Origin: the human T2T-CHM13v2.0 reference genome, Homo sapiens
NCBI RefSeq assembly: GCF_009914755.1
Contig: NC_060934.1
DNA: 64,000 nt
Reading direction: 5' to 3' (one strand)
The translations under genes were made by a program, and so were the position numbers. This document shows, in pieces, positions 1 to 64,000 of the stretch. How positions within the stretch are numbered: position 1 is the first letter of the stretch; the number at the start of each line of letters is the position of its first letter. The notes below the pieces were generated by a model that saw only the letters and a list, made by a program, of their open reading frames with translations, ran no database searches and had not been told where the DNA came from.

Positions 1-122
1 GTTTTCAAGTAGTACCCTTAAGGAATCACACATAGAAGGTACTCAATAAATATTATAGCTTGAATAAATAAAACAATGCCACTGAGAGCCTCAAGGGTCT
101 GGAGTACTCTCAGATAACTGGC

Positions 123-620
123 GTATTAGTTAGATGTTGCTCTGTAACAAACCACTTCAAAACTTAGAAGTTACCCAGCTGGAAATTTCCTTTCTCCCAC
201 TGAAGATGGGAGCCTATTTTAGGGGCCTAAAATAGTAACCTTTTATTATTTCTCATGAGTCCACAGGACGATGGGGCACTTCTGCTACTCTGGGCTGGAT
301 GTGGCTGATCTTAACTGGCTCATCAGTGATCAGCCAGTGGATTGGCTGGGCCTGGCTCATCTCAGATGACTTCAGCCCTCCTTCCCATGTCCTGCACATC
401 CCTTCAGCAGGCTAAGCTGGGCTTGTTCTTATGGCAGTGCCAGAGGTCCAAGAAATGAGTGAAAATGCACATGTGCTTTTCCAAGCCTCTGATCCCATCC
501 TGCTGGCCAAAGCATGTCACAGCATCAAGCCCAACATCATTTTGGGAGGGCCCTACTTAAACGAATGGCAAGAGTGATATATGAAAAATTGGGCCAATTT
601 CTGCATGAATCCTCTATGAT
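123..620 (-). mobile_element. Old MaLR LTR (MLT1 family) remnant
   Basis: Starts GTATTAGTTAGATGTTGCTCTGTAACAAACCAC..AAAACTTAG and contains CAGCAGGCTAAGCTGGGCTTGTTCTTATGGCAG, resembling reverse-strand MLT1 consensus; boundaries approximate. Confidence 0.55.
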
Positions 621-659
621 TGGGAATCACGTAGATAAGTGTTTTGGGACAGTTCATCC

Positions 660-715
660 AAATGACAGACATAAAATAATGAAATGTGAAATGACAGACA
701 TAAAATAATGAAATG
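660..715. repeat. Tandem duplication, 29-bp period
   Basis: AAATGACAGACATAAAATAATGAAATG identical at 660-686 and 689-715. Confidence 0.9.
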
Positions 716-1196
716 CGTGGCCATCTCCTTACCACAGTTGATTCTAACCCAGTTGTTGAATTATTTGCCATACCTCACTCAGTTCAGCATGGCTATCAGT
801 ATGATGCACCCTTCTATGTCTCTGAGGATTTATAAGAGATCTAAATTTTTTAAAAAGAAAGAAACTGGACTGCCATCCAACAGTTCACAAAAATCAATTT
901 CAGATATATCAAAGACCCAGAGGTAAAAAGCAAAATTTCAAAGCTTTCAAAATTAAATGGGGGTGGGGGAATCTCTTAATATCCTTAGAGTAGAAAAAAT
1001 TCTTTAAAAAGACACAAAATGCACTATCTATATAGGACGCATTTTCAAATCTAGCCATATTGAAATTGATGATTTTTGTTAATCAAAAGTTACCTCAAAG
1101 GGAATGTTTTTAAAAGTCATGATATGAGATAAAATATTTGTAGCACATGTAACCAACAAGTGACTAGAACCTGGGTACATAAAGAACTCCTGTAAA

Positions 1197-1393
1197 CAGT
1201 GTTGTGCTGGAAGATGTTTAACAACTGACTCTCAGGCCCTAAAAGTCCTTATTTTTAGCATTTGCTTGTTTCCAGGATATAAACACTTCCATGTGGCCAA
1301 TTTCAAGCCACTAAGGTAAGGTCACCAAGCAGGGCCTTGGGGATAGATGGTCGCAGTTGGCTCTCACAAGGCAGGTATAAAGGCTGCAGCACA
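1197..1393. mobile_element. MER63-like hAT DNA transposon (MITE)
   Basis: Terminus CAGTGTTGTGCTGGAAGATGTTTAACAAC, internal GGCCAATTTCAAGC, other end ..CAGCACA. Confidence 0.65.
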
Positions 1394-1427
1394 AAAGTCA
1401 ACATGAAAAACAAAACAACCCAATGGG

Positions 1428-2167
<740 letters not shown>

Positions 2168-3089
2168 GGGGCATAAAAGAAAACCTAAATGGACAATAAA
2201 AACCTGAAAAGATGCTCAATCTTGTAACTGATGAGGGAAATGCAAATTAAAGCCACAATCAGATACATTTCACACCCTCCAGATTGACAGAAGTTAAAAA
2301 GTTTGTCAGTTTGGGGTTGGTGATTCGGAGCTGTGGAAGCTCTCACCCACGGCTGGCGGAGCCTGTGCTAGTACAAACCACTGTGAGAAGCAGTTTGGCA
2401 TTTCCTAGAAGAGGTGACTGTGCACACCCTACAACCAGCACTTTCATTCCTGTAAATGTAAACGTGCCCTAGGGAAACTCTTGCCCATGCACCCCGCAGG
2501 ACACACAGGGTTCGCGGGAGGACCATTAGCAATGGGAAAAAATGAAAACAACCCATGTGCCCATCAGCAACAAAATAAACTATAATCTCTGTATATGATG
2601 GAATACAATTTCACAGCAGTAAAACTAATGAATTGTGGCTACAGGTATCAATATGGACAAATCCCAAGAACTTCATGGAGAGAGAGAGAATCACAAAAGA
2701 ATAAACGTCACATAACTGCAATACTATAAAGTTCCTTATCTATACTAACAAAGACAGGGGTGTTTATCAGCAAACTCAATTTGGTGGTTGGAGAGAGGGG
2801 CAGGAGAGCAAGAGGGGTATGATCTGAGCGTGGGGCAGGAAGAGGGGCTAATCCATGCGACTGGAAATAGTTCGTTCTCAAACTGGGTGTGAGTGTGGAG
2901 GTGCTCACTGCATTGTTGCTGCTGAGACATACGCTTGCATTGGATAGATTCTTCCACGTGTGTATTTCAAATTTGGCTTCATCACAAGGCTTGTGGGGTG
3001 TAAAGCAGTGTATTAAGTGTGACAGCTGAGGAAAGCCCCAGCAGCAGGGGACAGAGAGAGGGGCACATGTTGTCACCTGGAGGTGGGGT

Positions 3090-3355
3090 GGTTGCGGGAG
3101 AAACGTCCAGGCTACAAACCGAGTTGCGAATCACAGAGGGACTTAGGCCGGGAAGGGGCAGCACGGCGCCCTCCAGGCAGAGAAGCAGCCCCGCGGCCAC
3201 CCTGATGCGGCGCGGACTCCTCCTGTCCAGTTCTCTGTCACACCTGCTGCCTGCCCCCTCGCCAACCCCTGCATACATGGCCCGCATATCAGAGGCGGAC
3301 GAAGAAGCGGCCAGAACTTAGCCAGTCTTCCTTCTTCATCTTCCTTCCTCCTAGT

Positions 3356-3401
<46 letters not shown>

Positions 3402-4740
3402 TGGGCATTAGCCTTTCCTCTGGTCGTGCCTCTATTTCAGCTTGAGATTTTCACCTTTCATCGCAAGGGTCTTCGCGGCAGAACGTGGCCGTCCCCACAG
3501 CCGTCGGGGGTTTCGGGTTGGATCCCGCGTTCGCTCCGCTGCTTGGCCTGCGCTTCAGCCTCTAGCGACCCAGCGGGGGCGCGACTTCCGAGCCGCCTCC
3601 GCCTCCCGCCTCTACCGCGGGGCCGGGGCGACCCCAGGTCTGCACGGCCGACCGCTGCGTCCAGAGAGATGGGGCCGAGCCTCCCTGCGGAGCAGAACCG
3701 TGGGACGGAGGGCGGTGGGCTCCGCAGGGAGGGGGCGCAGTCCGGGACAGACCCCAGCACAGGCTCCTTCCACCCTCCCGGGACAGCTCCGAAATCCCAG
3801 CCCTACGCCGGAGCTGCGGTTTGCAAAGCGCGGCTGGGCCTTAGGTCTTGCCCCCAGTTTCCTATGCCCTAGGACGTCCCCTTGGGGGCCAGCCACCCCC
3901 AGCCCGCGGAGGGAAGAGGGGCCCTTCCTTCGCGGACCGAGGGCGGCAGCCTGTGTGGGGATACCTGCGCAGGTGCAGCCCCGGTGAGAGCTCCTTACCA
4001 AGAAAGAGGGACATTCATTTCCCTCTCCAAGGTAGCAGCGTTGAAAGGCTTCTCCACAGCATTACTCAGTCCAACTAATGATGGGAAAAGGAGGGAAAAA
4101 CGAGGGCGCCGAGCCGCAACCGCTTGCCTACCTCCACCTAAAACGCAAACACAGCCCGAGTCGCCAGTGACCCTGACTCAGGCGGCCGCGGGCGTTCCCC
4201 ACGGCAGGACCTGGAGCCACACCCGGGCCCTCGGGGCTCCATGGCAGCGCGGCAGCGCCTCCTTCGCGGAGAAGCCCCACTGCCAGGAGAACCACTGCCG
4301 TCGGGAGACGACGTCTGTATTTGTAGGGAGTGAAAGGAGGCGCCGAGTCCCCCACGTTTCATCGCAGGGTCTTCGGGGCAGAATTCGGAGACACCTGTCA
4401 CGATGGGAGCAGTCAGGGCTTTCCTGGTTTTGGGGCCTCTGGCTTAGGTGGGCTGGCAATGCCTCTCCTTTCATTCCTGATAAACATGCTGGGCCGGAGC
4501 ACAGCGGCCATGGGGCTGTTTCTTGTGAGCCACGGCTAGTTCTAAACTGTACTGATTTGGACACCTGCCACCAGATGAGAAATTAGTAAAATGTGGTTAC
4601 CAAGGGACTGCTTCTCTGCTCTAGCTGTGAACGGGGTCCTTAGCGGCCTGCATGCCCGCGCCTCTCCAGACTGAGACCAAAGACTTCCGCGCCACCGTCG
4701 GCAGCTCGCGAACTTAGACTTCAGACCGTCTGCCGCACTG
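3090..4740. promoter_or_regulatory. CpG island / probable promoter
   Basis: Very high GC and CpG density, non-repetitive; ETS cores ACTTCCG at 3584 and 4683; CTCGCGA at 4705; candidate donors CCG|GTGAGA (+, 3984) and GAG|GTAGGC (-, 4131). Confidence 0.8.
3359..3398. repeat. (AC)20 microsatellite
   Basis: Perfect AC run. Confidence 0.97.
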
Positions 4741-5164
4741 CAATAAAGAGACCATGGTGGGGATACCTTTTAAATGATTTAAATGTGTCCTTCCTTCTGC
4801 AGCACACACACGTCCTCCTGAACTGGACACCTGGCCAGGCCAACGAAAAAGGAGAAGCTCTTTTGTAAGGTGGCAGGGACGCACCCCCTTAGCTAGAGAC
4901 AGGCTTCTAGGTGGCTCGCCTTCTACTGGTAGAACATGTAGGGTTATCTGCTAAAGTGTGGGACCTGCTACATTGAAGCCAATCTTCTCTGAGCAGGACT
5001 CAATTTATTTTTTTCTTAATTGCAACACATGAAAATTTTAGGTCACCAAGAAACACTAGTCAAAGGGTTTCATTTTCTGTTTATGGCCTATTTATTACAA
5101 TTCAGAAGAAAAATGACCAACTAGAAAAAAAATATGTAACACGTATCACGGACTGTCAAATGTC

Positions 5165-5372
<208 letters not shown>

Positions 5373-5401
5373 TTTTTTTCTTTATATGTAAGAAAACTTG
5401 G

Positions 5402-6757
5402 TGGAGACGGGGTTTCGCTGTGTTGGCCGGGCTGGTCTCCAGCTCCTAACTGCGAGTGATCTGCCAGCCTCGGCCTCCCAAGGTGCGGGGATTGCAGATG
5501 GAGTCTCGTTCACTCAGTGCTCAATGTTGCCCAAGCTGGAGTGCAGTGGCATGATCTCGGCTAGCTACAACCTCCACCTCCCAGCCACCTGCCTTGGCCT
5601 CCCAAAGTGCCGAGATTGCAGCCTCTGCCCTGCCGCCACCCCGTCTGGGAAGTGAGGAGCATCTCTGCCTGGCCGCCCATCGTCTGGGATGTGAGGAGCC
5701 CCTCTGCCCGGCTGCCCAGTCTGGGAAGTGAGGAGCGCCTCTTCCCGGGCGCCATCCCAACTAGGAAGTGAGGAGCGTCTCTGCCTGGCCGCCCATCGTC
5801 TGAGATGTAGGGAGCGCCTCTGCCCCATCTGGGATGTGAGGAGCGCCTCTGCCCGGCTGCGACCCCGTCTGGGAGGTGAGGAGTGTCTCTGCCCAGCAGC
5901 CCCGTCTGAGAAGCGAGGAGCCCCTCGGCCTAGCAGCCGCCCCATCTGAGAAGTGAGGAGCCCCTCCGCCCGGCAGCTGCCCCATCTGAGAAGTGAGGAG
6001 CGTCTCCGCCTGGCAGCCGCCCCGTCCGGGAGGGAGGTGGGGGGCAGACCCCTCCCGGCCAGCCTCCCGGTCCAGGAGGGAGGGGGGGGGCAGCCCCCTC
6101 CCGGCCAGCCTCCCCGTCCGGGAGGGAGTTGGGGGCCAGCCCCTGCCCGGCCAGCCGCCCTGTCCGGGAGGGAGGTGGGGGGCGCCTCTGCCCGGCTGCC
6201 CCTTCTGGGAAGTGAGGAGCCCCTCTGCCCGGCCGCCACCCTGTCTGGGAGGTGTACCCAACAGCTCATTGAGAACGGGCCATGATGATGATGGTGGTTT
6301 TGTGGAATAGAAAAGGGGGAAATGTGGGAAAAGATAGGGAAATCAGATTGTTGCTGTGTCTGTGTAGAAAGAAGTAGACATAGGAGACTCCATTTTGTTC
6401 TGTACTAAGAAAGATTCTTCTGCCTTGGGATGCTGTTGATCTATGACCTTGCTCCCAACCCTGTGCTCTCTGAAACATGTGCTGTGTCAACTCAGGGTTA
6501 AATGGATTAAGGGCAGTGCAAGATGTGCTTTGTTAAACAGATGCTTGAAGGCAGCATGCTCGTTAAGAGTCATCACCACTCCCTAATCTCAAGTACCCAG
6601 GGACACAAACACTGCAGAAGGCCGCAGGGTCCTCTGCCTAGGAAAACCAGAGACCTTTGTTCACTTATCTGCTGACCTTCCCTCCACTATTGTCCTATGA
6701 CCCTGCCAAATCCCCTTCTGGGAGAAACACCCAAGAATGATCAATTAAAAAAAAAAA
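5402..6757 (+). mobile_element. 5'-truncated SVA retrotransposon (older, SVA_B/C-like)
   Basis: Antisense Alu-like part, GC-rich VNTR (~5630-6250), SINE-R (~6250-6745), ATTAAA + poly(A); TSD AAGAAAACTTGG at 5390-5401 and 6758-6769; no CCCTCT hexamer head. Confidence 0.96.
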
Positions 6758-6769
6758 AAGAAAACTTGG

Positions 6770-7490
6770 CAAAGGATATGGACAGACAGGAAATCCAGCT
6801 GGATCTTCAGCATATAAAAGATGCTCTACCACACTGGTAATAAGAAAACTATACTTTAAAACTACAAGATACTATTTTACAGTCTCAGATAGGCCAAGTT
6901 CAAAAATGAGGAGAGTGGCTCGTGTCTGGGAGGCTGTGGGGTCTGCGCGGTCACTCATTACTCTCCTTATGCCCCCTGGGGAGATGGCATGGCAGGCAGT
7001 TTACCTTCCAAAGGTAACAGTTCACACACTCTTTAACAAAGCAATTCTGCTCCTTTGTCCTACGGACTTGCTTGCATATGAAATGGCCTGCCAGTGAGAA
7101 TGTGCACTGCAACGTGGTTTCCAGTAGCGAATATGAAACCAATCTACATCTCCATAAATAAGAGATGGGTGAGATAGTGATGCATTCACAGAACCATGAG
7201 TAGCCATGAAAAAAATGAGTGTCTTTATATGAACTAATATGCAGAGATCTCTAAGAAATATTATTAAAGGAAATGCAAGGTGCAGAACTGTGGGTACACC
7301 TACCACTAATGTAAAACACTAAAAAGCATTGTGTAAGGATATAAAAGAGGTTGCTCATAGTGTTCCTTCCAGGGAAAGAAAATGGGATGACTGTGGGAGA
7401 AGGGTTGGAGGAGATTTAACTTTCACTTTCAAACTTTTTGCTGTGTTCATACTTTGTCTATTCAAAAAAATTAACAAATAAAAATGCATT
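6770..7490 (+). mobile_element. Degraded L1M 3' fragment
   Basis: GGCAAAGGATATGGACAGACA..ATAAAAGATGCTCTACC..; host of the SVA insertion. Confidence 0.55.
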
Positions 7491-7545
7491 TAAAAATTAG
7501 AGGCCAGTATTACCTACAGTTTCCAGCCTTCTGTGTAAAAGCAGA

Positions 7546-7665
7546 TGTATTCACATTCTCCAGAGAAACAGAACCACTAAGGTATCAATATTTCCATATC
7601 TCTATATCTGTCTATATATACAGATTTATTACAAGGAATTGGAGGTTGAGAAATCCAGACCCCAG
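7546..7665 (-). mobile_element. MLT2 (ERVL) LTR fragment
   Basis: TTCTCCAGAGAAACAGAACCA..GATTTATTACAAGGAATTGG. Confidence 0.55.
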
Positions 7666-7811
7666 GCAGCAAATAGTGGTATGTGACTTGCCTTCATCAA
7701 CAGAAAATGCTGGAAGTGATGTTTTGGGGCTTACAATTCCAGTCTTTAGAGAATTGTTAGCTTCTGCTTCTCCTCTTCTAGAGTCCAGACAAGGTAAGGT
7801 GTTAAACTGTA

Positions 7812-8080
7812 CTGAGACAGCCATGCTGTGAGGAAGCCCAAGTTATCCATATGGAGAGAGAGACAACATAAGGGAGCACTGAGGTTCTAGACTTGTGGGT
7901 GGAGACTTATTGGACCCTCTAGCCTAGCTCAGCTCCATATATGTAGTCCATGCCATGAGGTGGAGCAGAAGAGCTGCCCAGCCATGCCCTGCCCAAACTC
8001 TCAACCCACAGAATTGTGAGAAACAATAAATTGTTGTCTTAAACCACTAAATTTTGGAATGTTTTGTTGCATAGCAATAG
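7812..8080 (+). mobile_element. MLT1 LTR 3' part
   Basis: GCCATGCTGTGAGGAAGCCCAAG..AATAAATTGTTGTCTTAAACCACTAAATTTTGG..ATAGCAATAG. Confidence 0.7.
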
Positions 8081-9136
8081 GTTTGCCCCTAACATACTGG
8101 ATGTCACAAGGTGACAATTCCTTTACAGGGACAGCTGAGTGACCATCCCATGGGAAACAAATATTTGCATTCCTTTATCATGTTACTGAGGCGACATCTA
8201 ATTGTATCCTTCTTTTTACCTTACGTGAGACACTAATGGGTGGTTTTCTCCTTGATCTTTTACAGAAGCAAACACAGCATCAAACAGCAAGGGGCTTCTA
8301 ATAGGGGATTTGCAGATGGCCAGCCTATCTCAGAATAGGACACAAAGATCTTGGGGTACCTTGTTTAGGATTCAGACAGTAGTCCCTGTGAATCCTATAT
8401 ACTTGCTATGAAAAGGAAAAATTGGCTTGTCAATTTGAGGTCAAAATGGTGGATAGGAGGCAGGACTAGCAGCTCCTACTCAGACAGAGCAGCACGTGGA
8501 GATTCACATCATGAACTACCTCAAGAACATACCAGGAAACCTGAGAGAATCCACAGACCCCTTGAAGGAGGTGGATTGCCACTGCAGGCTCCATGGGACA
8601 GCTGAGGAAACTGCCAGTCTGTTTGCTCTCTCACCTGGAAGGCTTGTAGCCTGGGGCAAGTTCTCAGCCCTGCTCACTGGCTGCCTGGAAATAAACTGAG
8701 TGCTGTTGGGGGACCACAGTGGGAGTGAGATCAGCCTTTTGGGCTGTGGGCTGCATGGCAGCTGGGTGACGCCTGTGGCTGCCAGCTTTCCCCCCCTTCC
8801 CTGGCAACCTGTGTGATGCAGCAGAAGCAGCTATAATCCCCTTGGTAACATAACTCCATTGGCCTGGGAACCACACCTCCACCCCCTAAAGCAGCAGTGG
8901 CAGGCCCCGCACAAGGAGAGTCTGAGCTCAGACATGCCTAACCCTGACCAGACCTGATGGTCTTTCTCTACCTGCCCTGGTAACAGAAGACAAAGGACAT
9001 AATCTCTTGGGAACTCTATGGCCCTGCCTACCACCTGACCTTAGGGCAAGCTTGTATCCTCCCTATACAACTGCAGCTGATGTGCTCTTAAAAGCACCAC
9101 CTCCTGGCTGGAGGCCAACCAAAACAAAACTAGCAC

Positions 9137-9445
<309 letters not shown>

Positions 9446-10041
9446 AAAACTAGCACACTTAATAAAAATACAACCAAGGACCCTCACAGAGTCCAGGCGC
9501 TGGTATCCACAGCTGAGAGACCTAAAGACGGATCACATCACAGGACTCTTTGCAGACACTCCTCAGTACCAGCCCAGAGGCTGGTAGCTCTTCTGGGTGG
9601 CTAGATCTAGAAGAGAAATACCAATCACTGCAATTTGGCTCTCAGGAAGTCCTATTCCAAGGGTGTGGGGGAGAGCACCACATCAAGGGAGAACCCTGTG
9701 GGACAAAGGAATCTAAACAGCAGCCCTTGAGTCCCAGATCTTCCCTCTGACATAGCCCACACAAATGAGAAGGAACTAGAAAAACAATTCTGGTAATACA
9801 ACAAAACAATGTTCTTTAACACCCTCAAAAAATCACGCTAACTTACCAGCAATGGATCCAAACCAAAATGAAATCCCTGAACTGCCAGAAAAAGAATTCA
9901 GAAGGTCAATTGTTAAGCTAATCAAGGAGGCACCAGAGAAAGGTGAAGTCCTACTTAAAGAAATTTTAAAAAATGATATAGGATATGTGATAAACATCAT
10001 AAAAAATGATATAGGATATATCATATAAGATATAGGATATA

Positions 10042-10323
10042 TGACAGGTTTTCCTTCATACGTTACCTGATACTTTTGCCTCATAACTCTTAAGATTCTT
10101 TCCTTCATCTTGACTAGATAATGTGATGAATATGTGCCAAGGTAATGATCTTTTTGTGATGAATTTCCAAGGTTTTCTTTGAGCTTCTTGTATTTGGATG
10201 TCTAGGTCTCTAGAAAGGCCAGGGAAGTTTTCCTTGATTATTCCCTCAAATATGTTTTTTAAACTTTTAGATTTCTTTTCTTCCTCAGGAATATCAATTA
10301 TTCTTATATTTTGTCACTTAACA
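10042..10323 (-). pseudogene. Inverted internal fragment of L1 ORF1
   Basis: Minus-strand translation includes KERILRVMRQKYQVTYEGKP (ORF1p C-terminal half), opposite to the rest of the element. Confidence 0.85.
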
Positions 10324-13748
<3,425 letters not shown>

Positions 13749-14297
13749 TTTTTTGTTTTTTTTTTTTTTTGTCTTTTAACAGCCAACAGTTTATTGTACA
13801 CTAGTCTTGAGCAGCTTCAATCTGAATTCATCTCCCCAGGACAGGAAGAAGTCAGGAGATCTCGGGGAGACAGAGCTTATATCCTTTCTTATTCAGAACT
13901 GCCACAACCCCTATCCCTCACCAGTCAGGCCCCACATCACACCAGTGGCCCAGCTGGAATTCTAACATCAGCTAATTCCTTTATATTCTTGTCGTTCTTG
14001 ACATTGCCAGAAAACGTAATCTCTCATGCTTTCCAATCCCAATAGTGTTTTCTCTGGGCCTCCTAACCCCCCTCTCTGTCCACAAATCTCCTTTTCAGTT
14101 GCAACCCCCATCCAATTTTAAACAACTTCCACATTTTCAATACTGAGGTTAATCATTAATTGAGCTGTAATGGGTATGTGTTGTCTACTAAGTGTTTTGG
14201 AAAGTCACTTTGACACTTATCTAATATTATAGGCATGCACTCATCCTTCCCATGACCCTTTTCCTTCCACATACTTTAGAATGTTCTTCCTTGATAG

Positions 14298-14880
14298 GAA
14301 TGTAAGCTCTATGAGGGCATGTGTTTTTGTTTTATTCACTAATGTGGATCAAGTAACCATAGCAGCGCCTCTCGTATAGTAGGTATTCAATAAATAAGCA
14401 TTGAATAAATGAATTTAATGAGCATACATTCAGCAAATATATGGTTATATGACAATATGACAATGAATGAGTAAAATAATATTTTCCCTTATGGAGTTTA
14501 CATTCTAATGTGTAAATGCCGGAAGCCTATGACAAACAGACAATAAGCATGTAAACAGATATAATTCCATACTCTCATTAATCTATGGGGAAAATAAATC
14601 ACATTAGGGAAATAGAGAATGACTGGTAGAAAGAATTTTGGTTATTTTAGATAGACTGGTTAAGACAATTCTCCTTGGGGAGGCAAATCTGGGCAGAATA
14701 CTGATGTGAGGCAAAATGAAGATTTTGGACATAAAAAGACTTGGGAATAGGCAGGAGTAATAAACAGAGAATATAAAGATCTTGATATGGCAAAATGTTT
14801 TATGCATTTGAGAGAAAGAGTGGTTGGAGATAATGTTAGGGAGATGAGGAAAGGCCATGTTGTACAGGTCTTACAGGTTA
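14298..14880. mobile_element. L2 fragments (tail-to-tail) within transduced DNA
   Basis: GAATGTAAGCTCTATGAGGGCA..TAGTAGGTATTCAATAAATA..TTGAATAAATGAAT (L2 3' end) followed by antisense L2-like sequence. Confidence 0.65.
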
Positions 14881-14887
14881 CCTATAC

Positions 14888-15233
14888 CTGGGGGTCCCTA
14901 ACCCCTGGGCCTTGGACGGATACCAGTACCGGTCTGTGGCATATTAAAAACTGGGTGGCACAGCAGGAGGTGAGCAGCGGGCTAGCGAGCATTACCTCCT
15001 GAGCTCCGCCTCCTGTCAGATCAGTGGTGGCATTAGATTCTCATAGGACAGGAACCCTATTGTGAACTGCTCATGCAAGGGATCTAGGTTGCACTCTCCT
15101 TATGATAATCTAATGCCTGATGATCTGAGGTGGAACAGTTTAATCCCCAAACTATCCCCACACTGTCCCTTCCCACAGAAAAATTGTCTTCCTTGAAACC
15201 AGTCCCTGGGGCCAAAAATATTAGGGACCACTG
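14888..15233. mobile_element. MER1B hAT MITE within transduced DNA
   Basis: GAGCTCCGCCTCCTGTCAGATCAGTGGTGGCATTAGATTCTCATAGG; TIR-like ends; degenerate 8-bp TSD ACCTATAC/ATCTATAG. Confidence 0.85.
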
Positions 15234-16009
15234 ATCTATAGGATTTTCATTTTATTTAAATGTGATGTGAAAGCATGGGAAAGTTTGGAAAAGTCTCATG
15301 ATCTTATTTAGGATGATAAAATCATGAATTAAAAAGCTACTTGGTGGAGAGAGAAAGCAAAGAGACCAGCAAGGAGGCTATTGTAGCATCAAGTGACAAA
15401 TGATGGTGGATTGAGCCAGAATGGTGGCAGTGGAGTGGAATCAGGTTCTGGATATTCTTTGAAGATGGATTTGATATGGTAAGGGAAGGAGAGGAATTAA
15501 GAATAGGTCCTAGATTCCTCAGCTGAGCTGGGAAAATCCATTTTACTATTAGTGTTTCCTCAGGAAGAGAATGAGCTAATACATTTGGGGAAAATATTAT
15601 CACTTCCTGAAAACTGAAAAGAAAATGATCATTTTTTAAAAATCTATTGTATCCTTTGTTTTCTCTTAACGTTCTTTTGTCTCCCAGCCTTTTATTTTGA
15701 AAAATGTTAACTTCAATAAGAATTTGAAAAAAATAGTACAACCATATACCCTTTACCTACGTTCACTAATTATTAACATTTTGCTACATTTGCTTTCTCT
15801 GTCTTTTCACATATACACACAAACACACACAGTTTTTCTCTGAAATATTTGAAAGTATGTTGCAGACATCATGAAACTGCACTGCTAGTATTTTGGTATA
15901 TATTTACACATATTTACTGAGAACAAGAAGATTTTCTTATAGAAATACAAGACCAGAGAAATTTTACATAGCTACAGTGCTTTTTTTAAAAATTTATCTC
16001 CCACTATCT

Positions 16010-16487
16010 CTTTATTTATTTATTTATTTATTTATTATTATACTTTAAGTTTTAGGGTATATGTGCACAATGTGCAGGTTAGTTACATATGTATACATGT
16101 GCCATGCTGGTGCGCTGCACCCACTAACTCGTCATCTAGCATTAGGTATATCTCCCAATGCTATCCCTCCCCCCTCCCCCCACCCCACAACAGTCCCCAG
16201 AGCGTGATGTTCCCCTTCCAGTGTCCATGTGTTCTCATTGTTCAATTCCCACTTATGAGAGAGAATATGCGATGTTTGGTTTTTTGTTCTTGTGATAGTT
16301 TACTGAGAATGATGATTTCCAATTTCATCCATGTCCTTACAAAGGACATGAACTCATCATTTTTTATGGCTGCATAGTATTCCATGGTGTATATGTGCCA
16401 CATTTTCTTAATCCAGTCTATCATTGTTGGGCATTTGGGTTGGTTCCAAGTCTTTGCTATTGTGAATAATGCCGCAATAAACATACG
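16010..16487 (-). mobile_element. 5'-truncated young L1 (L1PA2-like)
   Basis: CACCCACTAACTCGTCATCTAGCATTAGGTATATCTCCCAATGC (GAG-type 3'UTR); ORF2 C-terminus RMFIAALFTIAKTWNQPKCP..SLISGN; (TAAA)n tail. Confidence 0.92.
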
Positions 16488-17381
16488 ACACATGCATGTT
16501 TATAGCAGTATAATTTGCAATTACAAAACATGGAACCAGCTCAAATGTCCATCAATCAATGAGTGGATAAAGAAAATGTGGTATATATGTATATATACCA
16601 TGGAATACGACTCAGCCATAAAAAGGAACAAAATAATGGCATTCGCAACAACCTGGATGGAGTTGGAGACCATTATCATAAGTGAAGTAACTCAGGAATG
16701 GAAAACCAAACATCATATATTCTCACTCATAAGTGGGAGCTAAGCTATGAGGATGCAAAGGCATAAGAATGATACAATGGACTTTGGAGATCAAGGAAAA
16801 GGGTGGTGGGGGTGGGGGATAAAACTCTACACACTGGGTACAGTGTACACTGCCCGGGTGATGGGTGCACCAAAATTTTAGAAATCACCACTAAAGAACT
16901 TATTCATGTACAATAAATAAATAAATAAAAATTAACAGGGGGAAAATTGGTACATGGAATGTCAGGGGGCCTTAGGCAACGCTGCCCTGGGGCAGAACCC
17001 CCTGCTCTCCCACCAAGACACAGTGCCCTCCCCAACCCTATCAAGCAGCTGGCCCTGAAGGAACAGTGTACACCTGAGGGGCCCAGGCAGGAGGCTGGAG
17101 CTTAGGGCATAGGAGAGGAGCCAAGAGGTTGTGAAGACAGAGTAGCTGCAGGGGAGGTGCAGACTCCACCACCTAAAGGGTGCCTGCAGGGGCCTGAGAG
17201 CCAAGACCAAGGCTCTGCACCATGGGGTGGCCTCCTGCATCTCCCGCCATGTGGACTCTGCACAGGTTGGATTATATCCCTTGAACCTGAAGAGCCGCCT
17301 TAACATTTTTTGGGATTCCATGTTTGTGCTGACAACACCACCCCTTCCTTCCACAACACTGGGCATGGTGCCCAACTTGGA

Positions 17382-17613
17382 CCATGGGTTGTCAATCAAC
17401 GAGTGGATGATCAGCCCTCAGGCCAAGTCCTCCCACACCCTGTGTTTGTGAATACAATGTTATTGATCAAGGCAGTGCACATTGATGAAACTGTTGTCCA
17501 CACCTGCCTTCACGCTGTAACAGCAGGGTTGAGTTGTTGTGACAGAGACCATGTGGTAGCAAAGCCTGAAATATTTACCCTCTAGCTCTTTACAGAAAGG
17601 ATTGTCAATCCTG
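17382..17613. mobile_element. MER58A-like hAT MITE
   Basis: GTTGAGTTGTTGTGACAGAGACC..AAAGCCTGAAATATTTAC..CTTTACAGAAA. Confidence 0.7.
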
Positions 17614-17762
17614 AGGAAATCAACAGGAAGGAAACTATTCCAGTTTCTAAAAATGTGAGTGTTTTGTGTGGTGAAAGAGACCATACATTTCTAAGAGAAA
17701 TGATAGAGACAGACTGGAGAAAATACTTGCAACATATGCATTTACAAAATTTAATAACTCTT

Positions 17763-17921
17763 GGCTGGGCGTGGTGGCTCATGCCTATAATCCCAGCACT
17801 TTGGGAGGCCGAGGCAGCTGAATCACTTGAACCCCGGAGGTGGAGGTTGCGGAAAGCCGAGATTGTGCCACTACACTCCAGCCTGGGCAACAGAGCAAGA
17901 CTCCATCTCAAAAAAAAAAAA
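17763..17921 (+). mobile_element. Single-arm Alu (left/right arm hybrid)
   Basis: Left-arm start CCCAGCACTTTGGGAGGCCGAGGC fused to right-arm AATCACTTGAACCC..; TSD TTAATAACTCT at 17751 and 17922. Confidence 0.85.
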
Positions 17922-18555
17922 TTAATAACTCTAATATTCCAAGGCTTCTACAAATTAATGAGAAAAAGGCAAACACAATAAAATAGAAAAATAGAAAAAT
18001 GGGCAAAGGAGTTGAACAGAAAAAGCACACCAAATACAAATGATTTATGAATTTATGAGAGACAAATGTCATAAGTTATTAAGAAAACAGAAATGTCACA
18101 GTGTTTTTCACTCACATTGATAGTATTGAGTCTTGATAAGGATGAAGGGAACGCTGTGCCTTTGGGAGAAGCATCAATGAGCACACTTGTTTTGGAGAGG
18201 GTAATCTATCTAAACTAACACTAAATTTTTTAAAAATGCATATCTTTGCTAGATAGTATCATTTCTAGATGTCTAATCTATAGAAATAATCATACAAGTT
18301 CAAAAATAAATACAGAAGGATTGTCATCCTATCATTACATGAGATAACATTTTTTTAGAGAAAACCTGAACACTAATTAATGGAAAATGGTTACATAAAT
18401 TGTAATGCATACATTTTGTAAAATAGGCAGTTATTAAAAGGAATGAAATGCATCAATATTTTCTAAATGTAATAACTACTAAGATATATTGTTGAGTAAA
18501 AAAGCAAGTTGAAAAACATTATGAATTGCATGATTGCATTCTAAAACATAAAATC

Positions 18556-18608
18556 TGTGTGTGTGTATGTGTGTGCACATGTGTGTGTATGTGTGCATGT
18601 GTATGTGT
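18556..18608. repeat. Imperfect (TG)n
   Basis: TG/TA/CA alternating tract. Confidence 0.8.
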
Positions 18609-18674
18609 TCTAGGGAAAGGAGCGATGGCCACCTACCTCCTTCACTGGTGTGTGGTAGGCAGGGTTGCTGCTCT

Positions 18675-19130
18675 ATAAGCTAAGATATTGATTTGGCTGC
18701 TTTAGCAAAGATCAAAATAACAGTGACTTAACAATAAAGAAGTTTGGTTCTCCCTCTCGTTAAAGTCTTGGATTAGTAGAAAGGCCAGAGGTCAAAGTTT
18801 CCAGAGTCCTACCTGTCTCATCACTGTGCCATTCTGTCAGTGCATCTCAGCTCCACACAGTTGCAGCTGGAGGACCATGGCCTGGGCAGCAGGAAGGGGG
18901 AATGTGGAGGAAAGGACAGATAGGCTCTGTGGAAGGCATGACCCAGAGTTCTACATGTGATTTAAATCACCTTCTTTTGGCCAAAACATAGTCATGTGGC
19001 CACACCACGTAGGCTGGGAAAAAAAGCAGTCCTTGGCTAGGCAGCCCCATGCCCAGCTAAAATGTAGAGGTATCTGTTATTAAAAGAAAAACAGAAGAAG
19101 TCAATATTTGGGTATAATGAGTAGTCTCTT
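18675..19130 (-). mobile_element. Ancient MLT1 LTR remnant
   Basis: AAAATAACAGTGACTTAACAATAAAGAAG and TTGGCCAAAACATAGTCATGTGGCCACACC. Confidence 0.5.
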
Positions 19131-19387
19131 CCTATGGATGTCCTGCTGTCTTCCTTGCCAACAGAAAATCATAAAATCGACAATGGAGAAACAGCAGACG
19201 GATTATGAAAGAATGCAATTTGTCTATAGCAGACTTATCCACAACAGTAACAGGCAACAGAAGATGGAAAATTATATTTGCAAAGTAATGAGAGAAACCA
19301 GTGTGAGCATAGCATCCTACATTATGCAAATGATCATTTAAGAGGAAGGGAAAGAGAAAAACATTTCAGAGCAAGACAGTGAGAATT

Positions 19388-19541
19388 GGCCAGGCACGGT
19401 GGCTCGTGCCTTTAATCCCAGCATTTTGGGAGGCCAAAGCAGGAGGATTGCTTGAGCCCAGGAGTTTGAGACCAGCCTGGGCAACTTGGTGAAATCCTGT
19501 CTGTATTAAAAACAAAACAAAACAAAACAGAAAAAAAAAAA
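19388..19541 (+). mobile_element. FLAM-like free left Alu monomer
   Basis: GGAGGATTGCTTGAGCCCAGGAGTTTGAGACCAGCCTGGGCAAC + A-rich tail; flanking repeat AGTGAGAAT. Confidence 0.8.
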
Positions 19542-20066
19542 GGTAGTGAGAATGTACCATTAATAGACATGTGCTGAAAGAACTACTAACAGATGTACTA
19601 TATTTCAAGAAGAAGGAAATTGAACACAGAAGGAACTGAGGTGCAAGAAGTAATGGTATAGAAGAACACTGGAAATATATGGTATTTCTAGAAAGCTTTA
19701 GCTGAATCCATCAGTAATAATAAACGTAATAGTTCTGAATGTATAAAAGTAAGTTGGAAATTTCCAGCTGGAAAAAGATGGCTTAGACTAGTTTTCCTTG
19801 CACCTTCCCTCTACACACAGCTATAAACCCTAGAATAATGTAAGAGGCAACCAAAGGAGAACTCTCATAGGTGTTAACAGGAAAGTGAACTGGTTTGGGC
19901 CTCAGGGATGGATGAAGTGCAGCTGCAGGGAATCTTATTTCCCCTTACCAGATGGAGGACAGTGACCCAGGTCCAGTGTTTCCCATCCCCAACACAGTGA
20001 CAGAAGGCAGCCAAGGAATCCTCATTCCTGTCCTGGAACTACAGGAGTCCCTCCTACAGCACCAGG

Positions 20067-21270
20067 TGTATTCATCTTCTGTTGTTGCTATAACAAAATT
20101 ACCACAAACTTAGTGGCTTAAGTAACTACACATTTATTATTTTCCAGTTGTGGAGGTCAGAGGTCTCAAACTGGTCTCACTGGGAAAAACTCAAGGTCTT
20201 CAGGGCTGTATTCCCTTTGGAGCTCTAGGGGGGGATCCATTCCCTTGTCATTTCCAGCTTTAGAGGCTGCCCACACTCCTTGGCTAGTGGCCCCTTCCTC
20301 CATCTCCAAGCCAGCCACATCATGTTGAGTCCTGCTCATTCTTCCATCTCTTATTTTCTCTCTACTGCCTTCACCTTCCATTAACAAGAACTCTTGTGAT
20401 TACATTGTATGTTTGTGGTTACACTACAGAATCCAAGATGACCTCCCCATCTCAAGGTCAACTAATTAACACCTTAATTCTATTTGCAATCTTTGTCATT
20501 ACCATAACATATTCATGGGTTCTGGGATAAGGGGTAGACATTTTTATGGAGGCATTAGTCTGCTTACCACAGACTGCCCTCTGGCCCCCAAAGATACACA
20601 TCTATCCCATATGCAAAATGCATTCCACTCCAAGATTCCCAGCCTTATCAACCCATTAAAGTAACAACTCAAAGTCCAAAATCTCATCTAACTTTCAGAT
20701 TAGCTCCAAAGTGCCAAAATGCATCATCCGAGGCTCTGGGAGTGATCCATCCTGGGGCACAATTCTTCTTCATCTGTGAACCTGGGAAATTCAAGAAACA
20801 AGTTATCTACTCCCAAAATACAAAGGTGAGACAGGCATGGGATAACAGTGATAGATATTTCCATTCAAAAAGAGAAGAGGAAGAAAAAGGAGTTGCCAGT
20901 CCCAATCAATTTCAAAATCAAGCCAGGCACATTCCATTTTGTTTCAAGGCCTGAGAATAATTCTCTGTGGCTCAAGACTCAGACCCCCCTGAGCTAGTGG
21001 CTCTGCCTTTGGAGTCATCCTTCCTTTTTCTTGAAGGGTATCACATGTTTACAGCTGAGTAGTTTTATCATCACATTTTTTGCCTGTAGAATTTGAGAGT
21101 GGCGGGGGCGGTCTAACAGCCCTTTTTCATTTTGCTTTCTCTCTGTACTTTTCTTTCCAAGCTAGCAGTGTTTCTGTTGGTATAACATCCTCAAGAGCCT
21201 TGTGAGTCTCCCATGTTTGTCACAGGGATTCACACCATTGGATAAGAGACTCATCTAAGGATCTTTCATA
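20067..21270 (-). mobile_element. MLT1D-like LTR (20067-20571) plus adjoining MaLR internal sequence
   Basis: TACCACAAACTTAGTGGCTTAA..TAGAGGCTGCCCACACTCCTTGGCT..TACCACA, then internal CCCTCTGGCCCCCAAAGAT..CATATGCAAAAT. Confidence 0.75.
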
Positions 21271-21953
21271 GAGTTCAGTGCCACCTGCAAGGGAGATATA
21301 CCAGGATCCCACCATCAATAAGTGGGCAAGAGAAGTCCTCACCTCCTCTGCAGCCTGAAACTCCCCTCTCCCATCAAGAAACAGCAGGCCAGGTGGAGAA
21401 GGCACTGGCAGAGGGCATCCTGTCATAAGTACCTCCTCTGGGAAGACTCTCTGTGCCCTATAAGCAGAAGAGATCCTGTCACAAGGGCCCAGCTTGGAAA
21501 GCCTCTGTTTTTGTGTGGGCCTGGGTCTTCCCACCCCACTGAGTGACACCAGGCCAACAAACCTAGGGAAATACCTTCAGCCCTCTGGGCAGCAACAGCA
21601 GGGACCAGTGAAGAGCCTAGCAGCACCAGCTAAACCAAACAGGTGAAAATGACACCACAAAGTTTCTGAAAATTAAACTGTTATTGGAACCATGGCCCAC
21701 AAAAGTAGGTCATTACTCACATACTAAGCCTTAACAGGGTGATTGCCTTGCTACAATAGAAAATTTAAATAGAAATCAGTCTCCTAACAGAAGAAACAAA
21801 ATGTCCAGAATACAATAACATACCAAGAAACAGGAAAGCAACAACTTGAATGAGAAAAGACAATCGAATAATATCAACATGGAGACGAATTAGGTATTGA
21901 AATATTCTGGCTAGGACTTTACAGGAACCATCATAAAAATGCTTCAAAAATTA

Positions 21954-22254
<301 letters not shown>

Positions 22255-22944
22255 ATTAATTACAAATGAAAAAATAGAAAATATCAGCAAAAAGTAGAAG
22301 TTACAAATTTGTTGGGTTAAATTACATTAATAGATTTTATGATGTAGAACCATCATTTATTTTATTGTAAAAATACAATAAAATAAATTAAAAACTTGCT
22401 GGATGAGCTCAATGGTAGAATGGAAGTGACAAAGCATAAAATCTGTGAATATGAGAACAGATCAATAGCACTTGCTCATCATGTGAATAACATCATTAAG
22501 AATAACAGAAAAAAAATCATCTGAAAAAAATGAACAGAGCCTCAGGGACCTTGTTAGAGTAAAAAAAAAAATCTGACTTCCATACTATCAGAGCCTAATA
22601 AGAAGAGAAGAAAGAGTTGAAAGAATATTTGAAGAAATAATTCCCATTTTGATGAAAGATATAAATCTACAGATTCAAGAAACTATGATAATCACAAACA
22701 AGATAAACCCAAAGAAATCCATACCAAGACACATCATCATTAACTTAATAAAACTAAAGACAAAAAAAATTGAAAACAGCCAGAAGAAATGACATCTTAA
22801 CCTACAAGTGTCATTTGAATAAGAGTGGATTTCTTATTTGAAACCATGGATGATAAATATCTTATAAAACATAAAGTAGAACATATTTTACATAGACTAT
22901 AGTCTCTTATAAAAATAAAATATAAAAGAAAAATCTCTTTGCAC

Positions 22945-23216
22945 TCCCATGTTCAAGGGTGGAAGAAGAGGGATGTCCCAGGGGAGGGAAGGAGGAAGAG
23001 AATTTGCCCTTCTCCCACCTTTTTGTTCTATCAGGTCCTCAACAGATGGGAAGATGCCCATCCACATTGGTGAGGGTAGATCTTTACTCAGTCCACCACT
23101 TCAAATGCCAATCTCTTCTAGAAGAACTCTCACAGACACACTCAGAAATAATGTGTTACCAGCCATCAGGGCATGTTTTAGGCCAGTCAAGTTGACACAT
23201 AAAATTAGCCATCACT
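22945..23216 (-). mobile_element. MLT2 (ERVL) LTR part
   Basis: Ends CCAGTCAAGTTGACACATAAAATTAGCCATCAC, reverse of the MLT2 5' terminus. Confidence 0.8.
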
Positions 23217-23434
23217 GTGTACTTTTCCTGCCCTGGTCTTTGATTTGGCCTAGTGGTGATAGGGAATTTAGAACCCCAGATCCAGTCTCTAGCTGTGCTC
23301 ATTGCTCCTGGAGCACCATGCTTCTGGCTCTTTCAGAACAGAAGTAGAAAATATATGAGTTTTTCATTTGTTTGCTTTTTAAATCTATCCTGTTCCCTCA
23401 AATTCTAACCAACACCACAGTACTCTTCCGGTCT

Positions 23435-23769
23435 TAGAGCTTCAAACTTATGTTTGTTTTATCTGAATTCCTTCCTCAGGAAAGGACCCTCAGGCCTGTC
23501 AACGAAAGTATCAAAGAACTGAAACTCACAAAATCACCACATCCTGATAATGAGATGCCAGACCCCTCATTCATCATGATTGCTTCCTTAACCTCTCTAA
23601 TTCCTGTTTTCTTATACATTATTACATTTCTTCCCAGGTATATAAACCTTTAATTTTGGTGGGTCAGGCAGAAGGATTTGAGACTGAACTCTCATTTCCT
23701 TGGCTACCTCAGTGATTGGCTGTGCAGCAAGCAGCAGGACCTCAGTGGACCCCTGGTGTTTTGGTAACA
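23435..23769 (+). mobile_element. MER39-like ERV1 LTR part
   Basis: TATCAAAGAACTGAAACTCAC..AATGAGATGCCAGACCCCTCATTCATCATGATTGCTTCC; TATA; ends GGTAACA. Confidence 0.7.
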
Positions 23770-24724
23770 TAATCACATCATATTTCTCCTTCAATTTATT
23801 GGGTTAAGTTACATTAATAGATTTTATGATGTAGAACCATCCTTACATTCTTGCAATAAACTGTATTAGTTGTGAATTGGTGGATTCGACTAATATTTCA
23901 TTCAGGTTTATAAATAAAATGTCTGTAATTATCACTTCTGATGTTGTTCTTAACTGGTTTTGGAATCAAAACAATGTTCACTTTTTAGAATGAACTTGAA
24001 GACGTTATCTCTTTTGGTATATTTTGGAACAACTTGCTTAACTTGAACATTTGTATATAATTTGAAAATTTTGTAAAATTTACCTTCAAAACCATTTTGG
24101 CCTGGGGTTGTTTGTTTGAGGGGTTGACGGAAGGCAGAGCTTGGACTATTACAACTGTATTAATGTTTCCTGGTTTACCTGTTCCAATTTTTTTCTTCTT
24201 ATGCAGTTTTGGTTTTCTATATTTTTATAAGATTTTATTCATTGAATTGAGGGCTTCAATTTTTCATTTACAATAAAATTCTCCTTTACAATTTTTAAAA
24301 ATCTCCACTGTGTTTGCAGTTATTATCTCTTTTTGTTCTGTATTTCCTCTCATAGTTTACTTTTATGATCATCTTTTTTCCTTGGTGAGTCTTGTGAGAT
24401 GTGTCTGTCTTGTTAATTTTTTCAATGACTTTATTTCTGCCTTCGTTAATCTTCTCCATTGTTTTGATTGATGTGTGCCCTGATGGTTATTATCTCCTTT
24501 TGTGTGGTTTTTTTTTTTTTTTGGTTTTACTTTGTTGCTCTTATTCCAACTCTTGAGTTGAATGCTAGTTTGTTTTTAAAAATTGTATTTTCTGAAAAAT
24601 GGTCTTAAAGCTATAATTCTCCTTCTAACAATTGCTTTATTGGCAGTCTGTGTTTTTATTATCATTTAGTTTTAAATATTCCGCAACTTCCTTTTAAATC
24701 CAAGAGTGATTTTGTAAAATGCTA

Positions 24725-25181
<457 letters not shown>

Positions 25182-25574
25182 CTAATTTAATGTGTATTAC
25201 CTATTTTGGGGGGTTTAGAGTTCTTTATATATCTATTAATTATAGTGATCAGACCTTGATACGCATGCTAATTTTTTGGTCTGTTTTATCCATAAGTTTC
25301 TAAAGCAGTATGTTAAAATATCCTACTATAATTATTGATTCTTCTATTTATATCTATAATTTTTTCAGTTGTTACCTTACATATTTTGTTGCTATAATTG
25401 TGGGGACACAATTTCATGATGTTGATGTGTATATTTTGTATTTCTTTTAAGTAGTTTAAATATCATTATTCTGGAAATTTTATCCTAAATTTTATTAGAA
25501 ACATACTTCATTGTTTCTAAGTCAAGATTTTTACAAATTCTGGCATCTCTAAAACTGAGTTGCTGAGTTGCTAA

Positions 25575-25830
25575 TTAATGAGGATAAAGTTCTAGTTAAA
25601 CAAAATGAATAAGTTCTAGAGATCTGCTATACAACATTGTAACCTATCTTTAACTATACCCTATTGAGCCATAATCCAGCCACTGTACTCCAGCCTGGCC
25701 CACAGAGCAAGACCCTGTCTCTAAAAACCAACAATAACTACAACAACAACATTGTATTGTACACTTTAAAATGTGTTAAGATGGTATATTTCATGTTAAG
25801 TGTTCTTATCATAATAAAATAAAATTTCAA
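25575..25830 (+). mobile_element. L1MB-type 3' end fragment containing an Alu tail fragment
   Basis: ATGAATAAGTTCTAGAGATCTGCTATACAACAT..TTTCATGTTAAGTGTTCTTA; Alu 3' piece ~25665-25750. Confidence 0.65.
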
Positions 25831-26485
25831 AGTAAAATTGAGTTGTTTCTTTTACCTGCTGTCTGGGAGGCAGTAGATGTGACCTAGGTGTTATTGCCTG
25901 TGTTTATGTGAACATAATGATAACTGTTCTTTTTGTCATTACTTCAATTGAGTTCTGTGCATTTTTGGCACTAGATGTGCTGAATTTAATTGTTGTTTAT
26001 AATTTATTTAAAAGCTTACATGATGATTTGGCATTGAAGTGAAAAGTTATATCGTAAGCAGAAAATTAACTATAAGAGGCTAGTGTGACCTATTTATATG
26101 TCATGCAGGACTATAGTCAAGGTATCAAATATCGATTTGTCAGAAACTTGCTGCTGACTTTGATCTGAAGCTATTTAACTTCTAAGAACATATGATTCCA
26201 CTGAGGAAAAAAATGAAGCTATGAATGAAATAAAAAATGAAATACTAATAAAACTGAGTTTTTACAGAACAATTGCTAAAGGTGCTTATTATGAACACAG
26301 GTTAGAAAAATATTACATCACTCTGATGCTATGCATAATCACCAAAGGTCAAATGTTGTTACCATATTTAATTTTAAACCACAAACAATAACAAAATGTA
26401 AGTTATTTCCCAAAATATCTTATTGTGCTTGCACTAAAAAGAAGAAAAAGGCATTAGATAAACTGATGACAGAATAATTAAAAGA

Positions 26486-26782
26486 GGCTGGGCGCGGTGG
26501 CTCAAGCCTATAATCCCAGCACTTTGGGAGGCCGAGGCAGGTAGATCACCTGAGGTCAGGAGTTACAGACCAGCCTGGCCAACATGGTGAAACCCTGAGT
26601 CTACGAAAAATACAAACAATAGCTGGGCATGGTGGTGGGTGCCTATAATCCCAGCTACTCAGGAGGCTGAGGCAGGAGAATCACTTGAACCTAAGAAGCA
26701 GAGGTTGCAGTGAGCCAAGATCGCACCATTGCTTTCTGGGCAAGAGAGTGAGACTCTGTCTCAAAAAAAAAAAGAAAAAAAA
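26486..26782 (+). mobile_element. Alu (AluSx-like)
   Basis: Full dimeric Alu with A-tail. Confidence 0.9.
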
Positions 26783-27276
26783 CTCAAAGAATCTGGAATG
26801 GATGTCTAGGAGACTAAGTAACTAAGCATATTTGTTTTGATGTATCTGATCAGCTAAAGAATAAGTTCACTAAGAAGTGAATTAGGTTGGTGGTTGTTCC
26901 ATAATGTATGACTCCTTGAAGATTCCATCAGCAAACCATTTAACACTTATTTGAAGAAGGAACACGATTTCTGTTTGTTGTCTGAAAACCTTGCACTGAT
27001 TGCAAGTTCTGGTAAGATCACTAAAGCACTGGCATCAACTTAAAAATGGCATCCATGTCTTGAAAGAAAAAAAAATCTCAGACAACATTGAAGCACTCTT
27101 AAACAGTGCTTCATCACAAATTCTATCATTATCACAGAGGGCATTTGAGTATGCTCAAAAGCTTGGGTAACTGACTGTGAGTGAAAAAGTAATTCAAAAG
27201 AATTATATTCTGATTTGGAAAAGTTTGTTTTCCTTTTATATATTAGGGCTATCTATTTCCAGAATTTTTAATTTAA

Positions 27277-27541
<265 letters not shown>

Positions 27542-29906
27542 TAGAGTTTTATTTTTAATTCTACCGTCTCTTTAAGTTTCTTCTGGAGACCACATACTGT
27601 TGGATATGTTTTTGTTTCAAATTCTGAGAGTCTCAGCCTTTTAATTGTTGGATTTAACCCATTTATATTTTGTAATTTCTGTTATATTAGTGATTATTTC
27701 TTCCAACTTCATATTTACATTTACTTTTTCCCATTATATTCTTTTATTGATTTAAAAGTTATAACTATAATTTATGTTCTATGACAGTTGCCTTAATTTA
27801 ATATCCAAATATATGTTTATTTGCTTCTTTTATTTTCTTAAGCAAATATTAATATATACATTTTTCCCTTAACAATAAAAGTATTTTTGATGCTTATTAT
27901 ACCCTTGGCCTCTCTTTCTTGCTCTCTCAATCCCTGTCATATTGATATTATTTAAAATTTTAGTTCTTGGTTGCCATATATGTTTTTTTCTTTTCTTTGG
28001 TCTTAGAGTGAGGGCGTTTGTACTTTTCTTCCCTCCTAAGGCAAGGGTAACACTTGCTGATTCATCTGAGGATGCTTATTGCCCATACCTCCCGTATTAT
28101 CCTTCTGAATCTGTAGCTCCTCTTTTTTATGTACTTTCCTTGAAAATATTTTAAATGTGAGTCTTTGTTGATCTTTGTGTGGCAAGCCTGATACTCTAAA
28201 TGCCTGAGCACATTTTAAATATATACTTAGGTTTTAATGAAAAATTGGAGATAAAAATTTCAGTTTCAAAATTTTTATTTTCAATACTTTAAAATATTTC
28301 TCAGTTGTTCTATTGCTTCCAATGTTGTGTTTGAGAAGTTTGATGCCAATTTGATTCTTATTCCTTTGTAAGTGCTCTCTGCAAGCATTTAGAATTTTCC
28401 CTGTCTCCTAAATGTTTTAAATTCACTGTAATGTATCTGGGTGTGTCTTTTTCTTTATGTTTTCTGTTTGAGCCCTATTTGTCTTTATTTCTGGGACATT
28501 CATCTTTGCTTTTATTCAAATATTTCTTTTTCTCCCTCTTTCTCTTTTTCTTTTGAGACTCCATTTACCCCTACCCTTTGGATATTGGCACTTCTATATC
28601 TATCTTCCATATCTTTTATCTTATTTCACAGTTTTAATCTCTTTATTCTTTCCTGCCCTCTGAAGTGTTCTCAGCCTTCACTCTCAATTCCCTAACCTGC
28701 TTCTCAGCTCTGGCTCACTCTAGAAGGCCCATGTCAATAGACCTGTCCGTGGTTTTCTAACTTTTACCATCACACATAGCACTGCAGTGAATAACCTGCA
28801 CATGTGAAAGGATCTCTATAGGATAAATGCCCAAAATTTGAATTGTGAGTCAAAGGACATCTGAATTTCTAATTTCTGATAGGTAAATTTTTCTCCACAG
28901 TGGTGGACCGAATTACACTCCACCCAGCAATGTGTAAGAGTGTGGTTTCTTTTACATTTTCCTAATGATGAATTGTGTTGAACATTGTTTCACGTGTTTA
29001 TTGACCATCTGCATATCTTCTTTGGTGATATCTATTCGAGTCCTTTGCCCATTAAAAACATTGAGTTGTCATTTTGTTATTGGGTTGTTAATTCATATTT
29101 TCTACTTAATTGTTGCTTTTATACGTGAAAAGCTGTGGGTCTCAATATTAATTTTGTTCATTGCTACTGTAGTAAATTTTCTTATTATTTGTTGTACTTT
29201 TTCACTGTGTTGGATTTTTCAGGCATGCAATCATGTTATCTGCAAATAGGCTAGCTCCTCTTTACTGCTGTTTCTCTTGTCTATAATACTCGTGTTGGCT
29301 GGTACCTCTAATGCAATGTTAAATAACAATGGTTACAGGAGACATTCTCGTTTTGTTTCTGACACTCTCAGGAATCCTTCTAATGATGTGAATTTGCGGA
29401 CTGGAATAGATTTATATTGATAATGCTATGAAGTATTAGTCTATATTGGCTTATTTAAGATATTAAAATCAGACTAGATTTAAGTTTTCTATGGTCTATG
29501 GAACTGATCATATGACTTATCTCTTTAGAGCCAATGATTTTGTGAATTATATTAATTTCCTGACATTCAGTCATCCTATTATTCCTGGAATAAATTCTGC
29601 ATAGTCATAAGGAACACATTCTTATTCTAAGGCATTGTTATATTCTGTTTCCTAATATTTTATTTAAGATTTTTAAATTGGAATTAATAAGCAAAATTGG
29701 TGTGTATCTTCCTTTTCTGTGTCTATACTCCCTGCCAAATTTCAATGTTACTTTTATGTCACAGAAAACATTTAGAAGTTTTTCTCATTTTTCAATGTTT
29801 TGTAGCAGTTTAAAAAACACAGAAAATGTCTGTTATTTATTAAAGACAATGTAAATTCCCTTATAACATTATCAAAGGCTATTCTGGAGACTAGCTTATT
29901 GACAAC

Positions 29907-30339
29907 TATATTAGTCTGCTGGGGTTGTCATAACAAAGTATCACAAACTAAGTGGCTTAAACAACAGAAATTTATTGTCTTACAGTTCTGGAGGCCGGAA
30001 GTTGAGATCAAGGTGTCAGCAGGGCTGTGCTCTGCGGAGAATGCTGGGGAAGGATCTGTCCAGGACTCTCTCCGCTTCTGGTGGTTCCTTGGCATGTGGC
30101 AGCATCACTCCAATCAGCATGTGGCATCCTCCCTGTGTGCCTGGGTCTGTGTCCAGACTTCCCCTTTTCAGAAGGACACCAGCTGTGTTGAATGACAGCC
30201 CACCTGGCTCCAGTGTGACCTCATTCTAACTTAACTAACATCTGCAATGACCCTGTTTCCAAATGAGGTCACAATCTGAGGGACTGGGGCTTAGGACTTC
30301 AACGCAGGAATTCGGGGGCATACAATTCAACCCAGAACA
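29907..30339 (-). mobile_element. MLT1B-like solo LTR
   Basis: GGCTTAAACAACAGAAATTTATTGTCTTACAGTTCTGGAGGC..ACAATTCAACCCAGAACA; perfect 5-bp TSD ACAAC at 29902 and 30340. Confidence 0.9.
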
Positions 30340-31568
30340 ACAACCTTATCCATGTCTTCACTCTATTTAAACTTCCTAACTCTTTTGGAGCTCGTTGTGA
30401 TAAGTTATATTTTTCTAAGAAACTATCCATTTGTTAAATGTTTTCAAATATAGCTGAATAAAATGGATCAAGTTAATCTTTATGATTTTATTTTCTGTTG
30501 CTTTTTCCTCTGCAAAAATAAATAATTAATTTTTAATTTTTGTTTCTGGTTATTTCTCCCTTATTGTTTTTTCTTTGTGGTGTTTAAAAAGCTATTTTGC
30601 TTATATTATTTAGCAGTTTACACATTCCACCCCACCCCATCCCCCAACCATGAACTTTTGTATTTATTTCTCAATTGTACTGTTTTTTCCCCAAATCACT
30701 GATTTATATTTTTCTTTGTTAATGCTTCCTTTATGCTTTCTTTCAGTTTATTTTTCTTTAAATGACTAAATGTACTTATTTTAAAATAATTATACAGTAA
30801 AATTGACATTTTTTACTCTTTGAAGGTAAAGTCCATGAATTATAACATATATACATTCATGTGACTACTGCCATCACCACGGTACACAGTTGTTCTATGA
30901 CCTAAAAAGAAAACCCCCAAACAAGAAAACTTCGTGTGCTGTTGACACGCTTGCCCGGTCCCGGCCCCATCCCCCACTGATCTCCTTTGCTGTCATTCTG
31001 TTCTCCCCCACTGTAGTTTTGTCTTTTGGGCAATCTCATGCTAATAGAATCATCCCGTATATAAACTTTGGAGACCACTACTCTCACAAGCACAGTGCCT
31101 TTGAGATTCATTCAGATTGTTCTGGGTGTCCATACAGGCCAGTCTCTGTGGGGCTGCTGCACACCACACCCCCTCCCCACCAGCCCACCTCTGAGTGGGC
31201 CAAGGGCCCAGGGTCTATTTCCTGATAGAAATCTCAAGCAACAAGAGTAATTCCTGACAAGTGCCCATTTCCTTCCCTCATGACAAGATGCACAATTTAT
31301 CTTCCGGGAAGGAACGCCCAGCCTTTGGCATAACTTTCTTAAGACTCCCAATCTGCTAATTCATTTCAAGAGAAAGGAAAAACCCTTTGTTTCCAGGTGA
31401 GTGCTGGGAGTGTGGTATGATGGGGATTCTTCAGACCCAGGAAGTGACCTGGCCAAGGGTCCCCTGGTCTTCTCCATCCTTCCTTCCCCAGGTTGCCCCC
31501 TGCTCTCTGACCCCCTTCGCCTGATTCCAGCTGTGTTTTTAGTGCTCCCTGATGTTCCTGCACCCTGA

Positions 31569-31981
<413 letters not shown>

Positions 31982-32344
31982 TTTTTTTGTTTGTTTGTTT
32001 GTTTTACCACAAATGTCATACAGGCTGGTTGCAAGAAAATGCAAGTAACACATAAATATATTAAGTAAAATATAAATTGTGCTTTCACTGCCTGCCTCCA
32101 ACACCAAGGTCCATTTCAGAGGTGACCACTCTTTATGGACAGCTTGAGATATGTGCTTCCAGATTGTTTTGTGTGCATCTGCAAAGACACACACACACAC
32201 ACATCCCTCACACACGTGTTCACACATACCCCTGTACTTCTGTAGTAGACTCTTGGTGCTGTGTAGATTTTCTTCATCTGGCTGGTGCATCCTTCCCAGC
32301 TGCACCCTACTCTGGAGACTCAACCAGGGCAGAAGCAATCTGTC

Positions 32345-32584
32345 TCATCCAGAAATGTCTGGAAGTGGTACCCAGCCCGTAGAGCAGCCCCTAGTCAGCC
32401 ACTGAGTAATACAGGCACAAAATCCCCGCCCCCTTGCTTGGAGGTGGGGCCGCTCTGTGGTAGCTTTCGCATTCCAGAGCTCCCCTGGGACCAGGCTGAG
32501 GCTTCCACTGGATCCCTTGCCCGGCTTCTCCCCTGCCCTTCTAAGCTTCCCCTGAGAGCACTTTCTCAGCAAATCTCTTGCACA
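32345..32584 (+). mobile_element. LTR16-like ERVL LTR fragment
   Basis: TTCCAGAGCTCCCCTGGGACCAGGCTGAGGC..CTTCCCCTGAGAGCACTTTCTC..AAATCTCTTGCACA. Confidence 0.45.
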
Positions 32585-34825
32585 TAGGCCTGTGTAATAG
32601 GTATGCATAGGCACACGTAGCTGTTCTCAGAGAGGAGCTCCTGCTCACTGAAGCAGAGGGTGGTGTCTTTCTTCACATGACAGCACCCCATGGCCACCTC
32701 TGAATGTGAGTCTACTTCACTTTCTTATGGCAGCAGAGCTCCCCCTGGAATTGATTAATAGCCCTATTAGTGAGATTGAGCTCATTCATTCATTAGACAC
32801 ATGGTTTATGAAGTGCTACTGTATGCCAAGTACTGCTTTAAGCACTGGGGCTGTCTCCAACTTTTCTCTCTTACAGAAGATCGGAATATTTTTAAAGCAT
32901 ATTCAAGCATTTGTGTAAATGGTTCTGAAGCACAGATTCCTGGAGATGGAATTGTGGGTCAGAGGGAAACTGCATTTGCAGCCAGGATGGGTGTCTCTTG
33001 GGGAAGTGTTCCTCCTTCAGCTCCAGCGACAGCTCCTTGCTTTGTGTCTACTTTTCTCCCCCATCTCTGCCTTGGCAACCTCTCCTCCCCAGCCCTTCCC
33101 ACCTACCCAGGGAACACCTGAAACCCTGGCAGAGCTGCTGCTGAGCCCTCCCCCATGCTGCTGATCTGGGCATTTGCCCTTCCTGCTGCCTCAGGCCCTC
33201 AGAAACCAAGGCCTCCCAGCCTGTCTTCTCTCTGGTCCCTGGTTTACGGAAGAGGATGTTGGGATTCAGAGAGGTTAAGTGACCTACTTTTCTAGACCAA
33301 TTTGTTCAAGTTCCTCCCAAACATCTCCACCAGCCTGTCCCAGAGGCACTTCAAATTCAGCATCCTGGATTATTCTCTTCATGTCTGCCCTAAAACTTGC
33401 CTTTTCTGTTCCCTATAATAAATGCCCAAGAGAAAATGTCCCATGACAGCTGACTCTCCCACCCCTCCTTGTCAGGCACAGGTCTCCTGAGCTCTCCTGA
33501 GCCTGTCTCCTGGGTCTGCCATTGTGACTGTCCCCTGCAGCCCTGATCTGGATTTGTGGCCACCAGCTCCCTTACTGCTTCCACCAGCTGGACATCCTTG
33601 GTCCTCACAGGCCCTGGAGAGTTCATCTTCCAGGGCTGCTGTCAGCATCCCCCCTTGGCTCAAGCAGCCCGCCGGGGACTCAGGAGGGCCGGTGGCACCA
33701 GAGGCCAGCGCAGTCCGACTCAGGTCATTCCATGCAGGCGCCTTTCAGGTCCTCAGGACCTGGGGACCAGCACCACACACAGCTGTGGGTCCTCTCGAGC
33801 CAATACCATGTCTCAGCCCCTGTAGCCTGCCCCGTGCTGCCCTCCTCTTACCTCGCAGGACCTCCTTTCTTGGCCCCCTGGATAGCTGCCTCTTCCTTTC
33901 CAGGACAGCCTGGGACTCTGGGATTTGCCAATATATGTGTGGGGCATCAGAGGAGCTGAGTGCTGCCTGTGAAGGGCATTGACGACGTGTCGGGGAAATG
34001 GGAAAGGATGGGAGGGTAGACATCCGGGTTGGTGTCCTAGAGATCCAAGACGCGCAGCTCACCATGCTGCTTGCCTTCAGGTGCCTCATTGGTAAGTCAA
34101 AGGCAACAGATAGAGGCTCCCAGAAGGCCCTTCCCAGAGAGCAACTCTTTAGAGATCTAAGCATCTTCGGAGAAAATTTGGGAGCTTGGATGGTTTGTAT
34201 CAGGCCTCTGTTTTTTCTTGGACTCTTTTGGGTATCTTCATGCCCCTCGAGTGCTTATCAGGATGCCACACGGCACAGCAGGTGGTGAATATATGTGTCA
34301 TAAGTGAGCGAGAAGCAAGGCTTTTCATCAGGGAAAGTATGACTTCTCTGATGGAGCAATGTCACTCCATTTTACTTACCTGCAGGAATGTTTAACACGA
34401 GAGTGACCAGGACACTGCAAGTGGCTGTGTTAGTTGGTAAACCTTTTCAGAGGACAGTTTAGTAATCCATATGGAAAGTTCTAAAATTATGCAATGCCTT
34501 TAATTTTACTTACTGAAATTCTAAAGAAATAATTAAGGATGTGTGTAAGATTTAGTGGAAGGTTGATCTTTGCAAGGGCTATTTATAATAAAGTTGAAAA
34601 CAACCTGTGTCCAATAACAGGAGATTGGTTAACTAAGTTCTGGAACTTAGATACAATGGAATTCTGAGTAGCCACTAAAAATTATGTTATTGAAGTATAT
34701 TTCGGGTGTGGGAAAAAAGTCGTAATAAGTTACTGAATTGAGTCATGTTATAAAATAGTATGTACTTAATGGAAACATTTTAGAACAAAAATGTATATGC
34801 TACACATTTTTAAACATCTGTGAGG

Positions 34826-34955
34826 GTCTTGCTACTCAAAGTGTGGTCCCCGGACCAGCTGTTTCTGCATCATTGGGAGCTTGTCAGAAACACAGAACTG
34901 CAGCCCAGCACAACCTCAGGTGATTCCCATGCAGAGAGGTCCCAACGCTGGGTTG
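34826..34955. mobile_element. MER5A-like MITE
   Basis: CTACTCAAAGTGTGGTCCCCGGACCAGC..GGGAGCTTGTCAGAAA..CAGGTGATTC. Confidence 0.7.
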
Positions 34956-37900
34956 CGGCACCCACACAAACATCACATCTGTGTGTGGGGCTACTAGGAG
35001 TCTATTATTTCCCCTTTTTGCTTATTTATTTGTGGCAACTGTATGTTACTGACATAATAAAGAAAAAAGAAAGATGGACACACTCTGAAAAACACACAGT
35101 GGGCTTCATTGTCATGGAAGCTTTCCTGGCTCTTTCCTGTCTGGGACGCCCTCACTGAGTTCACTTTAAGTCCCGCTCCTTCTTGGGTGCATTTGACTCT
35201 GGTATGGGGGGCTCTTGGCTTGAAGAGTGGCACTTTCAGAATCACTGCTGCTTTCAAAGGGGCTCTGCTCCTGCCAGACAGGGTGGAGACTGAAGGCCCA
35301 AGGGCCTTCGGTCCCCCAGACCCCACCCAGGGCATGGGCCAGGCCCCTTGCTTGCCCTCCCACTCTGCCGCATGGTCTGCCCATTAGGATGCAGGCCGCT
35401 TGGCAGATTAGGTCATTTCTTTTCCAGTAAGTGAATTGGCTACTTATGCATTCTCCTATAGCACCAACACCAGACACATTTCTCAATCCTCCTCCCCTGG
35501 TAGGACAAGGCCAGGAACAGACTGTTTCCACCTTCCTTACATCAATCTGTCAGGCTGCGGCAGGTGGCTCTGCTGGAAGGCCACTGCCCTCGTCCCTGGC
35601 TGTCCAGAAAAGTGTCTTTCCCCAGTTCCAGTGACGTCAGGTGGATGCTGCACCTGCAGAGGAGAGCAGCTGTCTCTGAAGCTGGCCCTCGGGTGACAAC
35701 CCCACAGGCGATGGTGAGAGCGAATGACGCTTGTGGCTCTCAGAGTGTGGATTACATGTGGCAGGCCATGGTCTTCGAAGCTCTGAAATAAGCAAGATCT
35801 TCTCCCCCCAGGCAAAGCATAGACTAAGCCCTGCTCTTTCTTCCAGTTGAGCAAGGAGGATCCAGAGGCTGGGGATGGGTTCCCATCTGACTTGGTTCTG
35901 AAGCCCATATCCTGGGAGTAGAGTTGCCAGCATGGTGCCTGAATATGGTGTATGGTTTCCCATGATCAAGGGTGACCAAAGTTTTAAAGACCCAAGAAAG
36001 TGCTGAGTCCAGTGGCCTGATTTCACTTGCTTTATTTTTTGCTGAGTACTGACCTTCCGTCAGGGTTTAGGGCCAACTTGTGTAGGTAGGGTGTGGGGAG
36101 GTCCGCACCTCGAGGAGCCCAGCATGGGTGTGGGGGGCTCGTGCTGGCTGGTTGCATCCGTGCCTGAGCTCAGCCTTCTTACACCTTTGCCCATGAATAC
36201 CACCCCCTGCCCCCGCACCCTCATTTTCAGAAGGTCCCACCCAGGAAAGGGGAGGTGCCACCAGCTATGGTTTGGGACAAGCTGGGCCCTGCAACCAGTG
36301 CTTATAGTGGGGAGGGGGTGGGGAGCGCAGGGGAAGGCATGGGTCACAGTGTACCCCATACCTACCCAGCCCTCTGCCTCCTTCACCTTTGTCACCCCAC
36401 TGTGTAGTTGTCACCTGTTCCCACCGCGTCTCCCACATGGCCCCTGTCAGCCTAGGGATCAGCCTGCTATCAGCACCTGCCGCCTAGTCCTAGCCGCCCA
36501 CTCCAGGGGCCTCCTGCTGCACTTGCCCTTCTCAGAGCAGCCACTACCCTGCAGACCTGACCAGGGTGGAGCATGTACAGCCTGCACCATTGGGAAGACC
36601 TGGTGAGGCTCAAGCTGAATTATTCTACATGCTTTCCTGTGAGTTCCAAAAATGTCTGAAAAAACTGAAGAACACATTGAGAGTCCTCAGCCACTCCTCT
36701 CTCCTCCGTGGATGCATTTATTTCACTGTCTTTTCTTTCCTTCCTGTCTCTGTTTCTCATGGAGGATGCTGTGTCGGCCCTCAATACTGGGGGCTCACTG
36801 ACCTTCCTCCAGCCTCATTCATTCCTCAGATGAGCAGTCCTGTCTCAGGGCTGAACTCCCCTCTCCATTAAATTCCTGCTTCTAAGGAGCCCCCAGACTG
36901 GATCAGGGGCTACCACATTCACCCACCTCTGGCAGCCTGTACACATGGATGCAATAATCCTGGAAGTTCCCAAGAAGGAAACCCCCACTGTGTGTTCTCC
37001 CAGGCCTCCTGGGGTGCTTCCTAGAGCAGGTGGGAGGAGCAGGAAAAGTGGCTTAACCAGCATCTCTTGATGGCTGTTGATAGAAATGTTATGCAGACGG
37101 GTGGGAGTGGGGAGGGATACAGAGCCAACGAGGCCCAGCACTCTCCTGAGGGCTAATCTTCGGAGTCCCTGGCAGGAGGCAGGGAGCAAGTAATGAAGGA
37201 GCAACGCCCAGCAGGAGGGAGTCATCGGACTGGAGACCAAGAAAGGCCCAAGGAGGCACTCAAATGCTGAAGGAATAAATGGTGGGCTCTGGACTTTAGT
37301 TAGCATTCCTTACAATGTGTTAGACGAGAAAGGGTCTGGGTTCAAATAGGCTAAGAAGTACTGCTCGCCCCCAGTTAAATGTGTTCATCTGTTGCAGAGC
37401 CTCTCAGAGCCTCTCTGTTCATTTTCATCAGAATTGAGAGGAAAAGTTGGCAGTGAGTAAAGGGAGCTGGGAGGCGACACGAGGAAAGGACTTTGTGGGT
37501 CATTGATCCATTGACCCCTCTCCTGTAAACTCTGCCTGCATGGCCATCACTCAAGGACAGCTGAAGGGTGGCCTGGAAGGGCCTGGAGGAAAGGTGGTCA
37601 TTGGGGTGGAACCCAGGACAGTGGCTGTGAGGATGTGGGAGGTGGGTGGCCAGTGGTCAGGACAGGGTTCTCCCTTGGATAAGGCCTGGGCCCTGCGTGG
37701 TCACCGTGATCAGGGCGGGCCAGGGCACCTTGAAGTAAGGCAGGACAAGGAGGCCCGGAGGCCATGAGCTGTGGGAGGGACCTGCGCTCCCCCAGGGCTT
37801 GCAGAGCACTAGGTGGGCAAACCTGGCCGAGGCCTCACTGTGGCCCTGTCCTTTGGTTCTGGGTATCCCTGGCCTTTCCCGGGAGGGAGAAGCAGCAGCA

Positions 37901-38189
37901 GATTGTCCTACCTCGGACATAGCGGGCTCCTTCCTTCCAGGGGCCTGACTGACCTGGCGGCACTCGGGGTAGCCTGCTGGGCGTTGACTCTTGTCGGCTC
38001 CTAGCCCTGGTCTCCTGGGCAAACCCCTGCACCAAAAGAAGAAAGGCCCCCACCAGCTCCATCCTAATCTCGACCCGCTTGTCTGCAAGAGGCTAAAGGA
38101 GCCTACTCGACTCTCATTCTCTGATTTTCTGTCCTCCCCTAAAACCTCAGGCTCATCCCTGGCTCCAAGCCCTTCATCTTCTGCTCTTA

Positions 38190-39630
38190 TTGCCTCCCGG
38201 CGCCCGGGATTTTGGGCTTTCTAACGCCCTCCGCAGCCTGCCAATTCTCTATCACCTAAGGCTGAAGAACTGCGTTTGTGAAGAGGGAGTGCATGGGGCC
38301 GGGGCGGGGCTCCCGTGGAGAGGGCGGGGCCTCCTGCGGAGGGCGTGGCCTGAGTGTAGGGTCGGGGGCTGTGGGCGGGGCGGGGCGGGGTCTGAGGGCC
38401 CTGCTGAGGAAAGCCGGTGCCTCCTGCTCCCCAGCCCTGTGCTCCCGCGCCCCCAGTCTCAGCGGGTTCCGGCTTAGTCCGGCACCCTGGGGGAATGCTG
38501 CGCTCTGGCTGGCAGCACGCCCTGCCTGCGCTCGCCCCGTCTTTGCTCCTGGTCACCATGCGTCCTGCACAGTTACCATCCGTGCCCACATGCTGCCCCG
38601 GGGTCGCCGTGTCCAGATGTGGCTGGGTCTTGGTGTCCCCGCTGCGCTCGTCCCTCCTGCCACCACCGTTTGCATATGGGCCTTTCCATTAAGAATCACG
38701 CGCTCCGGGCAGGGCCAGCGCGCTGCGGGCAGCTCCCTAAGACCCCGACGGGCGTAAGCCTCTCTGCCTCTCTGTCCAGTCTGGCCTGGGACAGACACCT
38801 GTGGACACCTGAGGCAAAGGGAAGTCGGGGCCCAGGGACATCTCAGGGGAATAGGGTCTCGGGAAAAAGGGAGAGGCTGGGCTACGAAGGGGAGCTGGGG
38901 TAGGCAGGGGAGCACAGCCCTGCAGGAGGGCAGGATGCCCGCCCGGGGCGGAAGAGCCGAGGGCAGGCCCTGGGGCGGGGCGCTGGGCTATGGAGACCAC
39001 GCTCCTCCGCCCAGTCCTGTCTGTCCGAAGCGACGCGGCAGGGCACAGGCGTCCGCAGAACCCGCCAAGCGCGGGACGGGCCTCTGCTCCTGGCTCCGCC
39101 GGCCTTCCCAGGCCCCGGGAGCCAGGAAGGTCTGAATGGAGTGATGCGCCTGGACTTTTGTTCGGAAATCCCGCGTGGAGGGCGGCCTAGCGGGGAGAGG
39201 CTGGAAACAGGCGAGGAGGAGCAGGCCCGCGGTTGTACGGGACAACGGGAACCGGGTCTTCCCTCGCTAAGAAAGGGAAGGGTCTCAGCCTTACTGAGAG
39301 GAGCCCCTGTGGAGGAAGCGGGCCTGCACCTGCGGCTTCCCTGCACCCCGCACGCCGTGCCCAGGCACTTCCTCCCCAACACAAGCAAAGGTAGCCCAGC
39401 TGCAGCCGGATCCTCCCTGAGCGCAGCGCAGGGGTCACAGCCCCCGACAGCTGCGCAAGTCTATTCCTCCCCCGGCCTTTTCAGCGGCCGTCCAGAGCTC
39501 AGCATCAGCGCTCCTGGCACAGACCCCACTGCTGACTCCATTCACTCCCCTACCCCCCCTTAAGCTATTTGAACTTCTCACGCCCTCCACCTGCAGGGCC
39601 GGGTTATGTCACCGGCTGACGTCAACAGCT
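38190..39630. promoter_or_regulatory. CpG island with Sp/KLF GC-box cluster
   Basis: GC boxes at 38301, 38322, 38341 and 38373-38390; candidate donor GGC|GTAAGC at 38754; TGACGTCA at 39617. Confidence 0.72.
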
Positions 39631-40741
39631 GTAGAGGAATAGGAGCAGGTTTCCGTTTTCCTCTCCCGGCACCTGGCCAAATGCCCAGATATGCACCCAC
39701 TCCCTACTGCTGCCTCCTTATGGCTGCCCACCAGCCCCACTGAGATCGAATGGGGAGCCTGTAAATCCTGATGTCACCCAGTCTCGGGGCCGGGAGAAGC
39801 TCTGAGCCAGGCCCCCAAACCTGGCAGGGTCCAGGGCTGGGGGCAGGTCAGGGGCCTAGCCTGTTCTCCTGCTGCCTGCCATGGCTGGCTCCAAGGAGGG
39901 TGGAGGCCACACTCCACACACTTCTGTCACCCAGCAGGCTCTCTGGCCTCAGCTCCCACTGGGCTTGGACAGTGGGAGCACCAGCAGGGTTCAGAGCCAC
40001 CTGGAAGCAGCTCACTCTCCAGGTCCCACCCCATCTGGGAGCAGCTCTCTCCCCAGGTACCCCCGCGGCAGCCGTGGGGGTGGCCTTCTCTACCAAAGCC
40101 TGCTCCTTGCTCCTGCCAGGGCCGTCTCTAAGGCGACAGCCACACCTGCTGTTGTCCCATCAGGCCTCAAAGAGGTCACGTTTCCCTGTCCTTTCCAGTC
40201 TCCTAAGCCCCACTTACGCCTCTAAACAGACTCTACCGATGCCCCAGGTCAGTGTTGGGGTCCTGGCTGGTGCAGCTGGTGGGTGTTTGCTCTCCTTGAA
40301 TTCATTCTAGTCTTTGACAAGCATGCATTGAGCACCTGTTGTGTACACTAGGCCTGTTTAGGTGCCAGGACAGGAGGAGTATGACTTGGGTCCTGGCCTG
40401 TGAGAGGCCAGGGCAAAAGCAGTGGGGAGGAGGAAGTGGTGGGGAGATTTAGGGCCCCATGTGATCCCCAGTACCCCAATTCATGTCCCAAAACGAAAAA
40501 AAATGGTAACTCTTGGCCATGTTGTGCAATAGTCCCTAATCAGCAATGTCAGCTGAGGACACGTCCGGTCCACATTATATTTAATGATGGTCTAGCACTG
40601 TCATTACCCATTTTTTAACAAGATGGCCAAGAAAGCCACCCTTGAGGGCACCAGATTGTCTTCCTGCTGTTTCTGTCATGCTCTGCTTCTGCACACAGGA
40701 GACACACTCACAGGCAACATGCAGACACACATACATGGGAG

Positions 40742-40748
40742 ACACACA

Positions 40749-40780
<32 letters not shown>
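40742..40780. repeat. (CA)n microsatellite
   Basis: CA run with one interruption. Confidence 0.93.
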
Positions 40781-40783
<3 letters not shown>

Positions 40784-43721
40784 GAGCGAAGCAGGAACTA
40801 GAGGCTGGCCAGCTCTACCTCTTCTCCACCAACATGTTTTGAGTCCCCTCGGACAAATCAGGCCCCATAAGGTATGGGGTCTCCCTCCCTGGTGGAGGTC
40901 ACCTAGGTGGTTCAGTCAAAGCCCCCAGTGGTGGACAGGCCGAGAGCAAAGAGGCTTCTCTTGGTCCCTGTCACTCCTCCCTCCTACACTCTCCTTTCCC
41001 CCTTGGCCCCAAAGACCAAACCATCTCTTGGACTCAGAGGCCTGTGAGGTCTCCTGGGGGTCTCCAGGCCTGGATGCACCCAGCTGCTTCTCCTGGGCAC
41101 CGAGGCTCCCGGCACGCCCCCTGTGACTGGGCTCTCATCTCATCTTCACCTCCGTGTCGTTCAGCTTGCCCTCCACCCATGCTGGTCCTACTGGCCATGG
41201 AAAGCCGCTGCTGCAAGACATCCTTCAGTGACTGTCCTGGCTTTGTGTCCATGCCCAGACTTAGGGGGAAGGGGAGAAGCACCAAGTCTTCAGCACAGAG
41301 TCAGTGAGGGGAGAGGAGGTGCTTCCAGTGGTTGGAAACGTTCGATTTCTTTTTAAGAGTAAGTTTTAGCTGATAAATTCCACTCCCGTCGATATCTTTT
41401 TCCAGAGAACACCTACGGAGATAAGGAGGTGTGCCCCACCCTGAGGGGCTCGGGGAGAGAGAACAAGCAGGAGGCTCAGCTTCCCCATCTTTGTGTCAAC
41501 AGCCCCTTCAGCTCTGCCATCCTTTGTCTAAACTCACTCTCCCGCACTAGAGCACACTGTCCTAGGGGGTGCTGTGTCTGCTCCCCCTACCTAGGTCCCC
41601 TGCACCCCACCCCACACCCCCACCTGCTGAATGAATGAATTCAGCAAGTGAATGAACAAGTAAATACCCAATATTTCCTTGCACACCTTGCACTTTGCAG
41701 AAAAGAGTTGGGTGGGGGCAGTTTTAATTCTTCTGTGCTCTCTCTTTCCATCTATAAATCCCTACCCTTGACCACCTGGGCCATCCTCACACAGCCCAGG
41801 GACACACACAGGGCTGGCTGTCATTCTTGATACCCTTCCCATTGTATCCTTCCTGTCCAGTGGACCCCCTCAAAAGACAGGAAAATGACTGTGACCACTA
41901 TGTAAATAGGGAGAGATGCCTTCAGGAGTCACTGCTGCCTTCAGGAGAGACCAGCACCCATGGAAAGGAGCCCTAAGGTCTCTACGGGTGTCTGTTTTCA
42001 TTTGGACAAGTAGCTTGATGAATGCGGACATGCAGTGGTAGGTTGGAAGTAGAGGCAAGAGCGGGGCTGAAAAGAGTGGACCTGTCTGGAAAGAAGTATG
42101 GGAACATCGGGCATCTCTTGGAACACTGCAGGAAGGTGCAGGAAGGAACAGCACAGAGCGGCAGCCTCAGCAGGAGCAGGAGGCCACTGTCCACTGAGCA
42201 CCTTCAGGTGTTTGCCAAAGTGCAACATGCACCCTTCCCCGAAGGCTGCCTCACACTCGGCCTTGGAGCTCCACGGTGGGATTTGGGGAACACAGAGACG
42301 TCCACAGTGAAACGACTCCATGAACTCAGCTGGCAGCAATAGGAGCTTCAGATCACAGGTGACCAGGAGAATACGTGCCCCTCAAGGACTATACAAACCT
42401 GGGGGAGGTGCTGGGTTTTCCACAATTCCACCCGACCTGTACCCTGGGACACCTGGGAGACCATAGGGAAGTGGGTGCTAGTGAGGCTACTGTTGCTGCC
42501 CCCCAGGCCCGTGGTGAGGGCAGGGTGCACCATCACAGCCGTTGGCCCCATTGGCAGAGCACACTCATATCACCCCCTGCTGCTTACACCAGCCTTGTCT
42601 GTACTCAGGAATAGGGACAGCAATCGTTCCCATTTTATAGATGGAAATCTGTGTCCTGCGGAGAGGACATAATTGACTGTACCTAGTAAGTGGTGCTATT
42701 AGGGCTGTTACTCGGACCCCTGTCCTGAGCCTGGACTTCCTCCTGCCAGGCTTGGAGAACCCCATCAGCCCACCCCTGCAGGAACCACCAGCTCCACACT
42801 GGCTTCCTAACCCACAAGCATCGCCAAATGTCCATCCCCCCGCCCCGGAAAACATTCAGTTGCATCTCTATCTTATACCCTTCACAAAATACATTTTGGG
42901 TGGACTAATTCTCACATGCAACATCCACAGTTGCCTTTATCTAAGTCTTAGAGTCAAAAACAAGAGGATAAGTTTATAAACTTAGGTTAAGAATCTTCTT
43001 AATTAGCACACAAAAATCAATAAATGAAAATAGTGATAAACTTGACTTCACCAAAATGAAAATTTTCCGTATGATAAAAGATTCCACAAACAAGCTTGAA
43101 GTCTTTCTACCAAATGGAGAAATAATTTGCCATGCGTACAAGTGGCCAGAAAATACAAACAAGTCCTACCAACCAGTAGGAAAAGACTAACAATGCAGCG
43201 TGAGGCACAGGCCAAGAAGAACAAGGGCAAGCGCAAACACAAGGTGGGAGGTGGGCAAGCTCACCACGGCCATGGCCATGGCCACTGAGGGATCCTGAGC
43301 CACGCCCAGGTCAGCACTAAGTTTCCATCAGCTGGCAAATGTTTTGAGTTCATAACACCTGGGAAGGGTGCAGGAGTGGGGAGCAGGTGTTTTCTTCATT
43401 GCCAGGGATTGTAAAGGGGTGGAGCTGCCCTGGGGCTTCCAGGCAGTGCTTACTGATGTGCCACTCATGCACCCAGGAGCTGGCACTTCCATCCTCAGAC
43501 TCCCCCAAGGCTCCCCCAGTATACATGAGAGCAGGTACACAGATGCCCAGCAGCACTGCCTGGGACCCTGCGTGAAAACTGAAAGGTCTAGAAGCAAATG
43601 AAAATACCATTTGTAAGAAAATGGTAAAAGGAAACTATGTGCCTATGTTTGCGCACGTGCATGTGTGCGTTTGTGTGTGTGCATCCATGTGTGTACGCCC
43701 ATGCCATGGAATACAATGCTG

Positions 43722-43777
43722 CAATGAGGTGGACAACGTCTACAATGAGGTAGACAACGTCTACAATGAGGTAGACA
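43722..43777. repeat. 21-bp tandem repeat, ~2.7 copies
   Basis: CAATGAGGT(A/G)GACAACGTCTA at 43722 and 43743, partial at 43764. Confidence 0.9.
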
Positions 43778-44251
43778 CAGGATGATCTCCAAGGTCAGTG
43801 AAAATGTTCCGTGCACACCAGACCCACTGCTCTTGGAATCAAGATAAACCCACTCCCTGCCTTCCAGGCCCTCCCTGGCCCCTCCTTCACTGCCTGCCCT
43901 TGCCCCCAGCCCAGCTCCTGGGCCCTCTGCTCTCCTATGGCCTTTCTCTGACCTCTCATCCACCTCAAGGCTGCCACGCATCCTTCACTCTGTTCTCCCC
44001 ACTGGAGCCGGCCCTGAGGCCGCTTCCCAAAGCAGCCTTTGCTAACCACTGCCCCTCAATGTGCACCATGCTCCTCGCTGAGGTGAGACAGGTGCCCAGG
44101 GGCCCTGTCTGATCACATGCTGCTCGCACAGCATGCTCTCCTAGCTGGCACCTGGGAGGTGGTGAACCTGCATGAACATCAGCTAGACGGCTAAGTGGTG
44201 GCACATAGATTCGGTGTCGTGTAAATGAGAGGCACAGAAAGCGGCGCTCTG

Positions 44252-44622
<371 letters not shown>

Positions 44623-44721
44623 TCATCTCCGCCCATGCCTCCTCTGGCCTCATGGACGGTGGCAAAGTGGAAACAATTTTAATCAAGGTCTGTATTTTTA
44701 ACAAAAAATGTATTAATGACT

Positions 44722-45092
44722 TCGGATTCTTAGGACTTGTGATTTTTCACCTTTACACTGGTGTGACCGCAATATGCACTCGGTAGAACACGAACTTCAG
44801 ATTTGGTGATATGCAATACAATGATCCCTTCAGATGCTGGGCAGTGGCGTGAGCACAGCTCTCGGCCAACATATGACTGCAGGCCAAACAGCTGCTACTC
44901 CAGGACGCTGTGGCGCTGGCTGATTCTGCCCAACTGTAGGTGAAAGTGAGTGCTCCAAGCGCGCTTAAGCGGGCTGGGCTCAGCTGTGATGCTTGCTAGA
45001 TTGGGTGGATTAAATGCACTCTCAACTCACCTTATTTTCAACATATGATGAGTTTATCAGGATGTAACCCCCTCAAAGTTGAGGAGCACCTG
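44722..45092. mobile_element. MER47-like Tigger MITE
   Basis: TGCCCAACTGTAGG..GTTTATCAGGATGTAACCCC..GAGGAGCACCTG followed by TA. Confidence 0.72.
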
Positions 45093-45804
45093 TACAGTAA
45101 ATGAAAATATAATGAGGAAAAGATTCTCCTGCTCAGTCGCTGTTTACTGAGGTATGATCTGGGGCGGGAAACTGGGCTTCAGCCCTCCACCACGGCCACC
45201 CAGAGGGCCCTCCTTGAGCATAGAGAGGGGCTTCTCATCGGGAAAGGCAGGGGAGACTTCCCGGGTGACGCTGAGCAGAAACCAATAGGCAGGCAAGACA
45301 CAGGCAGGGGTGGCACGGGAAGGAGAGAGGTGGTCCCAGCCGAGGGGGAGCGCAGGAAAACCCCAGAGATGGAGGAAACCAACGTGCCCTGCCTCCTGCC
45401 CTGGATGGAGAGGCCCAGGCCCTGACCACCAAGGCAACAAAGGCCTGGCCCAGCGCGTGCGGCCAGAACTTTCACCCCTGTGCATCTGTGAGGGATGGAA
45501 TCTGGAGCAGGACCTTTACAGGAACCCCTGTTCCTCTCAGGAAGGGACTTGGGGCTTCCTAGGTTGTCTACAATCCCCAGAGCATCCCTTTCTCATGACT
45601 GCCATGGCCCCACTTGGCACAGGCCTCAGCCTCCTTCCCGGTGCTCTGCGGCCTTTCAGCCTCTTCTCCCCTTCTGGGCCCCCTCCAGACTTCAGTGGGT
45701 CTGGAGACAATAAGAATTTCCTAATTCCAGGCTGCGGGTGATGGATGCAGCCCACCAGGCCCCTGCCACGGGGTCTTCAGGAAGCCATCTCCCTTCTCCT
45801 TGGA

Positions 45805-45952
45805 CTCTGTAATTAAAGCTGGGGATAACCTACTGTATTTCCTAATTAGCAGCCTTAATCCCTCATGCACACCATTAACAGGCTGGCGCATCTTTAGATG
45901 TGATTGGTAATGTCGTTAGCCTAATCCATAATCAATACTTGGATAATTGCTT
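45805..45952. promoter_or_regulatory. Candidate homeodomain-bound enhancer
   Basis: TAATTA 45810 and 45843; TAATCC 45856 and 45922; TAATCA 45929; TAATTG 45944; GGATAA 45823 and 45941; AT-rich island in GC-rich unique DNA. Confidence 0.5.
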
Positions 45953-48249
45953 CCTTGGGTTTATATTTAGTCCTTGGGGTCTTGGGCTGGGGGGAACATC
46001 CATCTGCAGATGCACTAATGGCTGTGTGGAGGTCGCCCACGGACCGCTCACCCAGGACCCCCAGGAGCTGTGGCCTGTGGTCAGAGCAGGTGCTGCCACA
46101 GCACCGGAGACCCAGGCCCTGGTGCATCCGGGGATCTCTGCAGGCTGCGGTTGCGAAGCCTCCTGGTCCATCAAGGCCTTGGGCTCTGGTTCCAGAACAC
46201 TAGGGGTTATTTCAGAAACAAGGTCAGGAGACCCCAGACCTCAGACCTCAGACCATGGCAGTGTCCGCACGTCCCCACCCCACACATCCCCACCCTTTCA
46301 GAAGAGTCTGCGGGGGGTACAGAGGATGGTCCCAGACTAGAGCTGCAGGACTGTCACAGCCTGCACATTCCTGCTCCACGCGGGCCCCAGCGCCCCTCAG
46401 CTCCAGGCACAGCCCCTGTCCTCGCCTCCCCCGCTTGCCAGGAAACCGTGGCCCAGCCCGACGTGATTTCCTTTCTCTCAAAGGCTGGCGGCAGCATTGG
46501 CAGCTCAAGGACAGGCCAGGGCAGAAGAAGAGCAGCCTGTCGAAGGCAGCCCTTATGAATGGGATCTCATCTGACTGTAACTGGAATTCGTATGGAGGCT
46601 CCGCTTACAGGAACTTCCCCAGCAGACGAATCTGGGCCACAGAGTTCTGAGCTGGAATGCCCCAGGAGCCAGCCATAAATCTCCCCAAAATGAGGGTGCA
46701 CAATCTCATTGCTCTGGAGGTGCGCTGCTTGCCCCTGGAGACGACTTGTCATTCTGCGTCCTCCAGGCTCTGCAGAGAGCCAGGAGCCGGGCCAGGGAGA
46801 GGTGGATGGGAGTTGGCAAAGTCACCGTGAAGGTAAACATTTTTATCATTTAATTAGGAGCCTCTCAGAAAAGCAAGCTCTGTTTCGTCTAGAGCTGGTC
46901 AAAGGAAATGAGAAGTGACATTTTCCCACCCCCACGTTCCCCTTGGCCCGGGAAACTCCAAGCTGGAGGCGCGGGATGTGGGCAGCCTCAGGCTGTGCAC
47001 ATCCAGGGCTGGGCCCAGGGGCAGTGGTGGGGCGTGCAGCCTTTGCTGTGCTCTGGCCGTGCCCGGCACTCTCGCTCCCTCATTTGCTCTCATAAACGCC
47101 GTCTGCATTATCGATCACCCTCTGGGTCCCTCCATAATGCAGGGGCTTCAAACCGCACCCGCTCCTTGAGGGTGCTGCATTCCTGTACTCTCTGCATCTC
47201 CCAAGCATATGTGTGACAGCAAGATGGCTGCAGATATGCAACTTCCAATAATCAATCAACTCTTAAATGATCCTCAATAAACCGTTAAGTAATGACCAGG
47301 AGCCCCTCACCAGCATATCTGTACCCATTTGTTGCTCCATCCATCCCAATGCATGACTGACAAGTGTTCACACACGTGTCACCTGCAGGCTCCACTCCAG
47401 CTTTGGAGGATGCAGGCAGGACGTCACTCTGGGGCTCCTGTCTCCTGGGGAGATGACAGTGAGGGAGGGACACTCATGAAGAACCTCCCTAGCCAGTTCC
47501 TGACTCTGCGACTGCCCAGACTCTGAGGGTACTGACCAACAGAGCTCACTCAGCTACACAGAGATGAACCTGGAGGCCTAGAAGAGGCCGGCCTGGCCTG
47601 GGTGCAAAGGCCCCAGGCAGAAGAGCCCAGATGTCCTCACTTCTTTCCCAGTATGGGGCACCCAAAACATGCAGCTCCATTTTAATGAGCAGCTGCTGTC
47701 CTTTTTCAGCTGCTATGGGCCCACTCTGTCCAGGCTGCAGCCTCTGGGCAGCCTGAATCCAGCCACCAGGTGAGGCACATGCGTGGAGAACTGTAAGAAC
47801 ATTGAGACTTCGTGCCTCACTTTACAGGGCAGCAAATGGAGGCCAGAGAGGGCAAGATACATGGCCAGGGATGCACAGGAGCAGGATGAGGAACCGGGCC
47901 TTGCTCCCACCCTGCACTCGGAGGCCCAGGTCCACCTACTACAGACAAGGAGTCCGTGGGCCAGGGGTGGGACTCATCTGTGCACGGAGGGCCCAGGCTG
48001 TTTCTTCTCAGGAGGGACAAGGCTCTAGTCAACACTGCATCAGGGAGGGACAGATGTCATCTATTCAGCAGGGGGTTTTAGCAGCTTCCTTAGTTCTTGG
48101 GCTTCACTGGGTCCTTCTGCCAACAAGCATGGCCCCTGGCCCCGTGTGGACACTCTCCCAGGGCAGAGGCCATGGCTAACCAGCCTGAGCTGCTCCAGAT
48201 AGCCCAGCAGAGATATCCAAGCAGCTGGAGCCAGCCAGCCCTCAGCACA

Positions 48250-48670
48250 TGTCCATTTATTCTTGCAGCAGCTACTTACTGGGCCTGGGCGGAGACAAGA
48301 TGATCCATTCTGGATGCATATATATGAAGAATATAAAGCAGGGCTGGTGGGATGGGGACATCATGCAAATGTAGTGGGGTGCTGGAGAAGTCTGTCTGCC
48401 AAGGTAGCCAACAAGGAGAAGCCAGATGTGCTGACAGCTGTCTAGGGCGGAGAGCAGCAGAGCAAAGGCCCTGTGGCAGGAATGGATTTGCTGTGTTCCA
48501 GGCAGGAGAAAGGCCAGCATGATAGAGCCAAGTGAGCCAGCAAAGTGAAAAGGCCAGAGAAGCCTGCAGCCTGGGGCATGGGTTCCATTCCCAGTGCAGG
48601 AAACTGGGATTTGAAGCAAGGGTTGGCATGGTTGATACTTTCAGAAGAGTCAGTCTGAGAGGGGCCCTGG
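48250..48670 (-). mobile_element. L2 remnant
   Basis: GCAAAGGCCCTGTGGCAGGAATG..GTGTTCCAGG..AAGGCCAGCATG, typical antisense L2. Confidence 0.55.
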
Positions 48671-50292
48671 ATGCCAGGCTGAGGAGGTGGGACTTCCTTC
48701 TGGAGGAGAAAGGAGGACCAAAGAGGCTTTTCAGCAGGGAGCTGGCAGGTCACTCTCCAGCTGTGGGAGCCAGCCCCTTCTCCGGGAGCTGTGCGGGTGC
48801 TGGGCGCCATCAAGACAGCTCCGCTCCTCCCAGCCGTGAGACTTGGGACAGAGTCACCCTCTCAAATTCTGTTTTGTTCTCTGCAAAATAGACATAAAAT
48901 TTTAGACAATAACCAGCTACTCCAGCCAAACACCATATAAAAAATGGTGGCTTGTTCCCACTCACACCATCAAAGGCCGAGTGGGGAGCCTGGACTTCCA
49001 CCCTGGCCAGGCTGTAATGAGTTGCCCAATCTCCCTGTCTCCCTGATGAGTGGTATCAGAGAGGGCTCAGTGAGGGGCCAGGACCTTCATCCCCACCAGG
49101 CAGTAACCAGCCCCTTCCACCCCGTGGTGTCAGTGGAGGCTGCACAGGGAGCAGGAGCCTTCGGGGGAACCTGGACTCCTACTCCCACCTTCCACACTGT
49201 GCCTGCCAGAGTGGTGTCAGAAGCCGCCAGCTAAACCAGAAGGTTTCAACTCACATTCAGAATTTCATAACATACTGCACAAATAACACAATACAGGAGC
49301 TCAGCAGCAGCATGGGGGGACAAAGGAACACATCCATGAACTCCAAGAGAAACTATAGAAATTATTTAATCTGAACAACAAAGCTACAATAGATTGAAAA
49401 TGAAAACAAAAAGAACAATCCCTCAGGAACCTGTGAGACTGTAACAAAACATCTAATTCATGTTATTGAGTCTCAGAAGGAGAGGAGAAAGAGGTGGGCC
49501 TTAAAAAGGACTCAAAGATACAATGGTTGAAACTCCCTAAATCTGGCAAAAGACACACACTTACGAATTCAAGAAGCTGAGTTACTCAAATAGGATAAAC
49601 CAAAAAAATCCACACCACGACACATCACGGTTAAACTCCTGAAAAATAAAAACAAAGAAAAAATCTTAAAAGTAGTTGGGAGAGAAAAGACCCCTTCCTA
49701 CCTATAGGGAAAAAAAATAAGAACGACGACAGATTTCTCATTAGAAAGCACAGAGGTCAAAAGTGGCACATTTTTCAAGTGCTGAAAGAAAATAACTATC
49801 AACTCAGAATTCTATTTCCAGTAAAATATTCTTCAGGAACAAAGGAAATTAAGATATTCTCAAATGAAAGAAAAGTAACAGAATTTGACAATAGCTGACC
49901 TACCCTAGAATGATTAAAGGAAGTTCTCTAAACAGAAAGAAAATATTAAAAATAAGGAATCTTGAAGCATCAGAAAGGAAGAGAAAAACAGTAGGAGTAA
50001 AAAATATTGGTAAACATTTCCTTCTCATTTTTGGTTTTCTAAATTATATTTGACCGTTTTCACAAAAATTATATTGTCTGATGTATTTCTGAATGCATGT
50101 CGAGAAAATATTTAAGACAATTGTATTACAAATATAGGAGGGTAAAGTAGCTTGAAGGGGCATGAGTTTTCTGTACTCTACTTAAACTGGTAAAATATTA
50201 ACATCAGTACACTAAATTATGTATATATAATGTAATACATCAAATAGCCGTTTTAAAAGCTATACAAAAAGACACACTCAAAACACACTATA

Positions 50293-50617
<325 letters not shown>

Positions 50618-51215
50618 TTAAATAACCCATAGGAAAGGGAAAAAAGCTCAGATATACTAAAAATAGTGAGAACAAACAGAAAACCAAAACAAAACATAAA
50701 ATGGACAACTTAAGCCCTAACATGTCAATAATTATGTGAAAATGCAAATGGTCTAAATATACCAATTAAAAGACAGAGATGGACAGAATACACTAAAAAT
50801 ATGACCCACTTATATGCTGTCTATAAGAAACTCACTTCAAATATAATGATATGTGTAGGCTGGAAGTAAAATGACGGGAAAAGATACCTTACACAAACAT
50901 CAATCAAAAAAAAGAAAGCAGGAATAAGTATATTAATACCAGATAAAGTATATTTTAGAGCAAAGAAAATTGCTGGAGACAGAAAGGGTCATTATATAAG
51001 GATGAATGGGTCACCCACCAAGAAGTCATAGCAATTCTAAACATGTATGTACCTAACAAAAGAGCCAAAAAATATGTGAAGCAAAATCTGATCAAACTAA
51101 AATGAGAAATATATAAATCTACACTTCTTTCAACAATTCATAGAACTACTATTCCAACATAGAACTACTTTCAATAATTCACAGAACTACTAACAGAAAA
51201 TTAGTAAGGATATAG

Positions 51216-51614
<399 letters not shown>

Positions 51615-52955
51615 AAATACACATTCTTTTCAAATGCCCGTGGAACATATTCCAAAATAGACTGTATGTAGGCCTTAAAATAAACCTCAAAATTTTTAAA
51701 ACAATTGAAATTTTGTAGAGCATGTTCTCTGACTGTAATGGAATTCAACTAGAAACCAACAGTGGAAGGATAATAAGAAAATCTCTAAACAATTGAAAAC
51801 AAAACAACACATTTCTAAATAATCCATGACTCATAGGAAATCTCAAGGGATATATAAACAACGTTAGACTAAATGAAAAGAAAAATGAAAATGCAATATA
51901 CCAAAATTAGTAGGATACAGCTAAAATAGTGCTGAGAAGATGGTGGATAGCACTAAATGCCTACATCACAGAAGAGGGAACATCTTAAGTCATTAATCTA
52001 TTTTTACACCTCAAAAATCTAGAAAAGAAGAGCAAAATAAACCCAAAGCAAGCAGGAGGGAATAATAAAAATAAAGGCAGAATGAAATTTATGAAATTTT
52101 AAACAGAGAAACTATAGATAAAATAAATGAAACAAAAAAGCAGATTCTTTTAAAAGATCAATAAAATTGATAAACCTTTAGCAAGACTGACAAAGAAAAA
52201 AGAGAAAACACAAATCATTAATATCGTGAATGAAACAGGATATGACTGCAGACCCTGAAGACTGAAGGAAATCAAGAGAATACTATGAACAACTCTGCAC
52301 ACATAAATTTGACAACTTACATAAAATGGATGAGTCCCTCCAAAACCAACTACAATTCACTGAATGTGAAATAAATAGCCTATAGCCATTAGTAAAATTG
52401 AATTCATAATTTAAAACCTCCTCAAAAAGAAATCTTCAGGTCGAGATAGTATCACTGGAAAATTGTACCAAATGTTTAAAGAAGAATTAACACCAATTCT
52501 ACACAGTCTTTTCCAGAAAATAGAACAGGAGCAAATGCTTCCCAATACTATTGGTAGTATTACCCTGACACAAAACTAATTCTGTCTTAGTCTGTAACCG
52601 ACTAAGAAATAAAAGGAATTCAGACTGGGAAGGAAGTAATAGCTGCCCCTGTTTGCTAATGACATGATTCATCTGTAACAGACTAAGAGAGTGTTAAAAA
52701 AGAAAACCATAGGCCAATATTCCTCATAAATATAGATATAAATATTCCTAACAAAATATTGGCAAATAAAACTCAGCAATATATAAAAATAATTATATGC
52801 CATGATCAAGTAGGGTTTATTCCAGGGATGCAAAAGCAGTTCCAATATGTGAAAATCAATAAGTGTAATCCACTTGATAAACAGGCTAAAGAAGAAAAAT
52901 CACATAATCATATTAATTGAGGAAGAAAATGTATTTGACAAAATTCAGCACCCTT

Positions 52956-53151
52956 GAGGGATGGGGGTATGGGGAATGACTGGCTGTTTAACAGTCTGGG
53001 CTTCCCTCTGGGGTGGTAAAAATATTCTGGAGCTAGACAGCGGTGATAGTTGCACAACATTGTAAATGTCCTAAATGTTACTGAATGTACAGTTTATACT
53101 GCTTAGAATGGTAAATTTTAAGTTACGTGTATTTTATGAAAACAAAAAATT
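52956..53151 (+). mobile_element. Nested L1MB-type 3' end fragment
   Basis: GGTGATAGTTGCACAACATTGTAAATGT..AATGGTAAATTTTA; flanks AAATTCAGCACC/AAATTCAATACC. Confidence 0.7.
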
Positions 53152-55379
53152 AAATTCAATACCTATTCATAAAGAAACTCAGAAAAATAAGAACTGAGGG
53201 GAATGTCCTCAACTCAATAAAGAACATTGACAAAAACCTAACATTTAACATTATACCTACTGGTGAAAGACTGGATAATTTCCTCAAAGATCAGGAGAAA
53301 GGCAAGGGTGCTTCTCTTGCCACTTCTGTTCAGCAGCATCCTAGACTTTCTAGACAGTGCAATAAAGCAAGAAAAAGAAATAAAAGGCATTCAGGCTGGG
53401 GAGGAAGAAATAAAACTTCCCCTGTTTGCTAATGACATGATTGTCTATATAGGAAATTCTAAGAAATTTACCAAAAAAAAAAAAAAAAAGCCAAAAAAGC
53501 AAAAAACCAAAACCAAAACAAAACCATCACTAATAAATAAGTTCAGCAAAGTCTTGGGATATGAGGTAAACATACAAAGAAACCGGTGAATTTCTATACA
53601 CTAGCATGAACACAGGGACACTGGAATTAAAAATTACAGTAACTAAAATTGATGAAATACTTAGGTATAATTCTAACAAAACATGTTCAAGACTTATATG
53701 CCAAAAACTACAAAATGCTGATGAAACAAATTTAGAGAAATTTTTTAAAAATCTAGATAAATGGAGAGACTTACTGTGTTCATGGATTGGAAGTCTCAAC
53801 ATAGGAAGATATCAACTCTCTCTAAGTTGGTTTTCAGGTTTAACACAATTTCTATCAAAATCTCAGCAAGATTTTTTGAAGATATAGACGTCATTCTAAA
53901 ATTTACATGGAAATGCAAAGGAACTGGAATAGCTAAAACAATTTTGAAAAAGGATAAAGTGGGAGGAATCAATCTATGTGATTTTAATATATTATTTAGC
54001 TACATTTATCAAGACTGTGTAGCATTGGTGGAGAGTTAGTTACATAGATTAATGGAACAGAGTAGAGAACCCAGAAATAAACCCACAGCAATAGGTCCAG
54101 CTGATTTTAGACAAAGGTGCAAAAATAATTCAATGGAGCAAAGATGATGCTGGAGAAATCAGACAGTTGTAGGCCAAAACCAACCAAACAGAAACCTGAA
54201 CCTTCACCTAAATCTCACATCTGATTTTTTAAAATTAACTTAAAAAGGATAATGGATTTAAACATAAAATGTAAAACTATAAAACTTTTAGCAAAAAATA
54301 ATAGAAACTTTTCAGGATTTAGAACTAGGCAGTGTTCTTAGATTTGATGCCAGAAGCAAAATCCATAAAAAGAAAAATTGATAAGTTGGATTCATCAGAA
54401 TGAAAACCTTTTGCTCTGCAAAAGATCCTATTAAGAGGATGAAAAGACAATCTACAGACTGGGAGAAAATATTTGCAAACCACATATCTGACAAAGAAAT
54501 AGTCTAAAATATGCAAAGAATTCTCAGAACAAAACAACAAAAAATCCAATTAGCAAACAGGCAGACGTGAAGCGATCTTTTACCAAAGAAATGGCAAATA
54601 AGCACATAAAACTGACTGTCAGCAATGTGTAAACTAAAACCACTACACCCTTATCAGAATGGCTAAAATAAAAATAAAAAAATAGTGACACCAGCAAATG
54701 CTGGCAAGGATACAGAGAAACTGGATCATTCATGCATTGCTGGTAAGAATGTAAAATGATAAAGGCACTCCAGAAAACAGTTTGTCAGTTTCTTTAAAAA
54801 CTAAGTATGCCACTACCATATGACCCAGTAACTGCATTCCTGGCAATTTATATCAGAGAAATGAAGACTTATGCTTACTCAAAAATCTGTACATAAAAGT
54901 TCACAGCAGCTTTTTTAGATAGTAGTTGAAAACTGGGAACACCCCAGATGTCCTTTATTGGGTGAATGGTTTAAACACACTATGGTACATCCATACCATG
55001 GAATACTGCTCAGTGGAAAAAAGGACCAAACTCTTGTTACACGCATCAACCTGGGTGAGCCTGCAGAGAATCATGCTCTGTGAAATCGCCAGTGCCAAAT
55101 TGTTACACACTGTATGATTCCATTTATATAACATTCTTGAAATGACAACATTACATTAAAATGGTGCAAAAGTAACTAAGGTTTAATAGAAATGCAGACT
55201 AGGTTAGCTTAATGGCTCCCAGGGGTTAAGGGCAGGATGGGGTTAGGGGCAGGGAATTCCTCTCCTTGAGGGAGCTGGGAGGGAAGTGGGTGTGGCTATA
55301 AAAGAGAAACGTGAGGGATCCTGGTGGGGAGGGGATGTTCTGTCTCTCCACAGTATCAATGTCAGCATCCTGATTGTGA

Positions 55380-55727
<348 letters not shown>

Positions 55728-56377
55728 TAGTATAGTTTTATAAGATGTTACCTCTGGAGGAAATTAGGTAAAAAGTACACAAGATCTCTCTGTTTTATTT
55801 CGTAGAACCGTATGTGAATTTACAATTATTCAAAATAAAAAGTTTAATTAAATAAAAAAATCACTAAAAAAAGTTGCCTAGAAGATTTAACAAAATTAAA
55901 CCAATCTGTGAATTTAATGACATAAAGCATCCAACTTTATTGCTTAATTGTTAAACTTCATCCAAGCAATATGTAGACATTGCCTAAAATATTTCAACAT
56001 ATTACAAGGTTTATAAAGAAAAGTGGCAGTCCCCTGCCCTAATCCCCATCCCTAGAAGCATTCCATGTGAGTCTGTTGGCTGTTCCTTCTCACGTTTACT
56101 TTTATGATTCTAAGTAAAATGCTTAGGCTGCCGGTTCTTGGTTTTTCCATTTTAGTGTTAACCGAATGATGGACTTCTTCCCAGGGTAAATAACAGTCCT
56201 GTTCCCTTACACATCCCCTCCAACCGCCCCCACCCCACACACACATCCTTCCCTCTCCACTTCCTTCCAATGGAGTTAGATCATGATATTGGGTCAAATT
56301 AATGTTTTATTTTTAACACTTGGCTAAGTAAATACCCTTCACAGCTGAGTCCGACCGTTTTCCAGCCATCCGTATCG

Positions 56378-56540
56378 TATATTCATGCAATAAATGGTTA
56401 TTGGCACCCAATGTTTGCCGGGCACTGTTGCAGGTGCTGGGGACACAGCACTGGAAAAGCAAACAGGGTCCTGTCCTGGAGAAGCTTCCATTTTTGAGGA
56501 TTGGGAGACCAATAAGAAACAAGTTCAGGCATATTTTTTC
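56378..56540 (-). mobile_element. L2 3' end
   Basis: TTATTGGCACCCAATGTTTGCCGGGCACTGTTGCAGGTGCTGGGGACACAGC. Confidence 0.65.
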
Positions 56541-56779
56541 CGGAGATAAGCACCAAGGAGGAGCCCCGGACGGGGTGCCATGAGCAGGGGTGCCCTAGGG
56601 AGGCCTGAGGAGAAGACCCTGCCAGGGGCTGAGGGGAGAAGAGGGGACTTGCGGGCTCCTAGAGGAAGAGCTCATCCAAGCAGGACGGCAGAAGCCCAAA
56701 GTCCTGGGAGTGAGCTCGCTGTCCCGAGGCCCAGGTGAAGGGGCTGATATGGTTGGGGGGAGTCCAGCTGAGTCCCTTC

Positions 56780-58100
56780 TTGCCACCCGGGGCCCCACTG
56801 CCACGGGGCGTCACTCGCTTCTCTTATTAATGCCGTCACCACCCCTTGGCTTCAGCTAAGTTTCAGCTTTTTCCACTCTGAAGCCAGCACCTCTCATCTG
56901 TTCCGTTCTACCCGCAGCGTTGCCCTCGTCCTCCCCCCACCCTCCGCCTCATGGGCGCAAACACTCGGGAGCACACGTGGAGGGTGGAGGCGGCACAGAG
57001 ACCTCCCCAGGGAAATGAGGCTCCAGCTGGATTTGAACACGCGGGGAGGAGGTGAGGATGCTGCTTTCCCAACAGCTGGGCCGCCTCGTCCTTGTCACCG
57101 CTCTGGTTTCTCAGCCCAGGCTATTTTGGGTCAGGCTGCGAGGACCGCTGCGTCAGCGAGTGGGCGTGAGTGGCGGCGCCTACCTCCCCCAGTTGGGCCG
57201 GGCACAGTGCCAGGCCAGGCCCACCCAGGCTGCGCCAGGGGCCGCCAGCCTCTGGGCGGCAGGGGGACCCCTGGAACCAGGGAGAGTGGCCTGAGCAGGA
57301 AATCAGGTCCCAGGTAACACGGGCTTCAGCGGGCTCAGGCTGGGGAGGGGACAGGTGTCTCGGACTGCGGGCGGAGGAACCGCGCACATCAGAGGGCAGC
57401 GTCTCAGGGCGGGCTGGGATCTGGGGAGGGATTCGCCAGGAGGGGTCAGTGGCCCAGGCCTTCCAGGCTGAGTGGCGCTGGGCAGAGGCACGACCAAAGG
57501 CAGGAGGCTCTGGGACTATTTAGGGAGGAGGGAGGCTCACCGAGGACACAGAGGCCAGGCTGGGAGGTGGCCACCAGCCAGGGGCGGGGCAGCAGGTCAG
57601 GGAGATCGGATTTCCCCAGCTCCCACTGGCCCGCGCCTTGCAAGCCGGAGATTTCCCCTGCTCCGTGGAACCCTAACAGCTACTCTGGGGCCTTGCGCCC
57701 CATCCCAGGAGGCCCACCCCCTCTCCCGGCCAGTTCTACCTTCTCTGTCTCAGCAACCCCCACCCTTGCGACTGAATGAAGCACTCTGAACAGAGACCTT
57801 TTGAAAAAAGTCTAAATGTCCCCTTCTTAGGTGAGGGAAGCAAAAGGGAAAAATAGAATCGACACCAATGACCTGTTCCAGTCTCCCCTCCCGACTGCAG
57901 AAACCAGCAGAGCCACATGGGCCCACAGGCGGGGCAGGCCCAGCTGCAGGCACCACCCTCCTCCCTGTCCTGAGCCGGGCTTGCTCTCAGAGCCTGCTGC
58001 TGTCCCCAGGCTAGGGATGCGCCTCCCAGCGGGAACCCCGGTGGAGGGAAAGCCCCGCCCAGCCCGAAGCTCAGTCGCGAGGAACTGCCGTCTGTTGAGC
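56780..58100. promoter_or_regulatory. GC/CpG-rich region (weak CpG island)
   Basis: Raised CpG density, GC boxes (GGGGCGGGGC at ~57581), non-repetitive. Confidence 0.5.
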
Positions 58101-58275
58101 ACTGCCAGGTACTTTTTGACTCATGGGTCGTTTTGCTCTAACATGTGTATCCCTTAAAACTCAGAAGAGAGTCTGGTCTTGTTTACTCGCGGTTTTTTTT
58201 GTTTTTGTTGTTGTTGCTTGTTTGTTTTTCTTTTGAACAAGGAGGAAGAATATCTATAGGCAGGAAGTCCCCAAC

Positions 58276-58615
58276 TGTCCTAGTCCCCAGGCTGCTATTA
58301 AAAAGTACCATAGACTGGGGACTTAAACAACAAACACGTCTAACAGTTCTGAAAGCTGGAGGGCCAGGCAAGGCGCTGGCAGATCCACTGTGCGGTGAGG
58401 CTCTCCTTCTGGCTCATCCCTGGTGCCTTCTCCTGTGTCCTCACGTGGTGGGCAAAGCAGCTCTCTGAGGTCCTTGTGTAGGGGCACCAATCCCATTCAC
58501 CAGGGCACCGCCCCTGTGGCCTCATCACCTCCCAAATGTCCCATGTCTTAATGCCATCACCATGTGGGGGAGGGCTTCAACCTGTGGATTTCAGATACAC
58601 ACTAGGCCCACAGCA
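58276..58615 (-). mobile_element. MLT1A-like solo LTR
   Basis: GGCTGCTATTAAAAAGTACCATAGACTGGG..CTTAAACAACAAA..TCACCTCCCAAA..CACAGCA. Confidence 0.8.
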
Positions 58616-61414
58616 CACACTCAGGCTGAGGCCTGCTCTACCATTTCCGCAGACCCCTCTGGACCCGTCGCGGTGCTAGTCTGCAGCTCTGTTCAGCACC
58701 TGCTGTGCTCGGCCAGGCTGAGGGCAGTGGGTGGGCGAATACTCCTGTTCCCTCCCCTAAAGCTCAAGCACCCCTTCCAGCAAGGTTCTGCTGTCCCTCT
58801 GTCACAATCAAGGGAAAACGAGGTACTGAGGGTCCCATGGCACGGCCCCGCAGCCAATCACCAGGACTAGGCCTGGGAGTCAGCCCCCAGCTGTCATGCC
58901 TGGAAACCCTGACCTCACTTACTGCCAGGCCCAGGGAGGGCTGTCACTTCCCTGGGAAGGGCCCTCCATGCTGGGGACATACTGAGAGTGCCGACTGATT
59001 CAAAAGACTGGAGGAGGGATCCAAGGCAGGAGGCCTCCTGAGGGCCTGAATGGCCACAGACTGTAGGCACAGGGATGGAGAGAGGATGCTGTGTGTGGGC
59101 AGGTCAGCGAGGAAGGTTGGTGGGACCCATGGGCCTAAGGGTGAGGAAGAGTCAAAGATGACTTGAGGCTTTCCAGGGGCACAAAATAGAGGATGGTGAG
59201 GCCATCAGGGATGGGGCAAGCTGTAGAGGGTGCCGTGAGGGGCTCTGGTGGCGGAGACTTGAGCTTTCTGAGTCTAATGAAAGAAAGAGAAATTGGAGAG
59301 AAGGGCCCCAAGGGGTACTGACCTGGGCCGGGCTCCAGCATCCAGTTCCTATAGGGGCTATGAAGGCCTGAGATTAGGGTCCGTCTCAATTTCAGGGGGA
59401 TTTCTCTGCTGTGGCCAAAGCAGCCTGAAGCTAGGCCAGGAGTTTTGTCTCCTCACTGCCTTTTCTGGAGTGCCTTGTAGGGATTAATGCAGGAGGGAAA
59501 CCCGGTTGATTTCAGGTGTGCAGGGGTCTTGGGGGAGAATTCTGGGTGAGGAGCCTACACCATTTGTCCCAGGTGCAGCTTCGCCCAACACGCACAGGCT
59601 CAGCAGGGCTGGTCAGGAACGATCTTGAACTGTCAGCACCCTCAATGAGCCTTTGTATGAACTGGAAACAGACGGTGACACTGAATCAGGGTACACCGGG
59701 GTCCAGGACTGGGGGTGGTCCCTGGAGGGATCACAGCCCCCCTCTCACAGGGCATGACCCCCATACCTGCGTGCTGTGCCCCTGAACCTTTGGGTCCCAT
59801 GGGGTTACCAAGCAAGCACTGGCTCCCAGCCTTGTGACTTCAACATGGCCAGGAGCACTGTGCAGGTGGCCTCAGAGAAAAGGGGCGGGAGGGCCCAGAC
59901 TTTTGCTGGGCACCCCACCTCCCAGGAGAGGGCACCTTTCTTTTTCTGTGGGAGGATCTGCAGCTGTGGGGCAGACCCCCAGCCCTCACTAGACTGCTCG
60001 GGTTTCCTGGAGGCTCCGGGCCAAGCTAGCCTGAGTGCGGAAGGTGGCAGGTGCCCCAGATGCAGTGTGCTCCATGCTCTCGGTGGCTGTGGCCTTCCTG
60101 CGTGTGTCCCCATCGGTGGAGTGGCATTGGCACGCTCCTCACCTGCTCGCCCACACCATTCCAGCCCTGATGATTAATTGTATAATTAGCTAGAAGCCAC
60201 ATGTTGCTCAGGTTGAATTTGGTCTAAAAATATTTTCTTATGAAAAACACAGCAGAACCTAAAAATATCTCCTCCACAGTTGCCCAGGGAAGCCTCCTGC
60301 TTGGGCCACCCCCAGCCATCCCTAGCTGCAACTCAGTTTCTTGGAGAGTCTGGAATGCAGAGGCAGAGGGCTGGCCAGGCACTGCTTCCCACCAGGGCAA
60401 GGTGAGCTGGGGTATCAAGACTGTCCCTGGCATTGCCAGTTCCCACAGGCTCCCAATGCCTACAGTAGGTCAGAGGCTGCTGGGGCTGCCTGGGAGGCTC
60501 CTGTGTGCATACAGGATGCATGCCAGCCTGACTTCACGGGGGCTGGGGCAGTGCCACAGAGGAGGCACAGACCTCGTGGGGTGAGGTCCTGGAAAGGGCT
60601 TCCTCACCCTGGTGAGCCATCAGGGAAGGCCTGCAAAGGACCAGTGCTGAGCTGGGTGGGACCCTGCACAGGCAGAACTCCCTGCTGACCTGTGCAGGGG
60701 AGTAAGGGATGCTGGAAGAAGACACTGGCCCTGCCCTAGAGCCCCTAAACTGAGCATTGCTGCGGCTGAGGCCCGTGCACCTGGTCCCATCCCTGCATAG
60801 GGCTTGGCTGACTGGCTACATGTCCTGTGGCTGGTGGGGACAGACATGAGCAGGGACATGGAGCACCTGTATCTTCCAGGCTTTAGCACACAGAAGCAAC
60901 CACCCTGCTCTGGCACACAGTTCTCCCTGGGTGGGTTAGTCACAGGGGTCAAGAACTTACCATCTTGCCCTTCTCCTCTTCCCTTTTGGTGTCCTTAAAT
61001 GGGGGCCACCATCTCCTGCTTCGGAGGCTCTGCCTTGGTCTCAGGAGAGGACCCCGTCCACCTGGCCTGTCTGTGCACCTTCTATCCCATCTCTGGGGTA
61101 GATGATGAACCCTTAGTGCCTCCACTCCCTCCTGGCCCAGTGGAGCCCTGGAGCACATTTCCGGGCCCTTCTCTCTGGTCCCAGGTGGGTGGCTCAGGCC
61201 CAGAGAGCTTGGCCCCTCTGGATGGACACAGAAAGGTGGGGGCACAGCCAGGATGGGCACTGCCTTCTCCTAAGCAAGCCCAGATGCATGGATGGAGCAA
61301 GTGGGGGCTCCCTGCAGCCCCATCCAGCCCTGAGTCTCAGGCCCAGGGTGGTGTGGCAGGGATTTGGACTGAGTGTGGCTTGCAGAGGGCACACCTGCCT
61401 GGGGACAAAATCTG

Positions 61415-61790
61415 TTAACCCCAGGTTTAAACAATAAAGGCACTAACAATCTAACCTCCAGAGAATGAGGAGGTGGGCGGCTCCAGGTGCCTGTTGCAGT
61501 TAAACCCCATGAAGCCTGGCTCCTGTCTCTACAGTCCCCTCACCTTCCTTCATGCTTCAAAGATGGCTGCTGCAGCCCCAAGCATCACACGTATCACAAA
61601 GGGAAGAGATGGCACCAGCAAAATATCTTCTTCCTCCTCCCTCGTTTTTCAGAAAGCCAAAGCCCTCTTGCCAATAGCTTCTCCTTGTCTTGACTGAACT
61701 GTGCCCACGGTGGTCACATGGCCACTACTAACTGCTAGAGTGTCCAGTGAAGCCAGTGCCTGACAAGGGAGAGCCCAGCTGCTATAACTG
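61415..61790 (-). mobile_element. Ancient MLT1 LTR remnant
   Basis: AAGATGGCTGCTGCAGCCCCAAGCATCAC and GGTCACATGGCCAC. Confidence 0.45.
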
Positions 61791-62309
61791 GACTGGAACA
61801 AACAGAATTGCAGCCTCTGAAGCTGAACACATTGCAACCCCAAACTAAAGCAGGTGCTGAAGGCAAGAAGAGGTTGGGAGAATGTTTTCCACAGGAGAAA
61901 ACTTCATCCTTGTGATCTGGGGAGGGGCAAAGTCTGCGGGGAGAGGCTCTGCCTTCCCCCCAACCAGGGGCCCACATTTCCATCTCTGATAAATAATTGG
62001 TAGGTGTTGTTCCCTGGAGCAGATCTGTAACTCACTGAGGGGACCTTCCAAGCTGGTTCTGTGTTAAATACACAAATCTTACCACAGCCTTTCTGACAAT
62101 CAGGCATCCAGGCCCTGCTAGATCCCTGTTGAAAGGAAACTCATCACATGTCAGGCAGCCCATTCCTTCTGGAGGCTTCTCTGACAGGAACCACATCCTT
62201 ATTTTGAGCTAAAATGGGCTTCCCTTGGCTTCTAGTCATTAACCCTAGTCCTACTTTCCCACATTTTTTTTCAGCAACTTTCTGTGAATCTATTATTTCA
62301 AAACACAAA

Positions 62310-63465
62310 ATTAAAAATAAGTTAAGGAGAGACACAAAAAGTCTAAGAAGTGCCTGAATTGTACTTCTAGAGATGAACATTACAATGTCTGAGATAAATA
62401 GTACACTCGATGGCATGAGCGGCAGATTAGACATTACAAAGTAGCTTAGTGGACTAGAGACACTGCCATAAAGACTACCCAAAATGAGCCACACAAAAAA
62501 TTAGGAATACAAATGAATGTAAAGGGCATCAGCAAACTAGGGAGAAATCCGCAAGTAGCCTAATATATGTTGGAATTGTAGTGACCAAAGAAGTGTGGGA
62601 ACAGAAAAAAAATATTTGAAGAAATAGTGGTTGAAGAGTGTCCAAACTGGATGAACACTTTAAACTCTAGTGCAAGCATAGCCAACCACAAGCGCAAGAA
62701 CAAGAAGCAAGGAGAAAACTAACCAAGGTGCAATCATGATCAAATTGCTTAAAACCAGTAACAAAGAAAACATCATCAAAGCAGCCGGGAAAACAAGGAC
62801 ACGTTTCATCAAGAGGACCAAAGAGCATGAAGATAAGAGATTTTTCACCAGAAACAATGCAGGCAAGAAGTCAGTGGAGAGACATCATTAAAGCACTGTC
62901 TGTACAAAACTGTCATTGGAGGATTGCATACCCAGCAAAAATGCCTTTCAAACATGAAGGTGAAGTTGAGGCTTCTTCAGACATACAGAAGCTGAAATCA
63001 TCAGCAGATCTTGTCTGCAAGAAATGTTAAAAGAAGTCCATCAGGCAAAGTGATACTGGATGAAGATCTGCACTTACAAACAGGAATGAAAATCACTACA
63101 GGTGAGAACTACACAGGTACATTTATTATTTAGGTCTCTTTAAAAGAAAATTGATTCTTTCAAAAAATAATATATAGTGGGGTCTGTGATAGGTAAAAGT
63201 GAAGCGTGACACCAATAGCATTGACAACAATAGAATAAGGGTGGGGAGAAGTATCTCACTATAAAAATCTCAGACTATGCTAAAGTCCTGTGATGCCAAG
63301 ATCGCTTGAAGGGATTGTGATCAGTTAAAGACTCACACTATAAAGCTTAAAGCAAACACTAAAATAACAAAGAGTTATAGCTAACGAGTCAAAAAAAAAG
63401 AGAGCTAAAATGTAATCACGAATACTTGATTAATGCAAAAGGAAGACAGAAAAAGAGGAAAAAGA
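62310..63465 (+). mobile_element. L1M ORF1 remnant
   Basis: Translation DFSPETMQARSQWRDIIKAL..IAYPAKMPFKHEGEV matches the L1 ORF1p C-terminal domain. Confidence 0.8.
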
Positions 63466-63485
63466 ACATGAAAACCAGAGGTGAG

Positions 63486-63688
63486 CAGCCACCAGAAGGC
63501 AGAAGAGGCAAGCAATGGATCCTGCCCCAGAGCACCCAGGGGGACTGTGGCCCTGCCAGCACCCCAATTTCAGCCCCATGATGCTGATTGCAGACTTCTG
63601 GCCCCCAGAACTATGGCAAGATAAATTTCTGTTGTTTTAAGACACCAAGTGTGTGATTTTTCTTACACTAGCCACAGAAATGAATGCA
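63486..63688 (+). mobile_element. MLT1 LTR 3' part
   Basis: CAGACTTCTGGCCCCCAGAACT..ATAAATTTCTGTTGTTTTAAG. Confidence 0.75.
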
Positions 63689-64000
63689 TTGTATCACCCT
63701 GGGAGGGGCAGGCCACCAAGTCTCATCATCCCCTCCAACTCTGTGTCATAAAGTCCAGACAGTGCTGCTGAGAAGTTAGGGCTCCTTTCTTCTGCCTCCT
63801 GAATCATGAGTGGAGGCTCTACTCCAGGTTCGGGGGGCTGAGAACATGGAGGCGCTGACTACTCTCACCCAGCTCACTCACAGGGTATAGGTTCCACACC
63901 AGTCAAGTCAAGTGAAAAAGATCAGAGGCTTCCACCCCCACCCAGTGACAAGAGGAGTGTTGTAGACATTTTTCTCAGGGGTAGAGGCTACTCAGGAGAA

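What the first reader, a model, noticed from the sequence alone, without database searches (positions are those of the whole stretch)
13736..16501. Complete L1PA2 3' transduction carrying ~2.2 kb of foreign DNA into an old L1PB
Seen: L1PB ORF2 stops at ..CACACGCATGTTT (13736-13748) and resumes at CACATGCATGTTT (16489-16501). Between them, on the minus strand, lie ~480 bp of L1PA2-type 3' end, its (TAAA)n tail, 2.24 kb of non-L1PB sequence, AATAAA (13790-13795) and, 19 nt later, a ~25-nt poly(A). The nick site TGTTT/AT resembles the L1 endonuclease consensus TTTT/AA. Established: L1 read-through mobilises 3' flanks, and L2 went extinct long before L1PB, so L2 pieces cannot have inserted here themselves. 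Inference: this segment is a barcode of a source L1 elsewhere and a hidden recent duplication.
Basis: partly seen in the sequence, partly recalled or inferred. Interest (0 to 1): 0.8.

Follow-up and report, generated by a model that had tools for sequence, protein, structure and literature searches.

The report
L1 insertion carrying copied chr2 DNA
A young L1 jumping gene landed inside an older L1 on chromosome 10 and dragged along 2.2 kb copied from chromosome 2, which is a clean but ordinary case of a well-known process (3' transduction).

Summary
Window 13749-16488 is one retro-insertion on the minus strand. It consists of a 451-nt young L1PA 3' end, a (TAAA)n tail, a 26-nt unmatched linker, 2,214 nt of foreign DNA, AATAAA, and a 22-nt poly(A) 19 nt later. 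A 13-bp target-site duplication flanks it.

- **Empty site.** A 90%-identical paralogue of the whole region, chr10:37.70 Mb, has no insert and a single 13-mer.
- **Parent locus.** The foreign DNA has exactly one other copy in CHM13, chr2:156,715,607-156,717,816. It differs at 35 of 2,210 positions. Homology stops exactly at the poly(A) addition site, so chr2 is the parent and the transfer went through RNA.
- **Failed prediction.** No L1 lies directly 5' of the chr2 segment. Homology starts at a TT|AAAA L1-endonuclease site. The nearest L1 is 2.35 kb upstream, 94.9% identical and shares 0 private variants, so it is not the source.

My best reading is a classical 3' transduction from a source L1 allele that was never fixed. 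A template-switch chimera is the main rival. The event dates to about the human-chimpanzee to human-gorilla divergence level. No gene, ORF or Rfam RNA is carried. The biology is ordinary and the interest is low.

The parts
12047..13748 (+). Host old L1 (ORF2 part), 5' side of the insertion; its last 13 nt are the left TSD copy
   Evidence: aligns to ruler L1 positions 5040-6745 at 74.7%; best non-paralogous genome matches are 83-86% identical.
13736..13748 (.). Left TSD copy, CACACGCATGTTT
   Evidence: There is a single copy in the paralogue.
13749..13770 (-). New poly(A) tail: 22 nt with one interruption
   Evidence: It is absent at the chr2 parent, which continues with unrelated sequence.
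13771..15984 (-). Transduced DNA copied from chr2:156,715,607-156,717,816 (+ strand of chr2 = RNA sense)
   Evidence: 35 mismatches in 2,210 aligned columns plus one 4-nt indel. It is the only other copy in the genome.
13790..13795 (-). AATAAA polyadenylation signal used by the read-through RNA; cleavage 19 nt downstream
   Evidence: The same hexamer sits in the chr2 parent, and homology ends 19 nt after it.
15985..16010 (-). 26-nt linker (AAA, TTTTT and an 18-nt unique stretch) with no match at chr2 or next to any L1 tail in CHM13
   Evidence: (query positions 1-26 unmatched).
16011..16036 (-). (TAAA)n tail inherited from the source L1
   Evidence: period 4, 6.5 copies, 100% matches.
16037..16487 (-). 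5'-truncated young L1PA 3' end (end of ORF2 plus 3' UTR), starting at ruler position 6737
   Evidence: 39 non-self matches at 97-98%..
16488..16488 (-). One extra, non-L1, non-TSD nucleotide at the 5' junction
   Evidence: column 0: present in the window only.
16489..16501 (.). Right TSD copy, CACATGCATGTTT
16489..16930 (+). Host old L1, 3' side, resuming at ruler position 6733 and running to its own (AATA)n tail at 16912-16929
   Evidence: ruler 6733-6990. L1-family matches cover query 1-422, up to 443. AATA repeat.

Best explanation
**What happened.** A young L1PA element (L1PA2/L1PA3 grade) was transcribed through its own weak polyadenylation signal and (TAAA)n tail. Transcription continued into 2.2 kb of chr2 DNA and was cleaved 19 nt after the next AATAAA. 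L1 ORF2p nicked the sense strand of an older L1 on chr10 at GTTT/AT and primed reverse transcription on the poly(A). It copied the chr2 DNA, the linker, the tail and the last 451 nt of L1, then stopped. The 5' end was joined with one extra nucleotide, and a 13-bp TSD was filled in.

**Where the source was.** The source L1 most likely sat immediately 5' of chr2:156,715,607. That position is a TT|AAAA endonuclease site and is exactly where homology begins. The source would have been an allele that was never fixed, so CHM13 shows the empty chr2 site. The 26-nt linker would be part of that source's 3' tail. It could be a mini-transduction from its own parent, because its length fits cleavage 23-26 nt after the last AATAAA of a (TAAA)n tail.

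**Shown:** the insertion anatomy, the TSD and empty site, the chr2 parentage, the RNA intermediate, and the absence of an adjoining L1 in CHM13.

**Inferred:** the position and loss of the source L1, and the origin of the linker.

**Confidence.** The figure given is for the whole statement, including the lost source L1 at chr2. The core claim, an L1-mediated retro-insertion of a chimeric L1-chr2 RNA, I hold at about 0.97.
For: - **Anatomy and TSD:**
- **Empty site:** the 89-90% paralogue has a single 13-mer and no insert.
- **Only one other copy of the 2.2 kb.**: 2 of 40 scored hits are full length (self and chr2); 8 of 8 candidates were scored, and 2 are full length; 40 of 122 were scored, and 2 are long.
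- **RNA intermediate:** chr2 homology ends exactly at the poly(A) addition site, 19 nt after a shared AATAAA.
- **Endonuclease site at the parent:** homology begins at GATT|AAAAGCA on chr2.
- **L1 fragment is young L1PA:** 39 non-self matches at 97-98%. It is in the same orientation as the chr2 RNA sense strand.
- **Divergence:** 35 of 2,210 = 1.58%.
- **Literature (passages read).** Read-through into a downstream poly(A) signal gives 3' transductions, which have two A-rich stretches; serial transductions are known (PMC4859970). About 10% of reference L1 insertions carry one (PMC4862182).
Against: - The defining contiguity of L1 plus flank at the source is not seen in CHM13. No L1 abuts chr2:156,715,607.
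- The 26-nt linker is unexplained. Two overlapping 23-mers covering the linker and the last bases of the tail, searched at up to 2 mismatches, gave 3 and 4 non-self hits. None of these 7 lies next to an L1 tail.
- None of the 29 fetched L1 copies, taken from the 39 non-self matches scored, shares more than 2 of the fragment's 9 private variants, so no sibling or parent was identified.
- Ape genomes and pangenomes could not be searched, so loss of the source allele is inferred, not shown.
Confidence: 0.75

Rival explanations
1. Template-switch chimera. L1 reverse transcriptase started on the poly(A) of an independent chr2 transcript and copied 2.2 kb. At the A-run (AAAA) its T-ended cDNA then annealed to the poly(A) tail of an L1 mRNA, one that had been cleaved 23-26 nt past its (TAAA)n tail, and RT continued on that template. 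On this reading no L1 ever sat at the chr2 locus.
For: - No L1 adjoins the chr2 parent.
- The junction is an A-run (A7 in the window, A4 on chr2), which is compatible with microhomology to a poly(A) tail.
- The linker length fits normal cleavage after the last AATAAA of the tail.
- Template jumping by L1-type RTs is an accepted model (PMC2912911, passages).
- Bipartite chimeric retrocopies are known. This is recalled; no paper on them was read here.
Against: - It needs an unspliced polyadenylated chr2 transcript for which there is no evidence here: no ORF longer than 100 aa and no Rfam hit.
- It needs a rarer event class than 3' transduction.
- It still needs a source L1 plus flank that is missing from CHM13.
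- TT|AAAA at the breakpoint is the L1 endonuclease consensus, as expected for an L1 insertion there.
Confidence: 0.13
2. The extant full-length L1PA 2.35 kb upstream on chr2 (about C2:156,707,176-156,713,258, same strand, also with a (TAAA)n tail) is the source. The intervening 2.35 kb was either spliced out of the read-through RNA or inserted later.
For: It has the same orientation, is close by, and has a (TAAA)n tail.
Against: - It is only 94.9% identical to the window fragment, against 98.4% for the flank.
- It shares 0 non-majority variants with the window fragment.
- Its post-tail sequence is different, and it has its own TSD.
- The linker is absent from the 15-kb chr2 stretch examined.
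- The spacer is mostly old repeats, so it was not inserted later.
- (TAAA)n-type tails are common among the 29 comparison L1s, so the shared tail type means little.
Confidence: 0.03
3. This is not one retro-event. It is either a DNA-level duplication or several independent insertions that happen to abut.
For: None specific.
Against: - A single 13-bp TSD brackets the whole block, and the paralogue is empty.
- The copy ends at a poly(A) site and carries an untemplated A-tail.
- The old repeats inside are colinear with chr2.
Confidence: 0.01

Closest known systems
L1 3' transduction, 'partnered' type (first shown by Moran 1999; genome surveys by Goodier 2000 and Pickeral 2000. All three are cited from the reference list of PMC4859970; they were not read)
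   Same: - The L1 3' end and its own A-rich tail are followed by unique downstream DNA.
- A second poly(A) signal and tail are present.
- One TSD flanks the whole composite.
- The nick site is endonuclease-like.
- A parent locus exists whose homology stops at the poly(A) site.
   Different: - The parent locus in this genome lacks the adjoining source L1.
- A 26-nt stretch of unknown origin lies between the tail and the transduced DNA.
Serial 3' transductions (mentioned in PMC4859970, passage read)
   Same: The linker, followed by a short A-run and then a second transduced segment, has the layout expected from two successive read-throughs.
   Different: The first-generation flank was not found next to any L1. 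Only 2-mismatch 23-mer hits were found at unrelated places, so seriality is not shown.
Chimeric retrocopies formed by RT template switching (recalled; no paper read)
   Same: Two RNA-derived parts are fused, and one TSD and one poly(A) flank the composite.
   Different: As I recall them, the 5' part of the described chimeras is usually a complete small RNA. Here it is a 5'-truncated L1 3' end, and the junction coincides with an L1 endonuclease consensus at the parent locus.
Twin priming and 5'-junction annealing models (PMC2912911, passages read)
   Same: The 13-nt target overhang is complementary to the incoming L1 RNA at ruler 6733-6745. This is the configuration that twin priming requires.
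   Different: No 5' inversion resulted. The L1 simply ends at ruler 6737, with one extra nucleotide.

Membership tests
L1 3' transduction | L1 3' end at the 5' side of the insert, in the same orientation as the carried DNA, followed by the source's own A-rich tail | tested here: met
   L1PA 3' end at 16037-16487 (-), (TAAA)6.5 at 16011-16036.
L1 3' transduction | Carried DNA is non-L1 and has a parent locus elsewhere | tested here: met
   there is one parent, chr2:156,715,607-156,717,816, at 98.4% identity.
L1 3' transduction | Parent homology ends at a cleavage site downstream of a poly(A) signal, and the copy carries an untemplated poly(A) | tested here: met
   AATAAA is shared, homology ends 19 nt later, and the 22-nt A-tail is present only in the window.
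L1 3' transduction | One TSD brackets L1 plus carried DNA; an empty site exists | tested here: met
   13-bp TSD, and the paralogue C10:37,704,542-37,704,554 has one copy and no insert.
L1 3' transduction | L1 endonuclease-type nick site (TTTT/AA-like, pyrimidines/purines) | tested here: met
   GTTT/AT on the primed strand. Variants such as TTTT/AT are listed in PMC4859970 Table 1.
L1 3' transduction | A source L1 lies directly 5' of the parent segment | tested here: not met
   old repeats run up to the breakpoint, and the nearest L1PA ends 2.35 kb upstream and is unrelated. This was tested in CHM13 only; other haplotypes and apes cannot be tested with these tools.
L1 3' transduction | The source's 3' TSD is included at the start of the carried DNA | not testable with these tools
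   It needs the filled source allele. The start of the homology (AAAAGCA...) is at a TT|AAAA site, which is compatible.
Processed pseudogene (retrocopy of a spliced mRNA) | Intron loss relative to the parent; coding or known RNA content | tested here: not met
   colinear with genomic chr2 over 2,210 columns with only one 4-nt indel; no Rfam hit and no ORF longer than 100 aa.
   No reference consensus was available. Indirect evidence: best genome matches are 96.7-97.8%, the 29 comparison copies are 97.3% alike, and the fragment reads GAG at the position I recall as Ta-diagnostic. This is compatible with L1PA2 or L1PA3.
   The host is only 72-75% identical to a young L1PA, but 83-89% identical to its best non-paralogous relatives. 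It is an old lineage distinct from L1PA. The name is unverified.

The most novel reading that the evidence does not exclude
The 5' truncation point was not random. The new L1 starts at ruler position 6737. This lies inside the same 13 nt (6733-6745) that form the target site in the inverted host L1, and at the apex of a predicted L1 RNA hairpin. The 13-nt target overhang is complementary to the incoming L1 RNA at that spot. It could therefore tether the second DNA end onto the template, so that the reverse transcriptase jumped to it there, adding one extra nucleotide. If this is general, homology between the target and the incoming RNA would set the truncation point whenever an L1 lands inverted in an older L1.
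Probability: 0.15. Interest if true: 0.45.

Novelty: new member of a known kind. Interest (0 to 1): 0.2.

Why it matters
The finding matters mainly as a worked example.

- A 2.2-kb interchromosomal duplicate (chr2 to chr10, 98.4% identity) is explained to the base, with an in-genome empty site as a control.
- A transduced 'barcode' can outlive its source L1. The chr10 copy may be the only remaining record of an L1PA progenitor that sat at chr2:156.7156 Mb and was never fixed.
- The duplicate is a small mapping hazard.
- The segment carries no gene, ORF or known RNA, and no RefSeq functional element lies in it. No functional consequence is expected.

Tried and rejected
1. **The chr2 L1PA 2.35 kb upstream as the source.** Rejected: 94.9% identity, 0 shared private variants, a different post-tail flank, and its own TSD.
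2. **Origin of the linker.**
   - Two overlapping 23-mers covering the linker and the last bases of the tail were searched genome-wide at up to 2 mismatches. One search gave 3 non-self hits (reversed-pattern control 0). One search gave 4 non-self hits (control 3).
   - None of the 7 lies next to an L1 tail. One follows an Alu tail.
   - The hit at C5:81,818,185 is followed by AAAGCAT, which resembles the junction. It has 2 mismatches and no L1, so it is unproven.
   - The linker and the three loci have no similarity to L1.
   - The linker is not present in 15 kb of chr2.
3. **Sibling or parent L1 by private variants.** Among the 29 fetched L1 copies (taken from the 39 non-self matches; 40 of 4,218 candidates were scored), the maximum shared is 2 of 9.
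4. **Recurrence of the mirrored junction.** A gapped palindrome pattern was searched genome-wide. It matched 4 places including self (reversed control 0). Of the 3 non-self places:
   - 2 are uninterrupted single L1 copies that match through L1's own quasi-palindrome plus small indels;
   - 1 is a 5'-truncated L1PA starting at ruler 6732, behind a palindromic non-L1 stretch;
   - 0 are L1-in-L1 mirror junctions.
   
   The pattern demands exact matches, so this is only weak evidence against recurrence.
5. **Carried genes.** Rfam and ORF listing found nothing.
7. **Literature.**
   - No paper naming this locus turned up in searches. None of these targeted the coordinates, so this is not a claim of absence from print.
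   - The hot 2q24.1 Ta source element in 10.1101/2024.08.27.596794 (passages) gives 234-bp transductions. No coordinates were seen, and no link to this locus is shown.
   - Pickeral 2000 (PMC310862) is not held.
Full report

Yes. On the + strand the order is as follows.
- Host L1 sequence ends in CACACGCATGTTT (13736-13748).
- A 22-nt T-run with one G follows (13749-13770). TRF reports a T-run at 13746-13770.
- TTTATT lies at 13790-13795.
- About 2.2 kb of non-L1 DNA follows.
- (TTTA)6.5 lies at 16011-16036.
- The reverse complement of an L1 3' end runs from 16037 to 16487, with one extra base at 16488.
- CACATGCATGTTT (16489-16501) follows, and the host L1 then continues.

Read on the minus strand, this is an L1 3' end, its (TAAA)n tail, foreign DNA, AATAAA, 19 nt, and poly(A).

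**2. It is one insertion with a 13-bp TSD.**

I aligned each host flank separately to a full-length L1 used only as a coordinate ruler. The ruler is the L1PA at C2, local coordinates 1176-7258 of the fetched stretch.
- Flank A (window 12047-13748) ends at ruler 6745.
- Flank B (16489-16751) starts at ruler 6733.

The two flanks therefore overlap by exactly 13 positions.

Searches with the flanks found a paralogous copy of the whole neighbourhood on the same chromosome.
- Window 10058-13748 aligns with C10:37,700,842-37,704,554 at 89.1%.
- Window 16489-17830 aligns with C10:37,704,542-37,705,881 at 89.9%.
- Window 17767-20829 aligns with C10:37,705,953-37,709,000 at 89.3%. The last alignment is cut by my fetch.

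The paralogue reads ...cttgCACACCCATGTTTatagcag..., with one 13-mer and no insert. It serves as an in-genome empty site. The single TSD mismatch is CpG versus TpG. The primed strand was nicked at GTTT/AT, a pyrimidine/purine site of the L1 endonuclease type. Variants of this kind are tabulated in PMC4859970 (passages).

**3. Where the 2.2 kb came from.**

The whole genome could be searched. Window 13771-16009 has exactly one other long match, C2:156,715,607-156,717,816.
- In one search, 40 of 4,646 candidates were scored. The other 38 match only query 1121-1491, a high-copy repeat.
- The two repeat-poor parts were searched separately and again found only self and C2. In one search, 8 of 8 candidates were scored, and the other 6 hits are 38-121 nt long. 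In one search, 40 of 122 were scored, and the others are 213 nt or shorter.

A global alignment gives 35 mismatches in 2,210 columns (1.58%; Jukes-Cantor 1.60%). Of these, 26 are transitions and 5 are in CpG context. There is one 4-nt indel.

At the 3' side both loci share AATAAA and the next 19 nt. The window then has poly(A), while chr2 continues with unrelated sequence. So chr2 is the parent and the copy went through a polyadenylated RNA. There are no siblings in CHM13.

**4. The source L1 is not where predicted.**

In L1 orientation the window reads: L1, then (TAAA)6.5, then a 26-nt linker, then AAAAGCAC.... On chr2, homology starts at ...GATT|AAAAGCAT..., a TT|AAAA endonuclease consensus. 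What lies upstream of that point is old repeat DNA, not an L1.

The nearest L1 is a full-length L1PA on the same strand, at local coordinates about 1176-7258.
- Its reading frames are interrupted: the stop-free stretches are 227, 502 and 713 aa.
- It has its own TSD.
- It ends 2.35 kb upstream.
- The spacer holds the remainder of an older L1, two Alus and other old repeats.
- It is 94.9% identical to the window fragment, and its post-tail sequence differs.

Measured against the majority state of 29 comparison L1s, the window fragment departs at 9 substitution columns and the chr2 L1 at 15 columns. They share none. (TAAA)n-type tails are frequent among the 29, so the shared tail type is not informative. 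This L1 is therefore not the source.

The linker has no counterpart.
- Two overlapping 23-mers covering the linker and the last bases of the tail, searched at up to 2 mismatches, gave 3 and 4 non-self hits. None of the 7 lies next to an L1 tail.
- The linker is absent from the 15-kb chr2 stretch.
- It shows no similarity to L1.

**5. What kind of L1, and when.**

- The fragment has 39 non-self matches at 97-98% (40 of 4,218 candidates were scored).
- Against 29 fetched copies it averages 97.0%. Those 29 are 97.3% alike among themselves.
- It reads GAG at the trinucleotide that I recall as Ta-diagnostic (ACA in Ta). It is therefore a young pre-Ta L1PA.
- L1PA2 versus L1PA3 could not be decided without reference consensus sequences.
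- The host L1 is only 72-75% identical to L1PA but 83-89% identical to its best non-paralogous relatives. It belongs to an old, separate lineage, which is compatible with 'L1PB' but unverified.
- The 1.6% parent-copy divergence lies between the human-chimpanzee and human-gorilla genome divergences as I recall them (about 1.2-1.4% and 1.6-1.75%). The event probably predates the human-chimpanzee split and is far younger than the split from Old World monkeys.

**6. Mechanism.**

The best reading is a classical partnered 3' transduction by target-primed reverse transcription. The source was an L1 that sat at the TT|AAAA site on chr2 and was never fixed.

This is plausible on population-genetic grounds (inference). 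An active L1 produces most of its offspring while it is still polymorphic, and most polymorphic insertions are then lost.

The linker has the length expected if the source's own parent RNA was cleaved 23-26 nt after the last AATAAA of a (TAAA)n tail. That would make this a serial transduction, but it is not shown.

The main rival is an RT template switch from a chr2 transcript onto the poly(A) of an L1 mRNA. It explains the A-run junction without any chr2 L1. It needs an otherwise unseen transcript and a rarer class of event, and it still needs a missing L1 locus.

**7. A detail at the 5' junction.**

- The new L1 starts at ruler 6737, inside the same 13 nt (6733-6745) that were duplicated in the inverted host.
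- As a result, the insert and the host form an imperfect palindrome with 11 nt between the arms (I4). Folded as single-stranded DNA it gives z -3.95, and 0 of 200 shuffles fold as well.
- The L1 RNA around this point folds into a hairpin whose ACAC loop is ruler 6734-6737: -16.1 kcal/mol, z -3.4, with 1 of 200 shuffles folding as well.
- The 13-nt target overhang is complementary to the incoming RNA at 12 of 13 positions plus one G·U pair. I worked this out by reading the sequences.

This could have tethered the second DNA end where the reverse transcriptase stopped, followed by a template jump with one extra nucleotide. The models are described in PMC2912911 (passages).

A genome-wide pattern for such mirrored junctions at this site found no further L1-in-L1 case: 0 of 3 non-self places. 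I therefore rate this reading as unlikely but not excluded. Chance coincidence remains possible.

**8. Content and consequence.**

The carried DNA holds old interspersed repeats.
- One is a roughly 350-bp element with terminal inverted repeats at 14891-15240, with many copies at about 80% identity.
- Older fragments lie near 14298-14421 and 15671-15878.
- No tool named these families.

There is no Rfam match and no ORF longer than 100 aa. According to the hub's annotation note, no gene is annotated in the window and none of the listed functional elements falls within the insert.

**9. Verdict.**

This is a well-preserved instance of a well-known process. About 10% of reference L1 insertions carry 3' transductions (PMC4862182, passage). 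The predicted adjoining source L1 is absent in CHM13. Interest is low.

Noticed in passing
window 10058-20829 (excluding the insert) vs L052 = C10:37,700,842-37,709,000: The neighbourhood of the finding is an old intrachromosomal duplicate, colinear at 89-90% identity, lying about 6 Mb away on the same chromosome. The right end of the alignment is cut by my fetch, so the full extent is unknown.
   Followed up: partly
window 14891-15240: Inside the transduced DNA there is a roughly 350-bp interspersed repeat with terminal inverted repeats (GGTCCCTAA...TTAGGGACC). It dominates: 4,646 first-look candidates, and 38 of the 40 scored hits match only this part, at about 78-84% identity. The family name was not determined.
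   Followed up: no
L055 (C18:30,433,964-30,434,017): Another 5'-truncated L1PA starts at ruler position 6732, 5 nt from the window's truncation point. It is preceded by a roughly 45-nt palindromic non-L1 stretch. This hints that the hairpin apex might be a recurrent truncation point, but it is a single case.
   Followed up: partly
L015 (C5:81,818,185-81,818,207): This 23-mer matches the linker with 2 mismatches and is followed by AAAGCAT, which resembles the linker/chr2 junction. No L1 is present there. It could be an empty grandparent site or a chance match.
   Followed up: partly
L011 (C2:156,706,001-156,716,000): The chr2 parent region holds a full-length L1PA with interrupted reading frames, nested in an older L1 (TSD AAAAACTGGTTGA / AAAAAGTGGTTGA). 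An Alu abuts its tail and a second Alu sits inside an old palindromic repeat.
   Followed up: partly
literature, 2q24.1: A very active Ta-subfamily L1 source in tumours is reported at 2q24.1, with 234-bp transductions (10.1101/2024.08.27.596794, passages). I saw no coordinates. I did not establish whether the chr2 parent lies in that band, and no link is shown.
   Followed up: no

What the first reader, a model, noticed from the sequence alone, without database searches (positions are those of the whole stretch)
16240..16745. L1 truncated exactly at the homologous position of its host L1: homology-guided truncation or micro twin-priming
Seen: the incoming L1PA2 ends at ..AATAAACATACG (sense CGTATGTTTATTGCGG), and the host resumes at the same ORF2 position in the opposite orientation (GCATGTTTATAGCAG). 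Both strands therefore encode the same ORF2 C-terminus (KTWNQ.KCP..SLISG), forming a ~250-bp, almost spacer-less imperfect palindrome centred near 16488. The junction GACACATGCA (16487-16496) also matches the L1 consensus (recalled as AAAGACACATGCACACGTATG) just upstream of the truncation. It can be read as a 13-bp TSD with one CpG transition, or as a perfect 8-bp TSD GCATGTTT plus a ~10-nt twin-priming inversion. Inference: the second target-strand 3' end was complementary to the L1 RNA and set the truncation point.
Basis: partly seen in the sequence, partly recalled or inferred. Interest (0 to 1): 0.7.

Follow-up and report, generated by a model that had tools for sequence, protein, structure and literature searches.

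The report
L1 insertion ends at matching position
A young human LINE-1 retrotransposon copy inserted backwards into an older LINE-1 and ends inside the 13 bases of its target that match its own RNA; four more such cases turned up elsewhere in the genome, so pairing between the cut target DNA and the RNA likely stopped the copying, a possible clue to why most LINE-1 copies are cut short.

Summary
Observation largely confirmed, anatomy corrected. The insertion spans 13749-16488 (minus strand) inside an older plus-strand L1. It consists of a poly(A) tail, a 2.2-kb 3' transduction traced to chr2 (98.4% identical), a 23-nt spacer and a 452-nt young L1PA 3' end from a different L1. A 13-bp target-site duplication (TSD) with one CpG transition flanks it, plus one extra base. 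The L1 5' end lies inside the TSD's own L1 coordinates (chance about 1%). Micro twin-priming is the weaker reading. Partial genome test: of 16 other antisense L1-in-L1 insertions that reached the homologous coordinate, 1 stopped inside it and 15 ran through. Five head-to-head scans gave 3 more verified cases inside the interval and 1 outside (null share 0.13-0.23; p 0.008-0.04; 0.002-0.085 under other bookkeeping). The three prespecified sites gave none inside. Homology-guided truncation is therefore suggestive, not proven, and affects a minority of events. Best mechanism (inferred): the second-strand overhang pairs with L1 RNA and ends reverse transcription, an abortive twin priming. I did not find it in print in seven searches.

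The parts
10351..13748 (+). Host L1 (L1PB-like, name recalled), ORF2 region up to the first-strand nick
   Evidence: 72% identical to the chr2 L1PA over 3.4 kb; sequence
13736..13748 (+). Left TSD copy, 13 bp, CpG intact; equals L1 reference positions 5558-5570
13749..13770 (-). Poly(A) tail of the insertion
13771..15984 (-). 3' transduction from contig C2:156,715,607-156,717,816; ends 19 nt after a polyadenylation signal
   Evidence: 35 substitutions in 2,210 aligned bases; only other full-length hit in the genome
15981..16010 (-). Seven-A run plus 23-nt spacer of unknown origin joining the transduction to the L1 tail; endonuclease-like site with a 4-base microhomology
   Evidence: 26-mer found only here at up to 2 mismatches
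16011..16487 (-). Young L1PA 3' end with A-rich tail, 5'-truncated at L1 reference position 5562
   Evidence: 95-96% identical to young L1PA copies; 22/452 differences from the chr2 L1; 22/22 junction match
16488..16488 (.). One extra junction base (or part of a micro-inversion under the rival reading)
16489..16501 (+). Right TSD copy, 13 bp, CpG transition at 16493; its minus strand is the predicted second-strand overhang complementary to L1 RNA
   Evidence: best-scoring site in the whole L1 reference
16502..16931 (+). Host L1 3' remainder (ORF2 end, 3' UTR, A-rich tail); right arm of the imperfect palindrome

Best explanation
A young L1 inserted antisense into an older L1 and ends inside the 13-base target duplication's own L1 coordinates, likely because the second-strand overhang paired with the matching stretch of L1 RNA and so ended reverse transcription. 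Shown: host L1 split by a 13-bp TSD, poly(A) tail, chr2 transduction, L1 5' end 9 nt into the homologous interval, and the same geometry at four other loci. Inferred: the staggered second nick frees a 13-19-nt 3' overhang that is antisense to the L1 RNA only when the target is an L1 hit in antisense. It anneals at the homologous coordinate. The first reverse transcriptase is blocked after 8-10 nt of displacement, or the RNA is cut in the hybrid by an RNase H. The cDNA end is then joined almost blunt to the TSD. This is twin priming aborted before the second primer extends. It applies to a minority of such insertions (1 of 16 that reached the site; 95% CI 0.2-30%). The right TSD copy later lost its CpG.
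For: The overhang's best site in 6 kb of L1 is the homologous one for this locus and for all 4 replicates. Replicates with matched left junctions: C2:169.54M (end 5089 in 5080-5098), C8:109.24M (5090 in 5080-5098), C6:170.55M (5338 in 5331-5345), C6:38.39M (about 5343 in 5330-5345; old, TSD 13/16). C2 was found from its poly(A) side, blind to the 5' end. Head-to-head scans gave 3 of 4 new L1-in-L1 hits inside the interval against a null share of 0.131 (p 0.008), or 0.232 with a 2x hotspot (p 0.041). The cDNA overlap with the interval is 9, 10, 9, 8 and 3 nt. General L1 ends near 5080-5098 are only 1.6x denser than their flanks (40 of 86 rows, read by eye). TSD-end pairing with L1 RNA does prime 11-nt inversions at L051 and L046.
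Against: 15 of 16 insertions that reached the homologous coordinate ran through it, including one at the identical host site with a 14-bp matching TSD; 1 of 16 alone is not significant (p 0.14-0.20). The three prespecified scans gave 0 inside and 1 outside. Site 5098 was chosen after the C2 case was seen. Counting both hits with unmatched left junctions as outside gives 3 of 5 (p 0.018-0.085). No twin-primed inversion starting at the homologous coordinate was seen in 16, although a paired overhang should prime. Site weights in the null are rough. Breakpoint peaks along L1 exist regardless of target (PMC12016303). No step of the mechanism was observed.
Confidence: 0.45

Rival explanations
1. 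Coincidence. Ordinary end-joined 5' truncations fall in the interval about 1% of the time, somewhat more where L1 has general break-prone positions, and the scan picked out the striking cases.
For: 15 of 16 pass through. Prespecified sites gave 0 inside. General ends are 1.6x denser at 5080-5098 (p 0.03). An RNA hairpin is predicted with its loop at this locus's end point. Three unrelated L1 junctions fall at 5557-5591 (L046, L051, L054).
Against: 3 of 4 new head-to-head hits lie inside although only 13-23% of the scanned area does. Two different host sites each gave two cases. Spacer-less inverted repeats should, if anything, be lost faster (established knowledge).
Confidence: 0.27
2. Homology acts through DNA, not RNA. 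Once the cDNA passes the homologous nick position, its 3' end is complementary to the single-stranded TSD copy on its own primer strand; after about 8-10 nt it snaps back onto it and leaves the RNA.
For: Overlap counted from the nick side is tight (8, 9, 9, 10 nt in the four younger loci), tighter than from the TSD start (4, 7, 9, 10). It would explain why no homologous twin-primed inversions were seen in 16.
Against: A snapped-back end should sometimes extend into the host 5' flank; no such templated piece is present in the 5 junctions. The cDNA end is normally held in the RNA hybrid (inference).
Confidence: 0.17
3. Micro twin-priming at this locus: an 8-bp TSD whose end primed on 3 RNA bases and copied about 7 nt before joining the first cDNA.
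For: The exact 10-nt match at 16487-16496 explains 16488 and 16493 with no later mutation. Real 11-nt micro-inversions exist at this L1 coordinate (L051, L046).
Against: Other insertions at this host site have TSDs of about 11-22 bp (5 Alu events read by eye and 1 L1). TSDs of 9 bp or less are much rarer in inverted L1s, and 14.6% of truncated L1s carry extra bases (PMC2912911). Inverted pieces have a median of 292-751 bp (PMC12016303). CpG differs at 5 of 16 sites. 0 of 4 replicates have an inverted piece.
Confidence: 0.08
4. The insertion was longer, and the spacer of the inverted repeat was deleted afterwards.
For: Inverted repeats are deletion-prone (established knowledge).
Against: All five right-hand TSD copies keep normal lengths of 13-20 bp. 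A deletion would have no reason to stop at the TSD edge and would tighten the palindrome.
Confidence: 0.03

Closest known systems
Twin priming of L1 (Ostertag and Kazazian 2001; not held, known through PMC2837659 and PMC2912911 passages)
   Same: The second-strand 3' overhang anneals to an internal site of the L1 RNA before first-strand synthesis is complete.
   Different: Pairing is 11-18 of 13-20 nt at the homologous coordinate instead of a 2-5-nt microhomology, and the product has no inverted 5' segment.
Microhomology or end-joined 5' truncation (PMC10760644, PMC4245944, PMC2912911)
   Same: TSD, poly(A), near-blunt 5' junction with 0-1 extra base.
   Different: In that model the target pairs with the cDNA. 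Here target and cDNA ends have the same sense and cannot pair; the complement is the RNA. The cause of truncation is described as unclear in PMC10760644.
L1 3' transduction and template-switch chimeras (PMC12350158, PMC13174262)
   Same: Downstream flank of a full-length L1 copied up to a polyadenylation site; two parts in the same orientation within one TSD.
   Different: The attached L1 piece is not from the source L1, and 2.39 kb of source flank is missing. A second insertion into the first one's poly(A) tail fits equally well.
Insertion hotspots inside older elements (PMC2836564)
   Same: The host site is hit repeatedly: 7 Alu events and 2 L1 among 30 loci fetched, plus 2 more L1.
   Different: The passages read concern where elements insert, not where the incoming copy ends.

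Membership tests
TPRT 5'-truncated L1 insertion | TSD of about 10-20 bp | tested here: met
   13 bp, one CpG transition
TPRT 5'-truncated L1 insertion | Poly(A) tail at the first-strand nick and an endonuclease-type T-run/A site | tested here: met
   Tail 13749-13770; three T then A at the nick; the site is reused by other insertions
L1 3' transduction | Unique segment mapping downstream of a full-length L1 and ending after a polyadenylation signal | tested here: met
   C2 source 98.4% identical, 6,024-nt L1 2.39 kb upstream, end 19 nt after the signal
Partnered 3' transduction | L1 part and flank are collinear copies of one source | tested here: not met
   22/452 versus 35/2210 differences (Fisher p 9e-5); 2.39 kb missing; foreign spacer
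Template-switch chimera | Both parts inserted in one event (same orientation, one TSD, same age) | tested here: inconclusive
   Orientation and single outer TSD fit. The L1 part has 8 private changes against about 3 non-CpG expected (Poisson p 0.04 for 7 or more), a mild lean to two steps. A second TSD made of A would be invisible.
Twin-primed (5'-inverted) L1 | Inverted L1 segment between the TSD and the non-inverted part | tested here: inconclusive
   Only a 10-nt match that overlaps the TSD and is explained by CpG decay plus one base
Twin-primed (5'-inverted) L1 | TSD longer than 9 bp, as is usual for inverted L1s | tested here: not met
   That reading needs 8 bp; PMC2912911 Table 5
Twin-primed (5'-inverted) L1 | Ancestral state of the junction in orthologous filled alleles | not testable with these tools
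   No primate genomes other than the window's own are held

The most novel reading that the evidence does not exclude
L1 has a homology-guided truncation route. When the target's second-strand overhang is antisense to the incoming RNA, as in antisense L1-in-L1 insertion, it works like a built-in antisense oligonucleotide and ends reverse transcription at the homologous coordinate about ten times more often than chance. This leaves spacer-less L1 palindromes across primate genomes and shows that the second nick can precede the end of first-strand synthesis.
Probability: 0.45. Interest if true: 0.72.

Novelty: new variant of a known kind. Interest (0 to 1): 0.55.

Why it matters
The cause of L1 5' truncation is described as unclear, and twin priming as lacking experimental validation (PMC10760644). 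Antisense L1-in-L1 insertions are a natural experiment in which the target overhang has a long, known match to the RNA. An excess of ends at that coordinate would show that target-RNA pairing can end reverse transcription and that the second nick can come early. It is testable at once from RepeatMasker annotation and in vitro TPRT. The locus itself has no annotated gene and no known function.

Tried and rejected
(1) A TSD next to the L1 tail at 16010: none; the partner copy is at 13736. (2) The chr2 L1 as source of the L1 piece: rejected. (3) Source of the 23-nt spacer: not found in the genome at up to 2 mismatches, nor in the chr2 region held. (4) Splicing across the missing 2.39 kb: does not yield the spacer (by eye). 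(5) Palindrome scan at this host site with gap up to 30: 9 loci, only this one is L1-in-L1. The others were a local deletion, fold-backs or were not classified; with gap up to 134 there were 0 hits. (6) Rows dropped before counting. Left-junction set: L056 (host not L1); L062, L063, C4, C9 and B1 (not directly in L1); the C11:58.03M row (judged from the row, not fetched); C5 and B4 (ambiguous). L055 and L057 are duplicates of L058 and L074. Head-to-head set: C5:162.1M (identical 34-nt arms), C23:49.6M (arms share variants, not fetched), C11:122.6M (local inversion), C7:127.0M (complex, not fetched), C4:17.29M (left junction unmatched). C4:106.35M also had an unmatched left junction but was kept as the outside case. 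Control scan: 5 internal deletions and 2 palindromes dropped from 93. (7) Five further planned site scans were not run. (8) Earlier findings were not available; the original twin-priming paper is not held.

Full report
1. Anatomy. The window shows an older L1 on the + strand (72% identical to a young L1 over 10351-13751), interrupted after 13748 and resuming at 16489. The two copies of a 13-bp TSD (13736-13748 and 16489-16501) differ only by C versus T at a CpG. Between them, on the minus strand, lie a poly(A) tail (13749-13770), 2.2 kb of non-L1 DNA, a seven-A run with a 23-nt spacer, and a young L1PA 3' end (16011-16487), followed by one extra base at 16488. The head-to-head L1 arms are 188/260 identical. 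Subfamily names are from pairwise identity and recall.

2. Origin of the insert. The 2.2-kb part has one other full-length match in the genome, on contig C2: 35 substitutions in 2,210 bases, ending 19 nt after a polyadenylation signal. A 6,024-nt L1 lies 2.39 kb upstream there and served as my coordinate reference. The window's L1 piece is not its copy: 22/452 differences against 35/2210 (p 9e-5), with the intervening 2.39 kb absent and a spacer found nowhere else. The insert is composite: either a template switch, or an orphan transduction that landed in the tail of an earlier L1 insertion. Eight private changes in the L1 piece lean mildly to two steps. Either way, the 5' junction belongs to the L1 piece. 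A divergence of 1.6% suggests roughly 6-10 million years (inference from recalled ape divergences).

3. The junction. In reference coordinates the TSD is 5558-5570 and the incoming L1 ends at 5562 with one extra base. The minus strand of the TSD, the predicted second-strand 3' overhang, has its best match in the whole L1 at exactly this place (12.5 of 13, next best 10). From 11 ends in 14,835 nt of comparable insertions, the chance of ending within 13 nt is about 1%. The micro-inversion reading rests on a real 10-nt match. It needs an 8-bp TSD, while other insertions at this site have about 11-22 bp (read by eye). Such short TSDs are much rarer in inverted L1s, and 14.6% of truncated L1s have extra bases (PMC2912911, passages). 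CpG differed at 5 of 16 sites in the transduction pair. I judge it the weaker reading. It is not excluded, because two L1s in unique DNA carry genuine 11-nt micro-inversions at the same L1 coordinate (L051, L046).

4. Test A, insertions found from the poly(A) side. Searches gave 27 independent direct antisense L1-in-L1 insertions besides this one; dropped rows are listed under Tried and rejected. Of the 98 matches, 30 were fetched. Eleven insertions ended before the homologous coordinate. Sixteen reached it: 15 ran through with continuous antisense sequence, one of them at the same host site as ours (C7:31.62M, TSD 14 bp), and 1 stopped inside its TSD interval (C2:169.54M). That is 1 of 16 (95% CI 0.2-30%) against 1-1.4% expected per event, p 0.14-0.20. 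Two twin-primed inserts inverted elsewhere (L072; C23:143.6M).

5. Test B, head-to-head scans with gaps up to 134 nt at five host sites. Site 5098 (chosen after the C2 case; 3 loci) gave C2 again, a new case on C8 and one fold-back. Site 5345 (chosen as the commonest site; 3 loci) gave two cases on C6 and one locus with an unmatched left junction. The three prespecified scans gave: 5401/5430, 2 loci, one ending outside its interval and one fold-back; 5570/5596, none; 4769, 2 loci, neither countable. The left junctions of C8:109.24M, C6:170.55M and C6:38.39M show host, tail and matching TSD. Their ends lie at 5090, 5338 and about 5343, inside 5080-5098, 5331-5345 and 5330-5345, with 0-1 extra base and no inverted piece. 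With rough site weights, 13% of the scanned area is inside: 3 of 4 gives p 0.008, and p 0.041 with a twofold general hotspot. Combined with test A, p is 0.011 or 0.069. Other bookkeeping gives 0.002-0.085.

6. Control for a general hotspot. One search listed 93 L1 breaks near 5053-5106 in any target. Of 86 kept, read by eye, 17 fell in 5099-5106, 40 in 5080-5098 and 29 in 5053-5079. That is 1.6-fold over the flanks (p 0.03), partly a detection bias against the lowest bin. No such control was run for 5345 or 5570. At 5570 the RNA is predicted to form a hairpin with its loop at our end point, so a local hotspot there remains possible. PMC12016303 (sections 8 and 10 and passages) reports breakpoint peaks along L1.

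7. Mechanism (inferred). In TPRT the second nick falls about 15 bp from the first (PMC4245944, part 3 of 5), and the overhang can anneal to L1 RNA, as in twin priming (PMC2837659, passages). For an antisense hit in L1 the overhang matches the RNA over 11-18 of 13-20 nt, backed by hundreds of bases of weaker homology. The five cDNAs end 9, 10, 9, 8 and 3 nt into the interval. I favour a roadblock or an RNase H cut in that hybrid (0.45); RNase H2 is known to act on L1 hybrids (PMC10760644, passages). Snap-back of the cDNA onto the primer-strand TSD (0.17) fits the tight overlap and the lack of homologous inversions. Coincidence holds 0.27, micro twin-priming 0.08 and later deletion 0.03.

8. Literature. 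Seven searches (listings and abstract starts seen) and passages of PMC2836564, PMC13174262, PMC12350158 and bioRxiv 10.1101/2024.12.14.628481 showed no analysis of truncation at the host-homologous coordinate. Most subscription papers, the original twin-priming paper and all supplements were not seen, so this is not proof of novelty.

9. Verdict. The feature is real and is a composite TPRT insertion. New variant of a known kind; interest 0.55.

Noticed in passing
window 13771-16487; L011 4138-9217: The insertion is composite: a chr2 orphan-type transduction joined through an A run and a 23-nt spacer of unknown source to an L1 end from another element.
   Followed up: partly
L051 1486-1560 (C18:30.43M) and L046 1487-1600 (C3:200.79M): Young L1s in unique DNA whose TSD end primed an 11-nt inversion at L1 5564-5575, followed by a fold-back copy of 22-65 nt of flank: twin priming and hairpin copying in one junction.
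   Followed up: partly
L1 reference 5528-5592 (L011 about 4104-4168): Predicted RNA hairpin (-16.3 kcal/mol in 80 nt) at the ORF2 end; several unrelated junctions (L046, L051, L054, L072) fall in or at it.
   Followed up: partly
L1 reference about 5345, 5098, 5570, 5401: Repeated antisense insertion sites in L1: 6 of 16 direct events at about 5345; 7 Alu events at 5570 among 30 loci.
   Followed up: partly
L074 (C23:76.64M) 1631-2020: A 110-nt L1 3' end fused to a near full Alu inside one TSD, an Alu/L1 chimera of the kind in PMC13174262.
   Followed up: no
window about 9480-10320: The host L1's 5' part appears rearranged: a sense ORF1-like piece, a short tandem repeat near 9956-10044, then a T-rich antisense-looking stretch before ORF2 resumes (by eye).
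   Followed up: no
window 22306-22357 and 23793-23844: A 52-nt direct repeat, 94% identical, 1,487 nt apart.
   Followed up: no
L020-L022 (C7:44.1M, 103.8M, 103.9M): One Alu-in-L1 insertion present in three paralogous copies.
   Followed up: no
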